DNA of 64,000 nucleotides from Diplonema japonicum (GCA_964019335.1 OZ025654.1:186001-250000), one strand, 5' to 3'. Shown: positions 1-64,000, numbered from the stretch's first letter. Translations and numbers: made by a program. Notes: generated from the letters alone by a model not told the origin.

Positions 1-1862
1 CGTCGTCCTGTCAGATCGTTCACCTGCACGTCCACCTCACCGCACTGCACACCAATACGCACACGGAGCCCGTTCATCCCGTCCTCTTTGCTGCACCACG
101 GGAGGGCCAACAAAGCCGCGGGCCATGTCGAAGCGTGCAGCTCCTCCTGCACTGAGAGGGCGAACCGGAGCGCATCTACAGGCCTCTCGAAGGCCACCAT
201 GAAGGAGTCCCCGATCGTCTTCACCTCGTAGCCCCCGTACTGCACCAAGCATCTCCTGATGGCCTCGTTGTGGACCTGCAGCCCTTTCTTCATCCCGTCG
301 GGACACGCCTCCCACGTCGCGGTCGATGATTTGATGTCCGTGAAGACGATGGCGGCGGTCCCGTTCCCTTGGCCGGGTGCCTGCACCATCTGCGTGTTCC
401 CCGCGAACTCCCGGGAGTCGGACTGCAACAGCCCCATGAACAGGGCCTCGGGGATGTATGGTTTGTAGGTCTTTAGGATGCGTACGATCTTCACGAAGGA
501 GGCCTGCACAGCGGTCGGCTGCTCGATGTCCAGCAGGTAGTCCAGCTCGTCGAGTTCCATGCGCGCAACCTGCTCTGCCAGGTCCCCTGCAATGCGTGTC
601 GTGTTGTACATTTTCTTCAGCATTCTCGTCTGCGCCGTTGTTCTCCACATCACAGCGCTCGCAATGAGCACGAACAGCACGACGCCACCCACGGGGCCCA
701 GGATAAGAGGGAGTAAGTCCTTGCTCGTTGGGTCCGGGGTCTCGCAGGACACTCCTGACGACTCGGAGCACAGACAGTTCCCCAGCACGCACTGCCCTCT
801 CCCGCTGCAGTTCAATGGACACTCCTGCAATGAGAACACATACAGGTCCTCGTTGACGTAGGTTCCGTTGTTGTCCATTGTGCCCCCTACCACCACGAGG
901 AGGCCCTTGTACGTCAGCACGGCCATCTTGGACACGCCAGGGATCCACTCACCAGGGAGGTTCGTGCGGTTCACCCTCGACCATCTCTCCGGGGAGCTCA
1001 CGTTCAAAAGGGCGATGCCGTTGTTCGGGGCCAGCTCGCCTTTGCCCCCCACGTCGCCCATCAGCAGGATGATGTCGTTGCCGAGGTACGTCGCGTAGTG
1101 CTCTTCGCCAGCAAGGTCGGTGTTCACGAGCTGCCATGTGCTGTCGGGCTGCGAGGTGTCGAAGGAGAGGGTGTTGGGCTGCGCCACCTCGCCGTAGGTG
1201 ACGGTGCCGCCGATGACGAAGGCTTTGTTCCCGATGCCTGCGCCCCCGGGGTCCTCGATGCTGAGCATGGGCTCTACCCTTACCTCCCAGCTATCGGTGT
1301 TCTTGTTGTAGAGGTACCAGTTGGTCGACAACCGCACAGCGTTGCCCGCGACCACAATGAAGTCAGTAGTGTCGATCGGCACAAATTCGTTCGAGATTTC
1401 ATCATCCCCAGGAGCTAAAGGGTCCGTCCCCTTAGATGCGATCCGTGACCATGTCAAGGTGATCGTGTCGAACTTCCATGAAATATCCTCTTCGCCGCCT
1501 ATCAGGTAGACCAAAGAACGCGCCTCGTCGCAGAGCAGGAAGTGGCCCGCACGCTTGTTCGGGGCCGACGTGCTGTTCACCGTTACCACCGCCCACCGAA
1601 GGGTTTGCATGTTGAGCTGGTAGAAGGTGCCCCTCTTGTCCCCACTAAGGAGGTCTTCCCCACCGTGAAGGTACAAGGTGTCTCCTAGTATACATGTAGC
1701 GGGTTCTTGTACAGGCGGGACGTTCAGGTTCCCTGGGTCATTGAAGATCCCTTTCACCACACCCCACTGCACGCCGGGCTGGATAGCATCCTCTACCAGA
1801 CCGCCTGTTGCAGCGCAGATCATTGCGAGCAATGCGAGCAATTCATGATGATGACGGTTCAT
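1..1862 (-). CDS. Receptor-type adenylate cyclase: signal peptide, Kelch repeats, EGF-like domain, TM helix, class III cyclase (3' end outside window)
   Basis: Manual translation from ATG at 1862 (MNRHHHELLALLAMICAA) stays open to the window edge; absent from the ORF track because no stop is in the window. Kelch motifs LYLHGG, VYLIGG, FVIGG, VVVGG; EGF-like CPLNCSGRGQCVLGNCLC; TM LILGPVGGVVLFVLIASAVMW; cyclase motifs IVFTDIKSST, YEVKTIGDSFMVAF, GLRVRIGVQCG. Confidence 0.92.
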   Translation of the reverse strand, partial: MNRHHHELLALLAMICAATGGLVEDAIQPGVQWGVVKGIFNDPGNLNVPPVQEPATCILGDTLYLHGGEDLLSGDKRGTFYQLNMQTLRWAVVTVNSTSAPNKRAGHFLLCDEARSLVYLIGGEEDISWKFDTITLTWSRIASKGTDPLAPGDDEISNEFVPIDTTDFIVVAGNAVRLSTNWYLYNKNTDSWEVRVEPMLSIEDPGGAGIGNKAFVIGGTVTYGEVAQPNTLSFDTSQPDSTWQLVNTDLAGEEHYATYLGNDIILLMGDVGGKGELAPNNGIALLNVSSPERWSRVNRTNLPGEWIPGVSKMAVLTYKGLLVVVGGTMDNNGTYVNEDLYVFSLQECPLNCSGRGQCVLGNCLCSESSGVSCETPDPTSKDLLPLILGPVGGVVLFVLIASAVMWRTTAQTRMLKKMYNTTRIAGDLAEQVARMELDELDYLLDIEQPTAVQASFVKIVRILKTYKPYIPEALFMGLLQSDSREFAGNTQMVQAPGQGNGTAAIVFTDIKSSTATWEACPDGMKKGLQVHNEAIRRCLVQYGGYEVKTIGDSFMVAFERPVDALRFALSVQEELHASTWPAALLALPWCSKEDGMNGLRVRIGVQCGEVDVQVNDLTGR

Positions 1863-2048
1863 TGGTGCGTCGTCCTACCCCCTTTGCCTTGTATTATGTT
1901 GCGCTGTGAGGGAGGGAGGGGGGAGAAAAAAAAAGAATGACACGGAGCTAGCATTTGACGGGAACAAATCTTTTAACCTGATGACGCCACAATGCGTTTA
2001 TATGTGGGAGAACTCTTGTAGGGCTGCGCCCCCCCCATTCTCCCCCTT

Positions 2049-2155
2049 GGGCCTATGTTGGCAGGAAAACGCGTTTCAAGTTTTTTTTCGGGGGCAAATA
2101 TTTGAAAAATAAGAAAAACGGAAAACGTTTTCCCGTTTTCCTACCAACATAGCCC
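2049..2155. mobile_element. MITE family A, copy 1 (degenerate)
   Basis: Ends GGGCCTATGTTGGCAG / CTACCAACATAGCCC with internal GAAACGTTT and AAACGCGTTT motifs shared with four other copies. Confidence 0.7.
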
Positions 2156-2499
2156 CTTTTGGGATGGGACAAAACTGGACGAATTTGCGAACCTCGTTCG
2201 GCCATTCGTAGAAACAAGGGAACACGCATAGTGTAATAACGAATAAAAAAAAATATAAAAAAAATAAGAAGAAAAAGGAAAAAAGAATAAACGTCCCCTT
2301 CTTCCCGGTCCCTTTCCCTCCTGTTTGGAGGATAGGGAATAACGAAAAGGTGCCACCACTTCATATACGTGATATTTTTTTTTCCTTTTTTCTTTTTTTT
2401 TTGTAGTCATCAGGACTAAGAACTCAAAAAGTAAATAAAAACAGGGAGGGAAAAAAAAAAAAAAAAAGAAGAAGTCCCGGGTGAGGGGGAAGATAAATA

Positions 2500-2552
<53 letters not shown>

Positions 2553-3756
2553 TTAAAAAAAGAAGATAACAACAATGGGTTTCCCCTCCTTTTTCATTTC
2601 TTTTTTTTTTTCTTTCTTCCCTCGGGGTGCAGAAATCGCTACCCGAAACACCTCTTTTTTCTTTTTTTTTTTTTTTTTTTTCGTTATTACCAAACCAACT
2701 AATGCTAGTGCCGACACAGTGGAAAATAAAAATAAATAAAAAATAAACACTCGATCTTTTAACGTCAAGAAGGCGGCACAAGTCATACAGCATTCGGTAC
2801 GGCCACCACAGCCGGCTTCACAGTACGCTCATTGAGTACATGTGGCGGAAAATTATGTTGTCAAACAACACGTTTGGAGTGAGTTTCGTACCTGGAAAAG
2901 AAGAAGAGAAAAAAAAAAGAATGGAGAGAATGGAAGAAAAAAAAAGATTCAGTATGGGGGATGTCTAAGATTTCCCCCCCCCCCCGGTTTTTTTTTTCTC
3001 TTTTTTCTTTTTTTTCTTTCCCCCCCCCCTTCTTTTCTTCTCCTATTCTTTTTTTTTTTCTTCCTTGATGTCCAAATTAGTTGGTTTGCACGTTTTCTAT
3101 TTTTTTTTCTCATTATTTCTTACACACACCTCTGGCAAATTTCTTTAATCACACTTGAAACCCTGTGGGGGGTGGGGAATCCGGTATTCGCCCAAATCGG
3201 ACCCTTGAAGGGAGTCTTGTTTTTAGGGTACTACCTCCTCATTGCAACCATAACTAACACCAGGCAGGTTGCTGGTCAGGGCTCCAACCCCGGGTTTAAG
3301 TATGATTATTATTCTTTTTTTTCCTTCTCCGAACACGGTGTGCTGGGGGGAGCGGAGGGTAATATTTTCTTCGTTTCTTTCTTTTTTTTTTTTTTTTTTT
3401 TTTCCCGAACGTTCAACTTAATATAAAAAAAAATTGGGAGAACAAAAAAAAAATATTTAAAATATGACATGCATCGCAAGGACACAAGGTTAAGTTGCAA
3501 ATACAAAGACATCCCTCTTATGCTTTTGGTCACTTTCGTCAGGGCAACTCGGAGAGTGTCCCTTTTCAAGGAAAGGGATGGGGGGGGGGATCTTTCCTTT
3601 CTCGTCAGTGATAAGCTGGAGGGTGTCCTAAAGAGTTGCAAAACGTGAAATGGGAGAGGGGGGGGGGGGGGGGGGGTGAGATACACAATCCACATTTTCT
3701 CACCACTAGAAGGTGGCACAGTTTGTTTGATACAACAAGTATAGGGAAGGGGGCGC

Positions 3757-3911
3757 GGCTATGCTGGCAAGAAGCGGGGATACGTTTCCTTTTCCGTTTC
3801 CTTATTTTTCAGATACTTAAGGAAACAGCCAACCTAAGGAAACGTTTCCGTTTCCTTATTTCAAAAAAAAAAAAAAAGCTTGGAAACGCGTTTCTTTGCC
3901 AACTAGCCCTG
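3757..3911. mobile_element. MITE family A, copy 2
   Basis: GGCTATGCTGGCAAG ... TTGCCAACTAGCCCTG; body reversed relative to copies 3 and 4. Confidence 0.75.
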
Positions 3912-5127
3912 GGAGGGAGGGGGGGAGAACCATTTTTCTGCTGAAAGAGATGGTGGGGTACGGAATAAAAAGAAACATTCGGCAATCGCAAACCTAGTGT
4001 ATCGGCAAGTAATACCCTCCGCTTTCAGAACACAAATAGAGTGGGGACACTTTCCCCCTCCCCCCTTTTTTCCCTTTTGCCTCGCCACTATAGTTGAAAA
4101 CAATTAACCATGTTATTTTTACTCCGTTTTTTTATTTAAATCTCTTCTCTTTTTTTCATTTCTGACGACATCAAAATTAAAAAAAAAGTCGGAGGATAGG
4201 GAATTTTAACGCTGCAAGGTAAATGGCAGGAAGAAGAAAGAAGAGAAGAGAAAAAAAAAGGGGATGGACGGGAGACCCCCCCCTTTTTTTTCTCATTCTC
4301 TCTTTCATATTCTTTATTCATAAAAAACTTTTGAAACAGAAGGAGAGAGAAAAAAATACAGATAATAGAAAAGAGGGGGGGGGGGGGGGGTAGTAAGCCT
4401 CTTAATTGATTTGTCAGTAGAGACATTCTCCTCCTCTGACCCAGGGGAAGCTGGCCCTGGCTCGTAAGGCCTTCCATGGACTGACAAAAGTTCGCGTTGA
4501 AAAAGAGAAGAAAAAGAAGAAATAGTTTTTTACCCGTGCTTGATTTGCAAATTAGATAATTCTTTAAATAACAAAATAACCTGCCGAAGACTGATAGGGA
4601 GCGAAAACTTTATTTTCAGCAATGAGTTCTACACCTTGATAATTTGCCAAGAAAAACAAAACAAAACAAAACAAATAGGACAACTACTGTAAAAAGTCTA
4701 ATTACGGGAGGGGGGAAGGGGGATCAAAAGAGAGAACCGGAAACGTTTTCTTCTTTTCTTTCTTTTTTTTTTCTTTTTTAAAAAAATGATAATTTCCTTT
4801 TTTTTTTTAAGTCGTTTCGTTTCACAATTTGGAACAGGGAAGAAAGAAAGAAAAAAAAGGGAAGAAAAAAAAAAAAAAAAAAAAAAGAGGGCTCTTGCCA
4901 GAAGTTAAAGAAAAAAACTTGGAAAAAAAAAACTGATTAAATTTTTCTCTCCCCTCGAAGCCATCTTTTATTAAAAGGTAAGGGTTAGCCGATTCAGCCA
5001 AAAAGCAAGGGAAGGGGGTGGTGGGATTGTTGGTAAATAACAAGTCCTTAACTTGTTAAGAAAATACTTTTTTTTTTCTCCCCCGCAAGGGAGGAGGGGT
5101 AAAATCTGGAGAAGCTTGTAAACCCGA

Positions 5128-5190
5128 AACACGTTGCCAAAGTTCCCCTTTTGTTTTAGACAAGTCAAAGACTCGTTCTTGCAAAAAAAA
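5128..5190. repeat. Dispersed repeat, second copy at about 62427-62490
   Basis: CACGTTGCCAAAGTTCCCCTTTTGTTTTAGACAAGTCAAAGACTCGTTCTTGCA vs CACGTTGACAACGTCCCCTTTTTGTTTAGACAAGTCAAGGACTCGTTCTTGCA. Confidence 0.7.
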
Positions 5191-5340
5191 GGGGGGGGTG
5201 TCACACGAAAACAATGTCCCAGATGCCCCGCAGTTTGCCTACGAACAGTGCAAGCCGTGGAGAATGCACACCGTGAAGAATACCATTCAACAAGAAGGAT
5301 GGAGCAATACATAAAGTACAAAGAAAAAAAAGGGAGGGGG

Positions 5341-5536
5341 GGGCTATGCTGGCAAGCACTTTCAAGTACTTTTTTTAAAAATAAGGAAAACGGAAACGTT
5401 TCCTTACTGTGGGGCCGCTCTCCTTTAAGAAGGGAACACGTTTTTCTCTGAAAAGGAAACGCGTTTCCTTAAGTATCTGAAAAATAAGGAAACGGATATG
5501 GAAACGTTTTCCCCGTTTCTTGCCAGCATAGCCCTG
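5341..5536. mobile_element. MITE family A, copy 3 (hAT-like termini)
   Basis: Perfect 16-bp TIR GGGCTATGCTGGCAAG / CTTGCCAGCATAGCCC. Copies end in CCCTG or CCCTA as many hAT elements do, but no TSD resolved. Confidence 0.8.
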
Positions 5537-5906
5537 GGGGAGGGGGGATAAAGAGTTGAATCTCACATTAGGTTTCATTTTTTTCTCTTTTTTTTTTTTT
5601 TCCTTCTTTTCTTTCTGCTTATTCGTTCTGAATGAAATACAAATAAAGAAAGAAGTACCAAAAAGGGGGGGTGGGGAAAAAAAAGGATATGAGATTTGGT
5701 GGAAGAAAAAACAAGAAGAACACTGCAAAAGAAATCGAGAAAACAACATTTCACCCGAAATAATACTTCCCCCCCCCCCCCCCTTTCTTTCCTTCTTTAT
5801 CTTTCTCCAGGTGATTTGATCCTCTTTAATCTTACAGCTCTTCCATGTTAAGACGCGGTCTCCGTGCATTGCACCCCACCAAGAGGTTAAGAATAGAATA
5901 TGATCA

Positions 5907-8900
5907 TCATACTTTGACAACACAGCTTCTCCGCAAAGGGTTTGTAGAATGAGATGCAAACGACTGCTGAGACTGCGAAAGCTCGAGCTGCCCCCCTACA
6001 TTATGCCTCTTTGGGCTTCTTGGCGTAAAGCCTTGAAGCCGACTTCTGCCCCTTGTCACATTAGCTAAAGAAGCAGGAGAGAGGGAAAGCGACCCCTTCA
6101 CGACACCAGACTTATAAGAAGCATCCGGACCACTCACAATGCTAGCAGGCGAGCAAGGCTGCGAACTAGTAATGCTAGCGGACCTAACAGACCGTGAAGT
6201 ACAGGGTGCCTCATACAGGGTAAGAGGAACTGCTGCAGTCTCATTGTTGTCATGGCGATCCCAAAAGGCTTGTTGAAGTTTTCCACGCCTGCCCCTCCAG
6301 AGGACGTAGATCTCGCAGAAGATGTCAAGAAGAGCCTTCCCGAGAAGGAGGAGGAGAGCGGCGAAGAAGATGCTTGAGGCGACCCCGAACTTCGCGTCCC
6401 ACGGGTCCTCCGTGTAGTACCCGAGGCACTGGAAGACCAGCGCCGTCGCCGTGAAGAGGTGGAAGCAGGTGTAGAAGGCAACGTCCCTCAGCCGTGCGTA
6501 CGGCCGTGTTATGACGTCGACCACTGCCACTGCCCCGAACACCACCGCGAGCCCCAGCTTCACGTTCCCGCACTCCCTCATCGTCGACATCGCCGGAACG
6601 TTCAGAGCCGACACCGTGAACTGCAGCAGGAAGGAGAAGACCACGAACCAGCAGCACCTCTCCCTGTAAGGCTTGACCATGCTCGTGAAGCGGTTGTACC
6701 ATAGGTCTTCCTTCCTCCTCGAGATCCACTCCCCCTTTCCGAGCATGAAGCGCCGGGTATCCGAGCACCCCTTCTCCTCCTCGTACAGGGCCTTCTTCGG
6801 GACGTCGCGTCGCACCACCATCCCAGTCAGGCAAGGGACCACGATGCACCCCATCGTGCACACCAGACCAATCACCACAGTGGGCGCCGTCCCCCATTCC
6901 CTCGACCCGTCCGTCCCAGGGTAGAACAGGATCTTCAAAGAGGCGAAGGTGGTTCCTTGATACAGCAGCAGGAAGATGAACAGGGAGACAGACGGGAACC
7001 GCGTCACCCCCATCGCCGAGAGGAGGGAGGTCATCGGGAGCAGCGACGGTGCCATCTTCAACACGAGCCACACAACCAGGTAGGTCGCGAGGGCAGCTGC
7101 CCCGGCGATCAGCGTGTTCCCCAACACTGCTCCGAGGTACTTCGAGCCTGCCACCGTCATCCCTGTCGGGTGCAGCATGAAGGGCAGGGACTTCTCTCCA
7201 AAGCACTGGTCCGACATCACAAGCGACAGCATCGTCATCGAGCCCGCCGCAGAGGTTCCCGACAGGACAGCCAGGACACCCGTCACAGAGCCGAGCGTCG
7301 GCATCTTCACCTGCGGCTCCGACACCACCCGCACCACGCACGAGGTTGCGATACCTCCGACTTTCACCTCCACCTTCAGGTCAGCCGAGCCCAACCCTTT
7401 CCACTTTCCCTTCCCCACCGCGCTGAGCTCCGTCCCTGACACAGGCTCCCCACTGCCCCACTTCATCTCGCCCAGCTTGTCCCCGTTCTCCACCACCTCC
7501 ACCCCCATGTCAGAGGGCAAGATCTTCCACGTTGAGGTGACCTTTACCGTCACGCCTTGTTGCTTCAGGTCTTCCGCCTTCACACTCTGGGGACAAACCG
7601 CACTCAAGTAACGGCCGGGGGCCAGCGTCGACGGAGAGAAGGTCTCGGGGGTGTTCGTTTGGGGTGCCCCTGTGTCGGGAGCAGCGGACAGCGGGACACC
7701 GGTATCAGGGACCCCGGTCACAAACACAGGGGGCGTCAGCGTCGCAGGTGAGAAGGTGGCCGTTGGAACAAGCGTGACGGGTATCAGGGTGGCAGGTGGG
7801 CTCGTGGCTGGTGCCACCGTCGGCTCCGCGGTCATCGGAATGAACGTGTACACAGGCACAGGTGCGCCCGTCGGCTGTGCCGTGGTTTTCGGGGCAAAGG
7901 TGGGCGGGGCTTGCGAGGGGACAGAGGTGGGTTGCGCCGTCGGTGTTTTCGGAGCCAGCGTCGGAGGGGCCGGGGTGGGAACTGCGGTCGGCTGCTGCGT
8001 CGTCGGAGGGGCTACTGTGGGCAAGGCCGTCACGGGCTGCAAGGTCGGGGCTGCAGTGGGCGGGGCGTCGGTTGGTGTTGCGGTGGGAGAGGTAGTCGGC
8101 ATTGAGGTCGCTCCAGGTAGAGCTGTTGTTGTTGGGGTGCCGGTTGCAGGGGCCCCAGTGGGGTTTGCCGTCGGAACCAAAGTAGGAGGGGCCCCGGTGG
8201 GGAGGGCCGTTGGCACCAGGGTAGGGGGTGCCGCTGTGGGAAGAGCTGTTGGAGCCGAAGTAGGTGGGGCCACAGTGGGAAGGGCCGTCGGAACCGAAGT
8301 TGGAGGAGCCACAGTGGGGTTTGCAGTTGGAACCAGAGTAGGAGGAGCCCCGGTGGGAAGGGCCGTCGGCACCACAGTCGGAGGTGCCACAGTTGGCACT
8401 GCGGTAGGTGTGACAGTAGTGCCGGGCACAGCTGTTGGGATGTCGGTCGGAACCAGAGTAGGAGGAGCCCCAGTGGGAATGGCTGTAGGTGCTGAAGTAG
8501 GAGGGGCTCCAGTGGGGTTTGCAGTCGGGGCCTGAGTGGGGGGCGCCGCTGTTGGAACTGCGGTTGGGACTGTCGTAGGGGGCGCAGCTGTTGGAATCGC
8601 AGTTGGTGCTATTGTGGGAGGGGCCGCTGTTGGGACAGCGGTTGGCACAATTGTAGGGGGCGCCACTGTCGGAATTGCAGTTGGTGTGATGGTTGGAGGG
8701 GCCGCTGTTGGAATTGCGGTTGGTACAATTGTAGGGGGTGCTCCTGTCGGAATTGCGGTTGGCACAATTGTAGGGGGTGCCCCTGTGGGGACCGCAGTTG
8801 GTACAACTGTTGGAGGGGCCGCTGTTGGAATTGCGGTTGGTACAATTGTAGGGGGTGCAACAGTTGGAATTGCGGTTGGCACAATTGTTGGAGGAGCACC

Positions 8901-10778
8901 GGTGGGAAGAGCCGTCGGCACCACAGTCGGAGGTGCAACAGTTGGCACTGCGGTAGGTGTGACAGTAGTGCCAGGCACAGCTGTTGGGATGTCGGTCGGG
9001 ACTAAAGTAGGAGGAGCCCCAGTGGGATTTGCAGTAGGGACCTGAGTGGGGGGTGCCCCTGTTGGAACCGCAGTTGGTGTGATGGTAGGAGGTGCTGCTG
9101 TCGGAATTGCAGTTGGAACCATCGTGGGAGGTGCTCCTGTTGGAATTGCAGTTGGTACAATTGTGGGGGGTGCCACCGTTGGAACCGCAGTTGGAACTAT
9201 GGTAGGAGGTGCCGCTGTGGGGACCGCAGTTGGTACTACTGTTGGGGGTGCCCCTGTTGGAATTGCGGTTGGTACAATAGTTGCAGGTGCTCCTGTGGGA
9301 ACTGCAGTTGGAACTATCGTAGGAGGTGCAGCAGTTGGAATTGCGGTAGGCACAATTGTAGGGGGTGCCCCTGTGGGAACCGCAGTTGGAACTATCGTAG
9401 GAGGTGCAGCAGTTGGAATTGCAGTTGGTACAATTGTAGGGGGTACTCCTGTGGGAACTGCAGTTGGTACAATTGTTGGCGGCGCTCCTGTTGGAATAGC
9501 AGTTGGAACTATGGTAGGAGGTGCCGCAGTTGGAATTGCAGTTGGTACAATAGTAAGGGGCGCCCCTGTGGGAACCGCAGTTGGTACAATTGTAGGGGGT
9601 GCTCCTGTTGGAATTGCGGTTGGTACAATAGTTGGTGGCGCTCCTGTGGGAACCGCAGTTGGAACTATGGTAGGAGGTGCCGCAGTTGGAATTGCGGTTG
9701 GTACAATAGTAGGGGGCGCCCCTGTGGGAACCGCAGTTGGCACAATTGTAGGGGGTGTTCCTGTTGGAATTGCGGTAGGCACAATTGTAGGGGGTGCTCC
9801 TGTGGGAACTGCAGTTGGTACAATTGTTGGCGGCGCTCCTGTTGGAATAGCAGTTGGAACTATAGTAGGAGGTGCTGCTGTTGGAATTGCAGTTGGTACA
9901 ATAGTAAGGGGCGCCCCTGTTGGAACCGCAGTTGGCACAATTGTCGGGGGTGCTCCTGTTGGAATTGCAGTTGGAACTATCGTAGGAGGTGCCGCAGTTG
10001 GAATTGCGGTTGGCACAATTGTAGGGGGTGCCACCGTGGGTATCGCAGTTGGTACAATTGTAGGGGGTGCTCCTGTTGGAATTGCAGTAGGCACAATTGT
10101 AGGGGGTGCTCCTGTGGGAACTGCAGTTGGTACAATTGTTGGCGGCGCTCCTGTGGGAACCGCAGTTGGAACTATAGTAGGAGGTGCTACTGTTGGAATT
10201 GCGGTTGGCACTATTGTAGGGGGTGCCACCGTGGGTATCGCAGTTGGAACAACTGTGGGAGGTGCCGCTGTGGGAACCGCAGTCTCCGGTGTCCACTCCC
10301 AGTAGATGGTGACCTCGAGGACGGCCCACCTCATACTAAAGATGTTATTGTCTTCGAATGTCCCTGACACAGTGAGAGGCGAGCTGCTGCCACAGGTAAG
10401 AAGCGAGGGAAGGGCACAGGTTGCGGAGGTACAGGCAGACGATTCACCACACCTAAGATAGTAGTTCTCTCTACATTTGCAGCCGAAAAGACTGGAATCC
10501 CTGCACTTCTCGGTGAACGACGACCCACACCAGCTAACCTTCCAATCTGCATCGGAAGCAGCGGATGTTGAAGACCATCCGAAGAGTCCCTTCTGCTCTC
10601 TGTCCACGTTGTGAATCTCTATTTTTGTGACCTGTATACTCCCCGCCTCGTGGGGAGACGGATTCATTGTGAAAGTGCAAGCATCGCCCTCCTTGATGTT
10701 ATAACACGAGTGGCTGTACTGCCGTGCGACGCCATGTACTGTGCTTGCAAACAAGAGGAGCGCGCACACCCCTCTCAT
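5907..10778 (-). CDS. Large surface protein: signal peptide, Cys-rich N domain, long Pro/Thr repeat stalk, 7-8 TM C-terminal domain (bodonin/DGF-1-like architecture)
   Basis: ORF 5907..10865; likely start MRGVCALLLF at 10778 after a polypyrimidine-AG. Family motifs LPFMLHPT, GAVLGN, RFPS..LYQG, GKGEW, PYRERCCWF. Confidence 0.88.
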   Translation of the reverse strand: MRGVCALLLFASTVHGVARQYSHSCYNIKEGDACTFTMNPSPHEAGSIQVTKIEIHNVDREQKGLFGWSSTSAASDADWKVSWCGSSFTEKCRDSSLFGCKCRENYYLRCGESSACTSATCALPSLLTCGSSSPLTVSGTFEDNNIFSMRWAVLEVTIYWEWTPETAVPTAAPPTVVPTAIPTVAPPTIVPTAIPTVAPPTIVPTAVPTGAPPTIVPTAVPTGAPPTIVPTAIPTGAPPTIVPTAIPTVAPPTIVPTAIPTAAPPTIVPTAIPTGAPPTIVPTAVPTGAPLTIVPTAIPTAAPPTIVPTAIPTGAPPTIVPTAVPTGAPPTIVPTAIPTGTPPTIVPTAVPTGAPPTIVPTAIPTAAPPTIVPTAVPTGAPPTIVPTAIPTGAPPTIVPTAVPTGAPLTIVPTAIPTAAPPTIVPTAIPTGAPPTIVPTAVPTGVPPTIVPTAIPTAAPPTIVPTAVPTGAPPTIVPTAIPTAAPPTIVPTAVPTGAPATIVPTAIPTGAPPTVVPTAVPTAAPPTIVPTAVPTVAPPTIVPTAIPTGAPPTMVPTAIPTAAPPTITPTAVPTGAPPTQVPTANPTGAPPTLVPTDIPTAVPGTTVTPTAVPTVAPPTVVPTALPTGAPPTIVPTAIPTVAPPTIVPTAIPTAAPPTVVPTAVPTGAPPTIVPTAIPTGAPPTIVPTAIPTAAPPTITPTAIPTVAPPTIVPTAVPTAAPPTIAPTAIPTAAPPTTVPTAVPTAAPPTQAPTANPTGAPPTSAPTAIPTGAPPTLVPTDIPTAVPGTTVTPTAVPTVAPPTVVPTALPTGAPPTLVPTANPTVAPPTSVPTALPTVAPPTSAPTALPTAAPPTLVPTALPTGAPPTLVPTANPTGAPATGTPTTTALPGATSMPTTSPTATPTDAPPTAAPTLQPVTALPTVAPPTTQQPTAVPTPAPPTLAPKTPTAQPTSVPSQAPPTFAPKTTAQPTGAPVPVYTFIPMTAEPTVAPATSPPATLIPVTLVPTATFSPATLTPPVFVTGVPDTGVPLSAAPDTGAPQTNTPETFSPSTLAPGRYLSAVCPQSVKAEDLKQQGVTVKVTSTWKILPSDMGVEVVENGDKLGEMKWGSGEPVSGTELSAVGKGKWKGLGSADLKVEVKVGGIATSCVVRVVSEPQVKMPTLGSVTGVLAVLSGTSAAGSMTMLSLVMSDQCFGEKSLPFMLHPTGMTVAGSKYLGAVLGNTLIAGAAALATYLVVWLVLKMAPSLLPMTSLLSAMGVTRFPSVSLFIFLLLYQGTTFASLKILFYPGTDGSREWGTAPTVVIGLVCTMGCIVVPCLTGMVVRRDVPKKALYEEEKGCSDTRRFMLGKGEWISRRKEDLWYNRFTSMVKPYRERCCWFVVFSFLLQFTVSALNVPAMSTMRECGNVKLGLAVVFGAVAVVDVITRPYARLRDVAFYTCFHLFTATALVFQCLGYYTEDPWDAKFGVASSIFFAALLLLLGKALLDIFCEIYVLWRGRRGKLQQAFWDRHDNNETAAVPLTLYEAPCTSRSVRSASITSSQPCSPASIVSGPDASYKSGVVKGSLSLSPASLANVTRGRSRLQGFTPRSPKRHNVGGQLELSQSQQSFASHSTNPLRRSCVVKV
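8140..10285 (-). repeat. Coding minisatellite, 39-bp unit (PTA[VI]PT[GAV]APPTIV), roughly 50 copies
   Basis: Visible in DNA and protein; includes a higher-order duplicated block containing PTDIPTAVPGTTVT at about 8340-8540 and 8880-9060. Confidence 0.95.
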
Positions 10779-10879
10779 AACGCCTGTTAGACAAATTTCT
10801 GCCGCACGGGGGGGAAAAAATAAAACAAAAAAAGAGTGGTAAAGAACGAATGTAGAAACATGCATTTATACCTACTACT

Positions 10880-11290
10880 AAGTTAAGGCTTGTAACCAAG
10901 GACTGCTCTTCCTCGGGCAACATGCTGGGTCGCAAGGACTCGCGTGAGTTCTCTCGCCTCGTTGTAGATGTTCGAAGTCAAGGGAAGGCCAAATGCTTGT
11001 CATCAAGCAAAATCTCGAAGAAGATGTCGAGCTCCAGGTTTTGTTGACTATACGACTTGCTGACCCTGTGGTGCATGTTGCAGAGCAAAACAGTGTCGAG
11101 AAGTATGACGAAGATGGGCCATCCCCGTTTCCCGAACTCGTTTGCCAGCGATTACAGGTCCGTGGACAGACATATCAGAGCGAAGAAGTACGTCACCAGG
11201 GGCCGTCCGCGTAGCGAACAGAAAAGCCAAGGCCAGCATCGACACTGCTGCCCTGCCACACCGTTGATGTCACAGGTGAGTGTCTCCCTC
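10880..11290 (-). pseudogene. Possible decayed membrane-protein fragment or orphan exon
   Basis: Coding-like composition with no homopolymers; one frame reads LVTYFFALICLSTDL*SLANEFGKRGWPIFVILLDTVLLC (hydrophobic, internal stop). Confidence 0.25.
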
Positions 11291-11705
11291 CTGCCTCAGG
11301 TGTTCCGCTACTCTTGCATAAAATCTGTGCAAGGTGCCCATATGTGTATGCGACTCGGTGTCCCCCCCTCTCTCGTTTTGTTATTGTTTATTCGTTTGTT
11401 GCAATTGCACAATAAAAAAAAAGGCTTAGTAAAAGAGAGGGAAAAGAAAAGAAAACTTGTTCTTTTTTTTTTTGCTCGCCTAAAGAAAGGTAGGGGGGGG
11501 GGGGGGGGGAGCCCAAGGGCATGGGAGGGAAAGGGGGTTTGCCTCTCTCCTTCCCTTCTCTTGGTTTCCCGACTTTATTGTCATAGTCGAGCAAAAAAAA
11601 AAAAAAGAATGAAAAAGTGGAGGGGGGGGGGAGAAAATACAAATACCGCAATTTAATATATGAGTTAAAGGAAGTCTTTGTGAGACGCCCCCTTGTTCTC
11701 ATCTT

Positions 11706-14700
11706 CTACCTGCACCTATCCCCTTTCAGCAGCGGGTTCTCCTCCTTTGGTGGTCTTGCCGGCCTTCTCCCCAGCCTGGCCGCTCTTTCTCTTCGTTCTC
11801 TCGCCCATTGTCCTTTCAATGCCTCTAGGTCATGCTTGGTCTTCGGTGATGCAAATATCGCCCTCCTGTTCCATCCGATCACCGCCTTTGTCCTCCCGAT
11901 GGATCGTAGTGTGTGCACCCTTGTGCTCGGCTCAGCTGGGAAGGCCCTCCTTCCTTTCACCTTCTTCAGTACCCTCCCTAGCTCCCATGTGTGCCAGATC
12001 TTCTTCATCAGTCCATGCAATCTCCTCGCTTTCTGCTGTACTTCTGCGAGATCCCCCAGCTTCCCTCCAAGGGTCTTCCCGGTCACGTTCTCGAAATCCA
12101 GTGCCAGCTCCACCGTCGACACTGACGTGTTTCTGCTGCCTGCATACCAGCGCAGTTGCCGCATCCACCTCAGCACCTCCTTCGTGTACTCCCGTAGGAC
12201 ATCCCCTGCCGGTAGCTTGCCGAAGTCCTTGTCCGACGGTACTGGGTGTTCTTGACCTTGTGTGATCTCCAGCCACTGGTGTGTGTGGTACACCTCCTGC
12301 CTCTTCGCTTGTAGGGCTGCGTCCCGCTCCCCCACCACCGCCAGCAGGTACCTCTGCGTTCCTTCGAGCCTTTCCCTGACATCCTTCCCTGCTCCCCTTG
12401 GCAGGATGCCATGCAGCTTCGTACACGGTTCCAGCCCCCTGCGCGTCATGCCTTCGTGTTCTTCCCGCTGTTGCACTTCCTTGGCCTTTTCGCACTCCCA
12501 CAGTGCGTGCTCCAGCATGTTGGGCAGCTGTTGCTCCTGACCGCAGATGTCGCAGTGTGCCGTCGTGGGTTCGGCCTGCTTAGCTTCTTGCTTCCTCGCC
12601 TCCGCAATCAGCCACTTTTCGGTGTCCTGTCCTTCCTCTTCTTCTTCTTCTTGTTCATCTTCAGCCTCGTCTTCATCCTCGTCTTCTTCTCCTTCCGCCA
12701 TCGGGATGTGCTCCACCGTGTCCGTGCGCCATCCCCGTGGGTTGATGTAGAACACTGCCCCCGAGATGATCCTTCGCACGTCCCTTGCTGCAATCGGGTC
12801 CGTCACCACCAGCTTCCTCCACAGCGCGTTGGTCTCCGCTGCTGCCGCAGCTTCCATGCCCCCCATGGTGCTCCGTTTGCTCATGATTTCCTGTGCTTCC
12901 GCCCGCCTGAGTCGGTCCCTGATGTAGTGCTTGTAGGGCTCCTTTTCCAGTGCGTGGGTGTCCTTCAGCTGTGCCCAGCTTAACTTGATCTGAGGCAGCC
13001 ACCTTTCCATCATGATGCCCACCGGTCCCACCGGTATCTTCTTCCCGCTGTACCGTTTGGCAATGGCGTCGCAGCGTGTCCACAGCTTGTCGTCCTTCTT
13101 GCAGGCTCTGTATAGGAGCATAAGTGCTCTGTATGCGGCTGTCATCTGTGGGTGGCTCGTGTGTCCCGGCAGTGTCACGGATAGTACTGTGCCTGGGTTC
13201 CTGGTGCAGTACTTCTGCCCCCAGAGCGCGTACGTGGTCTCCTTCACCAGCGTGGCCATTTGTCCCGTTTTCGGCGGTGAGAATGGGCAGTCGTAGAGGC
13301 AGCTCGGTAGGATCGTGCTGCTGATGATCTTCGCCTTCTGCTGAAAGGACAACGGCGTTGCTCCCAGCCTGCTCAGCGTCCCGAGTGCCTCCGCCGTCCT
13401 GTCGCCGTTGGTTTGCGGCCTGCCGTCTGTCCGCAGCTTGGCTCCCAGTACTCCTACAGTCCGTGTCGGCTGCAGTTCCTCGCCTTTCACCTTCACCTCC
13501 GGTGTCTTCCTGTTCACTGCAAAGGTCTTCGTCTTCCTGGTGTTGAGCTTCATCCCCACCTGTTTGCAGAAGGCTTCCACTGCGTCTACGCCTTCCTGCA
13601 ACGCCGCACCGAGCCGTGCCAAGAGGTATGCATCGTCCGCGTAAGACAGCGAGCGGACCCCTGTGTCGTTCTCCACCTGCTTCATTAGTACCGCCAACAG
13701 CGCGTTGATGAGTACCACTGAAATCGGGCATCCCTGAAGGATTCCATTGGTTGTGTGGAACTCCTCCCCCACGCCTGCTGCGTACCTGAACCGTCTTCGC
13801 ATGCCTGCGTACATTCCTTTCAGTGCCCTGAGGATGCCTGTGTCCATGCCCATGTCCTCCACCAGCTCCAGAACCAGCTGTTGCGGTACACTGTCAAAGC
13901 ATTTCGCAAAGTCGAGTGCCACCCCGACTAGCGGTTTCCCCTCCAGAATGGATTCTTCGATGTCAAGGGCGAGGTCCAAAAGTGCGTCCTCTGTCCCGAA
14001 ACCCGTGCGGAATCCGTATTGCTTGTCGTGTATCCATTTCTCCTGCCAGATGAGGATATCAGACAGTCGCGCGCATGCCCAGAGTCTGTACACCGCAGAT
14101 GTGACTGTGATAGGCCTGTGCTCCAGTGGTCCCGCATCGTCGCACTTCGGTACGAGGGTAACCAGTGCCGTTTTCATGGCTTCCGGCCACCTCCCCGTTG
14201 CTTCGATCGCATGGAAGAGCATCGCCCAGGCGTCTAGTACTGACTCTGGTAGTTTCCGTAGCTCTAGCATCCTCCACCCGTCGATGCCTGCCGCGCTTTT
14301 CTTGCTTTTCTTTCTGAGCACTTCCCTCAGCCTTGCTCCCGTCAGTTGTGTCCTCTCCATCTCATGCCGTTGCACGAACTTGCTGTACTTTGCCTTGAAG
14401 GGGGCATAGAGGGGCTCCGGTCGGGACTCGTATTTCGCAAAGACGGTCTTCCACGCCTTGCGCATGACGCTGTCGATCAGTCCGGGGGACGCAAAGAGCA
14501 CCATCCCTTCCTTGACCGCCCTGGTTCCGTCGCTTTGACGTTTGCCTTTCGCGACTTTTACCAGTCTTGTTGTCTCGCGTCCTGCTGCAACCTCGGCCAG
14601 GTATTCTCGTCTCCGTGACGTGTTCGCCTCGGTCCTTTTCTTCCGTTCCTCAGCTGCAATTGCGTCTTCCATGTTCAGCGCTGCTGCCAGCATGTCCTCT

Positions 14701-16055
14701 ATGAGAACAGCGTCGTGCGGCACCGGTTCAGCTGGTACTGCCAGAGCCTTTGCTTCCCTGTTCACGTTTCTTATCGTGTTCAGGGTCGGCTTGCTTAGCC
14801 CCTTGTCCTCAACTGCTTGCTCGAGCTGTTGTTGCAGTGTCCGCGTCTTGAGCTTCAGCTTTTCCAGTCGCGCTTGCCATGTTGTAGCTGCACCCACCGT
14901 TCCCGTCGTCGTTGGTGCACACACTTCCTTCTCCTTTGTGCTGGTGTGTTTGCCTCTTCCGACGTACGCTGCCCTCCCCGGCGTCCCCACTGGTTGGTCT
15001 ATGAGGAGGTCTTCGGTGCACCGGGAGAGGGTCTCGAAGGCTTTTGTTATATTTCCTTCGTGCAGGTACTGTCGGAATCCGGCTGCTTCCACTGCTTCGG
15101 CTCCTTGTTCTTCCGTTGGCTCATCTGCCGTCTCCAGACCCCTCGGCAGCATGTATCGTTGTACCGTCATCCTGAATCTGTCGAGCTCAAGTGCAACCGT
15201 CAGTGTCCGGTGATCCGTCCCCTTGATCGCTTGGTTCACTTGGCATCCGGTGATGGCCGGTACTGCCTCCGGACTTGCCAGTATCCTGTCGATCCGCGTG
15301 GCGCAGTTCTCCCGTACAAACGTTGGATCAGGTTGTTTCCCTCTCCATTTTGCGCATAGGTCCGCTGTGTCCGCCCATCCTGCCTGCAGTGCCTTCCGCA
15401 GTTCCGGGGATCTTGCCTCGTCGGTGTTGAAGTCGCCAACGACGAGTATTGGCACATTGCCGAGCTCCTTCGCCTTCTTCCGCAGGATGTAGTGGAGGAG
15501 GGTCTCCCTCTTTGCGGTCTCTTCACGTCCTGTTCCTGCCGGGCAGTATATCGATATGATATGTAGCCATCTGCGTTTGCCATCGATTGCGACCTGAGTG
15601 TGCAGCCACCTCCTGCGTTGTTCTTCAGATTGGTCGTTGGTGTCCAGAGAACCTGGCAATGCTGTCCTGGGTTCTCGGATTAGGGTTGCCAGTCCTCCCC
15701 TCTGAGCTACCCAGTTCGAAGCGATTCCCTCCACCTTCCTTCCCGGCTGCGGCGGTCCCCACATCGGCTTCCACTTCTTCTTCGTCTTCTTCCCGAGCTC
15801 CCGCTCCATCTCCTGCTGCCCAGCTAAGGTCAGCGCCGTCTCCTGCGTGCAGATCACGTCGACGTCCAGCTTCGTCGTAACCTCCTCTATTTGGTTGCGT
15901 AGGGAGGCCACGTTCACTGTCGACACGTACATGTTGGGCCCAGGGTTCGGATGTATCCCCTGCGCCGTGAGCCTCGCGAAGTCCTCTTCCTCCTCTGACC
16001 CCGGTTTCCGCCTCCCCGTTTTCTGTTGGGGAGGTTTCCAATGCAGCTCACGCAT
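11706..16055 (-). CDS. LINE ORF2: 2A-like peptide, AP endonuclease, reverse transcriptase, acidic insert, CCHC zinc finger (start uncertain)
   Basis: APE motifs TVNVASL, VICTQET, LVVGDFN, RIDRIL, TDHR; RT motifs RPITV, QYGFR, LDFAKCFDSV, GILQGCPIS, SYADD; CDIC..EHALWEC. Frame open to 17261, but the part upstream of about 16055-16130 looks like a shadow of ORF1. Confidence 0.92.
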   Translation of the reverse strand: MRELHWKPPQQKTGRRKPGSEEEEDFARLTAQGIHPNPGPNMYVSTVNVASLRNQIEEVTTKLDVDVICTQETALTLAGQQEMERELGKKTKKKWKPMWGPPQPGRKVEGIASNWVAQRGGLATLIREPRTALPGSLDTNDQSEEQRRRWLHTQVAIDGKRRWLHIISIYCPAGTGREETAKRETLLHYILRKKAKELGNVPILVVGDFNTDEARSPELRKALQAGWADTADLCAKWRGKQPDPTFVRENCATRIDRILASPEAVPAITGCQVNQAIKGTDHRTLTVALELDRFRMTVQRYMLPRGLETADEPTEEQGAEAVEAAGFRQYLHEGNITKAFETLSRCTEDLLIDQPVGTPGRAAYVGRGKHTSTKEKEVCAPTTTGTVGAATTWQARLEKLKLKTRTLQQQLEQAVEDKGLSKPTLNTIRNVNREAKALAVPAEPVPHDAVLIEDMLAAALNMEDAIAAEERKKRTEANTSRRREYLAEVAAGRETTRLVKVAKGKRQSDGTRAVKEGMVLFASPGLIDSVMRKAWKTVFAKYESRPEPLYAPFKAKYSKFVQRHEMERTQLTGARLREVLRKKSKKSAAGIDGWRMLELRKLPESVLDAWAMLFHAIEATGRWPEAMKTALVTLVPKCDDAGPLEHRPITVTSAVYRLWACARLSDILIWQEKWIHDKQYGFRTGFGTEDALLDLALDIEESILEGKPLVGVALDFAKCFDSVPQQLVLELVEDMGMDTGILRALKGMYAGMRRRFRYAAGVGEEFHTTNGILQGCPISVVLINALLAVLMKQVENDTGVRSLSYADDAYLLARLGAALQEGVDAVEAFCKQVGMKLNTRKTKTFAVNRKTPEVKVKGEELQPTRTVGVLGAKLRTDGRPQTNGDRTAEALGTLSRLGATPLSFQQKAKIISSTILPSCLYDCPFSPPKTGQMATLVKETTYALWGQKYCTRNPGTVLSVTLPGHTSHPQMTAAYRALMLLYRACKKDDKLWTRCDAIAKRYSGKKIPVGPVGIMMERWLPQIKLSWAQLKDTHALEKEPYKHYIRDRLRRAEAQEIMSKRSTMGGMEAAAAAETNALWRKLVVTDPIAARDVRRIISGAVFYINPRGWRTDTVEHIPMAEGEEDEDEDEAEDEQEEEEEEGQDTEKWLIAEARKQEAKQAEPTTAHCDICGQEQQLPNMLEHALWECEKAKEVQQREEHEGMTRRGLEPCTKLHGILPRGAGKDVRERLEGTQRYLLAVVGERDAALQAKRQEVYHTHQWLEITQGQEHPVPSDKDFGKLPAGDVLREYTKEVLRWMRQLRWYAGSRNTSVSTVELALDFENVTGKTLGGKLGDLAEVQQKARRLHGLMKKIWHTWELGRVLKKVKGRRAFPAEPSTRVHTLRSIGRTKAVIGWNRRAIFASPKTKHDLEALKGQWARERRERAARLGRRPARPPKEENPLLKGDRCR

Positions 16056-17773
16056 TGTTCCTGCCTGCAGTTCTCCATGGCGCACACCCTCGCCCTCCTG
16101 CCTTTCAGCTGGCCATGACATGACCCGCATTGACCCTGTGAGGCTTGGTAGGTCGCTGACCAAGCATGGACATGCACCTTCTGCTTCTTCTTCTCCTTGC
16201 CTTGCAGCTTCCCTTCCGACGAGGTTGTTGGCTTCCTGTGGCCGGGGCTGCTGGGGTCGGGCTTCTTCGGCGACGGGGAGGGTGAGGGAGTCTGGCTCCT
16301 CTGTCGCTTCGGTGACGCTGCCTTGTTCGTGTTCGTGTTCGTGCTTGTCTTTTTCGGGGACACTGCACCTGCCGCCGCCGCCGTCGCAGGCTTCTTCTTC
16401 GCCGTCGGCGTCTCCGTGTTCTGTTCCGGAGTGCCGCTCCTCTGCCGCTTCGGGGATGCAGCGCTTGTCGTGGCTGCTGGGGTCGTCGCGGCCCTGTTCT
16501 CCATCGCCCTGCGTGCCACCTTCCTTAGCGCATCTTTGAGGCGGTCGACTTCGCTCTGCAACTTCGTGACGAGCATTTTGTATTGCTCTAGCTCTGTTGC
16601 GTTGATCGTGGTGTCCTTCTGTTGCTGTTGTTGTTGTTGTTGTTGTTCTTGCTTCTGCGGCTTCTTTGTCTTCTTCTTCTTCTGTTCTGTGGTCGTGTCC
16701 GCGGTCGCGTCCTTCTGCTCCCGTTCCTGCAGCTTCTCGGGGTCGGCGGCCGCCCAGTACTCCTCGCCCTTGTTCTTGCCGTAAAAACAGAGGAACTCGG
16801 GCTTGGAGTATCGTGTGTCGCAGTTTTCGTTGGGGTCCTTCCTCGTTTCCCCTTTCGCCACCACCATTTGCAGTGGTTGCTGCTTCCACGCCGCCGTCAG
16901 CGCCATCCGGTGCTCCCCCACCTGCACCTCGCCGAACGGGGGCTGCCCTGCCGACTGGACCACCGCCAGTTGCCGCCCCTTCTTCGGGATGACGCGAATG
17001 ACCGTCGCGTCCTTCCACCCGTTGTTCCGTAGCAAGCCCTGCACCTGCTCGCCCGTGATCCCGCGTGGCACACTGTGGAGGTCGAACTTTCGTCCGGCCC
17101 CTGTTCCCACCAGCAAGCCGGCCTCCTGTGCTTTGTGTCTGGCGTCGTCGCTGTCCAGGTTCCCGTCTTGCACCAAACCGAGACCCCTCCCGTTGCTTGT
17201 GAGGGTGGCCGTAGGTCCTCCGATCCCCCGCGCCGCCGCCACGTCCCACGTCCTCAGCCATAGTGGTGGCTGCTTCTCTCGCTTCCTCCTGCGGTCCTCT
17301 ACGAACAAGCCCCCCGCACCAGCCTGCTTCGCCTTCCCTTCTTCGTTGGCCGCCACGTAGACCAGGAGGTCCAGCTTGGTCAGCTGTCCCTCCAGGCCTC
17401 GCCTCTTGGCTCTGAGATCCCCCGCAGGGTGACTCCCAGCGCCTTGAGTGCCTTCACCGTCTCGTTCTTGGCGTCCGCTTGCACCTTCGCCCACCCGTCC
17501 TCCCCGGATGCGGCTCTCCACCAGATGGCTCGCAGTACGATCGTGCTGCTGCTGCTGCTGTCGTTGTCGTCGTCCTCGTCCATCCACTTCTCCTGCACCT
17601 CCTGCACCTGACGAGAAGGCCATTCCTTCGCCGTCACCTTCTGCGCTTGCACCGGCTTCACTGACCATTCGCGCCACCTGCACCCATGTTGATGATGCTG
17701 CCTCCTTCTGGGGAGTTTGCTCCCCCCCCTTGGGAGGGGACCCAGGGCCACCACGTGGAGGTTCCCCAGCCAT
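15914..17773 (-). CDS. LINE ORF1 (619 aa): RRM-like region, coiled coil, basic SP-rich tract, C-terminal Cys/His finger
   Basis: ATG 47 nt after a polypyrimidine-AG; FDLHSVPRGITGEQVQGLLRNNGW; coiled coil ELEQYKMLVTKLQSEVDRLKDAL; SPKRQRS twice; H-x12-C-x2-C-x11-C-x4-C-x4-C-x2-C. Confidence 0.82.
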   Translation of the reverse strand: MAGEPPRGGPGSPPKGGEQTPQKEAASSTWVQVARMVSEAGASAEGDGEGMAFSSGAGGAGEVDGRGRRQRQQQQQHDRTASHLVESRIRGGRVGEGASGRQERDGEGTQGAGSHPAGDLRAKRRGLEGQLTKLDLLVYVAANEEGKAKQAGAGGLFVEDRRRKREKQPPLWLRTWDVAAARGIGGPTATLTSNGRGLGLVQDGNLDSDDARHKAQEAGLLVGTGAGRKFDLHSVPRGITGEQVQGLLRNNGWKDATVIRVIPKKGRQLAVVQSAGQPPFGEVQVGEHRMALTAAWKQQPLQMVVAKGETRKDPNENCDTRYSKPEFLCFYGKNKGEEYWAAADPEKLQEREQKDATADTTTEQKKKKTKKPQKQEQQQQQQQQQKDTTINATELEQYKMLVTKLQSEVDRLKDALRKVARRAMENRAATTPAATTSAASPKRQRSGTPEQNTETPTAKKKPATAAAAGAVSPKKTSTNTNTNKAASPKRQRSQTPSPSPSPKKPDPSSPGHRKPTTSSEGKLQGKEKKKQKVHVHAWSATYQASQGQCGSCHGQLKGRRARVCAMENCRQEQCVSCIGNLPNRKRGGGNRGQRRKRTSRGSRRRGYIRTLGPTCTCRQ

Positions 17774-17794
17774 CTTTGATTGCGATTATTTTGA

Positions 17795-18352
17795 TTAATT
17801 CCAACCCAAATTACCAGCCCCTGAGAAAGAAGAAAAAAAAAATACCTTTACGGCTGACCCGCTGATACAATTGAACTCCTTAAGCTGCTGGTTCCATCGT
17901 TTGAAATTGTCGTTGATAGTTGTGATATTGTTCTGCATAGAGGGGAAGGTCCTTGCGACAGCAGTGAAGTGTGCGAGGCCTATACCGTTAATGAAGCCTA
18001 TCTGCCCCTCAGCAAGGGCACGTTCTTTATCGCGATCAAACATAGGGAGCACGGTCTCCCCCAGTTCACGCTCCTTGTCCCCTTGGCAGTAGAACTCTTC
18101 TGTAACAGCGACGGCCCATTTTTTTGAGATGGCGAATGGTTTTGTGATGTTGCTGATGTCGGCAGACTTCAGCAAAATCTGCAGTAGTGTCATCCTATGA
18201 TCGTCGTTGTGGAGATCGAAGCAGCCCATCGAACGCAGCGCGTCGTGCAGCTCCTTATGCCTTGCCATGTCAGTCGCGAGAATGCAGTTTATCATAATCT
18301 TGTAAGCGTGCTTCTGATCGTCTTGATTCAAGGAACTGAATATATCATAGTC
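17795..18352 (-). CDS. Class I cyclic-nucleotide phosphodiesterase, C-terminal half of catalytic domain (5' part lost at gap)
   Basis: CILATDMARH, LLKSADISN, WAVAVTEEFYCQGDKE, LPMFDR, GQIGFI; frame open up to the N-run (DYDIFSSLNQ). True C-terminus uncertain. Confidence 0.92.
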   Translation of the reverse strand, partial: DYDIFSSLNQDDQKHAYKIMINCILATDMARHKELHDALRSMGCFDLHNDDHRMTLLQILLKSADISNITKPFAISKKWAVAVTEEFYCQGDKERELGETVLPMFDRDKERALAEGQIGFINGIGLAHFTAVARTFPSMQNNITTINDNFKRWNQQLKEFNCISGSAVKVFFFSSFSGAGNLGWN

Positions 18353-18552
18353 NNNNNNNNNNNNNNNNNNNNNNNNNNNNNNNNNNNNNNNNNNNNNNNN
18401 NNNNNNNNNNNNNNNNNNNNNNNNNNNNNNNNNNNNNNNNNNNNNNNNNNNNNNNNNNNNNNNNNNNNNNNNNNNNNNNNNNNNNNNNNNNNNNNNNNNN
18501 NNNNNNNNNNNNNNNNNNNNNNNNNNNNNNNNNNNNNNNNNNNNNNNNNNNN
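18353..18552. other. Assembly gap (200 N)
   Basis: Run of N; true size and adjacency unknown. Confidence 1.
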
Positions 18553-19530
18553 TCGTGCGGGTTTGCGGGTTTGCGGGTTTGCCCCGGCTCCCATCAGGTC
18601 GACCTCTTCAACACCCATCTTCCGCAGATGGTCCTGGACAGTGCGCCTCGTCTCCTTCTCGCAGGGCCCCCTCCCCTCGTAGACGTCGAGGGTGACCTTC
18701 CTTCCATCCCTCACCCACGCCTTCACTTTGATCAGGTCCTTGACCTTTCCCACTGGGGCCCTTATCCTTGCATCGCTCTCCAAGAACTCACGTAGTGTCA
18801 CCTTGGTAGCGCCGGCTCCCGCCGCAATGCCCACTACCCCTTCCTTCCCCGGTGTCGGGTGGTGTCTGCACCCCCGGGTCTGCAACTTGACCACCCTCCA
18901 TGCCGTTTCCAGAGTCCCCTTGAGCACGCCACCCTTGAAACGAACAGGTTGCACCGCCGAACACCCACACGCGTACGTGATCTGGAAATCCTGGACCGTC
19001 CTCGGGAACTCGAACTCGCGGTATGTCTCCGACTTCTGCACCTTACAACCCACAATGGGGCTGCGGCGCTCTCCGTCTGACCCACCTTCCATGTATCCAA
19101 GTCCAGCAATACCAATCTGGCCAGCCATAGCCACCTCCAGCGGAACACCCAGCGACTCGGCCTTCGCAAGAAGCATCTCCTCAGTCCTCTCCCTTCCAGG
19201 GTCCGTTCCTTCTTCAAGGATGATCTCCACCCGGCCCTCGAACTGGATGATGAACTTGAGCAGTCGGTCCCCCGGCCTCGCCCTCAGTGGCACCATCGCT
19301 CTCGGAATTGGGATGCCCATCACCACATCAATCGGGTCAAGCTGAACGAAGTCTCCCCCTACTTCCACCTGCTGTTCCCTTTCCGGTGCCCCGACTCCCA
19401 TCAGCTGATCTCCCTCTGGCGTCTGGATCCCACCCCTAGGTGTGTCAGGCCCCGACTGGCTGCCTCCGCTCGGTGCGTTCCCGCCCTCTTTGGTCCCTTC
19501 AGGGGCGTCATCCGCCTGCGGCTTCAGAGT
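18553..19530 (-). CDS. Hypothetical ORF truncated by gap, possibly from a second mobile element
   Basis: Over 280 open codons; GC-rich and sense-purine-rich like the neighbouring LINE; frame stays open upstream of ATG 19401; scattered C/H residues (YACGC, GCRHH); no recognised domain. Confidence 0.45.
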
Positions 19531-19708
19531 CTGAAGTAGGTATAGATACGACCCCGAACTCGTCTTTATTCCATTATCTTATTGCAACCGGGTAGCGCAA
19601 TGTTGCATTTCGAGGCCACGTCTAGATGAACGTGGTAATGCTCATTTTGTGCCTGTCGTGCATGATTGATTAATAGGAAGCAGAAGGCAATAAGACTAAC
19701 GGCCAACC

Positions 19709-21343
19709 TTACCAGCTCAACATGTTAATAGACCTTTCATATCTTATCAATGTGGCCACAGGTATCCAGAAGTACGAATCAAGCATCTTGTGGTAAAGTG
19801 CCTTCCGTGATACTTCTTCCCTGCATTCCAATATGCATCTAAAAGTAGCTTCGCTGTCTACGAACAGCCTTGCCGCCTCCTGCTTTTCGTTGCTCACGAT
19901 ATTTGCTCTGTAGCTAGCTTCATCAGGCCTTAAACTGTTCAGCTGCTTCGTAGCTGATCGAGACATGCGTGCAAGTTCCTTCTCACGCAAAGCAAGTAAA
20001 GGTTGTAGAGCCGTTTCTTCAGCTTCTCGAACACGGCAGCGCGCTTTATATTCTGCCTTCTTGACCGCAGACACTCGTAGGGCATGCCGTTCCATTGCTG
20101 CACGTTGCTCATTGTACTTCTTTTTCACCTGCATCCACACTTCGTTCTTGTCAATCTTCAAAAACTCTCGATGTTCATTGTCTGCGATGGCAACCCTTTC
20201 GTAGTTTTGCTGCTCTTGCATTGCTTGCCTCTCCTGTAAAAAAGCGTGCTCCCTGGCAGCTGTCTCTTGCTCCAACGTCTTTTGACGAAGCACTGCTTGT
20301 TTCTCGTTCTCTTCCTTAACCTCCCTTTGCAACGTGTTTTGGGCATCTCGTTCTTTCCGTCGCTTGTCTCGATTTGCTCGCTTCTGCTGCTTTGTCAACG
20401 GTGGTGGGGGAAGACTAGCTTTTGTGTAGTCATAAAACATGTCGTACTTCGGGCACAACTTCTTACCAAGGTACAGCTCGTACATGCTTGCCTCCACTTG
20501 CTTGTTGTCCGTAAAGACACCGTTAAGTACGGACCTTGGTGGATAACCAGAAAGCAAGGGGCCCAGCAGTGCAGCGTCTTCTTTGAAGGCACCATCGAAC
20601 AACAGGAAACACGTCGCTGTACAATACACACACTCCACTGCCGTCAAGCCCTCAGCAACAGTTGCTGTGTCAAGGTCCTTCATGTGGTTCAACGCAAAGA
20701 TACCTTTCTCGTGCTCCAAGTAGTTATCACCAAGCTCATCCCACTGGAGCAGAAACAGGTTGCCATCGCAAGCTAAGAACCTAACGAAGCTTCCAGAGTC
20801 CAAGGAAAGGTATAGGAGAGCAACCTGTTTCGCTGCTTTTAACAACACTTGATTGACTCCGGCCACTTTGAAAACCACATCTCGCAGTGCCGCAAGGACG
20901 TCGGGAGCCAGTGAGATACAAAAAGCGCGTTCCCTCTTGGAAAGAAGCGATAAGACCTTTAAGAAAACACCCACTGCCATACCCTGCAGCAGCTTATTTG
21001 GTGATGATGCACGTAGAATCTGTTTGCAGATAAGCAGCAATACCTTCCTCGCAGAAAACTTCCATGTATCTGGGCTAGAAGCGTAGCCCAGCAGCCATGC
21101 CTTGATATCGGCTGCTAGGGCTTTAACAACACGTGCAATCTTGTTATTTTTGTTGCCTGTCCTCGTAAGGGCAGTGATTCTACACATGTTCACGACATCA
21201 TTCGTCTTCACAGCCTCATCCCATCTTGCCTCTATTGCCTTCCTGCACCGCCACCATTTTGCAACAATACGGTGGAGCCTTTCTTTGTTGCTACGCTCCC
21301 TGCGTTGTGCTCTTAGCTTTTCTCTATCCGCAGCGCCCGCCAT
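19709..21343 (-). CDS. Hypothetical protein, helical N-half and charged coiled-coil C-half
   Basis: 562-codon ORF, first ATG at 21343 (MAGAADREK); E/R/K/Q-rich heptads. Confidence 0.7.
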   Translation of the reverse strand: MAGAADREKLRAQRRERSNKERLHRIVAKWWRCRKAIEARWDEAVKTNDVVNMCRITALTRTGNKNNKIARVVKALAADIKAWLLGYASSPDTWKFSARKVLLLICKQILRASSPNKLLQGMAVGVFLKVLSLLSKRERAFCISLAPDVLAALRDVVFKVAGVNQVLLKAAKQVALLYLSLDSGSFVRFLACDGNLFLLQWDELGDNYLEHEKGIFALNHMKDLDTATVAEGLTAVECVYCTATCFLLFDGAFKEDAALLGPLLSGYPPRSVLNGVFTDNKQVEASMYELYLGKKLCPKYDMFYDYTKASLPPPPLTKQQKRANRDKRRKERDAQNTLQREVKEENEKQAVLRQKTLEQETAAREHAFLQERQAMQEQQNYERVAIADNEHREFLKIDKNEVWMQVKKKYNEQRAAMERHALRVSAVKKAEYKARCRVREAEETALQPLLALREKELARMSRSATKQLNSLRPDEASYRANIVSNEKQEAARLFVDSEATFRCILECREEVSRKALYHKMLDSYFWIPVATLIRYERSINMLSW

Positions 21344-21418
21344 TGACCTGAATAATTGATTCCACAAACAGTGAATACAGGTAGGTAAATAATACAAATT
21401 GTCAGACTGGTAAGCCTG

Positions 21419-21670
21419 CTAGCTGTCGTACGAGACCTTCACAGACCTCTTATATACCCTGCCCCGATCGTGGATCACTGCCATCGCGTACCAGTCTGGA
21501 GGGGAATTAACTTTTGGCTGCTTCGGCTTTTTTATCCGCTCCTTCATCTTCCTGGCTTTGACCTCTTTGCCTTTCTGTTCTGCAGATGAGAAATACTGCA
21601 AAGCCTTAGCTACGGTAACACCAGTTTGAAACTGCTCCTGTAATAACTCTAGCTGCTTGCGTGTAACCAT
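21419..21670 (-). CDS. Small basic hypothetical protein (83 aa)
   Basis: MVTRKQLELL...; preceded by T-rich tract and AG; same strand as neighbours. Confidence 0.4.
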   Translation of the reverse strand: MVTRKQLELLQEQFQTGVTVAKALQYFSSAEQKGKEVKARKMKERIKKPKQPKVNSPPDWYAMAVIHDRGRVYKRSVKVSYDS

Positions 21671-22355
21671 CTCGTACCTTTTATGAGTCGAAGCGCGTGT
21701 CAAACAAAAAAAACAATGAAACAAAATGAACAACAAAGTTGAAAACACGATGCACGCTTTTAATAATGTGTCCTCTCTTCAGCCTATCCGAAGCAATGAG
21801 CTTTGCCTTTTCGGACTGGAATATTAGGAACAGTAAACGGAGAAAAACTTCGCTGCGAATAAAAATAGGGAAAAAGAAAACACCATTCGAGAGTCTCAAT
21901 TGATCTCATGTCAAGAGACCTTTTATCTTCTTTTTGCGCTTTTTCAGTTTTATAATAATATATCAGCCAGAATATCATGGTGCGGTATTCATATTCATAC
22001 TGCACAATAGTATATCCAAGAGATAGCTGGTGCAATGAGAAGGTAATTAAACCACCTCCGCACGTAATTCTTTTTGCGTTGTTCTATTCGTGCGTTTAAC
22101 CTTCATTCCGCTTGGGAAAAAAGAAAGTGTCTTTACCTCCCTTAGACAAAAGCACCACCTCTAAAACCCGTGTTCAACCCCTCTGGTTGAGAGATTGCTA
22201 TTTTCACAACCAATGGAGGGAATGAGCTCAATAGTCGCGGAAATTCCAAAATTCCCTAAATTCCCCCTAAACCTTGCTTGACGGGGTTTAGAGCAATAAG
22301 GCGCTATTATTGAACAAACTATCAAGGCCACTGAAGGTCTCGAGTTCCTTAAAAT

Positions 22356-24866
22356 CTATAGCACGAAGCGTTGGTAGGGCGTGGTGTCGTTGTTCACAGC
22401 AGTTGGCGTTTCATCTGCAGAAGACAGTGTGCCGTCAAGGACATCGTCCATGTCCATATCCCCTGCACTGATTTCCTCAAGAGGTACACCATCGCGTGCT
22501 GTGAACAATCCATACTGTAGTCTAGTACGCCTGCCAGACAGCAAGATGTAGGCTTCGCTACAAACATCAGCAGCAACCTTGAACAGCAGGATCCCCACAG
22601 CAACCATCAATACAGTGGATGCTACGCCAAACACCCCATGCTCAAGGTCCTCCGAGTAGTACCCAGCCGCCATCAGCACCATCGCCACGCCCTGCACGCC
22701 ATGTAATATCGTCTGCGTTATTACATCCCTCTGCCGTGCATGAGGTGCCAGTACTGCCTCTAAAAACATCGCAGCAAAGAATACCAAAGCTGCGAACGAC
22801 TTCTTATGTCCGCACCACTCGAGCTCCGAGCCCTGCGCCACGTTAATCAGCGCGATGGATAGCGACGTTCCACATTCCACCGCGAAAAACCACACGTACC
22901 CACACTTATACGTGCGCATCATCGACGCATGTCGCTGCACCCATCTACAAAACGGCTCAGTGTTCACCCATTCCCCCTTTCCCAGCACCACCTCTCTCAA
23001 CTTCCCGCATTTGTTTTCAACAATGTAACAAGCTGACTTCGGCGCTTCGTGAACCATTAATATTGCCAAGCGCGCAGGTACATATATGCAGGATGCCATG
23101 CCAACCACACCCAACACAAAGCTCCCTATGTTGAACGGGTGCACTATCAGATCAGCAGCTCCCAACGCAGTGCCCTGATACAGAACCTGGAATATTGTCA
23201 TCGGCGCAGAAGGGAATCGCAACAGTCCTTGTGCATCAAGTCCTTCCATGAGGTCTGGAAGCAACGTTCGACCCCAATTGTTGAGTATGCCAAATGCAAT
23301 GTAGCACAGCAGTCCGAACCCAAAGGTGATGGCAAAGTTTCCCACCACAAGCCCCACAGATTCGCTCCCCCAAATCTCGAGCTGAGTCGGGTGTAGCACA
23401 CGAGGCAATTTCTGCCGTTTTCCATTCATGTTGCACCCTAAGCTCACCACCACTAAGCGTGTTGCTGTCCCCGCTGCTGCTCCAGCTGCAGCGACTGAGC
23501 CTGCAGCCGCAGCTGATCCTGCTGTGCTGATCTCTTTTTCTTTGGCGAGTACCTCTGGAACACTCGTAGCAGGGATGAGTGTTGCAGGTGCTGAGGATAT
23601 GGGAATTTCAGTTTCTGGAGCATTTGTTAACGGAACATTCGTAACTGCTGGCACAGCAGTTGGAGGGGGAGCTGCCTGGGGTATAAAAGTGGCTGGCACG
23701 GGTGTAGGTACAGATGTCGGGGGCACTGCAGGAGGCACAGTTGCAGGAGACAGCGTAAATGGCGCAGGTGTAGCTGTCAACGGTAATGGTGTTGGGACTA
23801 ATGTCCTCGGTGCTCCTGTTTGCGGCGGAACGGTGGGTGGTGCAACAGTTGGTGCAGCTGTGGGTGCTACTGTTGGCTCTGCAGTGTGGGGCAGCAGATC
23901 CGAAATATCGACTATGATAAATCCACGGGTGTCCTGACACATAAACAACAAGTTTTCGTGCAATCCCAATGGCAACATGGGCCTGCCCCCAACAAGCAGG
24001 GAGCCTCGTGGCTTGAAAGATGGCAAGTCAACACCATCGACACGCAACTCGTCGCCACGAGAAGTGAACAGCAAGTCGTTTAACCGCAGAACACCTACAA
24101 GATCGTCTGAACCACCTATATCAAAGGACTTAATGTTCCATGTCGACAGTGAGGGGTCGGAGACATCCACTTGGTCAATATATGTTCTTGAAGTGATGAA
24201 GGCTGTGGCACCGTCAGAAGAGAGATCAAGGGCAGTTGTGATATCAGGCATTCTCTCAAGTCCCAGCAGGGATAATTTGTATGTTGTGGGGTCGATGGAG
24301 TAGACCATATAATAGGGACTGATGATGTACAGACCAACGACGTGCAACCGCATGTTACTTAGATCTAACTTTATGTCGTTGCACTTTCGCATCGAGAGGA
24401 GACTTGTTGCCTTTGGGGTTCTTGAGACATCAAATACATGCACACCAGCATCAATGCAGGCATAGACTACATTGCTGCCTGGGACGGTAACCAGAGCGAC
24501 ACCATCAGTAGTAGCGTCCTTTGTACTCCCGCCCATGTGCACAGGAGACGCTGGTGTTGAGATGTCAAGCTTCACCAACACACCCCTTTTGCCAATAATG
24601 TAGCAAACATCGCCATCCACCAGGACAGCCCTCGTATCCTCGCCAGGATAACTCCCTACCAAGGTCAAGCCAACAGCAGAGTTTGTAGCATTCGAAACAT
24701 TGCTGTAGTCCACGACAAGCAATCCTCCCTCTTTGTCACCCACAAAAGCGACATCCCCCTTGAGGTCATAACCGCTGGCACCTATAGGACTGTCATACCT
24801 CCCAACCACCTTTTGGCACACCACATGGATCACGCATGACAGCAACATAATTCCAACTGACACCAT
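22356..24866 (-). CDS. LVIVD-type beta-propeller + Pro/Thr stalk + 7-8 TM protein (paralog A)
   Basis: Signal peptide MVSVGIMLL; AFVGDKEGGLLVVDYS, LVKLDISTPASP, GFIIVDIS; LPRVLHPT, RFPSAP..LYQG, GKGEW. Confidence 0.88.
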   Translation of the reverse strand: MVSVGIMLLSCVIHVVCQKVVGRYDSPIGASGYDLKGDVAFVGDKEGGLLVVDYSNVSNATNSAVGLTLVGSYPGEDTRAVLVDGDVCYIIGKRGVLVKLDISTPASPVHMGGSTKDATTDGVALVTVPGSNVVYACIDAGVHVFDVSRTPKATSLLSMRKCNDIKLDLSNMRLHVVGLYIISPYYMVYSIDPTTYKLSLLGLERMPDITTALDLSSDGATAFITSRTYIDQVDVSDPSLSTWNIKSFDIGGSDDLVGVLRLNDLLFTSRGDELRVDGVDLPSFKPRGSLLVGGRPMLPLGLHENLLFMCQDTRGFIIVDISDLLPHTAEPTVAPTAAPTVAPPTVPPQTGAPRTLVPTPLPLTATPAPFTLSPATVPPAVPPTSVPTPVPATFIPQAAPPPTAVPAVTNVPLTNAPETEIPISSAPATLIPATSVPEVLAKEKEISTAGSAAAAGSVAAAGAAAGTATRLVVVSLGCNMNGKRQKLPRVLHPTQLEIWGSESVGLVVGNFAITFGFGLLCYIAFGILNNWGRTLLPDLMEGLDAQGLLRFPSAPMTIFQVLYQGTALGAADLIVHPFNIGSFVLGVVGMASCIYVPARLAILMVHEAPKSACYIVENKCGKLREVVLGKGEWVNTEPFCRWVQRHASMMRTYKCGYVWFFAVECGTSLSIALINVAQGSELEWCGHKKSFAALVFFAAMFLEAVLAPHARQRDVITQTILHGVQGVAMVLMAAGYYSEDLEHGVFGVASTVLMVAVGILLFKVAADVCSEAYILLSGRRTRLQYGLFTARDGVPLEEISAGDMDMDDVLDGTLSSADETPTAVNNDTTPYQRFVL

Positions 24867-25140
24867 TCTGCTTCCGGCACACAAACATTTCGCGTCCTGT
24901 GGAGGGGTATTAAAATAAGGTTAAAGCTAAGTGCTAAATCTGAATACCCACAAAAGAGAAAGTCTCACTCGCACCGCTATTAAGTACTAACCGCGGTGAG
25001 CGACAACGTTGGTGGACAACACGCATACAGCTGTTTTGACCAAAAGAAAAAAAGAAGGGAAGGAATTGCTTCAATTGAATCATTGGTTCATTCAACACTA
25101 CTTTATATCATGCACTGAAAGTACTATAAGTGTTTTAACT

Positions 25141-27013
25141 ATGTTCATGCACTGAAAGTATAGAACCTGCTGTCATGTCCATCGACCTCGTCGGTCTTGA
25201 AGGTGCCAGTCACGGAGCCGAGGTCCTTGTGGTTCCAGATGTCACGGACAGCAACAGTCTGAGTGGCAGAGAAGCCAAGCTCGGTAAGGTCAATGGTGGT
25301 TGTGTAGCCTTTGGAAGGGGCATTGTTCAAGACGAGAGCAGCGGTGCTGCTGCTGGACACAGGCTTGGCCCACAGCTGGATGGTAGGATCCTTCCCCCCA
25401 GCGCTCTGCACAAGCCTACCGGGGTGACCAGCCCAGGCCTGGTTCACCGCAATCGCCTCAGTGTTGCTGATGATGTCCCACACCTTGTCGGTAGTGGCTT
25501 CGTTTGTGACATCGTAGCCAAGGATAAGGGGCGATGACACAATGCACCAGGCACCGAAGTGCGCCCTGTCCTCGTTGTAGTTAGCAAGGTTACCAACCTC
25601 GAGCATGTCAGGGTAGGCCCAAGTACCGGGCCTTGCAAGAGGGGGGTTGCCCTGGTAAGGTGTCGTGGTCTGCAGGTTGCTGAACATGGAAGCCCAGGTG
25701 CTCCTAATGTCACCAGAAGAGCGGAAGAAGTTGTAGGGGCAGTTGGAAGGGGAAGTGGTACCAGTGCAAGGGGCGTCGCCGGTGCTCTGACCGGGGACGG
25801 TCTGGCCCCAGTGGCAGTTCTCGATCATGATGGGGCGACCGGTCTGGTTCAGGAGCGCCCCCCACAAGGTGAGGTTTCGGAACTCCCCGCAGCCGTCAAG
25901 CTTGACACCGTCGAAACCGAACTCAGCAACTGCCTTCGCCGACTGCTGCATGTGCTTTGCGATGTACGAGGGGTCCGTGAACTGGGTCTCCTTGCAAATG
26001 CAGTTGTTCATGTACCAACCCACCTTCAGCCCCAGGTTGTGCCCGTGGTCCGTCATGTTCTTCATGCTGGGGAAAGTTGCCGTGTTAATGATCGGGTTCC
26101 CCAACGCATCGTGGAAGGAGTTGTTCACCCCCTTCCCGCACGCCTGCCAGTTGTCATCGAGACCTACGTTCACGTAGCCGAGGTCAGCAATGCTCATCAC
26201 CTTCCCGTTCACTGTCCTCTTCTTCTCCGCGACCTTGTCCATCACCCCCTCCATCAGCTTCTGCGTCACATCTCCGCCGTAGCAGTTCCACGACCTCCAC
26301 CCCATCGGGGGCGTCAGACCGATCCCGTTGTCGATCCCGAACACGGGACCCGCCAGCGCCATAAGCAGCATCGCCTTCATTTTTTTCTTTTTTTTTATGT
26401 GATTAAAAGAGTATCCCTCTGGTAACGAGTGGGCTCAAGTGAGTGGCGAGTGCACAACAGAATTCAGGGGCATTAATAACAAATCTTTTCTTTAGTGAGT
26501 CCCCTGTTTATTCAGACGAGGGGGGACGAGGGAAGGAAGCACAAGACACCTTAAATGCTTCAGGCGTGTCTTCTCGGGTATCTCTTATCTGTCGTGGGTT
26601 TTCCTTTTCTTCTTTGTGAAAAACTGAAAAAAGGAAAGAGGAAACGCTGGGAAAACAAGAACGAAGACACGCCGCATAGAACAGAGAAAAACCTTTGAAG
26701 AAAAAAAAGGGGGGGAAATAAAAGAAGAGGGAAAAAAACTCAAATTGGCATGCAGTGAAGGGGCATCATTCTGTTCTGCGTAAGAGCTGCACAGGGAATA
26801 AGGGCCCTCCCGAACCGAATATTCGTGGCAGTACTAGGTATCTCTCAGTTTCGGACTCATCTTGCAACTAACGGCAGGGGGGTTAAAAAAGAAAAATACA
26901 TAAGGATACGTTCAGAAGCGGGAACAGTGATTTTGCAGCCGAGCGCTGCAAAGAGAAGAAACAAAAAAAAATAGGGAAACACATGGGCATATGATATAAT
27001 CTTTTAAAAAGGT
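25141..27013. repeat. Segmental duplication with about 44572-47768
   Basis: About 1.58 kb apparently identical (25141-26716 vs 44572-46147, offset 19431), then patchy diverged similarity (26740-26810 vs 47345-47416; 26905-27013 vs 47645-47768). Confidence 0.92.
25145..26380 (-). CDS. Secreted GH27 alpha-galactosidase/alpha-N-acetylgalactosaminidase, copy 1
   Basis: NGIGLTPPMGWRSWN, VGLDDNWQ, GVKLDGC (nucleophile Asp), FRSSGDI (acid/base Asp), YPDMLEVG, VRDIW; signal peptide. Confidence 0.96.
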   Translation of the reverse strand: MKAMLLMALAGPVFGIDNGIGLTPPMGWRSWNCYGGDVTQKLMEGVMDKVAEKKRTVNGKVMSIADLGYVNVGLDDNWQACGKGVNNSFHDALGNPIINTATFPSMKNMTDHGHNLGLKVGWYMNNCICKETQFTDPSYIAKHMQQSAKAVAEFGFDGVKLDGCGEFRNLTLWGALLNQTGRPIMIENCHWGQTVPGQSTGDAPCTGTTSPSNCPYNFFRSSGDIRSTWASMFSNLQTTTPYQGNPPLARPGTWAYPDMLEVGNLANYNEDRAHFGAWCIVSSPLILGYDVTNEATTDKVWDIISNTEAIAVNQAWAGHPGRLVQSAGGKDPTIQLWAKPVSSSSTAALVLNNAPSKGYTTTIDLTELGFSATQTVAVRDIWNHKDLGSVTGTFKTDEVDGHDSRFYTFSA

Positions 27014-27904
27014 AAAGGAAGTTATGAAGAACTGAATCTCATAGTCAGAAGCAATGAACAGAAGATTCGTATATTTCCTTCAAAAGGAAAAGAAAAGGAT
27101 CTGTGTTCATTACCCTCTTCACCTTCTTCATTCGAAAAAGAAAGCGATCTGACCCAATTGATACTAAAAAAAAAACAACGTTTCTTTTTTGCGCAAAACG
27201 AATAAAATCCACTAATAGGGAAGGTGAGATGACCGTAAAAAACCGACCCATAGTTTGATGAAACAAGGTAACAAAGGTACAACAGGAAAGGAGACCGCTC
27301 TTAAAACACTCAACGATCAAGGATAAGACTCAAGACGAGTCTCCTCTACAGCATGAAGTGCTTGCAACATAGTCCATTTTCACAATTGAACAGCGAACCT
27401 TATCAATCATATATTTATACAGTAGTAGAAAAGGAAGGAAAATGCAAAGGAAAGCTGGATTTACTGCTGCAGCCAGCAAGGGTTACATATTCTTGCCTTC
27501 TTGGGCGCCACCAGCTGAGTACCAAAAAAACCACTTGAAACCATCACAAAAGAGGTGCACATTGAAATAAACCTTGTGCAATCCTGTATCTTGAGGAAAA
27601 ACGCTGGGGGACTCAGTTTCCCAAGACTGAGCTGAACTGGACGTGCCTTGTTGCTGTAACGGAACTAATACTAAAAAAAGAAGGAAGGGAGGGAGGATCT
27701 TTTCACTGTTTTTACTAAAAAGTTCCGTTCTTAATGAACGGGACCGTCTAACAAAAATGCAGCATTCAAAATCACAACATGTGCTTGCTCCTGTTTGCTA
27801 CCAGCTCCGTCTCGGCATTCCGGAGATGCGGCGTGAACATAGGGTACCCTACAAGGTCAGCCTTTCGTAAGTTCTTTGACGACGATGACGGCAGCTTGAT
27901 GCTT

Positions 27905-30900
27905 TTAAAGGTGCTGAGAGTAGTTCTCGAAGCGTGCAGGGCTTGACAATCTGTTAATCGAGCTCACTTCTTCTTGCCTGCATAATTCAACCTCATCAAG
28001 GCGATCGTTATCTCGAGCAAGTAGCTCGTTCTGCAAGCGTGCCTTCCGCCCTGTGAACAGGATATACAACTCGCTGACGATGTCGAGACCCACCTTCACA
28101 AGCAACAGAATTACAGCAGCCAGCAGTAAAGAAGAAGCCACCTGGAACCCCTTGTGCTCCAGGTCATTCTTATAATACCCAACGCTCATCAACACCATCG
28201 CTATGCCCTGCACCCCGAGGATCACGAAGTCCATAGTCGAATCCCTGAACCTCGCATGCGGCCAAACCGTTGCCTCTAACGCCATCATCAAGAAAAACAC
28301 TCCCGCCGTAAAGACCCTCTTGTGCCCACACCCATGAAAGGTCTCAGTCTCCACTGCCGCGATCGCTGAAATCGTTAGAGACGCTGCAAACTCGATCAGT
28401 GAGTACCATGCTGTGTGCTGCCTATAGGTGCGCACTACAGACGTGAACCGCTGTACCCAGTAGCACATTTTTGTTGTGTTTACCCACTCCCCAGGACCGA
28501 TCATGAACCTTCGTACTTCCCCACATCTCTGTTCATGCATGTATACCGCCAAACGCGGCACACTACGCTTCACGGCTGAGAACACTACAATGGGAACCGT
28601 AATACATACGAACATGCTGACGGCCCCGAGGGCGAAGCCAGCAGGGTTCGGTGGGTGGATAATTAAGTTAATAGAACCGAGGGTGGTCCCTTGGTAGAAG
28701 AGCTGGAAGACAACAAGCGGGGCAGAGGGGAACCGCATCCACCCCTGTGTGTCCAGCCCGTTGAACAGCCGGGGGAACATCTTCGCCCCGCCGCACATCG
28801 CGATCCTCACAAGTACATAGCACAGCAGTCCGAACCCAAAGGTGATGGCAAAGTTTCCCACCACAAGCCCCACAGATTCGCTCCCCCAAATCTCGAGCTG
28901 AGTCGGGTGTAGCACACGAGGCAATTTCTGCCGTTTTCCATTCATGTTGCACCCTAAGCTCACCACCACTAAGCGTGTTGCTGTCCCCGCTGCTGCTCCA
29001 GCTTCAGCGACTGAGCCTGCAGCCGCAGCTGATCCTGCTGTGCTGATCTCTTGTTCATTTGAGAGTACTTCAGGGGCGTTTGTTGCTGGAATGAGTGTTG
29101 ACACAGGGACTAATGTCCGGGGCACATCAGATGTCGAAGGAGGGTTAGTGAGAGGTGGCGCTGAAGTCGCAGGAGCTAGCGTATCTGGAGAACCCGTCGC
29201 AGTGGTTGGGGTCAATGGAGCAGTGGTCACATGGACTTGTGTTGCAGGAGCTAATGTGTCAGGAGAACCTGTCACAGGAGCCTGTGTTGCCGAAAGTGTC
29301 ACAGGGAAACTTGTTGCGGGAGCCGAAGTAGCAGGGGTGAGTGTGTCAGGGGGGTTTGTAGCTGGTGCTGGTGTTAAAGGGGAACTGGTAACAGGAGCTT
29401 GTGTTACGGGTGCCAGAGTTATAGGTGGGTTTGTTGGGGCTGTTACAGGAGCACTTGTTGCTGGTGCTGGTGTTACAGGAGAATTAGGTGCTAATGTTGC
29501 AGGAGGGCTCGTCGCTGGTGCCAGAGTTATAGGGGAGTTTGTTGCAGGGGCTTGTGTTGCTGGTGCTGGTGTTACAGGAGAATTAGTAGCAGGTGCTAAT
29601 GTTGCAGGAGGGCTCGTCGCTGGTGCCAGAGTTATAGGGGAGTTTGTTGCAGGGGCTTGTGTTGCTGGTGCTAGTGTTGCGGGAGCTAAGGTTGCAGGTG
29701 GGTTCGTCGCTGGTGCCGGAGTTATAGGAGAACTTGTTGCAGGGGCTTGTGTTGCTGGTGCTAGTGTTACAGGAGAATTAGTAGCAGGTGCTAAGGTTGC
29801 AGGAGGGGTCGTTGCTGGGGCTAGAGTCATAGGGGAGCTTGTTGCAGGGGCCTGTGTTGATGGTGCAGGCGTTATAGGAGCGTTTGTCGATGGTGCCAGT
29901 GTTGCAGGAGCTAAGGTCGCAGGTGGATTCGTCGCTGGTACCGGAGTTATAGGGGAGTTCGTTACAGGAGAACTGGTTGCTGGAGCTGAAGTAGCAGGAG
30001 TAGGTGTGTCGGGAGAGCTTGTTGCCGGCGCAGATGTTGCAGGAGCAGTCGTAGGAGGTACCGGAGAAGGTGTTGCTGGGACATCAGTGAATGATATTCC
30101 AAACATAAGATTCGCAGCATCTAAAATCACGAAGCCATGCGAGCCGTAACAGGCGAAAAGCCACGTGCCTCGTACACCGATCCCTTGCTCACCACTTCCC
30201 CCAATGTTGATGGTAGACATCAGGCCGTACTTAGCATTTAGGTTCATCTCATACGCGAACATCTCTGATGCGGTTGAGGTGGTGAAGAGGAGCTCGTTCA
30301 CACGAAGGACCCCTTTGTTCTGGTTGCTGGAGTCGCGGGTATTGAAACTCCACTTAGTGGGATCTGCATCAGAAATGTCTAACTGGTAGAGATGCTTGTC
30401 GTCGGTGCTTATGAAGGCCGCATCAGCAGCCTGTGAGATGTCAAACCCGACGCCCACAGCACCATAGTTCACGGTGCCGTGCAAGGTGAGCGCGGAGGAG
30501 GGGCCGATGTTGTAGACACGGTAGTTCTTGTCCTGTGCGAGTACATGAAGGCGCATGGCTTGTGCTCTGATCTGCAAGCAAAATACCGGCAAAGATTCGG
30601 TGCTGCTAACAATGGGAACCGCGCCCGACACATCGAAGACGCGAACGGCCTTTCCGACGCAGCCGAACACAAAGTTGGAGCCTGGGATCTTGGCCAGTGA
30701 CACGCCGCCTGAATACGCTGCGTCGAAAGCACTGACACCTATCAAAGAAGGTGATGCAGGTGTCGCGACGTCGATCTTAGACAGAACGCAGTCTTCTCCG
30801 ATGGTGTAAGCAACAGTGCCCTCCACCAGTACATCCATCGTATGGCTAGCGGTGTAGCTGCCGAGTAAACTTAAAACAGGGGAAGCAGGGACTCCACCGA

Positions 30901-31057
30901 TATCAATTACAAGCAGCCCTCCAGAGGCGTCAGCCAGGTATGCAGTGTTACCCTTCACATCGTAGTTCACGACGTGGTCAGATGAGTCGTACCTCGCTAT
31001 CACCGTCTGCCCCACTGCACTAGAGAAGAAGGCAAAAAGAGCACACGTCCGCATCAT
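27905..31057 (-). CDS. LVIVD-type beta-propeller + Pro/Thr stalk + 7-8 TM protein (paralog B)
   Basis: Signal peptide; AYLADASGGLLVIDI, LSKIDVATPASP; 5/10-aa TxAPA repeats; same TM-domain motifs as paralog A. Confidence 0.9.
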   Translation of the reverse strand: MMRTCALFAFFSSAVGQTVIARYDSSDHVVNYDVKGNTAYLADASGGLLVIDIGGVPASPVLSLLGSYTASHTMDVLVEGTVAYTIGEDCVLSKIDVATPASPSLIGVSAFDAAYSGGVSLAKIPGSNFVFGCVGKAVRVFDVSGAVPIVSSTESLPVFCLQIRAQAMRLHVLAQDKNYRVYNIGPSSALTLHGTVNYGAVGVGFDISQAADAAFISTDDKHLYQLDISDADPTKWSFNTRDSSNQNKGVLRVNELLFTTSTASEMFAYEMNLNAKYGLMSTINIGGSGEQGIGVRGTWLFACYGSHGFVILDAANLMFGISFTDVPATPSPVPPTTAPATSAPATSSPDTPTPATSAPATSSPVTNSPITPVPATNPPATLAPATLAPSTNAPITPAPSTQAPATSSPMTLAPATTPPATLAPATNSPVTLAPATQAPATSSPITPAPATNPPATLAPATLAPATQAPATNSPITLAPATSPPATLAPATNSPVTPAPATQAPATNSPITLAPATSPPATLAPNSPVTPAPATSAPVTAPTNPPITLAPVTQAPVTSSPLTPAPATNPPDTLTPATSAPATSFPVTLSATQAPVTGSPDTLAPATQVHVTTAPLTPTTATGSPDTLAPATSAPPLTNPPSTSDVPRTLVPVSTLIPATNAPEVLSNEQEISTAGSAAAAGSVAEAGAAAGTATRLVVVSLGCNMNGKRQKLPRVLHPTQLEIWGSESVGLVVGNFAITFGFGLLCYVLVRIAMCGGAKMFPRLFNGLDTQGWMRFPSAPLVVFQLFYQGTTLGSINLIIHPPNPAGFALGAVSMFVCITVPIVVFSAVKRSVPRLAVYMHEQRCGEVRRFMIGPGEWVNTTKMCYWVQRFTSVVRTYRQHTAWYSLIEFAASLTISAIAAVETETFHGCGHKRVFTAGVFFLMMALEATVWPHARFRDSTMDFVILGVQGIAMVLMSVGYYKNDLEHKGFQVASSLLLAAVILLLVKVGLDIVSELYILFTGRKARLQNELLARDNDRLDEVELCRQEEVSSINRLSSPARFENYSQHL

Positions 31058-31990
31058 TTTAGTTTAATTCAACATAATACTGGAAAGGAAATGAAAAACG
31101 GACAGAACTTGATACAGAAGTGGAACGGGAACGGAAAAGAAAGGGGAAAGGAGGAGGGTTGGAAAATTAAAAAAGGCAAGCTATATTAGCCCGAGCTGGG
31201 AGTCAAGGAAGAGAATAATATAAATCACAACACATCGAAGATTACGGGGGAGGGGCGTAAGAATAATAGAGCAATAGGGCAGCTGAACTTTCGTACCAAT
31301 CAGTGCAGAGAAGGCAAGAACAGGAAGTCGTTAAAAGATGCCTCAAGTACTTTCTAGGCATCCTCGAGGAGCTCACTCCCTCTGGAACAAAGACCTGGCC
31401 ACCAGTTGGGCTGAACGACCACAATTATCATAGTAGTTACGTTTACGTTTCTTTTCCTTTCTTTTCTTATTGTTTCCTTCTTTCTAAATGTGCCAAACTA
31501 ATCCAAATTCAAACAAGAAAAAAATACTACTCTTGGAAAACCTTTCAAAACAAACGCCAAAACACTACTCGTAATGCATGCAACCATGCCGAGGGGGCTG
31601 CAGGGCAAATTAGTTCGAATTTCAATTCTTCTTTCTCCTTCTTTTCTTTCCCTGCTTCCCGTAAACTATAAGGCGTGTCAATTCTCAGTTCTCAATATCT
31701 ACCTCATTCAGTGTCCGGCTCAATCCACCGCGATGACCTTTCAATCTGGCGGTGAAGTAAACTGAAGAGTAAATAAAATAAAATAGAAATACAATTTTCC
31801 CTTCTTTCTTCTGGCTACAACAAATATAGTTACTTACATAACATAATTAATATTCTGTTGACAATCACGATTGGTTGAGCTGCAGTAGCAATGTCGCACA
31901 AAACTGTGAAAGTACACAGCAGATGACCTCAGTGCGATATCTCTTTACTGTGCAAACACTTGTAGAAAAAAAGAAATAGTTCAGTGCTTC

Positions 31991-32085
31991 ATTTGTTTGT
32001 ACTCACGAGCGGTATTTTACCTAATAAAATACCTCATTACGCTGCCATCAACTAGTCTCGACAATATTATATTGCTAAAACAAAA
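31991..32085. repeat. Dispersed repeat family C (also 46514-46733 reversed and 52760-52822)
   Basis: Shared core TACCTAATAAAAT..CATTACGCTGCCATCAACTAGT..TCTCGACAATA. Confidence 0.8.
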
Positions 32086-32491
32086 ATAAGAAGGCTTGTT
32101 TTCTTTTTTTCTCTCCTTTGCTTCGGTCGCACCGAAGAAACAATCAATATTTTAAGGGCACATTCATTCTCTATTCGTTATTCTTTCCTTTTTGTTGTTT
32201 ATTTTGTTGTTTCTCAGTCGCATTTCGTTTTTTTTTGCAGTTTTCTCTTCTTCCTTTGTTCTTTATAACCCCTCTTTTTGTTAGGCTCTTCACTCGGGGT
32301 GAGTGGAGAAACCTTGGAAAATATGATTAATAGATAGTGATGAACTCCGCAGTGCGCACCCAACACACAATGCGGATAGTGACCATTTTGGTCCTTCTTT
32401 GAAATATCAAACAATAAAAGCCTTGTAGAAAAATGATTGCCTAGCAAACGGAACAGGCCGTTGTTTGTAAACTCGAAACATGTTGCCAACT

Positions 32492-32569
32492 GCCGTGTTC
32501 AAAAAAAGTACTAAGCGAAAAAGCAAATTTTGAAATAAGGACAAAAACGTCCGCGCGGGCGTTTAGGGG
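32492..32569 (-). mobile_element. Solo piggyBac-like terminus
   Basis: Near-exact reverse complement of 53883-53961; ends GGGG followed by TTTAA. Confidence 0.75.
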
Positions 32570-33186
32570 TTTAAAAAAAAAGAGGGTTCACCACTTAACA
32601 AACCTTTCTGTTTCTTCCATTTTCTCTTTCCTTCTTTCTCTCAGACCGTTTTCTTACTTTCTTTTTTTTCTTTTTTTTAACATGGTCAGCACAGTGCAAT
32701 TTGTACAAATAACGAAGCTATCAAATATTATTCAACCCCGTAGCCTGCAACTACCACAAACACAACATACAAGAAGATCCGAGAGGCACATGAACGAAAA
32801 ACAAGCACCGCAATAATCTACTTTTGTATGAGCGCTGAATACTGACAAAAAGAAAAGAAACTCGCATGGCGCAGTGCGCAAGTATCTTGATGCAAACAGA
32901 TCTGCCATCTGGCATAGATAGCTTTGGTTCAAAAAGAAAAAGAAAAACTGTCCAAAGTAAGAGAGGAAAAAGAGGAAGGGTGTCAAAGTCCTTTGCTGCC
33001 ATGTTTACCGGCTTCTTTTCACTAGGACATGGCAGCAGGACCTTTGAGAGAATCCACTATGATGCGGAGAAGCTCTTGCAGCAACCATCCACCGGGATTT
33101 ATATTAAAAAAAAAAAAAGAAAGCAAAATGTCAGGAATGTTAAAGAAATGGAGAAAAAGCTATTTAGCTACAAAAAAAAATAGCTA

Positions 33187-34035
33187 TTTACTGCCAACAA
33201 GTAATGACTTTACCGTTACCTCGAGGTTCCGCATTTTACCGTCGAGGGCCCGCAGGGCCCGAGATGGTAAAATGCGGAACCGAGAGGTCGGTAAAGCATT
33301 ACTTGGCGGTAGGTAAGTGGTTTTATTTCACGACACTCAGAAATTACTTCACCACGAGGGGCACAACGGGGTGACAAGGGGTACAACAAGAGAGGGGTTA
33401 CAAAGGTTACAATACAAGTTGTTTTCCCTCCTTTTGTTGACTAAGAGCTGCCGCTGTCGCTGGCATTGCCACTGTCACCATCTCTAATCAGGCCTTCCCA
33501 TACCTGGCGCGGCCGCTGGCTCCTTTTTTTCTGCTGCTTCGGTATTTTGAAGTCATTTGGGGAGCTTGGGTAAGCTGACTAAGTTACCCTTACCCACAGA
33601 AGAGTTACCCCCAGAAACTGGGAACAAGGCCTAGCCAAAAGTGGGCAAATTGGGAGGAAAAAGTAGTCCAACTTGGAACTGAGCCGAGGCAAAAGTTGGC
33701 CAATTGAGCTGAACCTGGGGAAAATAGCAAACTGAGAGGAAAAAGTAGCCCCACTGGGAACCGAACCGAGGCAAAAATTGGCCTACCGAGGCATATTATT
33801 TAACGGAAACCCCCTATTACTTCACGGAAAACAGGCCATTATTTCACCGTGAAGTAATGAGATTTAGCGTGAAGTAATGGGCCCCCCAGTGCGTGAAGTA
33901 ATTTCTGAAGAGTGAAATAAAAGTAATTACCTTCCGTCCCTCGAGGTTCCACACCGATCAGGGCCCGACCATTACCTCACGTGAAGTGAAATCTAGCCAT
34001 AAATGGGCCCTAAGTGCGTTAAGCAATTTCAGAAT
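33187..34035. mobile_element. Non-coding structured element: long hairpin, 30-bp inverted repeats, GTGAAGTAAT iterons, internal 81-bp-period repeat
   Basis: Hairpin 33198-33305; IR 33321-33352 vs 33893-33922; internal repeats about 33647-33701 and 33728-33783; hairpin fragments recur at 33939-33968. Confidence 0.6.
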
Positions 34036-34634
34036 AAACTATAATCCCGAAAGATGCAAATAATCAAAAATTCTCTTTTTTCTTTCTAATACGCTTTCAT
34101 GGCACTTAAGCCAACTAAGACAAGGCACCCAATGTACTATGAAAAAAGGAATAAAACAGGCCCCACGGTACAAAACGGGGTTTTTTCCGTAGACTGCGAT
34201 GTTCTTGGTCTACTTTTGGCCCAGAAAAAAAAAAATAGGGGCGTGCAAAGTGCATGGGGGTTCTCCAGCAATCAACCTGTTCACAGAACCGGTGGAAAGA
34301 GAGCTCTTCCGTGACCTTTGTTACCAAACCAAATGAACTCGCTTAAGGGGAGGTGTCGTTACGCACCTAGACCGGTCAAAGGTCTTGCTGCCCCCAAAAA
34401 AAAGGACAATTCTGTAGGGAGGGAAGAGACTCATGAAATAAACTATTAGTTTATCTCTGTTGTTGCATTAATGAAAAAAGAAAAGAAACAAATTACCATG
34501 GGGAGAAATGGGGGGAAGGGAGGTACAAAAAAAAAGAGAAAAAACAAGAAATAGAGCATTCTTCGTTCTGTTTGAATCTTTGACCACCGAAATTGCAATG
34601 AGATGAATATTAAACACAAAATAATAATGTTTCT

Positions 34635-36968
34635 TCACCCATCATTTGTGAGCCTGCCTTCTGCCAAGGCTTGTCTGAGCTGTCCTGCGAGACGGAGGTG
34701 TTCAGGGTGCTTCGTCTCGAACTTCGTGATCTCAGACGCGTCGAGCGTAGAGAAGAAGTCGTCGAGGAAGACAACCCTGGACTGGCTCTGCTCCTGCAGC
34801 TGGTACATCCACTCAGCTTCGGCCACCTCTTCCAAAACAGAAACCCAAAAGATTTTAATAACCTCATTCACACCCAAGACAGTTGTCCTGAAAGCTTCGT
34901 ACACAGCTGCACTGTTGCACTGATCAACAGTCCTTCTTGTCGCCGTGATATCCAAGCCCAGCCTATCGTTCATCAAGGACAAAGACAATGCCACGTCTTG
35001 CAGCTCGCTCCCCAGAACCTGGAACCTGTTGTATTTGCTGCCCAGTACCCCGAAGTAGGTTGGAGCTGTGTGGATCCCGATCGACAGGTCGGTCGCCTCC
35101 TCTGATGACATCCTGAACTTCGCACACTTCAGCAAGTCACTTGAAAGGTCCATCGAGTGCACCCTCCCCCCGCCGTGCACCTGCTTCGCAACGCACCACG
35201 CAACATATATCCTCGTCCCGCTGATGCACATGACCTGCCCATGGTGCGCCTTCGCCGATTCAAAAACGAAAGCGAAAAGCTCCGTATGTTGTGCAACGCT
35301 CTGGCTTGTGAACATCCCTTCGAACCCCCTGCATGTCACTACCATGCACGTTGCGATCTTGTTTCCGGCTGGGTGCCTTATACCCACATCAAGCATCCCG
35401 AGTGTGACCACAGCCGCAGCTACTGATGTCGCACCTGACTTTGTGCTCTCCGCGCTAGACTCAGTGTCGTTCTGCTCTTTCTCGACGACAGGGACGAAGG
35501 ACTGCACCTTCTCAACCATCACGACGCCATTCCAGAAGCCCCTGTACATGCTGTTCATCTCCTTGATAAGGCTGTTGTGTGGCACCGTCTGCACCGTGGG
35601 GTTCTGCATGTCCATGTTGGCAATGCAGTCAAAAGCGCTGCCTAGAGCATGGAGGGGCTTCGTGAGCATGTGTGCCATCAGCATTGCTATAAAGCAGAAT
35701 AACACAATGATGCCAGACGCAATGACAGCGATAGTATTCCCAAGGTTTGTTGCAGGCTTCATAACCTCATCCTCTTCAACCATCATAACAAGCAGGAGAT
35801 CCAGCCCCTTCGCGTTGGGATCCTTCACCTCAAAGAGCACAGTGGTGAAGCCATTGCTGACGTAGGTTCCTGTAGAGATGTTGCCCCAATCACACGCTGT
35901 CTCGGTGCAGTATTTGTCGAAAATAGGTACCACAACGCTCACGATGGACGGGTTTACCATGCTTGTGTTGTCAGCATGAGTAAGGCCTTTGAGGCCACCG
36001 GAGTGCCCGTATCTCACCTCTGTACTCTGATCAGGCAAGCTGCTTGCTAGCAGCTCACGTTTCGAAGTGACTAAGAAAATAATGTCGTTGACCTCAGTAG
36101 AACTGGCAGCCGATATGAGCACATCCTGCAGGTTCAAAGAACCCGCACCCAAGGTGCTGGTACCAATCCTTTGTGACAGAGCCCCAAATGCCGACAGCGG
36201 AGCCCACGGGGGGCCTGTCACGCTGAAATATACTTTTTTATACAGAGCGTCATTGGGAGCCTTCCCCACAATCACAATCTTTGAGAACCACTCGACTCCC
36301 CTCAGTCCTGTGTCCAAGAGGGAGACATCGCCAGGAATCCCTTGCATGCGCCACAAATTCTTCATGTTTCCGAGCCATTTTGTGCAGTCTTTATCAAACA
36401 TCTTTTGCTTTATTTCCAAGGGGTTTGCAATCTTGGCGTTCCCGTAGACTTTGTTCGCCCTTGCGTAGCCAGGGCAGCCTGCACCGGAAAGCATAGAACA
36501 GTCTGGGACAGTGACACCGGAAGTATCGTACCGCATGCTTGAAACATATGTCGATGAGATAAGCGTAGCGTCCACGTCGCACAGGCTGTTGTTTCCGGTT
36601 TGGTTGCTGACGTACATATCGTGGCGGGGGTGCGCAATGAGCACCGATGCCAACGTCGGCTGCTTGACAAGCACAGAAAAGACACTGTTCCCATAAATAT
36701 CGAGAAAGACCTTTGGCGCATCAAGTGGGTTGCTCGCGCAAGAAGACTCGTACATGGAGGCAAAGGCCAAAGCACTGCTACTTGCACGAGTGAAGTACCC
36801 TAGTACAACACTGCTCACACTCTCCGCAATTCCAAGCAGCTGGTCATTTCTCGCATCTTTCAAAGCATTAGAGGCAATCAGCACGGAAGGCACCCATATG
36901 CCTGCTGCGGTGCAAACCACGATCAGCCCCACAGACACAGTAATCAGAAGCCTGATACTAACAGACAT
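34635..36968 (-). CDS. TM - Cache-like sensor - TM - HAMP - degenerate class III cyclase-like protein
   Basis: Two TM helices around an extracellular domain; HAMP-like LTKPLHALGSAFDCIANMD; cyclase-like SIGIHTAPTYFGVLG; EWMYQL; expected first metal-binding Asp absent. Likely start MSVSIRLL at 36968. Confidence 0.8.
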   Translation of the reverse strand: MSVSIRLLITVSVGLIVVCTAAGIWVPSVLIASNALKDARNDQLLGIAESVSSVVLGYFTRASSSALAFASMYESSCASNPLDAPKVFLDIYGNSVFSVLVKQPTLASVLIAHPRHDMYVSNQTGNNSLCDVDATLISSTYVSSMRYDTSGVTVPDCSMLSGAGCPGYARANKVYGNAKIANPLEIKQKMFDKDCTKWLGNMKNLWRMQGIPGDVSLLDTGLRGVEWFSKIVIVGKAPNDALYKKVYFSVTGPPWAPLSAFGALSQRIGTSTLGAGSLNLQDVLISAASSTEVNDIIFLVTSKRELLASSLPDQSTEVRYGHSGGLKGLTHADNTSMVNPSIVSVVVPIFDKYCTETACDWGNISTGTYVSNGFTTVLFEVKDPNAKGLDLLLVMMVEEDEVMKPATNLGNTIAVIASGIIVLFCFIAMLMAHMLTKPLHALGSAFDCIANMDMQNPTVQTVPHNSLIKEMNSMYRGFWNGVVMVEKVQSFVPVVEKEQNDTESSAESTKSGATSVAAAVVTLGMLDVGIRHPAGNKIATCMVVTCRGFEGMFTSQSVAQHTELFAFVFESAKAHHGQVMCISGTRIYVAWCVAKQVHGGGRVHSMDLSSDLLKCAKFRMSSEEATDLSIGIHTAPTYFGVLGSKYNRFQVLGSELQDVALSLSLMNDRLGLDITATRRTVDQCNSAAVYEAFRTTVLGVNEVIKIFWVSVLEEVAEAEWMYQLQEQSQSRVVFLDDFFSTLDASEITKFETKHPEHLRLAGQLRQALAEGRLTNDG

Positions 36969-37041
36969 AGTTGAGACCTGCAAGGCGAGGTAGGGACACG
37001 TATGTAAACCATGGACAAAATACTAAGTAAAACTAAACAAA

Positions 37042-37869
37042 TCAGACCTTCTTTCCAGAAGAGCGCAGAGAGGCCCCCTTGGAGGACCGGAGTGGCGGCA
37101 AAACGGAAGCGTTCATGGCACGCTCTTTGGGAGTGATGGCAACTGTGTTGAGAGAGCGCAGGATGGGGAAGTGTGATAAGAGGTGGCGTTTATAACCAGG
37201 AATGTCCTCGACAGGGTTTCCGCCTGTGGACAGGGATCGGAGTAAGGGGAGCTTGCTTAGACTAGTGACTTCGAAAAGGGAGGTGATGTTGTTAGCCTGC
37301 AGGTTCAGAGACCGCAGTGATGTGAACAGCAGTAGCTCCTGTGGTATTGATGTGACCATGTTTTGTGATAAGTTCAAACTAGTGACAGACTCGGCCCCAC
37401 CTGCCAGCAGCGAGTCGAGCATTGCATGCAAGCCTGTAATATCTGTGAAGCTGTTTCCTGCGAGGTGCACCTGTGAAGCTTTGTATCTGCCATCAAGAGT
37501 CTGCGATGCACTGCGTGGCATAACCTCCGCCAGCTCATCGATACTTGAGATGTCCAAGAACGAGAAGTCCAGCACCCGTTCAGTGCGCACCTTTACTTGC
37601 CTCTTAGTAGTACTCATAGGCATTTCCGGCTGCTGGGGTCTCACAATAGGCTCCGGCATTCTCGAAGAGCCCTTCAAAGTCGCTTCCTGTCGCTTCATCT
37701 TTCTATTCTTCTTCTCGATGTCCAACGGAGTGTCCGGCAATGCTACCTGCGCAGCTGTGGACGGGAAGTGCCGCCCCACCATCACATCGAATTGATGCAA
37801 GGCACTCCCCTCTGCAGTCGTCTTACCAATAGGCACCAACGCCACTTGTTGCTTTCTCTTCCATGCCAT
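37042..37869 (-). CDS. Leucine-rich repeat protein, LRRC51-like
   Basis: LDFSFLDISSIDEL, SLNLSQNMVTSIP, LRSLNLQANNI, GNPVEDIPGY LRR cap; first ATG 37869. Confidence 0.8.
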   Translation of the reverse strand: MAWKRKQQVALVPIGKTTAEGSALHQFDVMVGRHFPSTAAQVALPDTPLDIEKKNRKMKRQEATLKGSSRMPEPIVRPQQPEMPMSTTKRQVKVRTERVLDFSFLDISSIDELAEVMPRSASQTLDGRYKASQVHLAGNSFTDITGLHAMLDSLLAGGAESVTSLNLSQNMVTSIPQELLLFTSLRSLNLQANNITSLFEVTSLSKLPLLRSLSTGGNPVEDIPGYKRHLLSHFPILRSLNTVAITPKERAMNASVLPPLRSSKGASLRSSGKKV

Positions 37870-38086
37870 GAGCGGTGCTGGGTGTGCGATTAAAAAAAAC
37901 AAAACTCTTCCGCCAATAACAGAGCAAGGAACACTCAAAGGAGAATGTATGCGCAGAGCTAAATTGCTGTTCAGTTAAAAACTAGACAAAAAAAACGCCG
38001 CTACGTTAAATCGGCACTGAAGCAGTCCGGTGCGAAAGACTATCGAAAGAAATTCCATTTTTCTCGTGTTAGTTCTTTAACTGTTA

Positions 38087-39784
38087 TCACTGTTGTACAC
38101 AATTCCTGAGCTCGTACTTCTTAATCTTACCTGTTGCTGTGAGCGGCATGGCATCAATGATAAAGACCTTGGACGGGATCTTGTAGTGAGCAATCTGATT
38201 ATGGCAAAATGCTTTGAGGGTCTGGAGCGTGAAGGGCTGCGATGGGTCCTTCAAAGTAGCATAAAGTGCGACCTCTTCTCCTAAGATATCGTGAGGGACA
38301 CCAGCAACGGCAATCTCCAGAAGACCTGGATGCGTGTGGAGAAAGGCCTCTACCTCAACGGGGTAAATGTTCTCGCCACCCCTGATGATGACGTCCTTCT
38401 TCCTGCCCACAATGCGAGAGTAGCCATTTTCATCTATGGTAGCTAGGTCGCCAGTTCTCATATACCCCTCGCTGTCAATTACCTCTGCAGTCGAGTCATC
38501 CATATTGTAGTACCCTTTCATCACGGAGTATCCCTTTGTGCATAGTTCACCCACTTCTCCTCTTTTCACTGTCTCACCATCATCGCCGATAACCTTGCAC
38601 GTCACGTGGGGATGGATCGTACCCACGGTCTCGCATTTCAGTATCATGTCCTCGCAGCCGAGAGGAGTCTGAAATGACACAGGACTGGTCTCCGTCATGC
38701 CGTAGCACACCTGCACGTCTGTCATGCCTAGTACAGAAGCAACCTGCCTCATGAGCTCAGGTGGGCAGGATGATCCTGCCATAATCCCCGTCCTGAGCGT
38801 GGGGCTTTCTTGCTTTGATTCAGGAACCTTCTTGACGTGCTCCAGAACGTGTGAGAACATGGTCGGCACGCCATAGAGAGAAGTGCAGCTGTACTTCTTT
38901 ACGGCGTCCACAGTGTGCTTGGGGTCAAAGCCTGGGGAAGGGAACACCATTGAAGCGCCGGATGTCATGCCAGCAAGAACACCCAACACAGTACCGAAAC
39001 AGTGGTACAGCGGCACGGGGATGTTAATGATGTCCTTTTCTGTATAGCCCAGGCGCTGACCCACAAAGTTGCCGTTGTTCAGAATATTGTGATGGGTCAG
39101 TGCTGCGGGTTTTGGTGGACCTGTTGTGCCTGAAGTGAACTGTATATTAGCGATGTCGGTAGGGACCGGAGCGTGGGCAGCTAAATGGCGCTGGAAGGAA
39201 GCAGTTGTTGTATCAGTCACCACATCACACATCTTTATGCACGACGGGAGGCTCTTTGCGTGATCTACAGTGAAGACATGCCTCAGAGTGGGCAGGGCCT
39301 CGCTGTTAATGTCCGTCGAACATGTAGAAAGGTCGGGAACAAGCATTGAGAGAATGTTGAAGTAGTCCGAAGTCTTGTAGGAGTCGGTGATAAGCAGGCC
39401 TTTGCAGTGGACACTGTTCAGTGCGTATTTTAACTCCTGTGCTCTATAGGCAGGGTTAACGCTCACTAAGACCACGTTAACCTTGTGACAGGCAAACTGC
39501 ATCAATACCCACTCATAGTAATTCGGTAGCCACACACCAATCGTTTCACCAGGCATGTACCCCATCCCTACGAGACCCGCCGCTATCTTGTTAACATCTT
39601 CAAGAAACCCCTGCCATGTTTTCTCGATGCCTTGCTCACAGAAACTGAACAACCGCTCGTCCATATGCACAGCTGCCATGGCTTCTAGTTGCTCGCATAT
39701 CGTTGTATCCAGCAGTCTCGCGTTGGTATCGCCTTGAACTAAGGCCAGCCTCGAGCTAAGTCTAGCTAGTGTCCGCCTAAACAT
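38087..39784 (-). CDS. ACSF2: Medium-chain acyl-CoA synthetase, ACSF2-like, with mitochondrial-type presequence
   Basis: NIQFTSGTTGPPK, PLYHCFG, CYGMTETSP, RTGDLA, GRKKDVIIRGGENIYP, TGKIKK; N-terminus MFRRTLARLSSR. Confidence 0.9.
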   Translation of the reverse strand: MFRRTLARLSSRLALVQGDTNARLLDTTICEQLEAMAAVHMDERLFSFCEQGIEKTWQGFLEDVNKIAAGLVGMGYMPGETIGVWLPNYYEWVLMQFACHKVNVVLVSVNPAYRAQELKYALNSVHCKGLLITDSYKTSDYFNILSMLVPDLSTCSTDINSEALPTLRHVFTVDHAKSLPSCIKMCDVVTDTTTASFQRHLAAHAPVPTDIANIQFTSGTTGPPKPAALTHHNILNNGNFVGQRLGYTEKDIINIPVPLYHCFGTVLGVLAGMTSGASMVFPSPGFDPKHTVDAVKKYSCTSLYGVPTMFSHVLEHVKKVPESKQESPTLRTGIMAGSSCPPELMRQVASVLGMTDVQVCYGMTETSPVSFQTPLGCEDMILKCETVGTIHPHVTCKVIGDDGETVKRGEVGELCTKGYSVMKGYYNMDDSTAEVIDSEGYMRTGDLATIDENGYSRIVGRKKDVIIRGGENIYPVEVEAFLHTHPGLLEIAVAGVPHDILGEEVALYATLKDPSQPFTLQTLKAFCHNQIAHYKIPSKVFIIDAMPLTATGKIKKYELRNCVQQ

Positions 39785-39921
39785 TCCTTACAAAAGCACC
39801 CTATCGATATACAAGTTGTGTCGTACAATAAAAACATTAAGTATTAATATTAAGTAAAAGCTAAAAACAAAAACTATTGCAAATGCACATCGAACAATAC
39901 TCTTTCCGCTTTTGGTCACTC

Positions 39922-42162
39922 TTAGTCTCCGTTAGAAAGCGGGACACATAAAGGAACTTCATTCACGTTTCGAGTAAGTTCGAGAACCTGCCCAGGGGAG
40001 CCTAGTCGTCGCAGATGGTAGCGAACGATGGGAAGCTCCTTCTCCTCATCTGACAGGCCGTTGAACAAGGTTTCTGCGTTGCCAAAATTAAACAGACGCA
40101 TGTATCTGCAGGCCTGGTGAAGGTCCGACCGGTCAACGCTTTCGTCACGTTCCAGCGCAAGCTGGTACATCCATTCCTGGTCGCCCCCCGTATGTTCCGA
40201 GTCGTCCTTGTCCTCGATGAGGTACGCGTTGACATTGGGGTACACACGATCCGCAAACAAAAACGATTCCATGGGTACTGCGCTATTTTGAAAAGTCTCT
40301 CCGCACAAGCAGCCTAACCCGTTCCTTGAAGCGATGTCTGCCAGCAAGTCCACTTCATGAGCCATGTTGCCAACAACGACAAAGTGCCTGCTTGCCTCTC
40401 CCCCAATTACGCCCATTGGAGTCCTTCCCTGCGTTATTCCCGCACATGTTCCATGAACCTCCTTCAGCACTGCCCGCATAAGCTGGCACACCTCAAGTGT
40501 GTTACTCCCGTTGAACGATATCTGTGCCGTGCTTCCTGTCAGGCTCATGATCATTCCGTTCTTCCGTGTTCTGCTGTGCACCGTCCGTACAAACCTCGAA
40601 ATTAGATCGCGGCTTTCATGCCACATTGATACCATGCGAAGCTGCAGCAACGTAATCTTCTTCTCCGTTAACCCCAACGACAGGAGAGAGGGCGGCTCCC
40701 TTAAGTCTCTCAGGCTCATATATTTCTTCAAGAATGAGCTCCCACCGCTGTGCTCACTACTATGGTCTGACCACTTTCTAAACACGCTGCGCTTCTTAGG
40801 CACAAATGGCATATCGTTTGTAACTGTCTGTTGTAGCGCGTCCGGGAGGAACCGCTTGAACTCCACCAGGATAGCGATGATATCTCGGAAAGCTATCAGC
40901 AGAGGGTCGCTTTTTTCAGGTAACTCCGATAGGAAAGCAACTGTCTCAAAATCCATGAGGGTGACCGCCAGTGCGACACCCCTGCTCACTTCTAGTGTAT
41001 GCTGCATGCGTTCTCTGGATATGATGCTCTTAAGGAAGACCAGTGACAAGCATGTCAAGATAATACCCACTCCTATCCCGATGAGCACAGAAGCGTTCTC
41101 CGGAGTCTCAGTGATTATCTCATTCCTAAATGATGGTGTCACCTGCACCCCTATATTCCACTCCCTGCCTCCCACCCACAGGGTTGTCCATATCACGTTG
41201 CCTATTTTGTTCACTTCCTCGACAGTCTCCAAGTGTGTGTCCGAGTGCAGCACGTTGCCCGAATCGTTGGTGTCAAAAACGTGTAAACTGACATGCTCGT
41301 TGATGCCTTCGCGCGCGTATGACACCATTGTACCAATACGAAAGACACCCAACGTGTGCCCGCGTGTCTTGAGGACACCGGTGGCATTGTCTTGTACTGG
41401 TGTGAAGATCAGCAGCCCGTACTGCTTGGAGGTCTCCTGGACAAGAGTGATTCTCGATGTCGCTACTTGTGTTGATGTCTCTTCCGCCTGATGCAAAGCC
41501 TCAAGGCGCAACGCGGAGCTGCCTAAGTCAAAGCCATGTGCAGCCTCGTTGCCCAATAGTGGGTACACATAGTAAACGGGGTAGTACACACTGTCATTGG
41601 AGCGGCGTTGTAAAGTACCGTTGATGTTCTCTGTGAACTCGTACCCGGGGTACCTGCCCTGCATAGCAGCTTCGTAGGCACTGCGGTCAGCGTGCTGCAC
41701 TCGGGGGATCCACTCCAGAGCTTGGTAATAGTTGCTTGCCTTGAAGCCGTCCTCGAGGTGGGCAATGAAAGTGTGGAAGCCAGTGTCCGAAACCTCCTTA
41801 ACAAAGAATAACCCGGCGAGGCTTATGCAGTCCTTGATTGTGAGCGTCACTGTGCGCTCTAATTGTGCAGCAAAAGTGCTAACGATGTTCTTGTGTGCAA
41901 GCTCCATCTCCTGTACCTCGTCTTCGTGGAGAAGGTTATACGCAACCCATTGGCACCAAAAGCCGATTAACGGGGACAATATAATACAGAGAACCAGAAA
42001 TCTCTTTACATAATAAACCGAGGGACGGGGTATATCGCGAGCTGTCGTCTCGCTCTTCTCACCAATTTGTAGTTCTATTTCCTCCTCCACGGGGGCCTCT
42101 TGAGGACAGGACACGTTATCCGGGATACCTGCTGGTTTTGCAATATTATTAAAAACAGCCAT
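39922..42162 (-). CDS. TM - CHASE domain - TM - degenerate cyclase-like protein
   Basis: CHASE signature ALEWIPRV..YYPVYYVYPLLGNEAAHGFDLGS..ATSRITLVQE..GLLIFTPV; C-terminal AGITQGRTPMGVIGG, EWMYQL. Confidence 0.88.
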   Translation of the reverse strand: MAVFNNIAKPAGIPDNVSCPQEAPVEEEIELQIGEKSETTARDIPRPSVYYVKRFLVLCIILSPLIGFWCQWVAYNLLHEDEVQEMELAHKNIVSTFAAQLERTVTLTIKDCISLAGLFFVKEVSDTGFHTFIAHLEDGFKASNYYQALEWIPRVQHADRSAYEAAMQGRYPGYEFTENINGTLQRRSNDSVYYPVYYVYPLLGNEAAHGFDLGSSALRLEALHQAEETSTQVATSRITLVQETSKQYGLLIFTPVQDNATGVLKTRGHTLGVFRIGTMVSYAREGINEHVSLHVFDTNDSGNVLHSDTHLETVEEVNKIGNVIWTTLWVGGREWNIGVQVTPSFRNEIITETPENASVLIGIGVGIILTCLSLVFLKSIISRERMQHTLEVSRGVALAVTLMDFETVAFLSELPEKSDPLLIAFRDIIAILVEFKRFLPDALQQTVTNDMPFVPKKRSVFRKWSDHSSEHSGGSSFLKKYMSLRDLREPPSLLSLGLTEKKITLLQLRMVSMWHESRDLISRFVRTVHSRTRKNGMIMSLTGSTAQISFNGSNTLEVCQLMRAVLKEVHGTCAGITQGRTPMGVIGGEASRHFVVVGNMAHEVDLLADIASRNGLGCLCGETFQNSAVPMESFLFADRVYPNVNAYLIEDKDDSEHTGGDQEWMYQLALERDESVDRSDLHQACRYMRLFNFGNAETLFNGLSDEEKELPIVRYHLRRLGSPGQVLELTRNVNEVPLCVPLSNGD

Positions 42163-42306
42163 GACCTGTCGTGGTTTGAGTTAGACAAAGAGGTCAACAC
42201 CAAGGAATAACAGGGAGAATTAGGGAAAGAGTCACATACTTTAGCAAGAAAATGCAAAAAGAAATTGAACAAAGAGAGAGTATAAATAGGAATGTAACAA
42301 CAATTA

Positions 42307-44307
42307 TCAGTCAGCAATCTCATCGCCCTCAGCATCCTGAGAGGGAATACTGACAAGTGTGTCAGCTTTCTTCTTCCGCTTCTTCTTGCGTGACTTCTCA
42401 ACAGGTGGAGCATCCTGTGCCTCATGAGGAGCATCTGGGGTCTCCAGCGTCTCCATGGCGACAGGCTCCTCCTGCACGTCGTAGCTGTAGGCGAAGGTGT
42501 CGTCCACGTCGACAAGCTCCTCTGCAGCCATTTCGAAGTTTCTGATCATTTTGCCTTTAGTCCTTCCATCGACACCGCCCTTCGTCCTCCGCCACATGTA
42601 TATCGCAGCAACTCCCAAGCAGCACAGCACCCCTAAGATAATAATAAGAATAATAATAAGAGGGCTGCTTGAATCAGAAGCTGGTGCTTCAGTCGGAGAC
42701 ACTGTACCCAGTCCTGCGGGCAGCTGCGAAGGCGCCTCAGGTGCGATTTGTGGTGACGTTGTGTTCGAAGACGACGACGGAGAAGCAGTAGGAACATATG
42801 TCTGCCCACTAGGTAGCGGAGTGTTTGGCGACAAAGTCACTTCTCGATTGTCCGGAATGGAAGGAGCAGTTGTAAGTAATTTATCAGCTGGCATTGCTGT
42901 TGGAACTGCCGTTCGCTGGATAGGTTCTGCAGTTGGTGATACAGTTGGACCAGTAGTTGGGGAGAGAGTCGGAACAGCTGTTGCCACAGCCTTGGGCGAA
43001 GCAGTATGCGCACTGGGCACCATTGTGGTGATTGCAGTAGGCAAAGGAACGTTCGTGGGCACAGCCGTAGGTTGGTCCGTAGTTGGAATTAATGTCGGTA
43101 CTGCGGGGTGTGCTGTCAGTCCAGCGGGTCTGGCCGTAGGGAGTGATGTAGGGAGTGCTGTAGGAAGTGCTGTTGGCTCAGTTGTACGTGTATCTGGTAC
43201 TTCAGTTGGTGTCAATGTTGGTGCAGCTGTTGGCTTAGAAGTCGGAGAAGCCGTAGGTGCTGTTGTAGGCGTTGCAGTGGGAACCACAGTTGGTACTGCT
43301 GACGGAATCAATGTATCAGGTGTAAAAGTGTCAGGAGCATCAGTCTTTGGTGCATTTGTAGGTTGCGCAGTTGGGGGATTTGCAAGTTCACTCGATATAA
43401 CCTGGCTCAGGTTGCTTGTACAGGTAGGTGACTTCACGACTAGTGTCACATTCCTCGGTTCCTCACCGCCACATCCTTGCTTACAGAAAATGTGATCCGC
43501 ACATGCCAGGGTACCTTCCTGGAGGCTGACCGTGGTTGACGGGCTTCCATCGCCCCAGTGGAATGTGTAAGTTAGATTATCACCCTTGGAGTCGGCAGCA
43601 AGGGCACAAAAGGTGGTATGGCTCATTGGGCTTGGGTAGGGCTGTATGTCGTCGTGCACATCGGTGTTGGGGGGCAAGGAACTGATCTCCAGAGGGAGGC
43701 TCATGTTGAGTAGCTCCGAGGAGCCATCAGCAAAGAAGTACATCCATTCGCTCACGCCTTCAAGAAACTGACCTTCTATTTTTAACGTCCATTCAGTAGT
43801 CATAGAGAGCTTGTCTATAGCACCGCCGTCGGTGTTCTTGACGTAGACCCATCTGCCTGCGATAAAAGGCGAGGCAGGGGGGCTGCCGTGGGTAGGGCTT
43901 GGCTCACTCCAGTCAAGGGTCGATGTCCAGTCGAATTCCGAAGAGGAATCGTCGGCCTGAGCGATCTGCGTTCCTGAAGGGATTCCTGATATACGACCGT
44001 GAACCACGGCATGTCCCTGCTCGTCACCCTTGAAGCCATGGATCCAAAACATGGACAGCTGGTCTGGTGTATTTAGGTCTCTATATAAAAAGACGAAAGA
44101 CCTGTTGGCGACCTCAAACCCCGTGTGGCTACTCGACGAGTAGTAGTTGTAAAAATCATGGGCCGTCTTCGTCCCCTCTACCGCGGGCACAGTGCGAATA
44201 GCCTTGCCTCCCTGACCTATCTTGAACAGCCGAGTGTTCCCCACGAACTCCAAGTCACAGACAGCACTCACAAGCGCAGCATAAGCCACAAGGACATTTG
44301 GCATCAT
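42307..44307 (-). CDS. Type I membrane protein: unknown N domain, PKD-like domain, Pro/Thr stalk, single TM
   Basis: Signal peptide; LTYTFHWGDGS..H (PKD-like); PT repeats; TM LIIILIIILGVLCCLGVAAIYMW followed by RR. Confidence 0.85.
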   Translation of the reverse strand: MMPNVLVAYAALVSAVCDLEFVGNTRLFKIGQGGKAIRTVPAVEGTKTAHDFYNYYSSSSHTGFEVANRSFVFLYRDLNTPDQLSMFWIHGFKGDEQGHAVVHGRISGIPSGTQIAQADDSSSEFDWTSTLDWSEPSPTHGSPPASPFIAGRWVYVKNTDGGAIDKLSMTTEWTLKIEGQFLEGVSEWMYFFADGSSELLNMSLPLEISSLPPNTDVHDDIQPYPSPMSHTTFCALAADSKGDNLTYTFHWGDGSPSTTVSLQEGTLACADHIFCKQGCGGEEPRNVTLVVKSPTCTSNLSQVISSELANPPTAQPTNAPKTDAPDTFTPDTLIPSAVPTVVPTATPTTAPTASPTSKPTAAPTLTPTEVPDTRTTEPTALPTALPTSLPTARPAGLTAHPAVPTLIPTTDQPTAVPTNVPLPTAITTMVPSAHTASPKAVATAVPTLSPTTGPTVSPTAEPIQRTAVPTAMPADKLLTTAPSIPDNREVTLSPNTPLPSGQTYVPTASPSSSSNTTSPQIAPEAPSQLPAGLGTVSPTEAPASDSSSPLIIILIIILGVLCCLGVAAIYMWRRTKGGVDGRTKGKMIRNFEMAAEELVDVDDTFAYSYDVQEEPVAMETLETPDAPHEAQDAPPVEKSRKKKRKKKADTLVSIPSQDAEGDEIAD

Positions 44308-44575
44308 TTGCTGTGGTATTTGCGTTGAATAACGAAAAGAAATTCGCTAAAGTTTCAGCGTGCAGGGGGGGTGCTCACTGAAAAGAACAAAAAACGGTTC
44401 TGCTATTCGCTATTCACACGCTCACGACACTCAAAACATAAGCAAAATGGCTAATGCAACGGAATGACAAGTGCTTGGTTCAGTCGCGTTTCGGCTCATG
44501 AACTGCAATGTATCACTCCGTGACCTTAAACGTAGAAAGGAAAGAAATAAGGGAGAAAGTGTTAACTCACAATGT

Positions 44576-45811
44576 TCATGCACTGAAAGTATAGAACCTG
44601 CTGTCATGTCCATCGACCTCGTCGGTCTTGAAGGTGCCAGTCACGGAGCCGAGGTCCTTGTGGTTCCAGATGTCACGGACAGCAACAGTCTGAGTGGCAG
44701 AGAAGCCAAGCTCGGTAAGGTCAATGGTGGTTGTGTAGCCTTTGGAAGGGGCATTGTTCAAGACGAGAGCAGCGGTGCTGCTGCTGGACACAGGCTTGGC
44801 CCACAGCTGGATGGTAGGATCCTTCCCCCCAGCGCTCTGCACAAGCCTACCGGGGTGACCAGCCCAGGCCTGGTTCACCGCAATCGCCTCAGTGTTGCTG
44901 ATGATGTCCCACACCTTGTCGGTAGTGGCTTCGTTTGTGACATCGTAGCCAAGGATAAGGGGCGATGACACAATGCACCAGGCACCGAAGTGCGCCCTGT
45001 CCTCGTTGTAGTTAGCAAGGTTACCAACCTCGAGCATGTCAGGGTAGGCCCAAGTACCGGGCCTTGCAAGAGGGGGGTTGCCCTGGTAAGGTGTCGTGGT
45101 CTGCAGGTTGCTGAACATGGAAGCCCAGGTGCTCCTAATGTCACCAGAAGAGCGGAAGAAGTTGTAGGGGCAGTTGGAAGGGGAAGTGGTACCAGTGCAA
45201 GGGGCGTCGCCGGTGCTCTGACCGGGGACGGTCTGGCCCCAGTGGCAGTTCTCGATCATGATGGGGCGACCGGTCTGGTTCAGGAGCGCCCCCCACAAGG
45301 TGAGGTTTCGGAACTCCCCGCAGCCGTCAAGCTTGACACCGTCGAAACCGAACTCAGCAACTGCCTTCGCCGACTGCTGCATGTGCTTTGCGATGTACGA
45401 GGGGTCCGTGAACTGGGTCTCCTTGCAAATGCAGTTGTTCATGTACCAACCCACCTTCAGCCCCAGGTTGTGCCCGTGGTCCGTCATGTTCTTCATGCTG
45501 GGGAAAGTTGCCGTGTTAATGATCGGGTTCCCCAACGCATCGTGGAAGGAGTTGTTCACCCCCTTCCCGCACGCCTGCCAGTTGTCATCGAGACCTACGT
45601 TCACGTAGCCGAGGTCAGCAATGCTCATCACCTTCCCGTTCACTGTCCTCTTCTTCTCCGCGACCTTGTCCATCACCCCCTCCATCAGCTTCTGCGTCAC
45701 ATCTCCGCCGTAGCAGTTCCACGACCTCCACCCCATCGGGGGCGTCAGACCGATCCCGTTGTCGATCCCGAACACGGGACCCGCCAGCGCCATAAGCAGC
45801 ATCGCCTTCAT
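44576..45811 (-). CDS. Secreted GH27 alpha-galactosidase, copy 2
   Basis: Protein identical to 25145..26380. Confidence 0.96.
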   Translation of the reverse strand: MKAMLLMALAGPVFGIDNGIGLTPPMGWRSWNCYGGDVTQKLMEGVMDKVAEKKRTVNGKVMSIADLGYVNVGLDDNWQACGKGVNNSFHDALGNPIINTATFPSMKNMTDHGHNLGLKVGWYMNNCICKETQFTDPSYIAKHMQQSAKAVAEFGFDGVKLDGCGEFRNLTLWGALLNQTGRPIMIENCHWGQTVPGQSTGDAPCTGTTSPSNCPYNFFRSSGDIRSTWASMFSNLQTTTPYQGNPPLARPGTWAYPDMLEVGNLANYNEDRAHFGAWCIVSSPLILGYDVTNEATTDKVWDIISNTEAIAVNQAWAGHPGRLVQSAGGKDPTIQLWAKPVSSSSTAALVLNNAPSKGYTTTIDLTELGFSATQTVAVRDIWNHKDLGSVTGTFKTDEVDGHDSRFYTFSA

Positions 45812-46178
45812 TTTTTTCTTTTTTTTTATGTGATTAAAAGAGTATCCCTCTGGTAACGAGTGGGCTCAAGTGAGTGGCGAGTGCACAACAGAATTCAGGG
45901 GCATTAATAACAAATCTTTTCTTTAGTGAGTCCCCTGTTTATTCAGACGAGGGGGGACGAGGGAAGGAAGCACAAGACACCTTAAATGCTTCAGGCGTGT
46001 CTTCTCGGGTATCTCTTATCTGTCGTGGGTTTTCCTTTTCTTCTTTGTGAAAAACTGAAAAAAGGAAAGAGGAAACGCTGGGAAAACAAGAACGAAGACA
46101 CGCCGCATAGAACAGAGAAAAACCTTTGAAGAAAAAAAAGGGGGGGAATAAAAAAAAAGAGGGAAAAAAAAGATAATA

Positions 46179-47533
46179 CTGTAAAACGAAAAATCCCCGA
46201 CGGAAAATGTCCCGGTTTTTTTGGCGTCCAGGAACTTCTTTTGTAGGTCGTCAGGGGGCCTGGTCCACCACCTACATACTGGCCCGGGCTGCAAACGGCA
46301 ATCGTTCCAAGAACCCCCACCAGATAATTTATAGCAAAAAGGAAGAAACAACTCCGAGTGTTTCATAATTAGCCCGATTATTGGGCGATGTCGTTAGGCT
46401 CATTCGGTGCTTGACCCAGGCTCGGACCCCGGATAATCCCTCTTTTGCCGTTGTATAAGTTGCAGATGCAACTTATCCCCAGCCAAGGAAACAGCCAGCT
46501 GTCCGGTTATTTGTTTTAACAATATTATTGTCGAGACTAAAAACTAGTTGATGGCAGCGTAATGAGCTATTTTATTAGGTAAAATTCCGCTCGTGCGCAC
46601 AAACAAAGAAAATGTCAAGGCACGAGTTCGAACTAGGGAAGGTTAAGTGGACGGACGTCGAGACATCGACATATCCTCCTTCGGCTACCCCCGCTCGTGC
46701 GCACAAACAAATGGAGCGCCAACTAGTTTTTGCCCGTTTGTCCCCAAGCCACGGACTCTTACGACCTTAGCACCCCTTTTTTTTGTTTTGGTTTTTAACC
46801 AACGGCATCAGCTGGAGGGGTTTGGTCCATATTCCAGACCAATTCCGGCCTTGCTTTCTGCATGTCGATTGTGGACCTGTTATTCCATGGCGAAACAGTC
46901 TTTGTCCGTCTCGTTTCCGGGATTTCCGGTGGTGGGCCTGCGGCTTCTGTAGCCTTTATTGCTGCAAAGTTTGTCCCAGCTGGTGGAAAAGGACAGTGTC
47001 CACCAAGGTCTACCAGGTCTGTCTTTCGGGCTGGTTTGGAGCGCAGCCTTCCTGCCTATCGACCCAAGCAAAAACCTTGTCGGTCTCTGCCTCGGTCAGA
47101 AGAGGGTTTGCGACCGACGGTAAAGGGGGCAGCAACAGGTCCAACAGAGCCCCCAAAGTCTTTTTTCCTATAGATAGCAGCGTATCGCCCAATACGGGTT
47201 TAGCATCCTTCGGGAGCTGGAGCTGCTTTCGGGGTGAGCTGGCCGGGTGTCAGCAACCAAAGCTGGGCGCCAGCTGCTCAACATCCTTTGGGTAGCCGAA
47301 CTGGCCATGACGAAAGAAGTACGGGTTCATGAGATTGAAAAAGAAAATTTAAACTGCCACGCAGGGTAAACATCTTGGCTCTGCATACGAGCTCTGCACA
47401 AGGAATAAAGCCCTCCAGGCAAACGTGGTGGTATGGAAAAAAAAAGCACTTCCAGAAAAACTCTCGGACGGAAAATGCCCGGGTTCTTTTGGTGTCCACG
47501 AGTTCTTCCGTCCGACACTTATTCGTTTTACAG
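46179..47533 (-). mobile_element. Decayed pogo/Tc2-like DNA transposon
   Basis: TA|CTGTAAAACGAA ... TTCGTTTTACAG|TA; broken minus-strand transposase motifs RRPTT, PELVWNMDQTP, KKGAKVVRVRG, DKR//QITGQLAVSLAGDKLHLQLI, TTSPNNRANYET. Confidence 0.75.
46514..46733 (-). mobile_element. Family C element nested in the pogo-like remnant, with a tRNA-like segment
   Basis: Interrupts the DKR/QIT motif; A-box-like TAGCCGAAGGAGG and B-box-like AGTTCGAACTC on the minus strand between 20-21 bp direct repeats. Confidence 0.55.
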
Positions 47534-48305
47534 TAATTATAAACCCTCCTCCCCGGGCACAAACAGTTGAGCCTCCTGCTCAGGGGTATATTAAGGCGGG
47601 GTATAATAAAGGCAGGGGGCTTTAAAAAGAATACATTAGGAGATTAGGACGTTCAGACAGCGGAAACAGTGAATTTGCAGCCGAGCGCTGCAAAAGAGAA
47701 AGAAAAAAAAATGGGGGATGGGGGGGGGGGGGGAAACACATGGGCATATGATATAATTTTTAAAAAGGTCGTTCGTGATATCACCTATACTATGAGGACT
47801 AAGGAGAGGGAAAAAAAAAGAAAGAAAAGGACTGGAAAAAAAAAGGGCAGCAAGGAAACTCGATTTCGGTTTTGTAATTCATGCTTAACTGTAGAAATAC
47901 AAAAACGCAGGGAAAGACACAACTCCCCCCAACGCCCCCCTGGTCTCCCTGGCTGCGTCTAAAACGTAATGCAGTCTTGAATAGCAGCTTTGGTGGAACA
48001 GCCCACAGCACGCATTTCGTCAATAAAACAAAAGAACCTTGGGAAAAGGGAAAAAGAGAAAGGAACAGATAGTGCCGCCCATGATTGCTCTGCAGACCTA
48101 GTACCCTTACCCACACTTCATGTACGGGAGGCAACAAGGCACATAACAGAAAAACAAGGCACACCTATGGTAAAACACACGCGACACAAGAGAGAAAAGA
48201 AAAAAAAAAAGGAAATAAGGAGATAAAGAAAGAAATCAGAAAAGGGGAAGAAGAGAATCTTTTAAAGATCGATCTTCATTTTATTTCTCCTGCTTCTCAG
48301 TTGTA

Positions 48306-49007
48306 TCAGAGGGTCCTGCAGAGGATGCCAGCAATAGCTTCCTCGTGCTTGGCAAGGAGGCCGTGCTTCTTAGCAAGGCTGACCATCGGGGGGGTGAGGT
48401 ACGGCAATACCGACAGGCGGTACTGAGGGTCCTTAATGAGGCTGAAGCCAGTGATGTCGCGGCCAGAGTAAGCATCCTGGAAGGTGTCGACGATGGCCCA
48501 CTCGCTGGTGTTGTAGTCGAAGGTCAACTGCTCACCTTTCTTGATGTCACGCTTGGAGCAGAAGTACAGAGTGTCGAGCCTGTTCGAGGACCCGGGGTAA
48601 ACCCTTGTGCTGTTGTTGTCAAAAAGAAGGAACATGGAAGGGTCGCAAGAGTGTGCCGCGAGCTGCGAGCCGCCAACAGACAGCAGATGATCCTCCTCGG
48701 ACACCTGAATGGTCCACGTGTTGGGCTCCGACATCACAATCCCGTCCACAGGCATGATGATGGTGTCTTTAGGGATGTCTACCTGTGCCACCACACACCT
48801 CCCAAGGTCCTGGTGCTGCGAAAGCCCTGACAGCTTCCCCAGAACGGTGCTGTCAGTAGTGTCCGCAAGCTGCTTGTGGATGCCCTCCGGCCAGCTCCCC
48901 TCAATCCTATCAACCTTCTGCTGAACAAGAACGTTCCTCACGGCATTCTTGACGTCTTTGTCCCACTTGCCATGCTGCACTGCTACACGGAAACCACCAC
49001 GGATCAT
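48306..49007 (-). CDS. Small SET-domain protein
   Basis: GRCVVAQVDIPKDT, AAHSCDPS, RDIKKGEQLTFDYNTSEW. Confidence 0.85.
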   Translation of the reverse strand: MIRGGFRVAVQHGKWDKDVKNAVRNVLVQQKVDRIEGSWPEGIHKQLADTTDSTVLGKLSGLSQHQDLGRCVVAQVDIPKDTIIMPVDGIVMSEPNTWTIQVSEEDHLLSVGGSQLAAHSCDPSMFLLFDNNSTRVYPGSSNRLDTLYFCSKRDIKKGEQLTFDYNTSEWAIVDTFQDAYSGRDITGFSLIKDPQYRLSVLPYLTPPMVSLAKKHGLLAKHEEAIAGILCRTL

Positions 49008-49076
49008 TGCTGCTAACCTTTCAGTGAGTGTATTGTATGAGTTAAAAGGAACAAAAGCTTAATAAAAAATATGTCT

Positions 49077-49502
49077 TTACTCACGGAAGAGGGAAGGCCA
49101 CGCAACGCCTTTTGTCTGCTTTTCCAGCGTGATGACGAGGTCACCGTCCACCAAGCACCAGATCATGTCCTCGGAGATGACCTTGCTGTAGAGTTTGCCC
49201 AGCAGCAGCTGGGTGCTGTTTGCCGTCACCTCGAGAGAGCCTGGCTTGCAATTCACAGAAATCCCTTTTCGGGTGAGCTGCGGAACAACAACCTCGACCT
49301 CATCATCCATCTGCTTCCACCTGTACCCGTTGCATTCTGTCTCTTTGTTGCGCATGGCCTCCTTCATGTCGTCCATCCCATCCCTCAAATGCATCAGCTT
49401 CTCAAATGACCCTTTCCCAAACGACCCTTCCACCTGTGGTGCCGTCAAGCTTCCTTCCACATCTTTTCCATCACCATAGAGAAACTCGCCATCTGCCTCC
49501 AT
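49077..49502 (-). CDS. CS (p23/NudC-like) domain protein
   Basis: YRWKQMDDEVEVVVP, LLGKLYSKVISEDMIWCL, LVITLEK..WPSLF; first ATG 49502. Confidence 0.85.
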   Translation of the reverse strand: MEADGEFLYGDGKDVEGSLTAPQVEGSFGKGSFEKLMHLRDGMDDMKEAMRNKETECNGYRWKQMDDEVEVVVPQLTRKGISVNCKPGSLEVTANSTQLLLGKLYSKVISEDMIWCLVDGDLVITLEKQTKGVAWPSLFRE

Positions 49503-50091
49503 TCCTACACGGTACGGAAATGGTAGAAACGGTACGTGGGGGGGGGGGGGGGGGGGGGGAAGGCAGAGCAAAGAAAATGAAGTGAAGAAGAAAATAGAAT
49601 CTTATAAACAAGAAAAAGGAGCTTAAAAAGAACAAGATAAAGGGTCAGCTTGTTTTATATCCCTCCCTCCTTACCTCCTTCTATCTCGCGGAAGTCGAAT
49701 GGAAAGCTGATGTATTGAACTTGAACTTCCAGGAGACCAACGGAGGCTTGGGGCTTCGTCTATCGAACAATTCAAAAGGCACGGAATTAATTCAGGCCAA
49801 GACCCTCGGACAACACCGGTTGCAATGATTGCGCCTTATCACCGCCTCACCTCACCCTTTTGACTTTGCACTAAACTTCTGAGAAAAAGAAACTGTGTTA
49901 CAACTGTTACATATCACAATCTTAAAGAATAACTACCCATTCCTTTTTCTCAAGAAAATAGAAGTGGCATGTAAAAGAAAAGAAAAAGAACAAACAAAAA
50001 AAGAGAAACCCCACTAACCTTTCTGGTTATAAATAAGAAGCTTACAAGGGAAAGGGGAAATTACTGTGATTTGGAAAGAGAAAAAACAACA

Positions 50092-52044
50092 CTAGCTTAC
50101 AAACTTATCTTCATCTTCGTCGATCTCCTGTGAGTCCAAAATATGAATAACAGTGGAGTGCTGCCCATCTGTGAGGTCGACTGAGTCATGCAGGTCAGAG
50201 GTAACACGGGAAGGGCCAAGGGCCACCTCGATGGTGGCCTTGCGCACGGCGTCGAGGAGGTGCGGGCGGGTGTGGATGAGCCCCGGGAAGCCCAGTATCT
50301 TATCCTTTATGTGTTGCATGAGAAGCTCTAGTGTGTCCTGCGATGCGGCGGTTGCCGTGAAGTTAGATGCCGTCTGCAGCCCATCATCATATCCCCCATC
50401 CTCGGGACAAGGGAACGCCCCTGTGGGGATCCTGGGCGGCATCCCCTCGTCCTCCTGGAAGTCCACTCCCAGTAGCTCTTCTTCGCTCATGTGAAACAGT
50501 TCGCTGTGCATGATCTGCGATAGATCCATCCTTGCCTTCTGATCCCTTTCCATACATCCCTTGATCAAGTCCACAAGCATATCAGGCGCTCCTTCAGGCA
50601 ACGGGTGGTCTACCTTTGGGATGTAATTGTAGCAAATCGTCTCCAGCTCGGCCCCAAACTGCACCACGTGGTTCCAAGGATGCAGCCCTGTGTTCATCTC
50701 CAATGCGATGCAGCCTACGGCCCACACGTCAGACGCCGTCGAGAAAATGCCTCTTAACGCCTCAGGCGAGCAGTACAGAGGGGTATGCGGGAGGTTCATG
50801 TTGTCGTCGCTCTGAGCCAACGACCTGGCGCCCCCAAAGTCTGCAAGCTTAATCTTCCCGTCGGATGTGCACAAAATGTTCGCAGGCTTGAGGTCGCCGT
50901 GGATGGTGTTCATGCTGTGAAGGTACTGCACGCCGTGCACCACCTGCTGCAGGAGTCGCACCAGCAGCACCACAGGCAGCCCCGACCCGAAGTCTCTGAT
51001 GAGCGACCCTAGCGTGCCGAAGGGCACCAGCTCCATCACGATGACAGCACGCTTCTCAGTGCGATAGAAGGCGAAGATCTCCACCACGTTGTCATGCGCA
51101 AGGCTGCGCATCGTTTGGAACTCGCGTTGTATCTTCCCCGCGTCGCAGCCCTCCTTCAGCGGGACCACCTTCATCGCCACGTGCTCGCCTGTGTCCTGCC
51201 GCACCCCACGGTACACCGTCCCGAAGCCCCCTCGGCCGATCTCTTCGAGCGCCTTGAATAGCCGGAAGGTAGAGAACACCTTCGACAGCTTGCGGGTGTT
51301 CTTTGGAGTACCCATGGACCCCTCGGTGCTCTCCTGGAGGACATCTTTGTCGGGTGGCAGCAAGCGGAAGTACCTGTTGCGTGACATGTCGTCATAAGAG
51401 AAGAAGAAGCCGCCAGAAGCGAGGGGCGGATGAACCTGTGTGGCTGCAGGGAGCCACGCGAAAAACCTGGTGTTCGAAGAGTGCGACAGGGAGACGGGTT
51501 TCATGAGGCCTTGCGAGAACAGCGTGTTGGTCATCTTCATGTCGAGCCTGTGCGGGCCGTCGAAGTTGAGGATCTGGTTGCCAACCAAGCTGATGGCATT
51601 GATGCGGATCACTTGCTGGTTCCGGCCGAAGTACACGAAACCGCCGTTCGTGAGGAGCACCTTCTCCTCGTCGTCCGGCGGTGTCGATGTCTTGCCAGGC
51701 TCAGTGCGCAAAGGAGGGTAGAGAAAAGCATATTTAATGGCCTTCCTCGGTATCTCCATGTTCTCTCTTGCTTCATGACTCATTGTGATATGCGTCAAGG
51801 GGCTTATCTCGCCTACCATTGCTCCATTACGCTCAAGCTGCCATCGCTGTATGGATGCGGGCCCTTTTACCTTATAAATTAAATGTTCCTTGATTACTTC
51901 TATCCGCAGTTTCCCACCCCTCGTGACGTCTGCCATCACTGACAAGGGACCGAAGTCCTCTTCTAGGTCCTCAGCCTTGTCGTCTCTGTCATCGATCCAT
52001 GCTTCTCCCTCAGTTCCGTTCTCGCGGTCGACACTGGATTCCAT
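50092..52044 (-). CDS. STE-group (MAP3K-like) Ser/Thr kinase with uncharacterised N-terminal domain
   Basis: IGRGGFGTVY, VAMK, IHGDLKPAN, ADFG, TPLYCSPE, SDVWAVGC; first ATG 52044 after polypyrimidine-AG. Confidence 0.92.
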   Translation of the reverse strand: MESSVDRENGTEGEAWIDDRDDKAEDLEEDFGPLSVMADVTRGGKLRIEVIKEHLIYKVKGPASIQRWQLERNGAMVGEISPLTHITMSHEARENMEIPRKAIKYAFLYPPLRTEPGKTSTPPDDEEKVLLTNGGFVYFGRNQQVIRINAISLVGNQILNFDGPHRLDMKMTNTLFSQGLMKPVSLSHSSNTRFFAWLPAATQVHPPLASGGFFFSYDDMSRNRYFRLLPPDKDVLQESTEGSMGTPKNTRKLSKVFSTFRLFKALEEIGRGGFGTVYRGVRQDTGEHVAMKVVPLKEGCDAGKIQREFQTMRSLAHDNVVEIFAFYRTEKRAVIVMELVPFGTLGSLIRDFGSGLPVVLLVRLLQQVVHGVQYLHSMNTIHGDLKPANILCTSDGKIKLADFGGARSLAQSDDNMNLPHTPLYCSPEALRGIFSTASDVWAVGCIALEMNTGLHPWNHVVQFGAELETICYNYIPKVDHPLPEGAPDMLVDLIKGCMERDQKARMDLSQIMHSELFHMSEEELLGVDFQEDEGMPPRIPTGAFPCPEDGGYDDGLQTASNFTATAASQDTLELLMQHIKDKILGFPGLIHTRPHLLDAVRKATIEVALGPSRVTSDLHDSVDLTDGQHSTVIHILDSQEIDEDEDKFVS

Positions 52045-53882
52045 TTGACATCTGTGGGAAGAAGGGTAGAAAGAGTGATACAAAGAATACACAGAAAAAC
52101 TACGAAAACAACCGGAACAGGGAGAAGGATGACAACACAGTTAAAAAGAAGAAGAAGAAAAAAACTGTAACCAAGAGGAAGATAAAAGAAGAATAAACTG
52201 TAGAGGTGTTATTCCTTTTTCTTTCCTCCTTATTGAATATTGTCATTCTTCTTGTTTATTCGAAATCTCCTGCTTCCTGAAGTCTGTGGGAAAGTGGTGA
52301 CAAAGAAAATAAAAATAAAAATAAGAGGGGGCTTCTAAAAGGCCGCAAAAACCCGGTTAGCTCTTTCAGTTTCTGGCCATTCGATACAGGTGACAGAGAC
52401 CAGTCCTGTGTCATTTCAGACTCTTTATGGCTGCTGCGACTGAAACGCGAAACTGTGGATACGATCCGCCCCACATGGCGTGCTCGGTCCAGATGTAAAT
52501 ATGCAAAAAAGAACAACGGCTGGTCATTCTTTGTTTGCGCGTAATGGTTACAAACCATTTTCCTTTTTAATAAATTACTAATAAAGAAATTATTTGTACG
52601 CATAACACGCCAACGTTCTTTAACATATTCTAAAGACCTTACCCCAGTATTAAAAGAATAAAATAACTCTTTCATTTCCCGATAATATTATTCTTTCTTT
52701 CTTCGCTCCATATTAAGTACAAAAAGGCGTTTTCATTTTGTTTATGCTGAACAAGCATTCTACCCAATAAAATCATCACGCTGCCATCAACTAGTTCTTA
52801 GTCTCGACAATAATATTGTTAAGACGAAAGAACAGAAGTTTAACACAGCTTTCTTCTGTCCATTCACCATCGAAAGAACGCCTTAAACCTTTAAAAAAAA
52901 AGAAGAAAGAGAAAAAACTATAAAACACAGGGATGGCTTTTTTAATTACTTTCTTTCGTTCTCCAACCCTGGGGATCAGCATGCGCTGTACCGGGAACAC
53001 TAGCCGTTCTTATTTTACCTCTAAGTATAACCTCGTCTCTTACTCAAAGAGAGAGCCAGCAAATGCCCCTGGTGATGTCTTAAAAAATAAAAATAAAAAT
53101 AAAACTGCAGTCTTCTTATTATTAAGTGGAATCAGGGGAGCATCATCTCCACAAGGATTGGCAGAAGCAAGTTAAAAACAAATGCAGGCTGTCGAGACCT
53201 AGCTATCGCGCTTCGACTTTCACAGTTTCCTGTTTCGTTGTTTTGTTCTTTTTGTTGGCTGAACGGAAAAGAAAAACCTTTTTTTCTTTTTTTTTTCTTT
53301 TTTTTTTTTTTGCACGCACTGAAGCGAAATAAACGAAACTAGTGAAAGGGGGGAGACGGCGGAATTTCTTTTTTCTTTTCTTCACATTCTGACACTCTGT
53401 GATCTTTTCAAAATGCTTGAGGCACATCGCCGGAGGGGTTTGCACTAAGAAATCGGGCTTTCTTGGTGAGCAGATCCTAACGCAAGTAGTTTGAAATATG
53501 ACAGCTGTTGGGGTTTCCAAAGAGGGGGAGGGGGAGGGGGAGGGGGGGGTGACCAAAAGCTGGTCTTTCGTTTTCGCGAAGAGAAACGTTATAAAAAAAA
53601 AGGGAAAGAAAAATATCTGTATTCTTCAAAAAAGAATTGAAAAGGTGGTATTTTGGTATGTGTTTCTTTTTCTTTTTCTTCTTTTTTTTTTTCTTTTTGT
53701 GCTTTGTCCTCTCACTTTAGAGGACCACTGAGAAATCCAATGGCAGGCAGGTTGATATCGAGAAAAAGAACAAATAAATCCGAGAAGGAAGGCCATTGAT
53801 TGTGCTTTGTTCTGATCAAGTGATGCTTCTGGAAGGGCCTAAAGCCCGACGCAGAGACAAGGGATTCTCCCTTTTTCTTTAA

Positions 53883-55061
53883 CCCCTAAACGCCCGCGCG
53901 GACGTTTTTGTCCTTATTTCAAAATTTGCTTTTTCGCTAAGTACTTTCTTTTGAACACGGCCGCTGGACTTCAAAATATGGCATTGTTGCGCGGTTTATT
54001 TTGTCTTGAAACTACATTTTTGCGTTAAAACTTTTGTTTTAATTGAAACCGGCAGGGTTGGCTTAAAATGAAATCAGATGGTCAAAATAGCAGCGAAAAC
54101 GTGAGTCTCCCCCGACTGGTCAGATATCAAGGTAATCGCTACATGCGACTCATAAAACGGTTACCTGGCGAACTTCAACATTTTCAGCAAGAAGTCCACA
54201 ACACAGGACCTAGTCATGCGTACTGTCGACTCCTAAGGGTTTGCTGTCGACCCCTGACCGGCAAGACCAGCTCCAGGGGACTGGAGTTCGGCATATGAAA
54301 ACCCGGAAGTAGTCGTTATTTATTGGGTCCTGGGCTGGTTGCCAACTCCTCCATAATCTGGAAGAAGAGCAGGGAATGTGGCAAAAATTATGGCTTCCCG
54401 AGCTTCAAAGAAGAACTTGTTGGCAAGCTTCTCACCCATGCCCCAAAAACCGATAGCACACACCCCCGACAACACCGTCACCGACCCCCAAGCGCAAACA
54501 CGCTAGCAATGAGGATTCCCTCACTCAGAAATACCCAAAACGTCTCGATTTGACCCTAAATCACACCTCCGAGACCATGATGAACGGAACGAAGGTGAGG
54601 AAGAAGGTGCAAACGTGGTGCCCCTGTTGCAAAACCTCCTTATGCAAAACGTGTTTTTTACCCTTGCATGCTACCCCAGCTGGAAAAAAACTCACAAGTT
54701 GCTTTTTTCATCCCGCAGCCCCAAAAAGTCTCCAGACTGACCTCAATCCTAGAGTTCAGGGCACCAAATAGGGCTGAATGCTGCCCTTTTTACCCCAGCC
54801 ATAACTCCACGGACCCCCCACGACAAGACCCCCCAAAATCGGACATAAAAAGTACACCTTCAATCCCCCTCTTACACACATAGTTAAGTGTTCTCATCTG
54901 AATCTGGCACCTGGAATTGAAAACTTTAGTACTGTTTACCCTTTCCTTGCACCTTCCTATGATTGCATGCTGCCCTTTTTTTGAGTATTTAAAGCAACAA
55001 CGAAAATGGGGGGGTACCGTAGATAGGCTCCGGGCCTTTAGTAATAAGGAAAGGAGAGGGG
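53883..55061 (+). mobile_element. Internally deleted, decayed piggyBac element
   Basis: TTAA|CCCCTAAACGCCCG left end; right end CGGGCCTTTAG..GGGG|TCAA; transposase remnants LVANSSIIWKK..FKEELVGKLL and C-terminal Cys-rich RKKVQTWCPCCKTSLCKTCFLPLH. Confidence 0.78.
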
Positions 55062-55076
55062 TCAAAAAAAAAAAGT

Positions 55077-55152
55077 AATTTAAATGAGTTAAAGGAAGTC
55101 GTTGTGAGACGCCAACTCTTCTTCTTCGATGCAAATATTACTCGTGGCCACG
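55077..55152 (-). mobile_element. Short 3' fragment related to the LINE
   Basis: GGCGTCTCACAACGACTTCCTTTAACTCATTTAAATT matches the LINE 3' end at 11650-11689. Confidence 0.65.
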
Positions 55153-55410
55153 AAAGAATATCTTTAACTATTGTTGCATTTTTTGAACAAAAAAAAAAAA
55201 CAAAAACAAAAAGAAGAAAAAAACAAAGAAGAAAAAAGAAGAAGAAAAAAACCAGACACCTAAAGTTCGCGTTTTCACGCTCACCACCAGCTTTATAATA
55301 TTATATAAAAAAAGAGTCGGTTGATTGTTGTTTGTGGTTAACCTGTAGAAGGATAAGCCCAACAATGCTACCCTACTCTTTTTAGCACTAACAATTCATT
55401 TTCAATATAT

Positions 55411-56730
55411 GAGCTCGTCCGGACGAAAATGTCAACACTTTTTTGGGCACCTCCGAAAACTTCTTGTTTTGATTATTTGAGCACAAAAAGGGCAGCATGC
55501 AACCATAGGAAGATGACATATATGGTGTACATGACGCCGTTCTTTCAATTGCGATGCTTGTTTTGCCATGAGGGTGGCAGGCTTTGCAACCGGCTGCCCC
55601 CGGGAAGCGAAAAATAGAGGTCAGAAAAACGGCGAAAAATGTTTAAAATGTAATTTTATTGCTTAAAATGCAGCATCTAGGGTGCATAAAACTGGTGATC
55701 AAGCGTACTTGTGAGGTCGGGTTACTGTTAAAAGTACTTAGCGAAAAATATATGGCGCCGCATAGCCCCCGAAAATCCGGTTTTTTACACCCTATTTTTT
55801 GACTTTTTCAAGGGGTTCCTAAGGGATTTTGGCCTTTTTCAGAAAAACCAATTCTTAACAATTGCCTGCTCGTGCAGAGCTTCGACATTGGTATCTTTGG
55901 GGCCAAACTTTCATTCTCTACCCATCTGCTGAGGCTTTTCCTTTTCTTTTGCACTCATAATGCTTTAAAAGTGAAAATTTTGCTTTTTTAAGGGGTTTTA
56001 AAGGGATTTTAGCCTTAAATAGGCCAAAATGGCACTTCAAGGGTAAGTTCTCCCCACCCCATTTTAATAGTGATTTAGAGTCCAGCCCACCCAAAGGTTT
56101 CACAGATTTTCAATCTGCGTCCATTCCTCCTGTCGCTTTTCACGGAAAAACGAAAATAAACTCGATGATTTAAAGGAAGCCGGTGGGGGCACCCTGCACA
56201 AGCACCATTTACTTGATTACAGGGGGCGCACCTCGGCCTAGCTGTAGCTTCTTCTGCGTTCCGCGTCGTGTCCTTAATGCGTGCGGTGTGCAGCTCAACC
56301 CCAGCCGGGGCGCCCCGGGTAACCAAGATTCTGAGCCCGTGTAGTTTGCTGCCTGTTCGCCACCCAGAGCATCTGCTTCTTCCACTTGGGCGCTACCGGT
56401 GATGACCGACGGGGAGGTCAACAGCGAGCAACACATCTGATGTACTTCTTTATATTTTCATGTTATCCCCACCACCAATAAAAATGGGGTCTGGGTTATT
56501 TGTAACTTCCAAATTGAATCATTTGCCAAAAACCATTCTAAAAAACATGTTTTTGCACATGCGTTTTAAAAACAAAACAAACGACGAGCATTTGACCTAT
56601 ATGGTGTTCAAGCTTAGACTGCATTTCTGCACACAAAGTGGTGTCGGACTACTTTTTTACTTAGAAATTTAACGGGGGTTTTACGCCGCATAGGAGGGTC
56701 ATTTGTTGACATTTCTTTCCGGACGAGCTC
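55411..56730. mobile_element. Non-autonomous TIR element with 4-bp TSD (Sola-like)
   Basis: ATAT|GAGCTCGTCCGGACGAAAATGTCAACA ... TGTTGACATTTCTTTCCGGACGAGCTC|ATAT. Confidence 0.8.
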
Positions 56731-57213
56731 ATATATATTGTTTTTCTTGTTCATGCAATACAAAAAAAAACCCCCTCGAAGATGAAATAAAGGAGGTTCC
56801 TTGTTTTGGAACATTCCCTTGTCTACCCTTTTTCCACCTAAAAAAAAAATTCCAAATATGGATACAGAAAAAGGATGGATAAAACGGCTACAACTCTGTT
56901 TTCCCCCGTTGTAGCTCATAACGCTATGGCTTTGGGGGGGGAAAGGAAAGAAAAAGGAGAAGAAGTGCACCAGTGACCAGTGGATGATATCACCCGGGGT
57001 TCCCAGTCCACCGCTGGGCAAAATAAGAAAGAAGTGTTTATAGCCTCCCCCCTCTTTTTTCCACTTTTTGGAGAGAGTCTTCTATATGTTCCCAGTGTTT
57101 TGTATTGTGATAGCTAAGCATCTGTGCCAAAACAAATAAGGGACATTTTTTTTCTTTTTCTTTTTCGGTTCGCTAAAAGATTTTGAATTCGCCAACAGCA
57201 TAGAAAGTAATAT

Positions 57214-57514
57214 GAGCTCGTCCGGACTAAAATGCCAACACTTTCTATTTGGCAGTTCGAAAATCTTTTGTTTTGATTTTTGAGCAAAAAAAGGGCAGCA
57301 TGCAACCATAGGAAGATGACATATATGGTGTACCTGTTGCCGTTGATGCTTTCGTTTCAAGGGGTTCCGCAGAAAAACCAATTCTTAACACTTCGACATA
57401 GGTATCTTTGGAGCCAAACTTGCATCTCCACCTATCTGCTACATATAGTAGTTTAACGGGGGCTTTTTGTTACCTAGGAGGGTCATTTGTTGACATTCTT
57501 TTCCGGACGAGCTC
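57214..57514. mobile_element. 301-bp deletion derivative of the Sola-like element
   Basis: Same TIRs; internal blocks match about 55411-55545, 55840-55930 and 56670-56730. Confidence 0.8.
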
Positions 57515-58941
57515 TATGATATGGTAAAAAAACTTGTCGTTACTTGGTTTTTGCGCTCCACTGCCCTCCCCTCCGATACAGCGGTGAACCCTGTGCAAGG
57601 CTCAGCAGGGGCACGTGTTTTGCTTCAAGATGTTGAGTATCTGACCACAACTGTAGTGGTTGATAAGAATATAAAAAAAATGAAACTATTATCGATTTTT
57701 CCTTTATTTCGTCCCACCTAGACAACATGGTTATCTAACTTTCTTTTTATCTTTTCTTCTTTTCTTTCTTTTTTGACAATTCGAGGAAAAAAGGAAGAAC
57801 AAAAAAAAAAAAAAAGCTTTTCTTTTTAAAAAAAAGATCTATTCCTTTTGCTTCCACGATAGTTTCTTCTTGACCTTTCAAAAAAAAAATGTTGCTGTGC
57901 AGTATGACATGCGCACCCTGCCTGTGGTCCCGTAGAAGATAAAAGTGGAGAGAAAGAAAGAAAGCATAGCTTTGAAAGGAGAGGGCCAAGAGGATCTTGT
58001 GAGAGGCATGCTTCACTGGCTACTTGCCAGACCACCTCTTTGTTCGATGTAATGCAATGGACTCTCTGTTATCGCGAGAGCTTCCCTTTCGCTTGTGTCT
58101 CCTCTCAATCCACAATTTACCAGGAACCACCACAGGAGGTTGGAAACATGGTCCTTCAAAAAAAAAAGGGGGGTTGAAAAATTAAACGTTGCCCATACGG
58201 GTCTTCTGGGTTCAAAAAATAGTCGAGGAAGGGTTAGTAGAGAAAAGGAATGGGAGACAGCAAACTTGTAAGAGGTAAACGAGGCCAGTGTCATGTCTCA
58301 AATGTGGTAGCTCGTGCGGTTTGCTGCCTGTTCGTCACTCACATCTCCATGTTTCCACCTTTGGAAAAAAAAGAAGAAGATCACGTCTCGAATTACCCCA
58401 TTTTTGAATCTAGCAAAATCTGAGTGGTGAAAAGTCTTTGAATAAATCTCCTTTAAAGAAAAAGCCTTTCAACCTTCTGCCGAAAACCATGATACACAGT
58501 TAGAAAAATCTTTTGACCTTAGAATGTGAGACGGATATAAAAAAAAAGAGAGACATTTTTAAAAGGTCACATTGATGCAAACGGCTGCGGGGGGGGGGGG
58601 GGGGGGAATTAGAAGTGGGGATGTTGATAACAGAAATTCACTGTGATCCTCATTCATTCACTCGGGCGGATATATATAAAAACGGGCACAGAAAAACTCA
58701 GCAGCAATGATGCTAATACAAAGGACACCAGTAATTATTGCGTTACTAACCTCGTGGCACTTTCTGTTCGGCTTAATACATCGCACACTTGAGAAAGAAA
58801 AAAAAAAGAAAGCTGCCGACGGCTTTTGGTAACGCGCGATGGAGCCTGTGCGAAGTCAAAAAATAAAACAAAATAAAATAAAACATACCACACTTAGTCA
58901 TTATGGCTTTAAAAAAAAAAAAACAACTTTCTTTTACAGTG

Positions 58942-61744
58942 TTAAAGCAAAACGTTTTTATCAAGAAGCGGGATACTCCTGTCAAAAACGGGGTTATTTA
59001 CTGAAGACCGCTGAGAGGCAAGAAGGGAGTTCAGGTTACCCGGACCAGAGTGGGGGGAATCGAGGCTCGTGTTGTGATCATCGAAGTCCTGCATCTCTGA
59101 CTCAACGGCAAGATTGTTATAAGCAAACCGAACACCAGCGCGACGGCCCATTGCTACATCGAATCCGTAGGTGATGAGCTCCCAGCTGCTTTTGCTCATG
59201 AGAATGATGGCTGACACGAAGAGAAGGTATCCAGAGAATGTGAAGTAAGGACTGGTGGGGGGCAACGTACGTGTGATTCCAATAGACATAAGAAAAACCG
59301 AAACCGTCATCATGCCTGCTAGGGAGATACCCAAGATGTTGTCAAATGGGGCTGCGAACGGGCGCAGCAAGATGTATCCAGTGCTGTACAGGCACATCAT
59401 CAGCGTGATCATGAAGTTCCTCCCGTTGCACGATGAAGGCGTCGACGGTCTCCACGTGGACAGTACCGACAGAAACAGCACCACAAGCACCTCAACGATG
59501 ATGAACCACGTATGGCCTTCTTTGTACAGCTCGAAGATCAAACCATACTGCTCCGCAAAGCTGCCCCTCTTGGACACCCACACCACCTCTCCAAACACAA
59601 ACCGGTACAACGCCGCACGCCACCCACTATACGGCGTAGCGTCACTCAATGCCCCCTTGTGCAGCATCGGGTCCTTCACCGCCACAGCTTCTTCAGGTAT
59701 CCTGCGTATTATCTTCACCCACAGCACGACAGGGGACGCGAAGCACAGCAGCATCAGACCCCACCCCAAGATGGTCGACCCCGCAGAGTCAGGGAAGAAG
59801 GACAGTCTTGCAGCTACAAGACTTGTACCCTGCAACAAACAGAAGTACGGGATAAACAGCAAACCTGGCGACTTTGCCATCCCCATGGCAGTCTGCCAGT
59901 CGGTTTTCATGTACATTTTGATGCCGCACGACACGGCAAGCATCAGCATCATGCAGCACACTGTGATCACGACATTCATGATCCCTGCACCGACCATGTA
60001 CTTGCGCCTCCCGTTCCCGATGGGTATCCTGCTGGGGTGGAACTCCCAGTCGAGGTTCTCTTCCTCTGCGATATCGACGTCCTCCATGTTACACCCGAAG
60101 CTCCTGAACAACGCCATCTTTCCTGCATTCCCAACGCCTGTCCCTCCTACAAGTAAGCTGCTGGCTACAGCCGCACTTCCAGCTGCCTTGGAAGCTTGTT
60201 TTGCTTTCTTGGCGCCTTCTGTTTCTGCAACAGCAGAAGGAAGTTCATAGGCATTTGTTGGCTCCGGTGCCACTGAAGGCTCCGAAGTAGCAGGTGCTAG
60301 AGATGCCGCGGGCAGTGCTGTGGGTACTACTGTCATTGTATCCGGTATGTCTGTGGCTGGAGCACTGGTCGGCTGTGCTGTCGGTACAGAAGTGGTTCCG
60401 GGTACCCGTGTGGGTGGTGAATTAGTTGTAGGGGCACTAGTGGCAGGAGCACCACTGGAAGGAACGCCAGTTGCAGGAGCGCTGGTTGGCTGTGCTGTCG
60501 GTATAGAAGTAGTTCCGGGTACCAGTGTTTCAGGGGCCGTTGTCTCTGGCGCGGGCGTACTAGGAGCGTTGGTTGCGGGCGATGGGGTGGCAGGGGCTGG
60601 TGTTGCTGGTGCTGTGGTTGCAGGTGCGTCTGTCGGTGCCCTGTAGTGTGGTGCATGAATAACTCGCGACATACCAATTCAGCGACAGATCGCCAGTCGT
60701 GCAGGCAGAGTTTGCACACATCTTGTTTGTGTACCACCCTGTAGTAATGTCGATACCATTACAAGACGTATCCCCGGGGCAGTCGAAGGAACACGATGTT
60801 GCCGACCCGCAAGCAACAAACGAGTCGATGCAACCTGAGTCGCCGTGGCACAAGAAACTGCATGACTGGCCGCAGTCGACCGTGGAGCCGACACACGAAT
60901 CAGAACCCGTGCATTTCATCGTAAGCGAGCCGCCTTGACCTCTGTCGTGCTTTACGGTGATTGCCCGGCAAGCGTCACTTTTGCATTCCACTTCACAGCC
61001 CATGAGAGTGGGGCACTGCACAGTGGCCAATTCGCATGAATCATCTTCTTCACAGGTCACCTTGCAGACAGCCAACTCGGGGCACGTGATAAGCGCGTTT
61101 TTGCATGATTCTTCATTTTTACATTTTAAGGTAAGGGCTCCGGAGCTATTCGGAGGCTGCAGGATCTTTGCGTTTTTGCAATTGCCCTCTTTGTTGCCCG
61201 ACTGCTTAAAGCATTCCACGTCACAGCTATCCGTCGCAGGGCATAAGATGCTTGCGTTCTTGCAGCCGTAGCTTCCAGAACAGTCCACACCCAAGTAGCC
61301 CCCTGTAGAGCTTAATGTAGCGAGTTCACAAGAGTTGCTAGAACTGCACGTAACCATGCAGGGGTTATGGGAACCGCACTCGAAGCTCATGCTGTTGCAG
61401 GCACCGGAAGCAGTGCATTCGATTGTTATGGTGCCCTCGCCACTTACCACTAGGGACGAACAAGAAGTGGAATCCGAGCAGAAAATGTCGCAATTTGCGC
61501 CTGCAGGGCAGTTGATATGTGCACCGGCACACGAGTTGTCCTCGCAGTTTATTGTGTTCGTATTGCCGACCGCGCCATAGATGTTGCACTGAACACACTG
61601 CGAACTCCGACAAGTCAAGGTTCCGCCTGTCGAAGGGAAATAAAGTTGCGGGCAACCTGCTGGTGTGACTGACAAAAAACTGGGACCGGGAACCACCGCT
61701 GCTCCCCACGCTATGTTCATCAACAAGACGAAGAACGCGATCAT
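58942..61744 (-). CDS. Cys-repeat ectodomain + Pro/Thr stalk + 7-8 TM protein, split by an apparent 1-nt frameshift near 60640
   Basis: ORF 60560..61906 (signal MIAFFVLLM at 61744; C-x5-C-x5-C repeats) and ORF 58942..60672 (PT stalk, LDWEFHPS, LLQG, GEVVW, LYKEGHTWF) join if one G of CAGGG is removed. Confidence 0.8.
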
Positions 61745-63462
61745 AGTCCAAGCATTGGCGAAGCCTGTGGTGATGTTAGGCGCGGCACCTTCTAAGAAGA
61801 AAAAACTCTGAATAGCTGCTGTTTCTTTTACAACTACATCTTTCTGCTTCACAACAGGTTTTGAGTAAGCTTTTGTTTCGCCTTTATAAGCCCGCTGCTT
61901 TGCCAAAAAAAAAGCCCCTCACCGGACCCCCTCCCCGGACTTGTGTGTCACAAGACTGTAGGAACGAAAAAGAAACAATCGCTTATTCAGAGACATTTAG
62001 GAAAAAGAGAGAGAGGAGGGGGGAAGTGAGAACGGCAGCACTCCGCCGAATCTATCTGATCAAGAGGGACACGTGTTGTGCCTTCCTAACGGTTACGGTT
62101 ACTAACCTTAATCACGACAACAATGAGCTCCTATGGGATTGACCACCTTACGTGATTTCCCTTCCTCTTGTACCTTTCTTAAATTCTTTCTTTTCTTCTT
62201 TTCTCCTTCAGCCTTGATATCCTCGCAGGGTGCGTGCTGAGGGTTTCAGTGAAACGCTATTCTCTCTTGTCATGAAAAAAAAAAAAGAAATGACGAATCT
62301 ACTTTTCACTTTGCTTTTATAATAATTAGTCGTTCTTTCTCTCTTGTTTCTGGCCGTCGCATGATGGACGCAAGCGTATTGATCCAGAAACATAATATGA
62401 ACAAAGAGAGGAACTGGCCGTTGTTTGCACGTTGACAACGTCCCCCTTTTTGTTTAGACAAGTCAAGGACTCGTTCTTGCATAAAAAGGAGAGGGAAAAA
62501 TAGAACGGCCGTGTTGCTGCCACTCCCTTTTTCTTTCTTTCTTTCTTTCTTTCTTCCTGCACTCATGCCATGCATAACGAAGGGAGACTCCCAGCAAGTC
62601 CCTAACAAAAGCAAAGTACTACTAGTCAACTGAGGTGTGGATACTAATTGGGGCTTGTGTGAAGGTGCAAAAAAAAGGGGGGGGGGATTACATTAGTTTT
62701 ACTTCAACCCTTTTTGGAATGGGGGGAAAGCGGGGAACCAGAGAAAAAATAGTAATAGAGTAACTCAAAGAATAGGAGAGCGATGGAGTGAGAGAGAATA
62801 TGTCATATGAGGAGTTGTTTTTCTTTTTCTCTTTTTTTAATTAACTTCCCTTCCTATTTTTCCGATCATGTTTCCTTCCTTGAGCCAGGTACCTAGGCTT
62901 AACACTTCGCTCCAAAAATTTCGTTTTTCTCACAAAAGAATAAGGGATGTTTTTGTAAACTGAAACAAATGAGGATATTGGGACACCAGAGGCCTTTCTT
63001 CCTTCGGTGGTGCTGCCGTTCCATGAAATAGGTCTAGCAACTGGCAGACTAAAAAGAAAAGACAAAAATGAAGAAATGCTAGTCCCAGATACTATTAGTT
63101 AGTTAAAGAGAAACAAAAAGGCGATGTTTAAGGGCAAATCCCACTTGAGGACCACCCTTAGGGGGTGGGGGTCTATCTCTTGATGCTTCCTTTTTGGAGC
63201 CTCGCTTTCGTTCCGATGGCTTTCTCGGAGAAAGCTCACATAAAATATAAAAAAGAAAATAGTAAAAATAAAACAAACAAAAACGCGCTTCATGTTCCAA
63301 AATGTTTCACATTTATTGGTATTCATTACTGCTTTCTGAAGTGCAATCTTTTCTCCCCCCCCCCCTGGTAAATAGATTTAGCTTACACCTATGGGTGGTT
63401 GGGCGAAGAAGAAAAAAAGGTTGTTTGCTGTTATTTTGCGCAGAATAGTGTTAACGAAGTGC

Positions 63463-63596
63463 CAGGCTATGCTGGCAAGGAAACGCGTTTCCAAGCATTC
63501 TTTTGAAAATAACTCTGAAAAGGAAACGCGTTTCCTTAAGTATCTGAAAAATAAGGAAACGGAAACGTTTCCCCGTTTCTTGCCAACATAGCCCTA
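63463..63596. mobile_element. MITE family A, copy 4
   Basis: CAGGCTATGCTGGCAAG ... CTTGCCAACATAGCCCTA. Confidence 0.8.
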
Positions 63597-63598
63597 GA

Positions 63599-63858
63599 CA
63601 TAGTGGTGAAGCTCGCATTCTCGCACAAAAAGAATCTGAGCCGAAATTCTCACAAAACGACTCGCATTCTCGCACACTCTCGCACCTCGTGTCATTCTCG
63701 CACATGCTGGTGTGCACTTCAGATGTGCATGTGTCAAAAATAACCCCCCCCCTCGAAGATTTTGACACTCAGGCACACCTGTTGAAATCCTCAGCCAAAA
63801 AAGATTCTCGCGTCATTCTCGCATTCGAGAATTTGGTGCGAGTCGTTTCACCACTATG
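63599..63858. mobile_element. MITE family B
   Basis: TIR CATAGTGGTGAA / TTCACCACTATG; subterminal CATTCTCGCA repeats. Confidence 0.75.
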
Positions 63859-63860
63859 CC

Positions 63861-63975
63861 TAGGGCTATGCTGGCATGGAAACGCGTTTCTATGCATTTC
63901 TGAAAAAAAGGGAAACGGAAACGGATACGGAAACGGAAACGTTTCCCTATTTTGGGGCCGTTTCCTTGGGCAGAA
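63861..63975. mobile_element. MITE family A, copy 5 (left part)
   Basis: TAGGGCTATGCTGGCA followed by GGAAACGCGTTT and GGAAACGGAAAC repeats. Confidence 0.7.
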
Positions 63976-64000
63976 ACATAGCATGGTTACCTAAATGTGG

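What the first reader, a model, noticed from the sequence alone, without database searches (positions are those of the whole stretch)
15914..16130. LINE with ORF1/ORF2 overlap in the -1 frame followed by a 2A-like StopGo motif
Seen: ORF2 reads EEEEDFARLTAQGIHPNPG|P (GIHPNPGP at 15936-15959) directly before the APE domain and still inside ORF1. ORF2 is -1 relative to ORF1. Two near-slippery heptamers, T GGA AAC (16034-16040) and C GGA AAC (16004-16010), lie between the ORF1 zinc finger and the motif. Known: D[VI]ExNPGP 2A peptides precede APE in L1Tc/ingi-type and other LINEs; canonical slip sites are X XXY YYZ. Inference: ORF2p may need two recoding steps (-1 frameshift to set dosage, then ribosomal skip to release APE-RT). 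Both signals are non-canonical, so internal initiation or a sequencing indel in a single polyprotein ORF remain possible.
Basis: partly seen in the sequence, partly recalled or inferred. Interest (0 to 1): 0.78.

Follow-up and report, generated by a model that had tools for sequence, protein, structure and literature searches.

The report
Two-gene LINE with skip-peptide leader
A jumping gene (LINE retrotransposon) of the marine flagellate Diplonema keeps its two genes one base out of step in its other copies too, but its first gene normally stops before the virus-like 2A peptide and the proposed frameshift sites are not conserved, so ribosomes likely restart at a start codon beside that stop, and the 2A-like peptide would then shed a short leader from the copying enzyme.

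Summary
The coordinates are right, and the -1 offset is no sequencing indel: contigs from the five public runs that span it (of six laid), including another organism's copy at 93% identity, keep it. But this window copy is atypical. At 16024 every covering contig reads UGA where the window has AGA, and 11 of 11 transcript-derived proteins agree. So family ORF1 ends six residues after its zinc finger, 63 nt before the 2A core. The second heptamer lies beyond that stop. The first is altered in two relatives, occurs at chance frequency and has no downstream structure. -1 frameshifting is therefore poorly supported. The 2A-like motif looks real: no change in a 74-nt block in the relative, similar motifs before APE in two D. 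ambulator LINEs, and GIHPNPGP recurs behind known StopGo upstream motifs. Skipping is untested. All four variants seen have an ORF2-frame AUG within -31 to +5 nt of the stop, so termination-reinitiation followed by StopGo is the best reading. One oddity remains: the ORF2 frame is open across all of ORF1 (0 stops in 546 codons, about 5-8 expected). Two-ORF LINEs with an ORF2 2A are a known minority.

The parts
17821..17845 (-). Polypyrimidine tract ending in CAG just before the element's 5' end (looks like a splice or trans-splice acceptor), 48 nt upstream of the ORF1 AUG
   Evidence: Most pyrimidine-rich AG context in 15880-17900; loose ends of other copies show a U-rich tract and CAG at the same place. 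Function not tested.
16022..17773 (-). ORF1 as in the family: AUG 17773 to UGA 16024-16022. Contains a weakly RRM-like N-terminal region, a coiled coil, a basic Ser/Pro tail and a C-terminal zinc finger
   Evidence: Homologues P0021 and P0022 (D. japonicum) and P0023, P0025, P0027, P0028 (D. papillatum). Fold model is poor (pLDDT 48); many of its weak top hits are RRM proteins, none at E<=0.001.
17391..17664 (-). Stretch of ORF1 read in the wrong frame in this copy: it lacks 5 nt at 17664 and 1 nt at 17390 relative to the family (compensating shifts)
   Evidence: table 4 (X6, X7, X1; X11 no cover); P0021 N-terminus
17685..17687 (-). Second AUG of the element. In the family it opens the ORF2 frame, which stays open through all of ORF1 (start of 1916-aa P0001)
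   Evidence: The homologous place in subfamily 2 reads GUG (loose end, read by hand).
16043..16174 (-). ORF1 C-terminal His/Cys zinc finger (HxH...CxxC...CxxxxC...CxxC)
   Evidence: Sequence. P0022 ends with the same finger and stops three residues after it; weak C1_2 hit on P0022, E 0.65.
16053..16055 (-). ORF2-frame AUG 31 nt upstream of the family ORF1 stop; candidate reinitiation codon, 39 codons before the skip proline
   Evidence: no change listed there in organism C
16034..16040 (-). Heptamer 1, T GGA AAC (Gly-Asn of ORF1): non-canonical, not conserved
16022..16024 (-). Family ORF1 stop (UGA); AGA in this copy, which extends its ORF1 by 36 codons to 15914
15936..15977 (-). 2A/StopGo-like peptide ARLTAQ-GIHPNPG|P (core 15959-15936; predicted skip before Pro 15938)
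15930..15932 (-). In-frame AUG two codons after the skip proline, at the start of APE; alternative ORF2 start, 89 nt after the family stop
   Evidence: subfamily 2 also has a Met just before the first APE strand (loose end, read by hand)
15210..15920 (-). APE endonuclease domain, catalytic motifs present
   Evidence: Pfam PF03372 E 2.5e-12; motifs located
13488..14126 (-). Reverse transcriptase domain (YADD at 13643)
   Evidence: Pfam PF00078 E 1e-25; best solved relative human L1 ORF2p, E 3.6e-21
12492..12554 (-). C-terminal CxxC...H...C zinc knuckle of ORF2; no RNase H found
   Evidence: Pfam
11706..11708 (-). ORF2 stop codon

Best explanation
This is a young, multi-copy, two-ORF APE-RT LINE of Diplonema japonicum whose ORF1 ends at a UGA six codons after its zinc finger; ribosomes likely restart at an out-of-frame AUG beside that stop, read a leader of about 30-40 residues, and the 2A-like GIHPNPG|P motif would then release APE-RT as a separate protein. 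Shown: the two-ORF layout, the -1 offset, the family stop at 16024, an ORF2-frame AUG within -31 to +5 nt of the stop in four variants, and conservation of the 2A-coding block. Inferred: termination-reinitiation as the entry route, and skipping activity. The likely effect is a low ORF2p:ORF1p ratio and a fixed N-terminus for the endonuclease whichever upstream start is used. The longer overlap in this window is a private defect of one copy.
For: Stop at 16024 in all covering contigs (4 of 4 runs; 3 of 4) and in 11 of 11 transcript proteins. A distant D. japonicum ORF1 (P0022) also ends right after the finger. Upstream of the stop, constraint is on ORF1: organism C changes are ORF1-synonymous in 9 of 13 and ORF2-nonsynonymous in 13 of 13. 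Downstream it passes to ORF2: 0 changes in 15995-15922 against 18 in the other 247 nt (Fisher p 0.017, block chosen after looking), and both listed subfamily-2 changes inside the 2A region are ORF2-synonymous. ORF2-frame AUGs: 16055 (main family, organism C), about 16046 (subfamily 2, read by hand from a loose end), 16019 in a UGA-UAA-UG overlap (minor variant). Background is 9-12% of 13-codon windows. [quoted passage not shown] 2As lie about 40-80 aa from the ORF2 N-terminus in other LINEs (PMC3708506); here 39 codons. D. ambulator P0004 and P0005 carry CGD(V/I)HPNPGP before APE. GIHPNPGP follows a known StopGo upstream motif in 25 of 91 distinct contexts in public contigs, 6 of them LTx[E/D/Q] like ours. 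p12=G and p14=H are functional natural variants (PMC12846837, passages).
Against: No translation data. The AUG position is not fixed, and Cys codons of the finger raise the chance of an ORF2-frame AUG there. 16055 is 31 nt upstream of the stop, at the edge of the viral range. The minor variant with UGAUAAUG is low-depth, lacks a finger cysteine and is unalignable upstream of 16081, so it may be a decayed copy. No UGGGA TURBS-like motif (motif recalled) was seen by eye in the 115 nt before the stop, and no structure follows it. The 2A lacks the Trp and Asp of the W-x-x-D-L-T-x-E-G class (PMC12338488, PMC12846837), and an E-to-H LINE 2A (Crack clade) had very low activity (PMC3708506). The closest D. 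ambulator relative (P0003, 47% identity) has an OTU domain and no 2A. The open ORF2 frame over all of ORF1 is not explained by this model. A Met right after the skip site could serve as the start.
Confidence: 0.5

Rival explanations
1. Long disposable leader. ORF2 starts far upstream, by leaky scanning or alternative spliced-leader addition, at the element's second AUG (17687) or another early ORF2-frame AUG. It reads about 580 junk codons overlapping ORF1, and StopGo cuts the junk off.
For: The ORF2 frame has 0 stops in 546 ORF1 codons against 7.8 expected from codon shuffles (P 8e-5); after a third-position T, 0 of 25 give a stop against 19 of 88 in ORF2 (Fisher p 0.007). AUG 17687 has A at -3 and G at +4. 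Transcript ORF callers give this 1916-aa product. Amino acids of the overlap frame are unconstrained, as expected of a discarded leader.
Against: The shuffle null overstates stops: ORF2's own -1 frame has 19 against 25.7 with an open run of 407 codons, and ORF1's +1 frame has 11 against 18.7, so the real P is nearer 0.003-0.01. Subfamily 2 has GUG at 17687. One X6 contig (4% of depth there, absent in X7 and X1) puts a stop in this frame at 16328. The ORF1 AUG context is also strong.
Confidence: 0.14
2. One reading: -1 ribosomal frameshifting near the end of ORF1 makes an ORF1-leader fusion, and StopGo then releases APE-RT.
For: The -1 offset is conserved in all variants, including subfamily 2 (record positions 8 and 1792). 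The ORF2 frame is open upstream, so a slip anywhere in ORF1 would work. The stop and linker length are conserved. Paramecium LINEs were proposed to use +1 frameshifting or reinitiation (PMC5405496, passages).
Against: No canonical heptamer in ORF1 phase. Heptamer 1 is altered in organism C and subfamily 2; heptamer 2 lies past the stop. The motif occurs at chance frequency. No stimulatory fold. Third positions just before the stop vary synonymously.
Confidence: 0.12
3. The 2A-like peptide is weak or inactive, or is bypassed. ORF2p starts by L1-like reinitiation at Met 15932 after an 89-nt spacer, or is made with the short leader still attached; the motif acts mainly as a pause or drop-off signal.
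For: A Met just before APE in both main subfamilies. Human L1 has a similar short spacer (recalled). The E-to-H core had very low activity in Crack elements (PMC3708506). Many retrotransposon 2A-like peptides lowered protein output rather than skipped (bioRxiv 10.64898/2026.06.17.732966, passages).
Against: Conservation of the 2A-coding block and of the frame of the leader implies that the leader is translated. The motif recurs at the same place in D. ambulator elements.
Confidence: 0.13
4. ORF2 is translated from a separate mRNA made by spliced-leader trans-splicing to an AG inside ORF1's 3' end (for example the CAG at 16138-16136 before AUG 16130).
For: SL trans-splicing is general in Euglenozoa (PMC10161547, passages). 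ORF2-frame AUGs at 16130, 16121 and 16055 follow that AG.
Against: No U-rich tract precedes any internal AG; the only strong acceptor-like site is at the 5' end. 11 of 11 transcript-derived full-length proteins start at 17687, though short-read assemblies would hide minor SL forms.
Confidence: 0.09
5. The offset is a sequencing or copy-specific indel in a single ORF1-2A-APE-RT polyprotein frame.
For: This copy does carry private indels and substitutions. One low-depth organism D contig has a 41-nt deletion (16129-16169) that would put ORF1 into the ORF2 frame, but it ends before the junction.
Against: Gap-free contigs across the junction in X1, X7, X11 and X12, and the same phase in subfamily 2 and in transcripts. 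ORF1-frame synonymy right up to a conserved stop.
Confidence: 0.02

Closest known systems
Two-ORF APE LINEs with a 2A near the ORF2 N-terminus: CR1-26_BF, CR1-53_BF, CR1-1_LG (Odon et al. 2013, PMC3708506; Luke et al. 2013, PMC3894237)
   Same: ORF1 present, and a 2A-like motif about 40 residues into ORF2 ahead of APE-RT.
   Different: Host is a diplonemid. Core is G-I-H-P-NPGP with an LTxQ upstream context rather than GD(V/I)ExNPGP. ORF2's candidate start overlaps the end of ORF1 in the -1 frame. RT clade not determined here.
L1Tc and Ingi of trypanosomes (PMC3894237, PMC12278014)
   Same: Euglenozoan APE-RT LINE with a 2A-like peptide before APE.
   Different: Ingi-clade elements have one ORF and an RNase H; this one has a full ORF1 and no RNase H hit. 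Pr77 not tested.
SART1 UAAUG translational coupling (Kojima 2005, as cited in PMC3708506 and PMC10275272; original not read) and viral termination-reinitiation
   Same: Out-of-frame ORF2 start at or near the ORF1 stop; one minor variant here reads UGAUAAUG.
   Different: AUG position varies (-31, about -22, +5). No downstream structure found. No 2A is described for SART1 in the passages read.
StopGo upstream motif 1, (R/K)DLTxE-G(V/I)EPNPGP (Li et al. 2026, PMC12846837), also called class B 2A (PMC12338488)
   Same: G at p12, P at p15, Leu-Thr in register; H at p14 is a listed functional variant.
   Different: Lacks the upstream Trp and the Asp before Leu-Thr; Gln replaces Glu.
Paramecium LINE groups 1-3 (PMC5405496, passages)
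   Same: Protist two-ORF LINEs with a zinc finger at the ORF1 end and an unresolved ORF2 entry route (frameshift, reinitiation or readthrough).
   Different: There the offset is +1 or 0; no 2A is mentioned in the passages read.

Membership tests
APE-type non-LTR retrotransposon | APE domain followed by RT in one ORF | tested here: met
   Pfam PF03372 and PF00078 above cut-off; motifs present; L1 ORF2p best PDB hit
APE-type non-LTR retrotransposon | Dispersed multi-copy family | tested here: met
   X1 contig depth about 360-390 over the element against 17 on the flank; differing loose ends at the 5' end. Depth is only a rough guide.
APE-type non-LTR retrotransposon | ORF1 is a nucleic-acid-binding protein | tested here: inconclusive
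   No Pfam hit above cut-off; low-confidence model with only weak RRM-type hits
APE-type non-LTR retrotransposon | Target-site duplication and 3' tail | tested here: inconclusive
   Simple k-mer comparison of both ends found only T-runs and 7-mers; 3' end not mapped
2A/StopGo peptide | Core (D/G/C/N)(V/I)ExNPGP | tested here: not met
   GIHPNPGP has H for E; this is a listed rare, functional variant (PMC12846837), so it may still work like one
2A/StopGo peptide | Supportive upstream motif | tested here: inconclusive
   ARLTAQ matches LTx[E/D/Q] in register (6 of 91 public contexts) but lacks W and D
2A/StopGo peptide | Conserved as protein up to the terminal Pro, near the ORF2 N-terminus before APE | tested here: met
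   subfamily 2 diverges right after G-P with an in-frame 9-nt insertion (joint)
2A/StopGo peptide | Peptide-bond skipping between Gly and Pro | not testable with these tools
   Needs a reporter or N-terminal proteomics
-1 programmed ribosomal frameshift | X XXY YYZ heptamer in ORF1 phase before the ORF1 stop | tested here: not met
   None canonical; three near-matches in 455 codons
-1 programmed ribosomal frameshift | Slip site conserved among relatives | tested here: not met
   T GGG AGC in organism C, C GGA AAG in subfamily 2
-1 programmed ribosomal frameshift | Stimulatory structure 5-9 nt downstream | tested here: not met
   z -0.61 for 16030-15930; pseudoknots not modelled
Termination-reinitiation (SART1 or TURBS type) | Downstream-ORF AUG within about 30 nt of the upstream stop | tested here: met
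   -31, -31, about -22 and +5 nt in 4 of 4 variants
Termination-reinitiation (SART1 or TURBS type) | Cis-acting RNA element (TURBS upstream or structure downstream) | tested here: inconclusive
   No downstream fold; no UGGGA seen by eye in the main family (motif recalled); host 18S complementarity not tested
Termination-reinitiation (SART1 or TURBS type) | ORF2 output depends on ORF1 terminating nearby | not testable with these tools
   Needs reporters
Ingi/L1Tc clade | Single ORF, no ORF1 | tested here: not met
   Conserved ORF1 with homologues in two Diplonema species
Ingi/L1Tc clade | RNase H domain | tested here: not met
   No Pfam hit in the ORF2 C-terminal part
Ingi/L1Tc clade | RT phylogeny and Pr77 signature | not tested
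   No clade reference set was on hand

The most novel reading that the evidence does not exclude
The whole of ORF1 is double-read. Selection keeps the ORF2 frame free of stops across about 580 codons so that ribosomes starting at a later AUG make a throw-away leader in ORF1's alternative frame, and the StopGo peptide exists to discard that junk. A 2A would then act as a universal adaptor that frees the LINE enzyme from whichever upstream start, slip or restart the ribosome used.
Probability: 0.14. Interest if true: 0.75.

Novelty: new variant of a known kind. Interest (0 to 1): 0.4.

Why it matters
How ORF2 of two-ORF LINEs is translated is an open question (PMC3894237). This young family has natural variants that keep the stop and the 2A block while moving the nearby AUG, which makes a compact test set for reinitiation in a host with spliced-leader mRNAs. 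It also supplies a G-I-H-P-NPGP StopGo candidate in a cellular element. It is not the double-recoding (-1 frameshift plus skip) system first proposed, and two-ORF LINEs with an ORF2 2A are already known as a minority.

Tried and rejected
No whole genome is held and the window has no second copy, so copies were compared through contigs of public runs. No RNA holder was listed; X12 and X13 are only guessed to be RNA, and contigs cannot show RNA ends, so an SL-spliced ORF2 mRNA was not tested. A word-indexed search with this copy's ORF1 found 0 of 7991 candidates. A search for shorter ORF2 relatives found 1 of 7249 (P0020, with GEAKNPGP before APE) and no subfamily-2 protein. The search for related loci in metagenomes: 203 pattern matches, none confirmed. 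Of 130 GIHPNPGP loci, 1 (L004) hit my small APE profile and RT query and 5 show an APE-like first strand; none is a close relative. The ORF2 control was in the wrong frame and was redone. The ORF1 fold is too poor to name the domain. The Atlas gave only generic APE-RT clusters. Rejected: indel artefact; heptamer 2 as a slip site; Ingi membership; a Euplotes-like shift at the stop codon (considered from memory, no support). Earlier-finding look-ups by sequence and relatives were blank.


Full report
What is there. The - strand of 17.8-11.7 kb holds a full-length LINE. ORF2 encodes APE (15920-15210) and RT (14126-13488), a C-terminal CxxC-H-C knuckle and no RNase H. Transcript-derived proteins identical to it come from Diplonema japonicum.

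Other copies. No genome was held, so I laid public contigs on the element: 6 of 18 listed runs, in two calls. In X1 the element has depth about 360-390 against 17 on the flank, roughly 20 copies. Across 15914-16130 the main family and a 1229-nt contig of organism C (22 differences in 321 nt) have no gap. The only listed gap wholly inside it is an in-frame 3-nt loss in a minor variant. A second subfamily, one 3074-nt contig, has the same -1 phase by record coordinates. The offset is therefore real. One exception: a low-depth organism D contig has a 41-nt deletion that would join ORF1 to the ORF2 frame, but it ends before the junction, and other organism D pieces are broken.

This copy is atypical. 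At 16024 all covering depth reads the other base (4 of 4 runs; 3 of 4, X13 uncovered). That makes ORF1 codon AGA a UGA. All 11 full-length transcript proteins have Leu at the matching ORF2 codon. Family ORF1 thus ends C-I-G-N-L-P-N-stop, six residues after its finger. Subfamily 2 ends C-I-G-K-V-L-N-stop at the same place (loose end, read by hand), and a 31%-identical ORF1 from the same species, P0022, ends three residues after its finger. The copy also lacks 5 nt at 17664 and 1 nt at 17390, which garble 91 ORF1 codons (P0021). Contigs drop rare variants, so private mutation and assembly error cannot be told apart.

Frameshift signals fail. Heptamer 2 lies beyond the family stop. Heptamer 1 is just Gly-Asn of ORF1. 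It reads T GGG AGC in organism C and C GGA AAG in subfamily 2. YGGAAAC occurs 26 times in the window against 23.1 expected. No canonical site exists in ORF1 phase. The next 100 nt fold no better than shuffles (pseudoknots not modelled). Upstream of the stop, organism C changes are ORF1-synonymous in 9 of 13 cases and change the ORF2-frame residue in 13 of 13.

The 2A-like motif looks real. Organism C has no change in 15995-15922 against 18 in the other 247 nt (p 0.017, block chosen after looking). Both listed subfamily-2 changes in the motif region are synonymous, but only 3 of its 11 differences in 15940-16017 were listed. Subfamily 2 keeps G-P with other codons and diverges right after it. 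Of four D. ambulator ORF2 hits, two carry CGD(V/I)HPNPGP before APE, one has an OTU domain instead, and one starts inside APE. A scan for the exact octamer gave 130 loci and 91 distinct contexts. Of these, 25 follow a known StopGo upstream motif (6 LTx[E/D/Q], 11 PxL[V/I], 8 Leu-rich), 16 have a stop within 8 codons and 50 are other; 5 loci run into an APE-like first strand. Li et al. report G at p12 and H at p14 as natural variants, with p14=H over 95% active (PMC12846837: part 1 of 7 and passages). Against this, our peptide lacks the Trp that class B needs (PMC12338488: passages), and an E-to-H LINE 2A was nearly inactive (PMC3708506: parts 1-2 of 6 and passages). I put skipping at about 55%.

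How ribosomes likely reach the motif. Each of four variants has an ORF2-frame AUG close to the stop: 16055 (main family, organism C), about 16046 (subfamily 2) and 16019 in UGA-UAA-UG (minor variant, which loses 16055). Background is 9-12% per 13-codon window, higher in a Cys-rich finger, and the minor variant may be decayed. This geometry matches SART1 and viral restarts (PMC10275272: passages; PMC3894237: parts 1-2 of 3). It also places the skip site 39 codons into ORF2, near the 40-80 reported for LINE 2As. I favour termination-reinitiation followed by StopGo (0.50). Neither step is shown.

The unexplained observation. In the family the ORF2 frame is open from the element's second AUG (17687) to the end, giving the 1916-aa P0001. 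It has 0 stops in 546 ORF1 codons against 7.8 expected. Controls show that the null overstates stops (ORF2's -1 frame 19 against 25.7, with a 407-codon open run; ORF1's +1 frame 11 against 18.7), so I read P as about 0.003-0.01. Subfamily 2 has GUG at that AUG, and one minor X6 contig has a stop in the frame. This keeps a long-disposable-leader model alive at about 0.14.

Comparison and novelty. 2A-like peptides before APE are established in L1Tc/Ingi, Rex1, L2, CR1 and Crack elements, mostly without ORF1; CR1-26_BF, CR1-53_BF and CR1-1_LG have both (PMC3708506, PMC3894237). This element is not Ingi by two tested features. Searches for a description in diplonemids found none: searches returned a trypanosomatid survey (PMC12278014, passages), the D. 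papillatum genome paper (PMC10161547, passages; it defers TE classification) and reviews. Their supplements and Repbase were not checked. I did not test it. If right, the same layout with a different phase would fit a phase-independent entry such as reinitiation, although its writer preferred readthrough.

Verdict. Observation partly confirmed; interpretation partly supported (StopGo plausible, -1 frameshift not supported). New variant of a known kind; interest 0.40.

Noticed in passing
window 17821-17845 (-): The element's 5' end follows a U-rich tract and CAG here and in other copies' loose ends. It may insert behind, or carry, a splice or trans-splice acceptor that would give it a spliced leader 48 nt before the ORF1 AUG.
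   Followed up: partly
P0003 (D. ambulator), P0036 (D. papillatum): Close relatives carry an OTU-like protease domain at the ORF2 N-terminus where this element has the 2A (PF02338 E 7e-10 on P0003; P0036 by eye). The two could be alternative N-terminal modules.
   Followed up: partly
P0024, P0026, P0029; ORF1 about 16860-16730 (-): A short ORF1 module (R-x-DP...Y...EF...YG...W) is repeated several times in apparent host proteins of diplonemids; possibly a domain shared between host genes and the transposon.
   Followed up: no
window 17850-18352 (-): The upstream flank encodes what looks like the C-terminal part of a cyclic-nucleotide phosphodiesterase (recognised from memory, no family search) that runs up to the element's 5' end; a 200-N gap follows at 18353-18552.
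   Followed up: no
window 18553-19578 (-): An ORF fragment of 416 codons with no Pfam hit and A/G-rich composition like a second repeat element.
   Followed up: partly
window 5907-10865 (-): 1652-aa host protein with a long PTAxPTxAPPTIV-type repeat and several C-terminal hydrophobic segments, probably a surface protein.
   Followed up: no
P0002 versus P0001: Transcript isoforms share the 5' half but have two different C-terminal halves, which suggests mosaic subfamilies or assembly chimeras.
   Followed up: no
L013, L017, L038, L047, L059, L089, L018, L046, L048, L100: GIHPNPGP, a double departure from the textbook core, recurs after DLTxE and PAPxLV motifs in viral-like and transposon-like ORFs, so it is a recurrent natural StopGo-like core.
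   Followed up: partly
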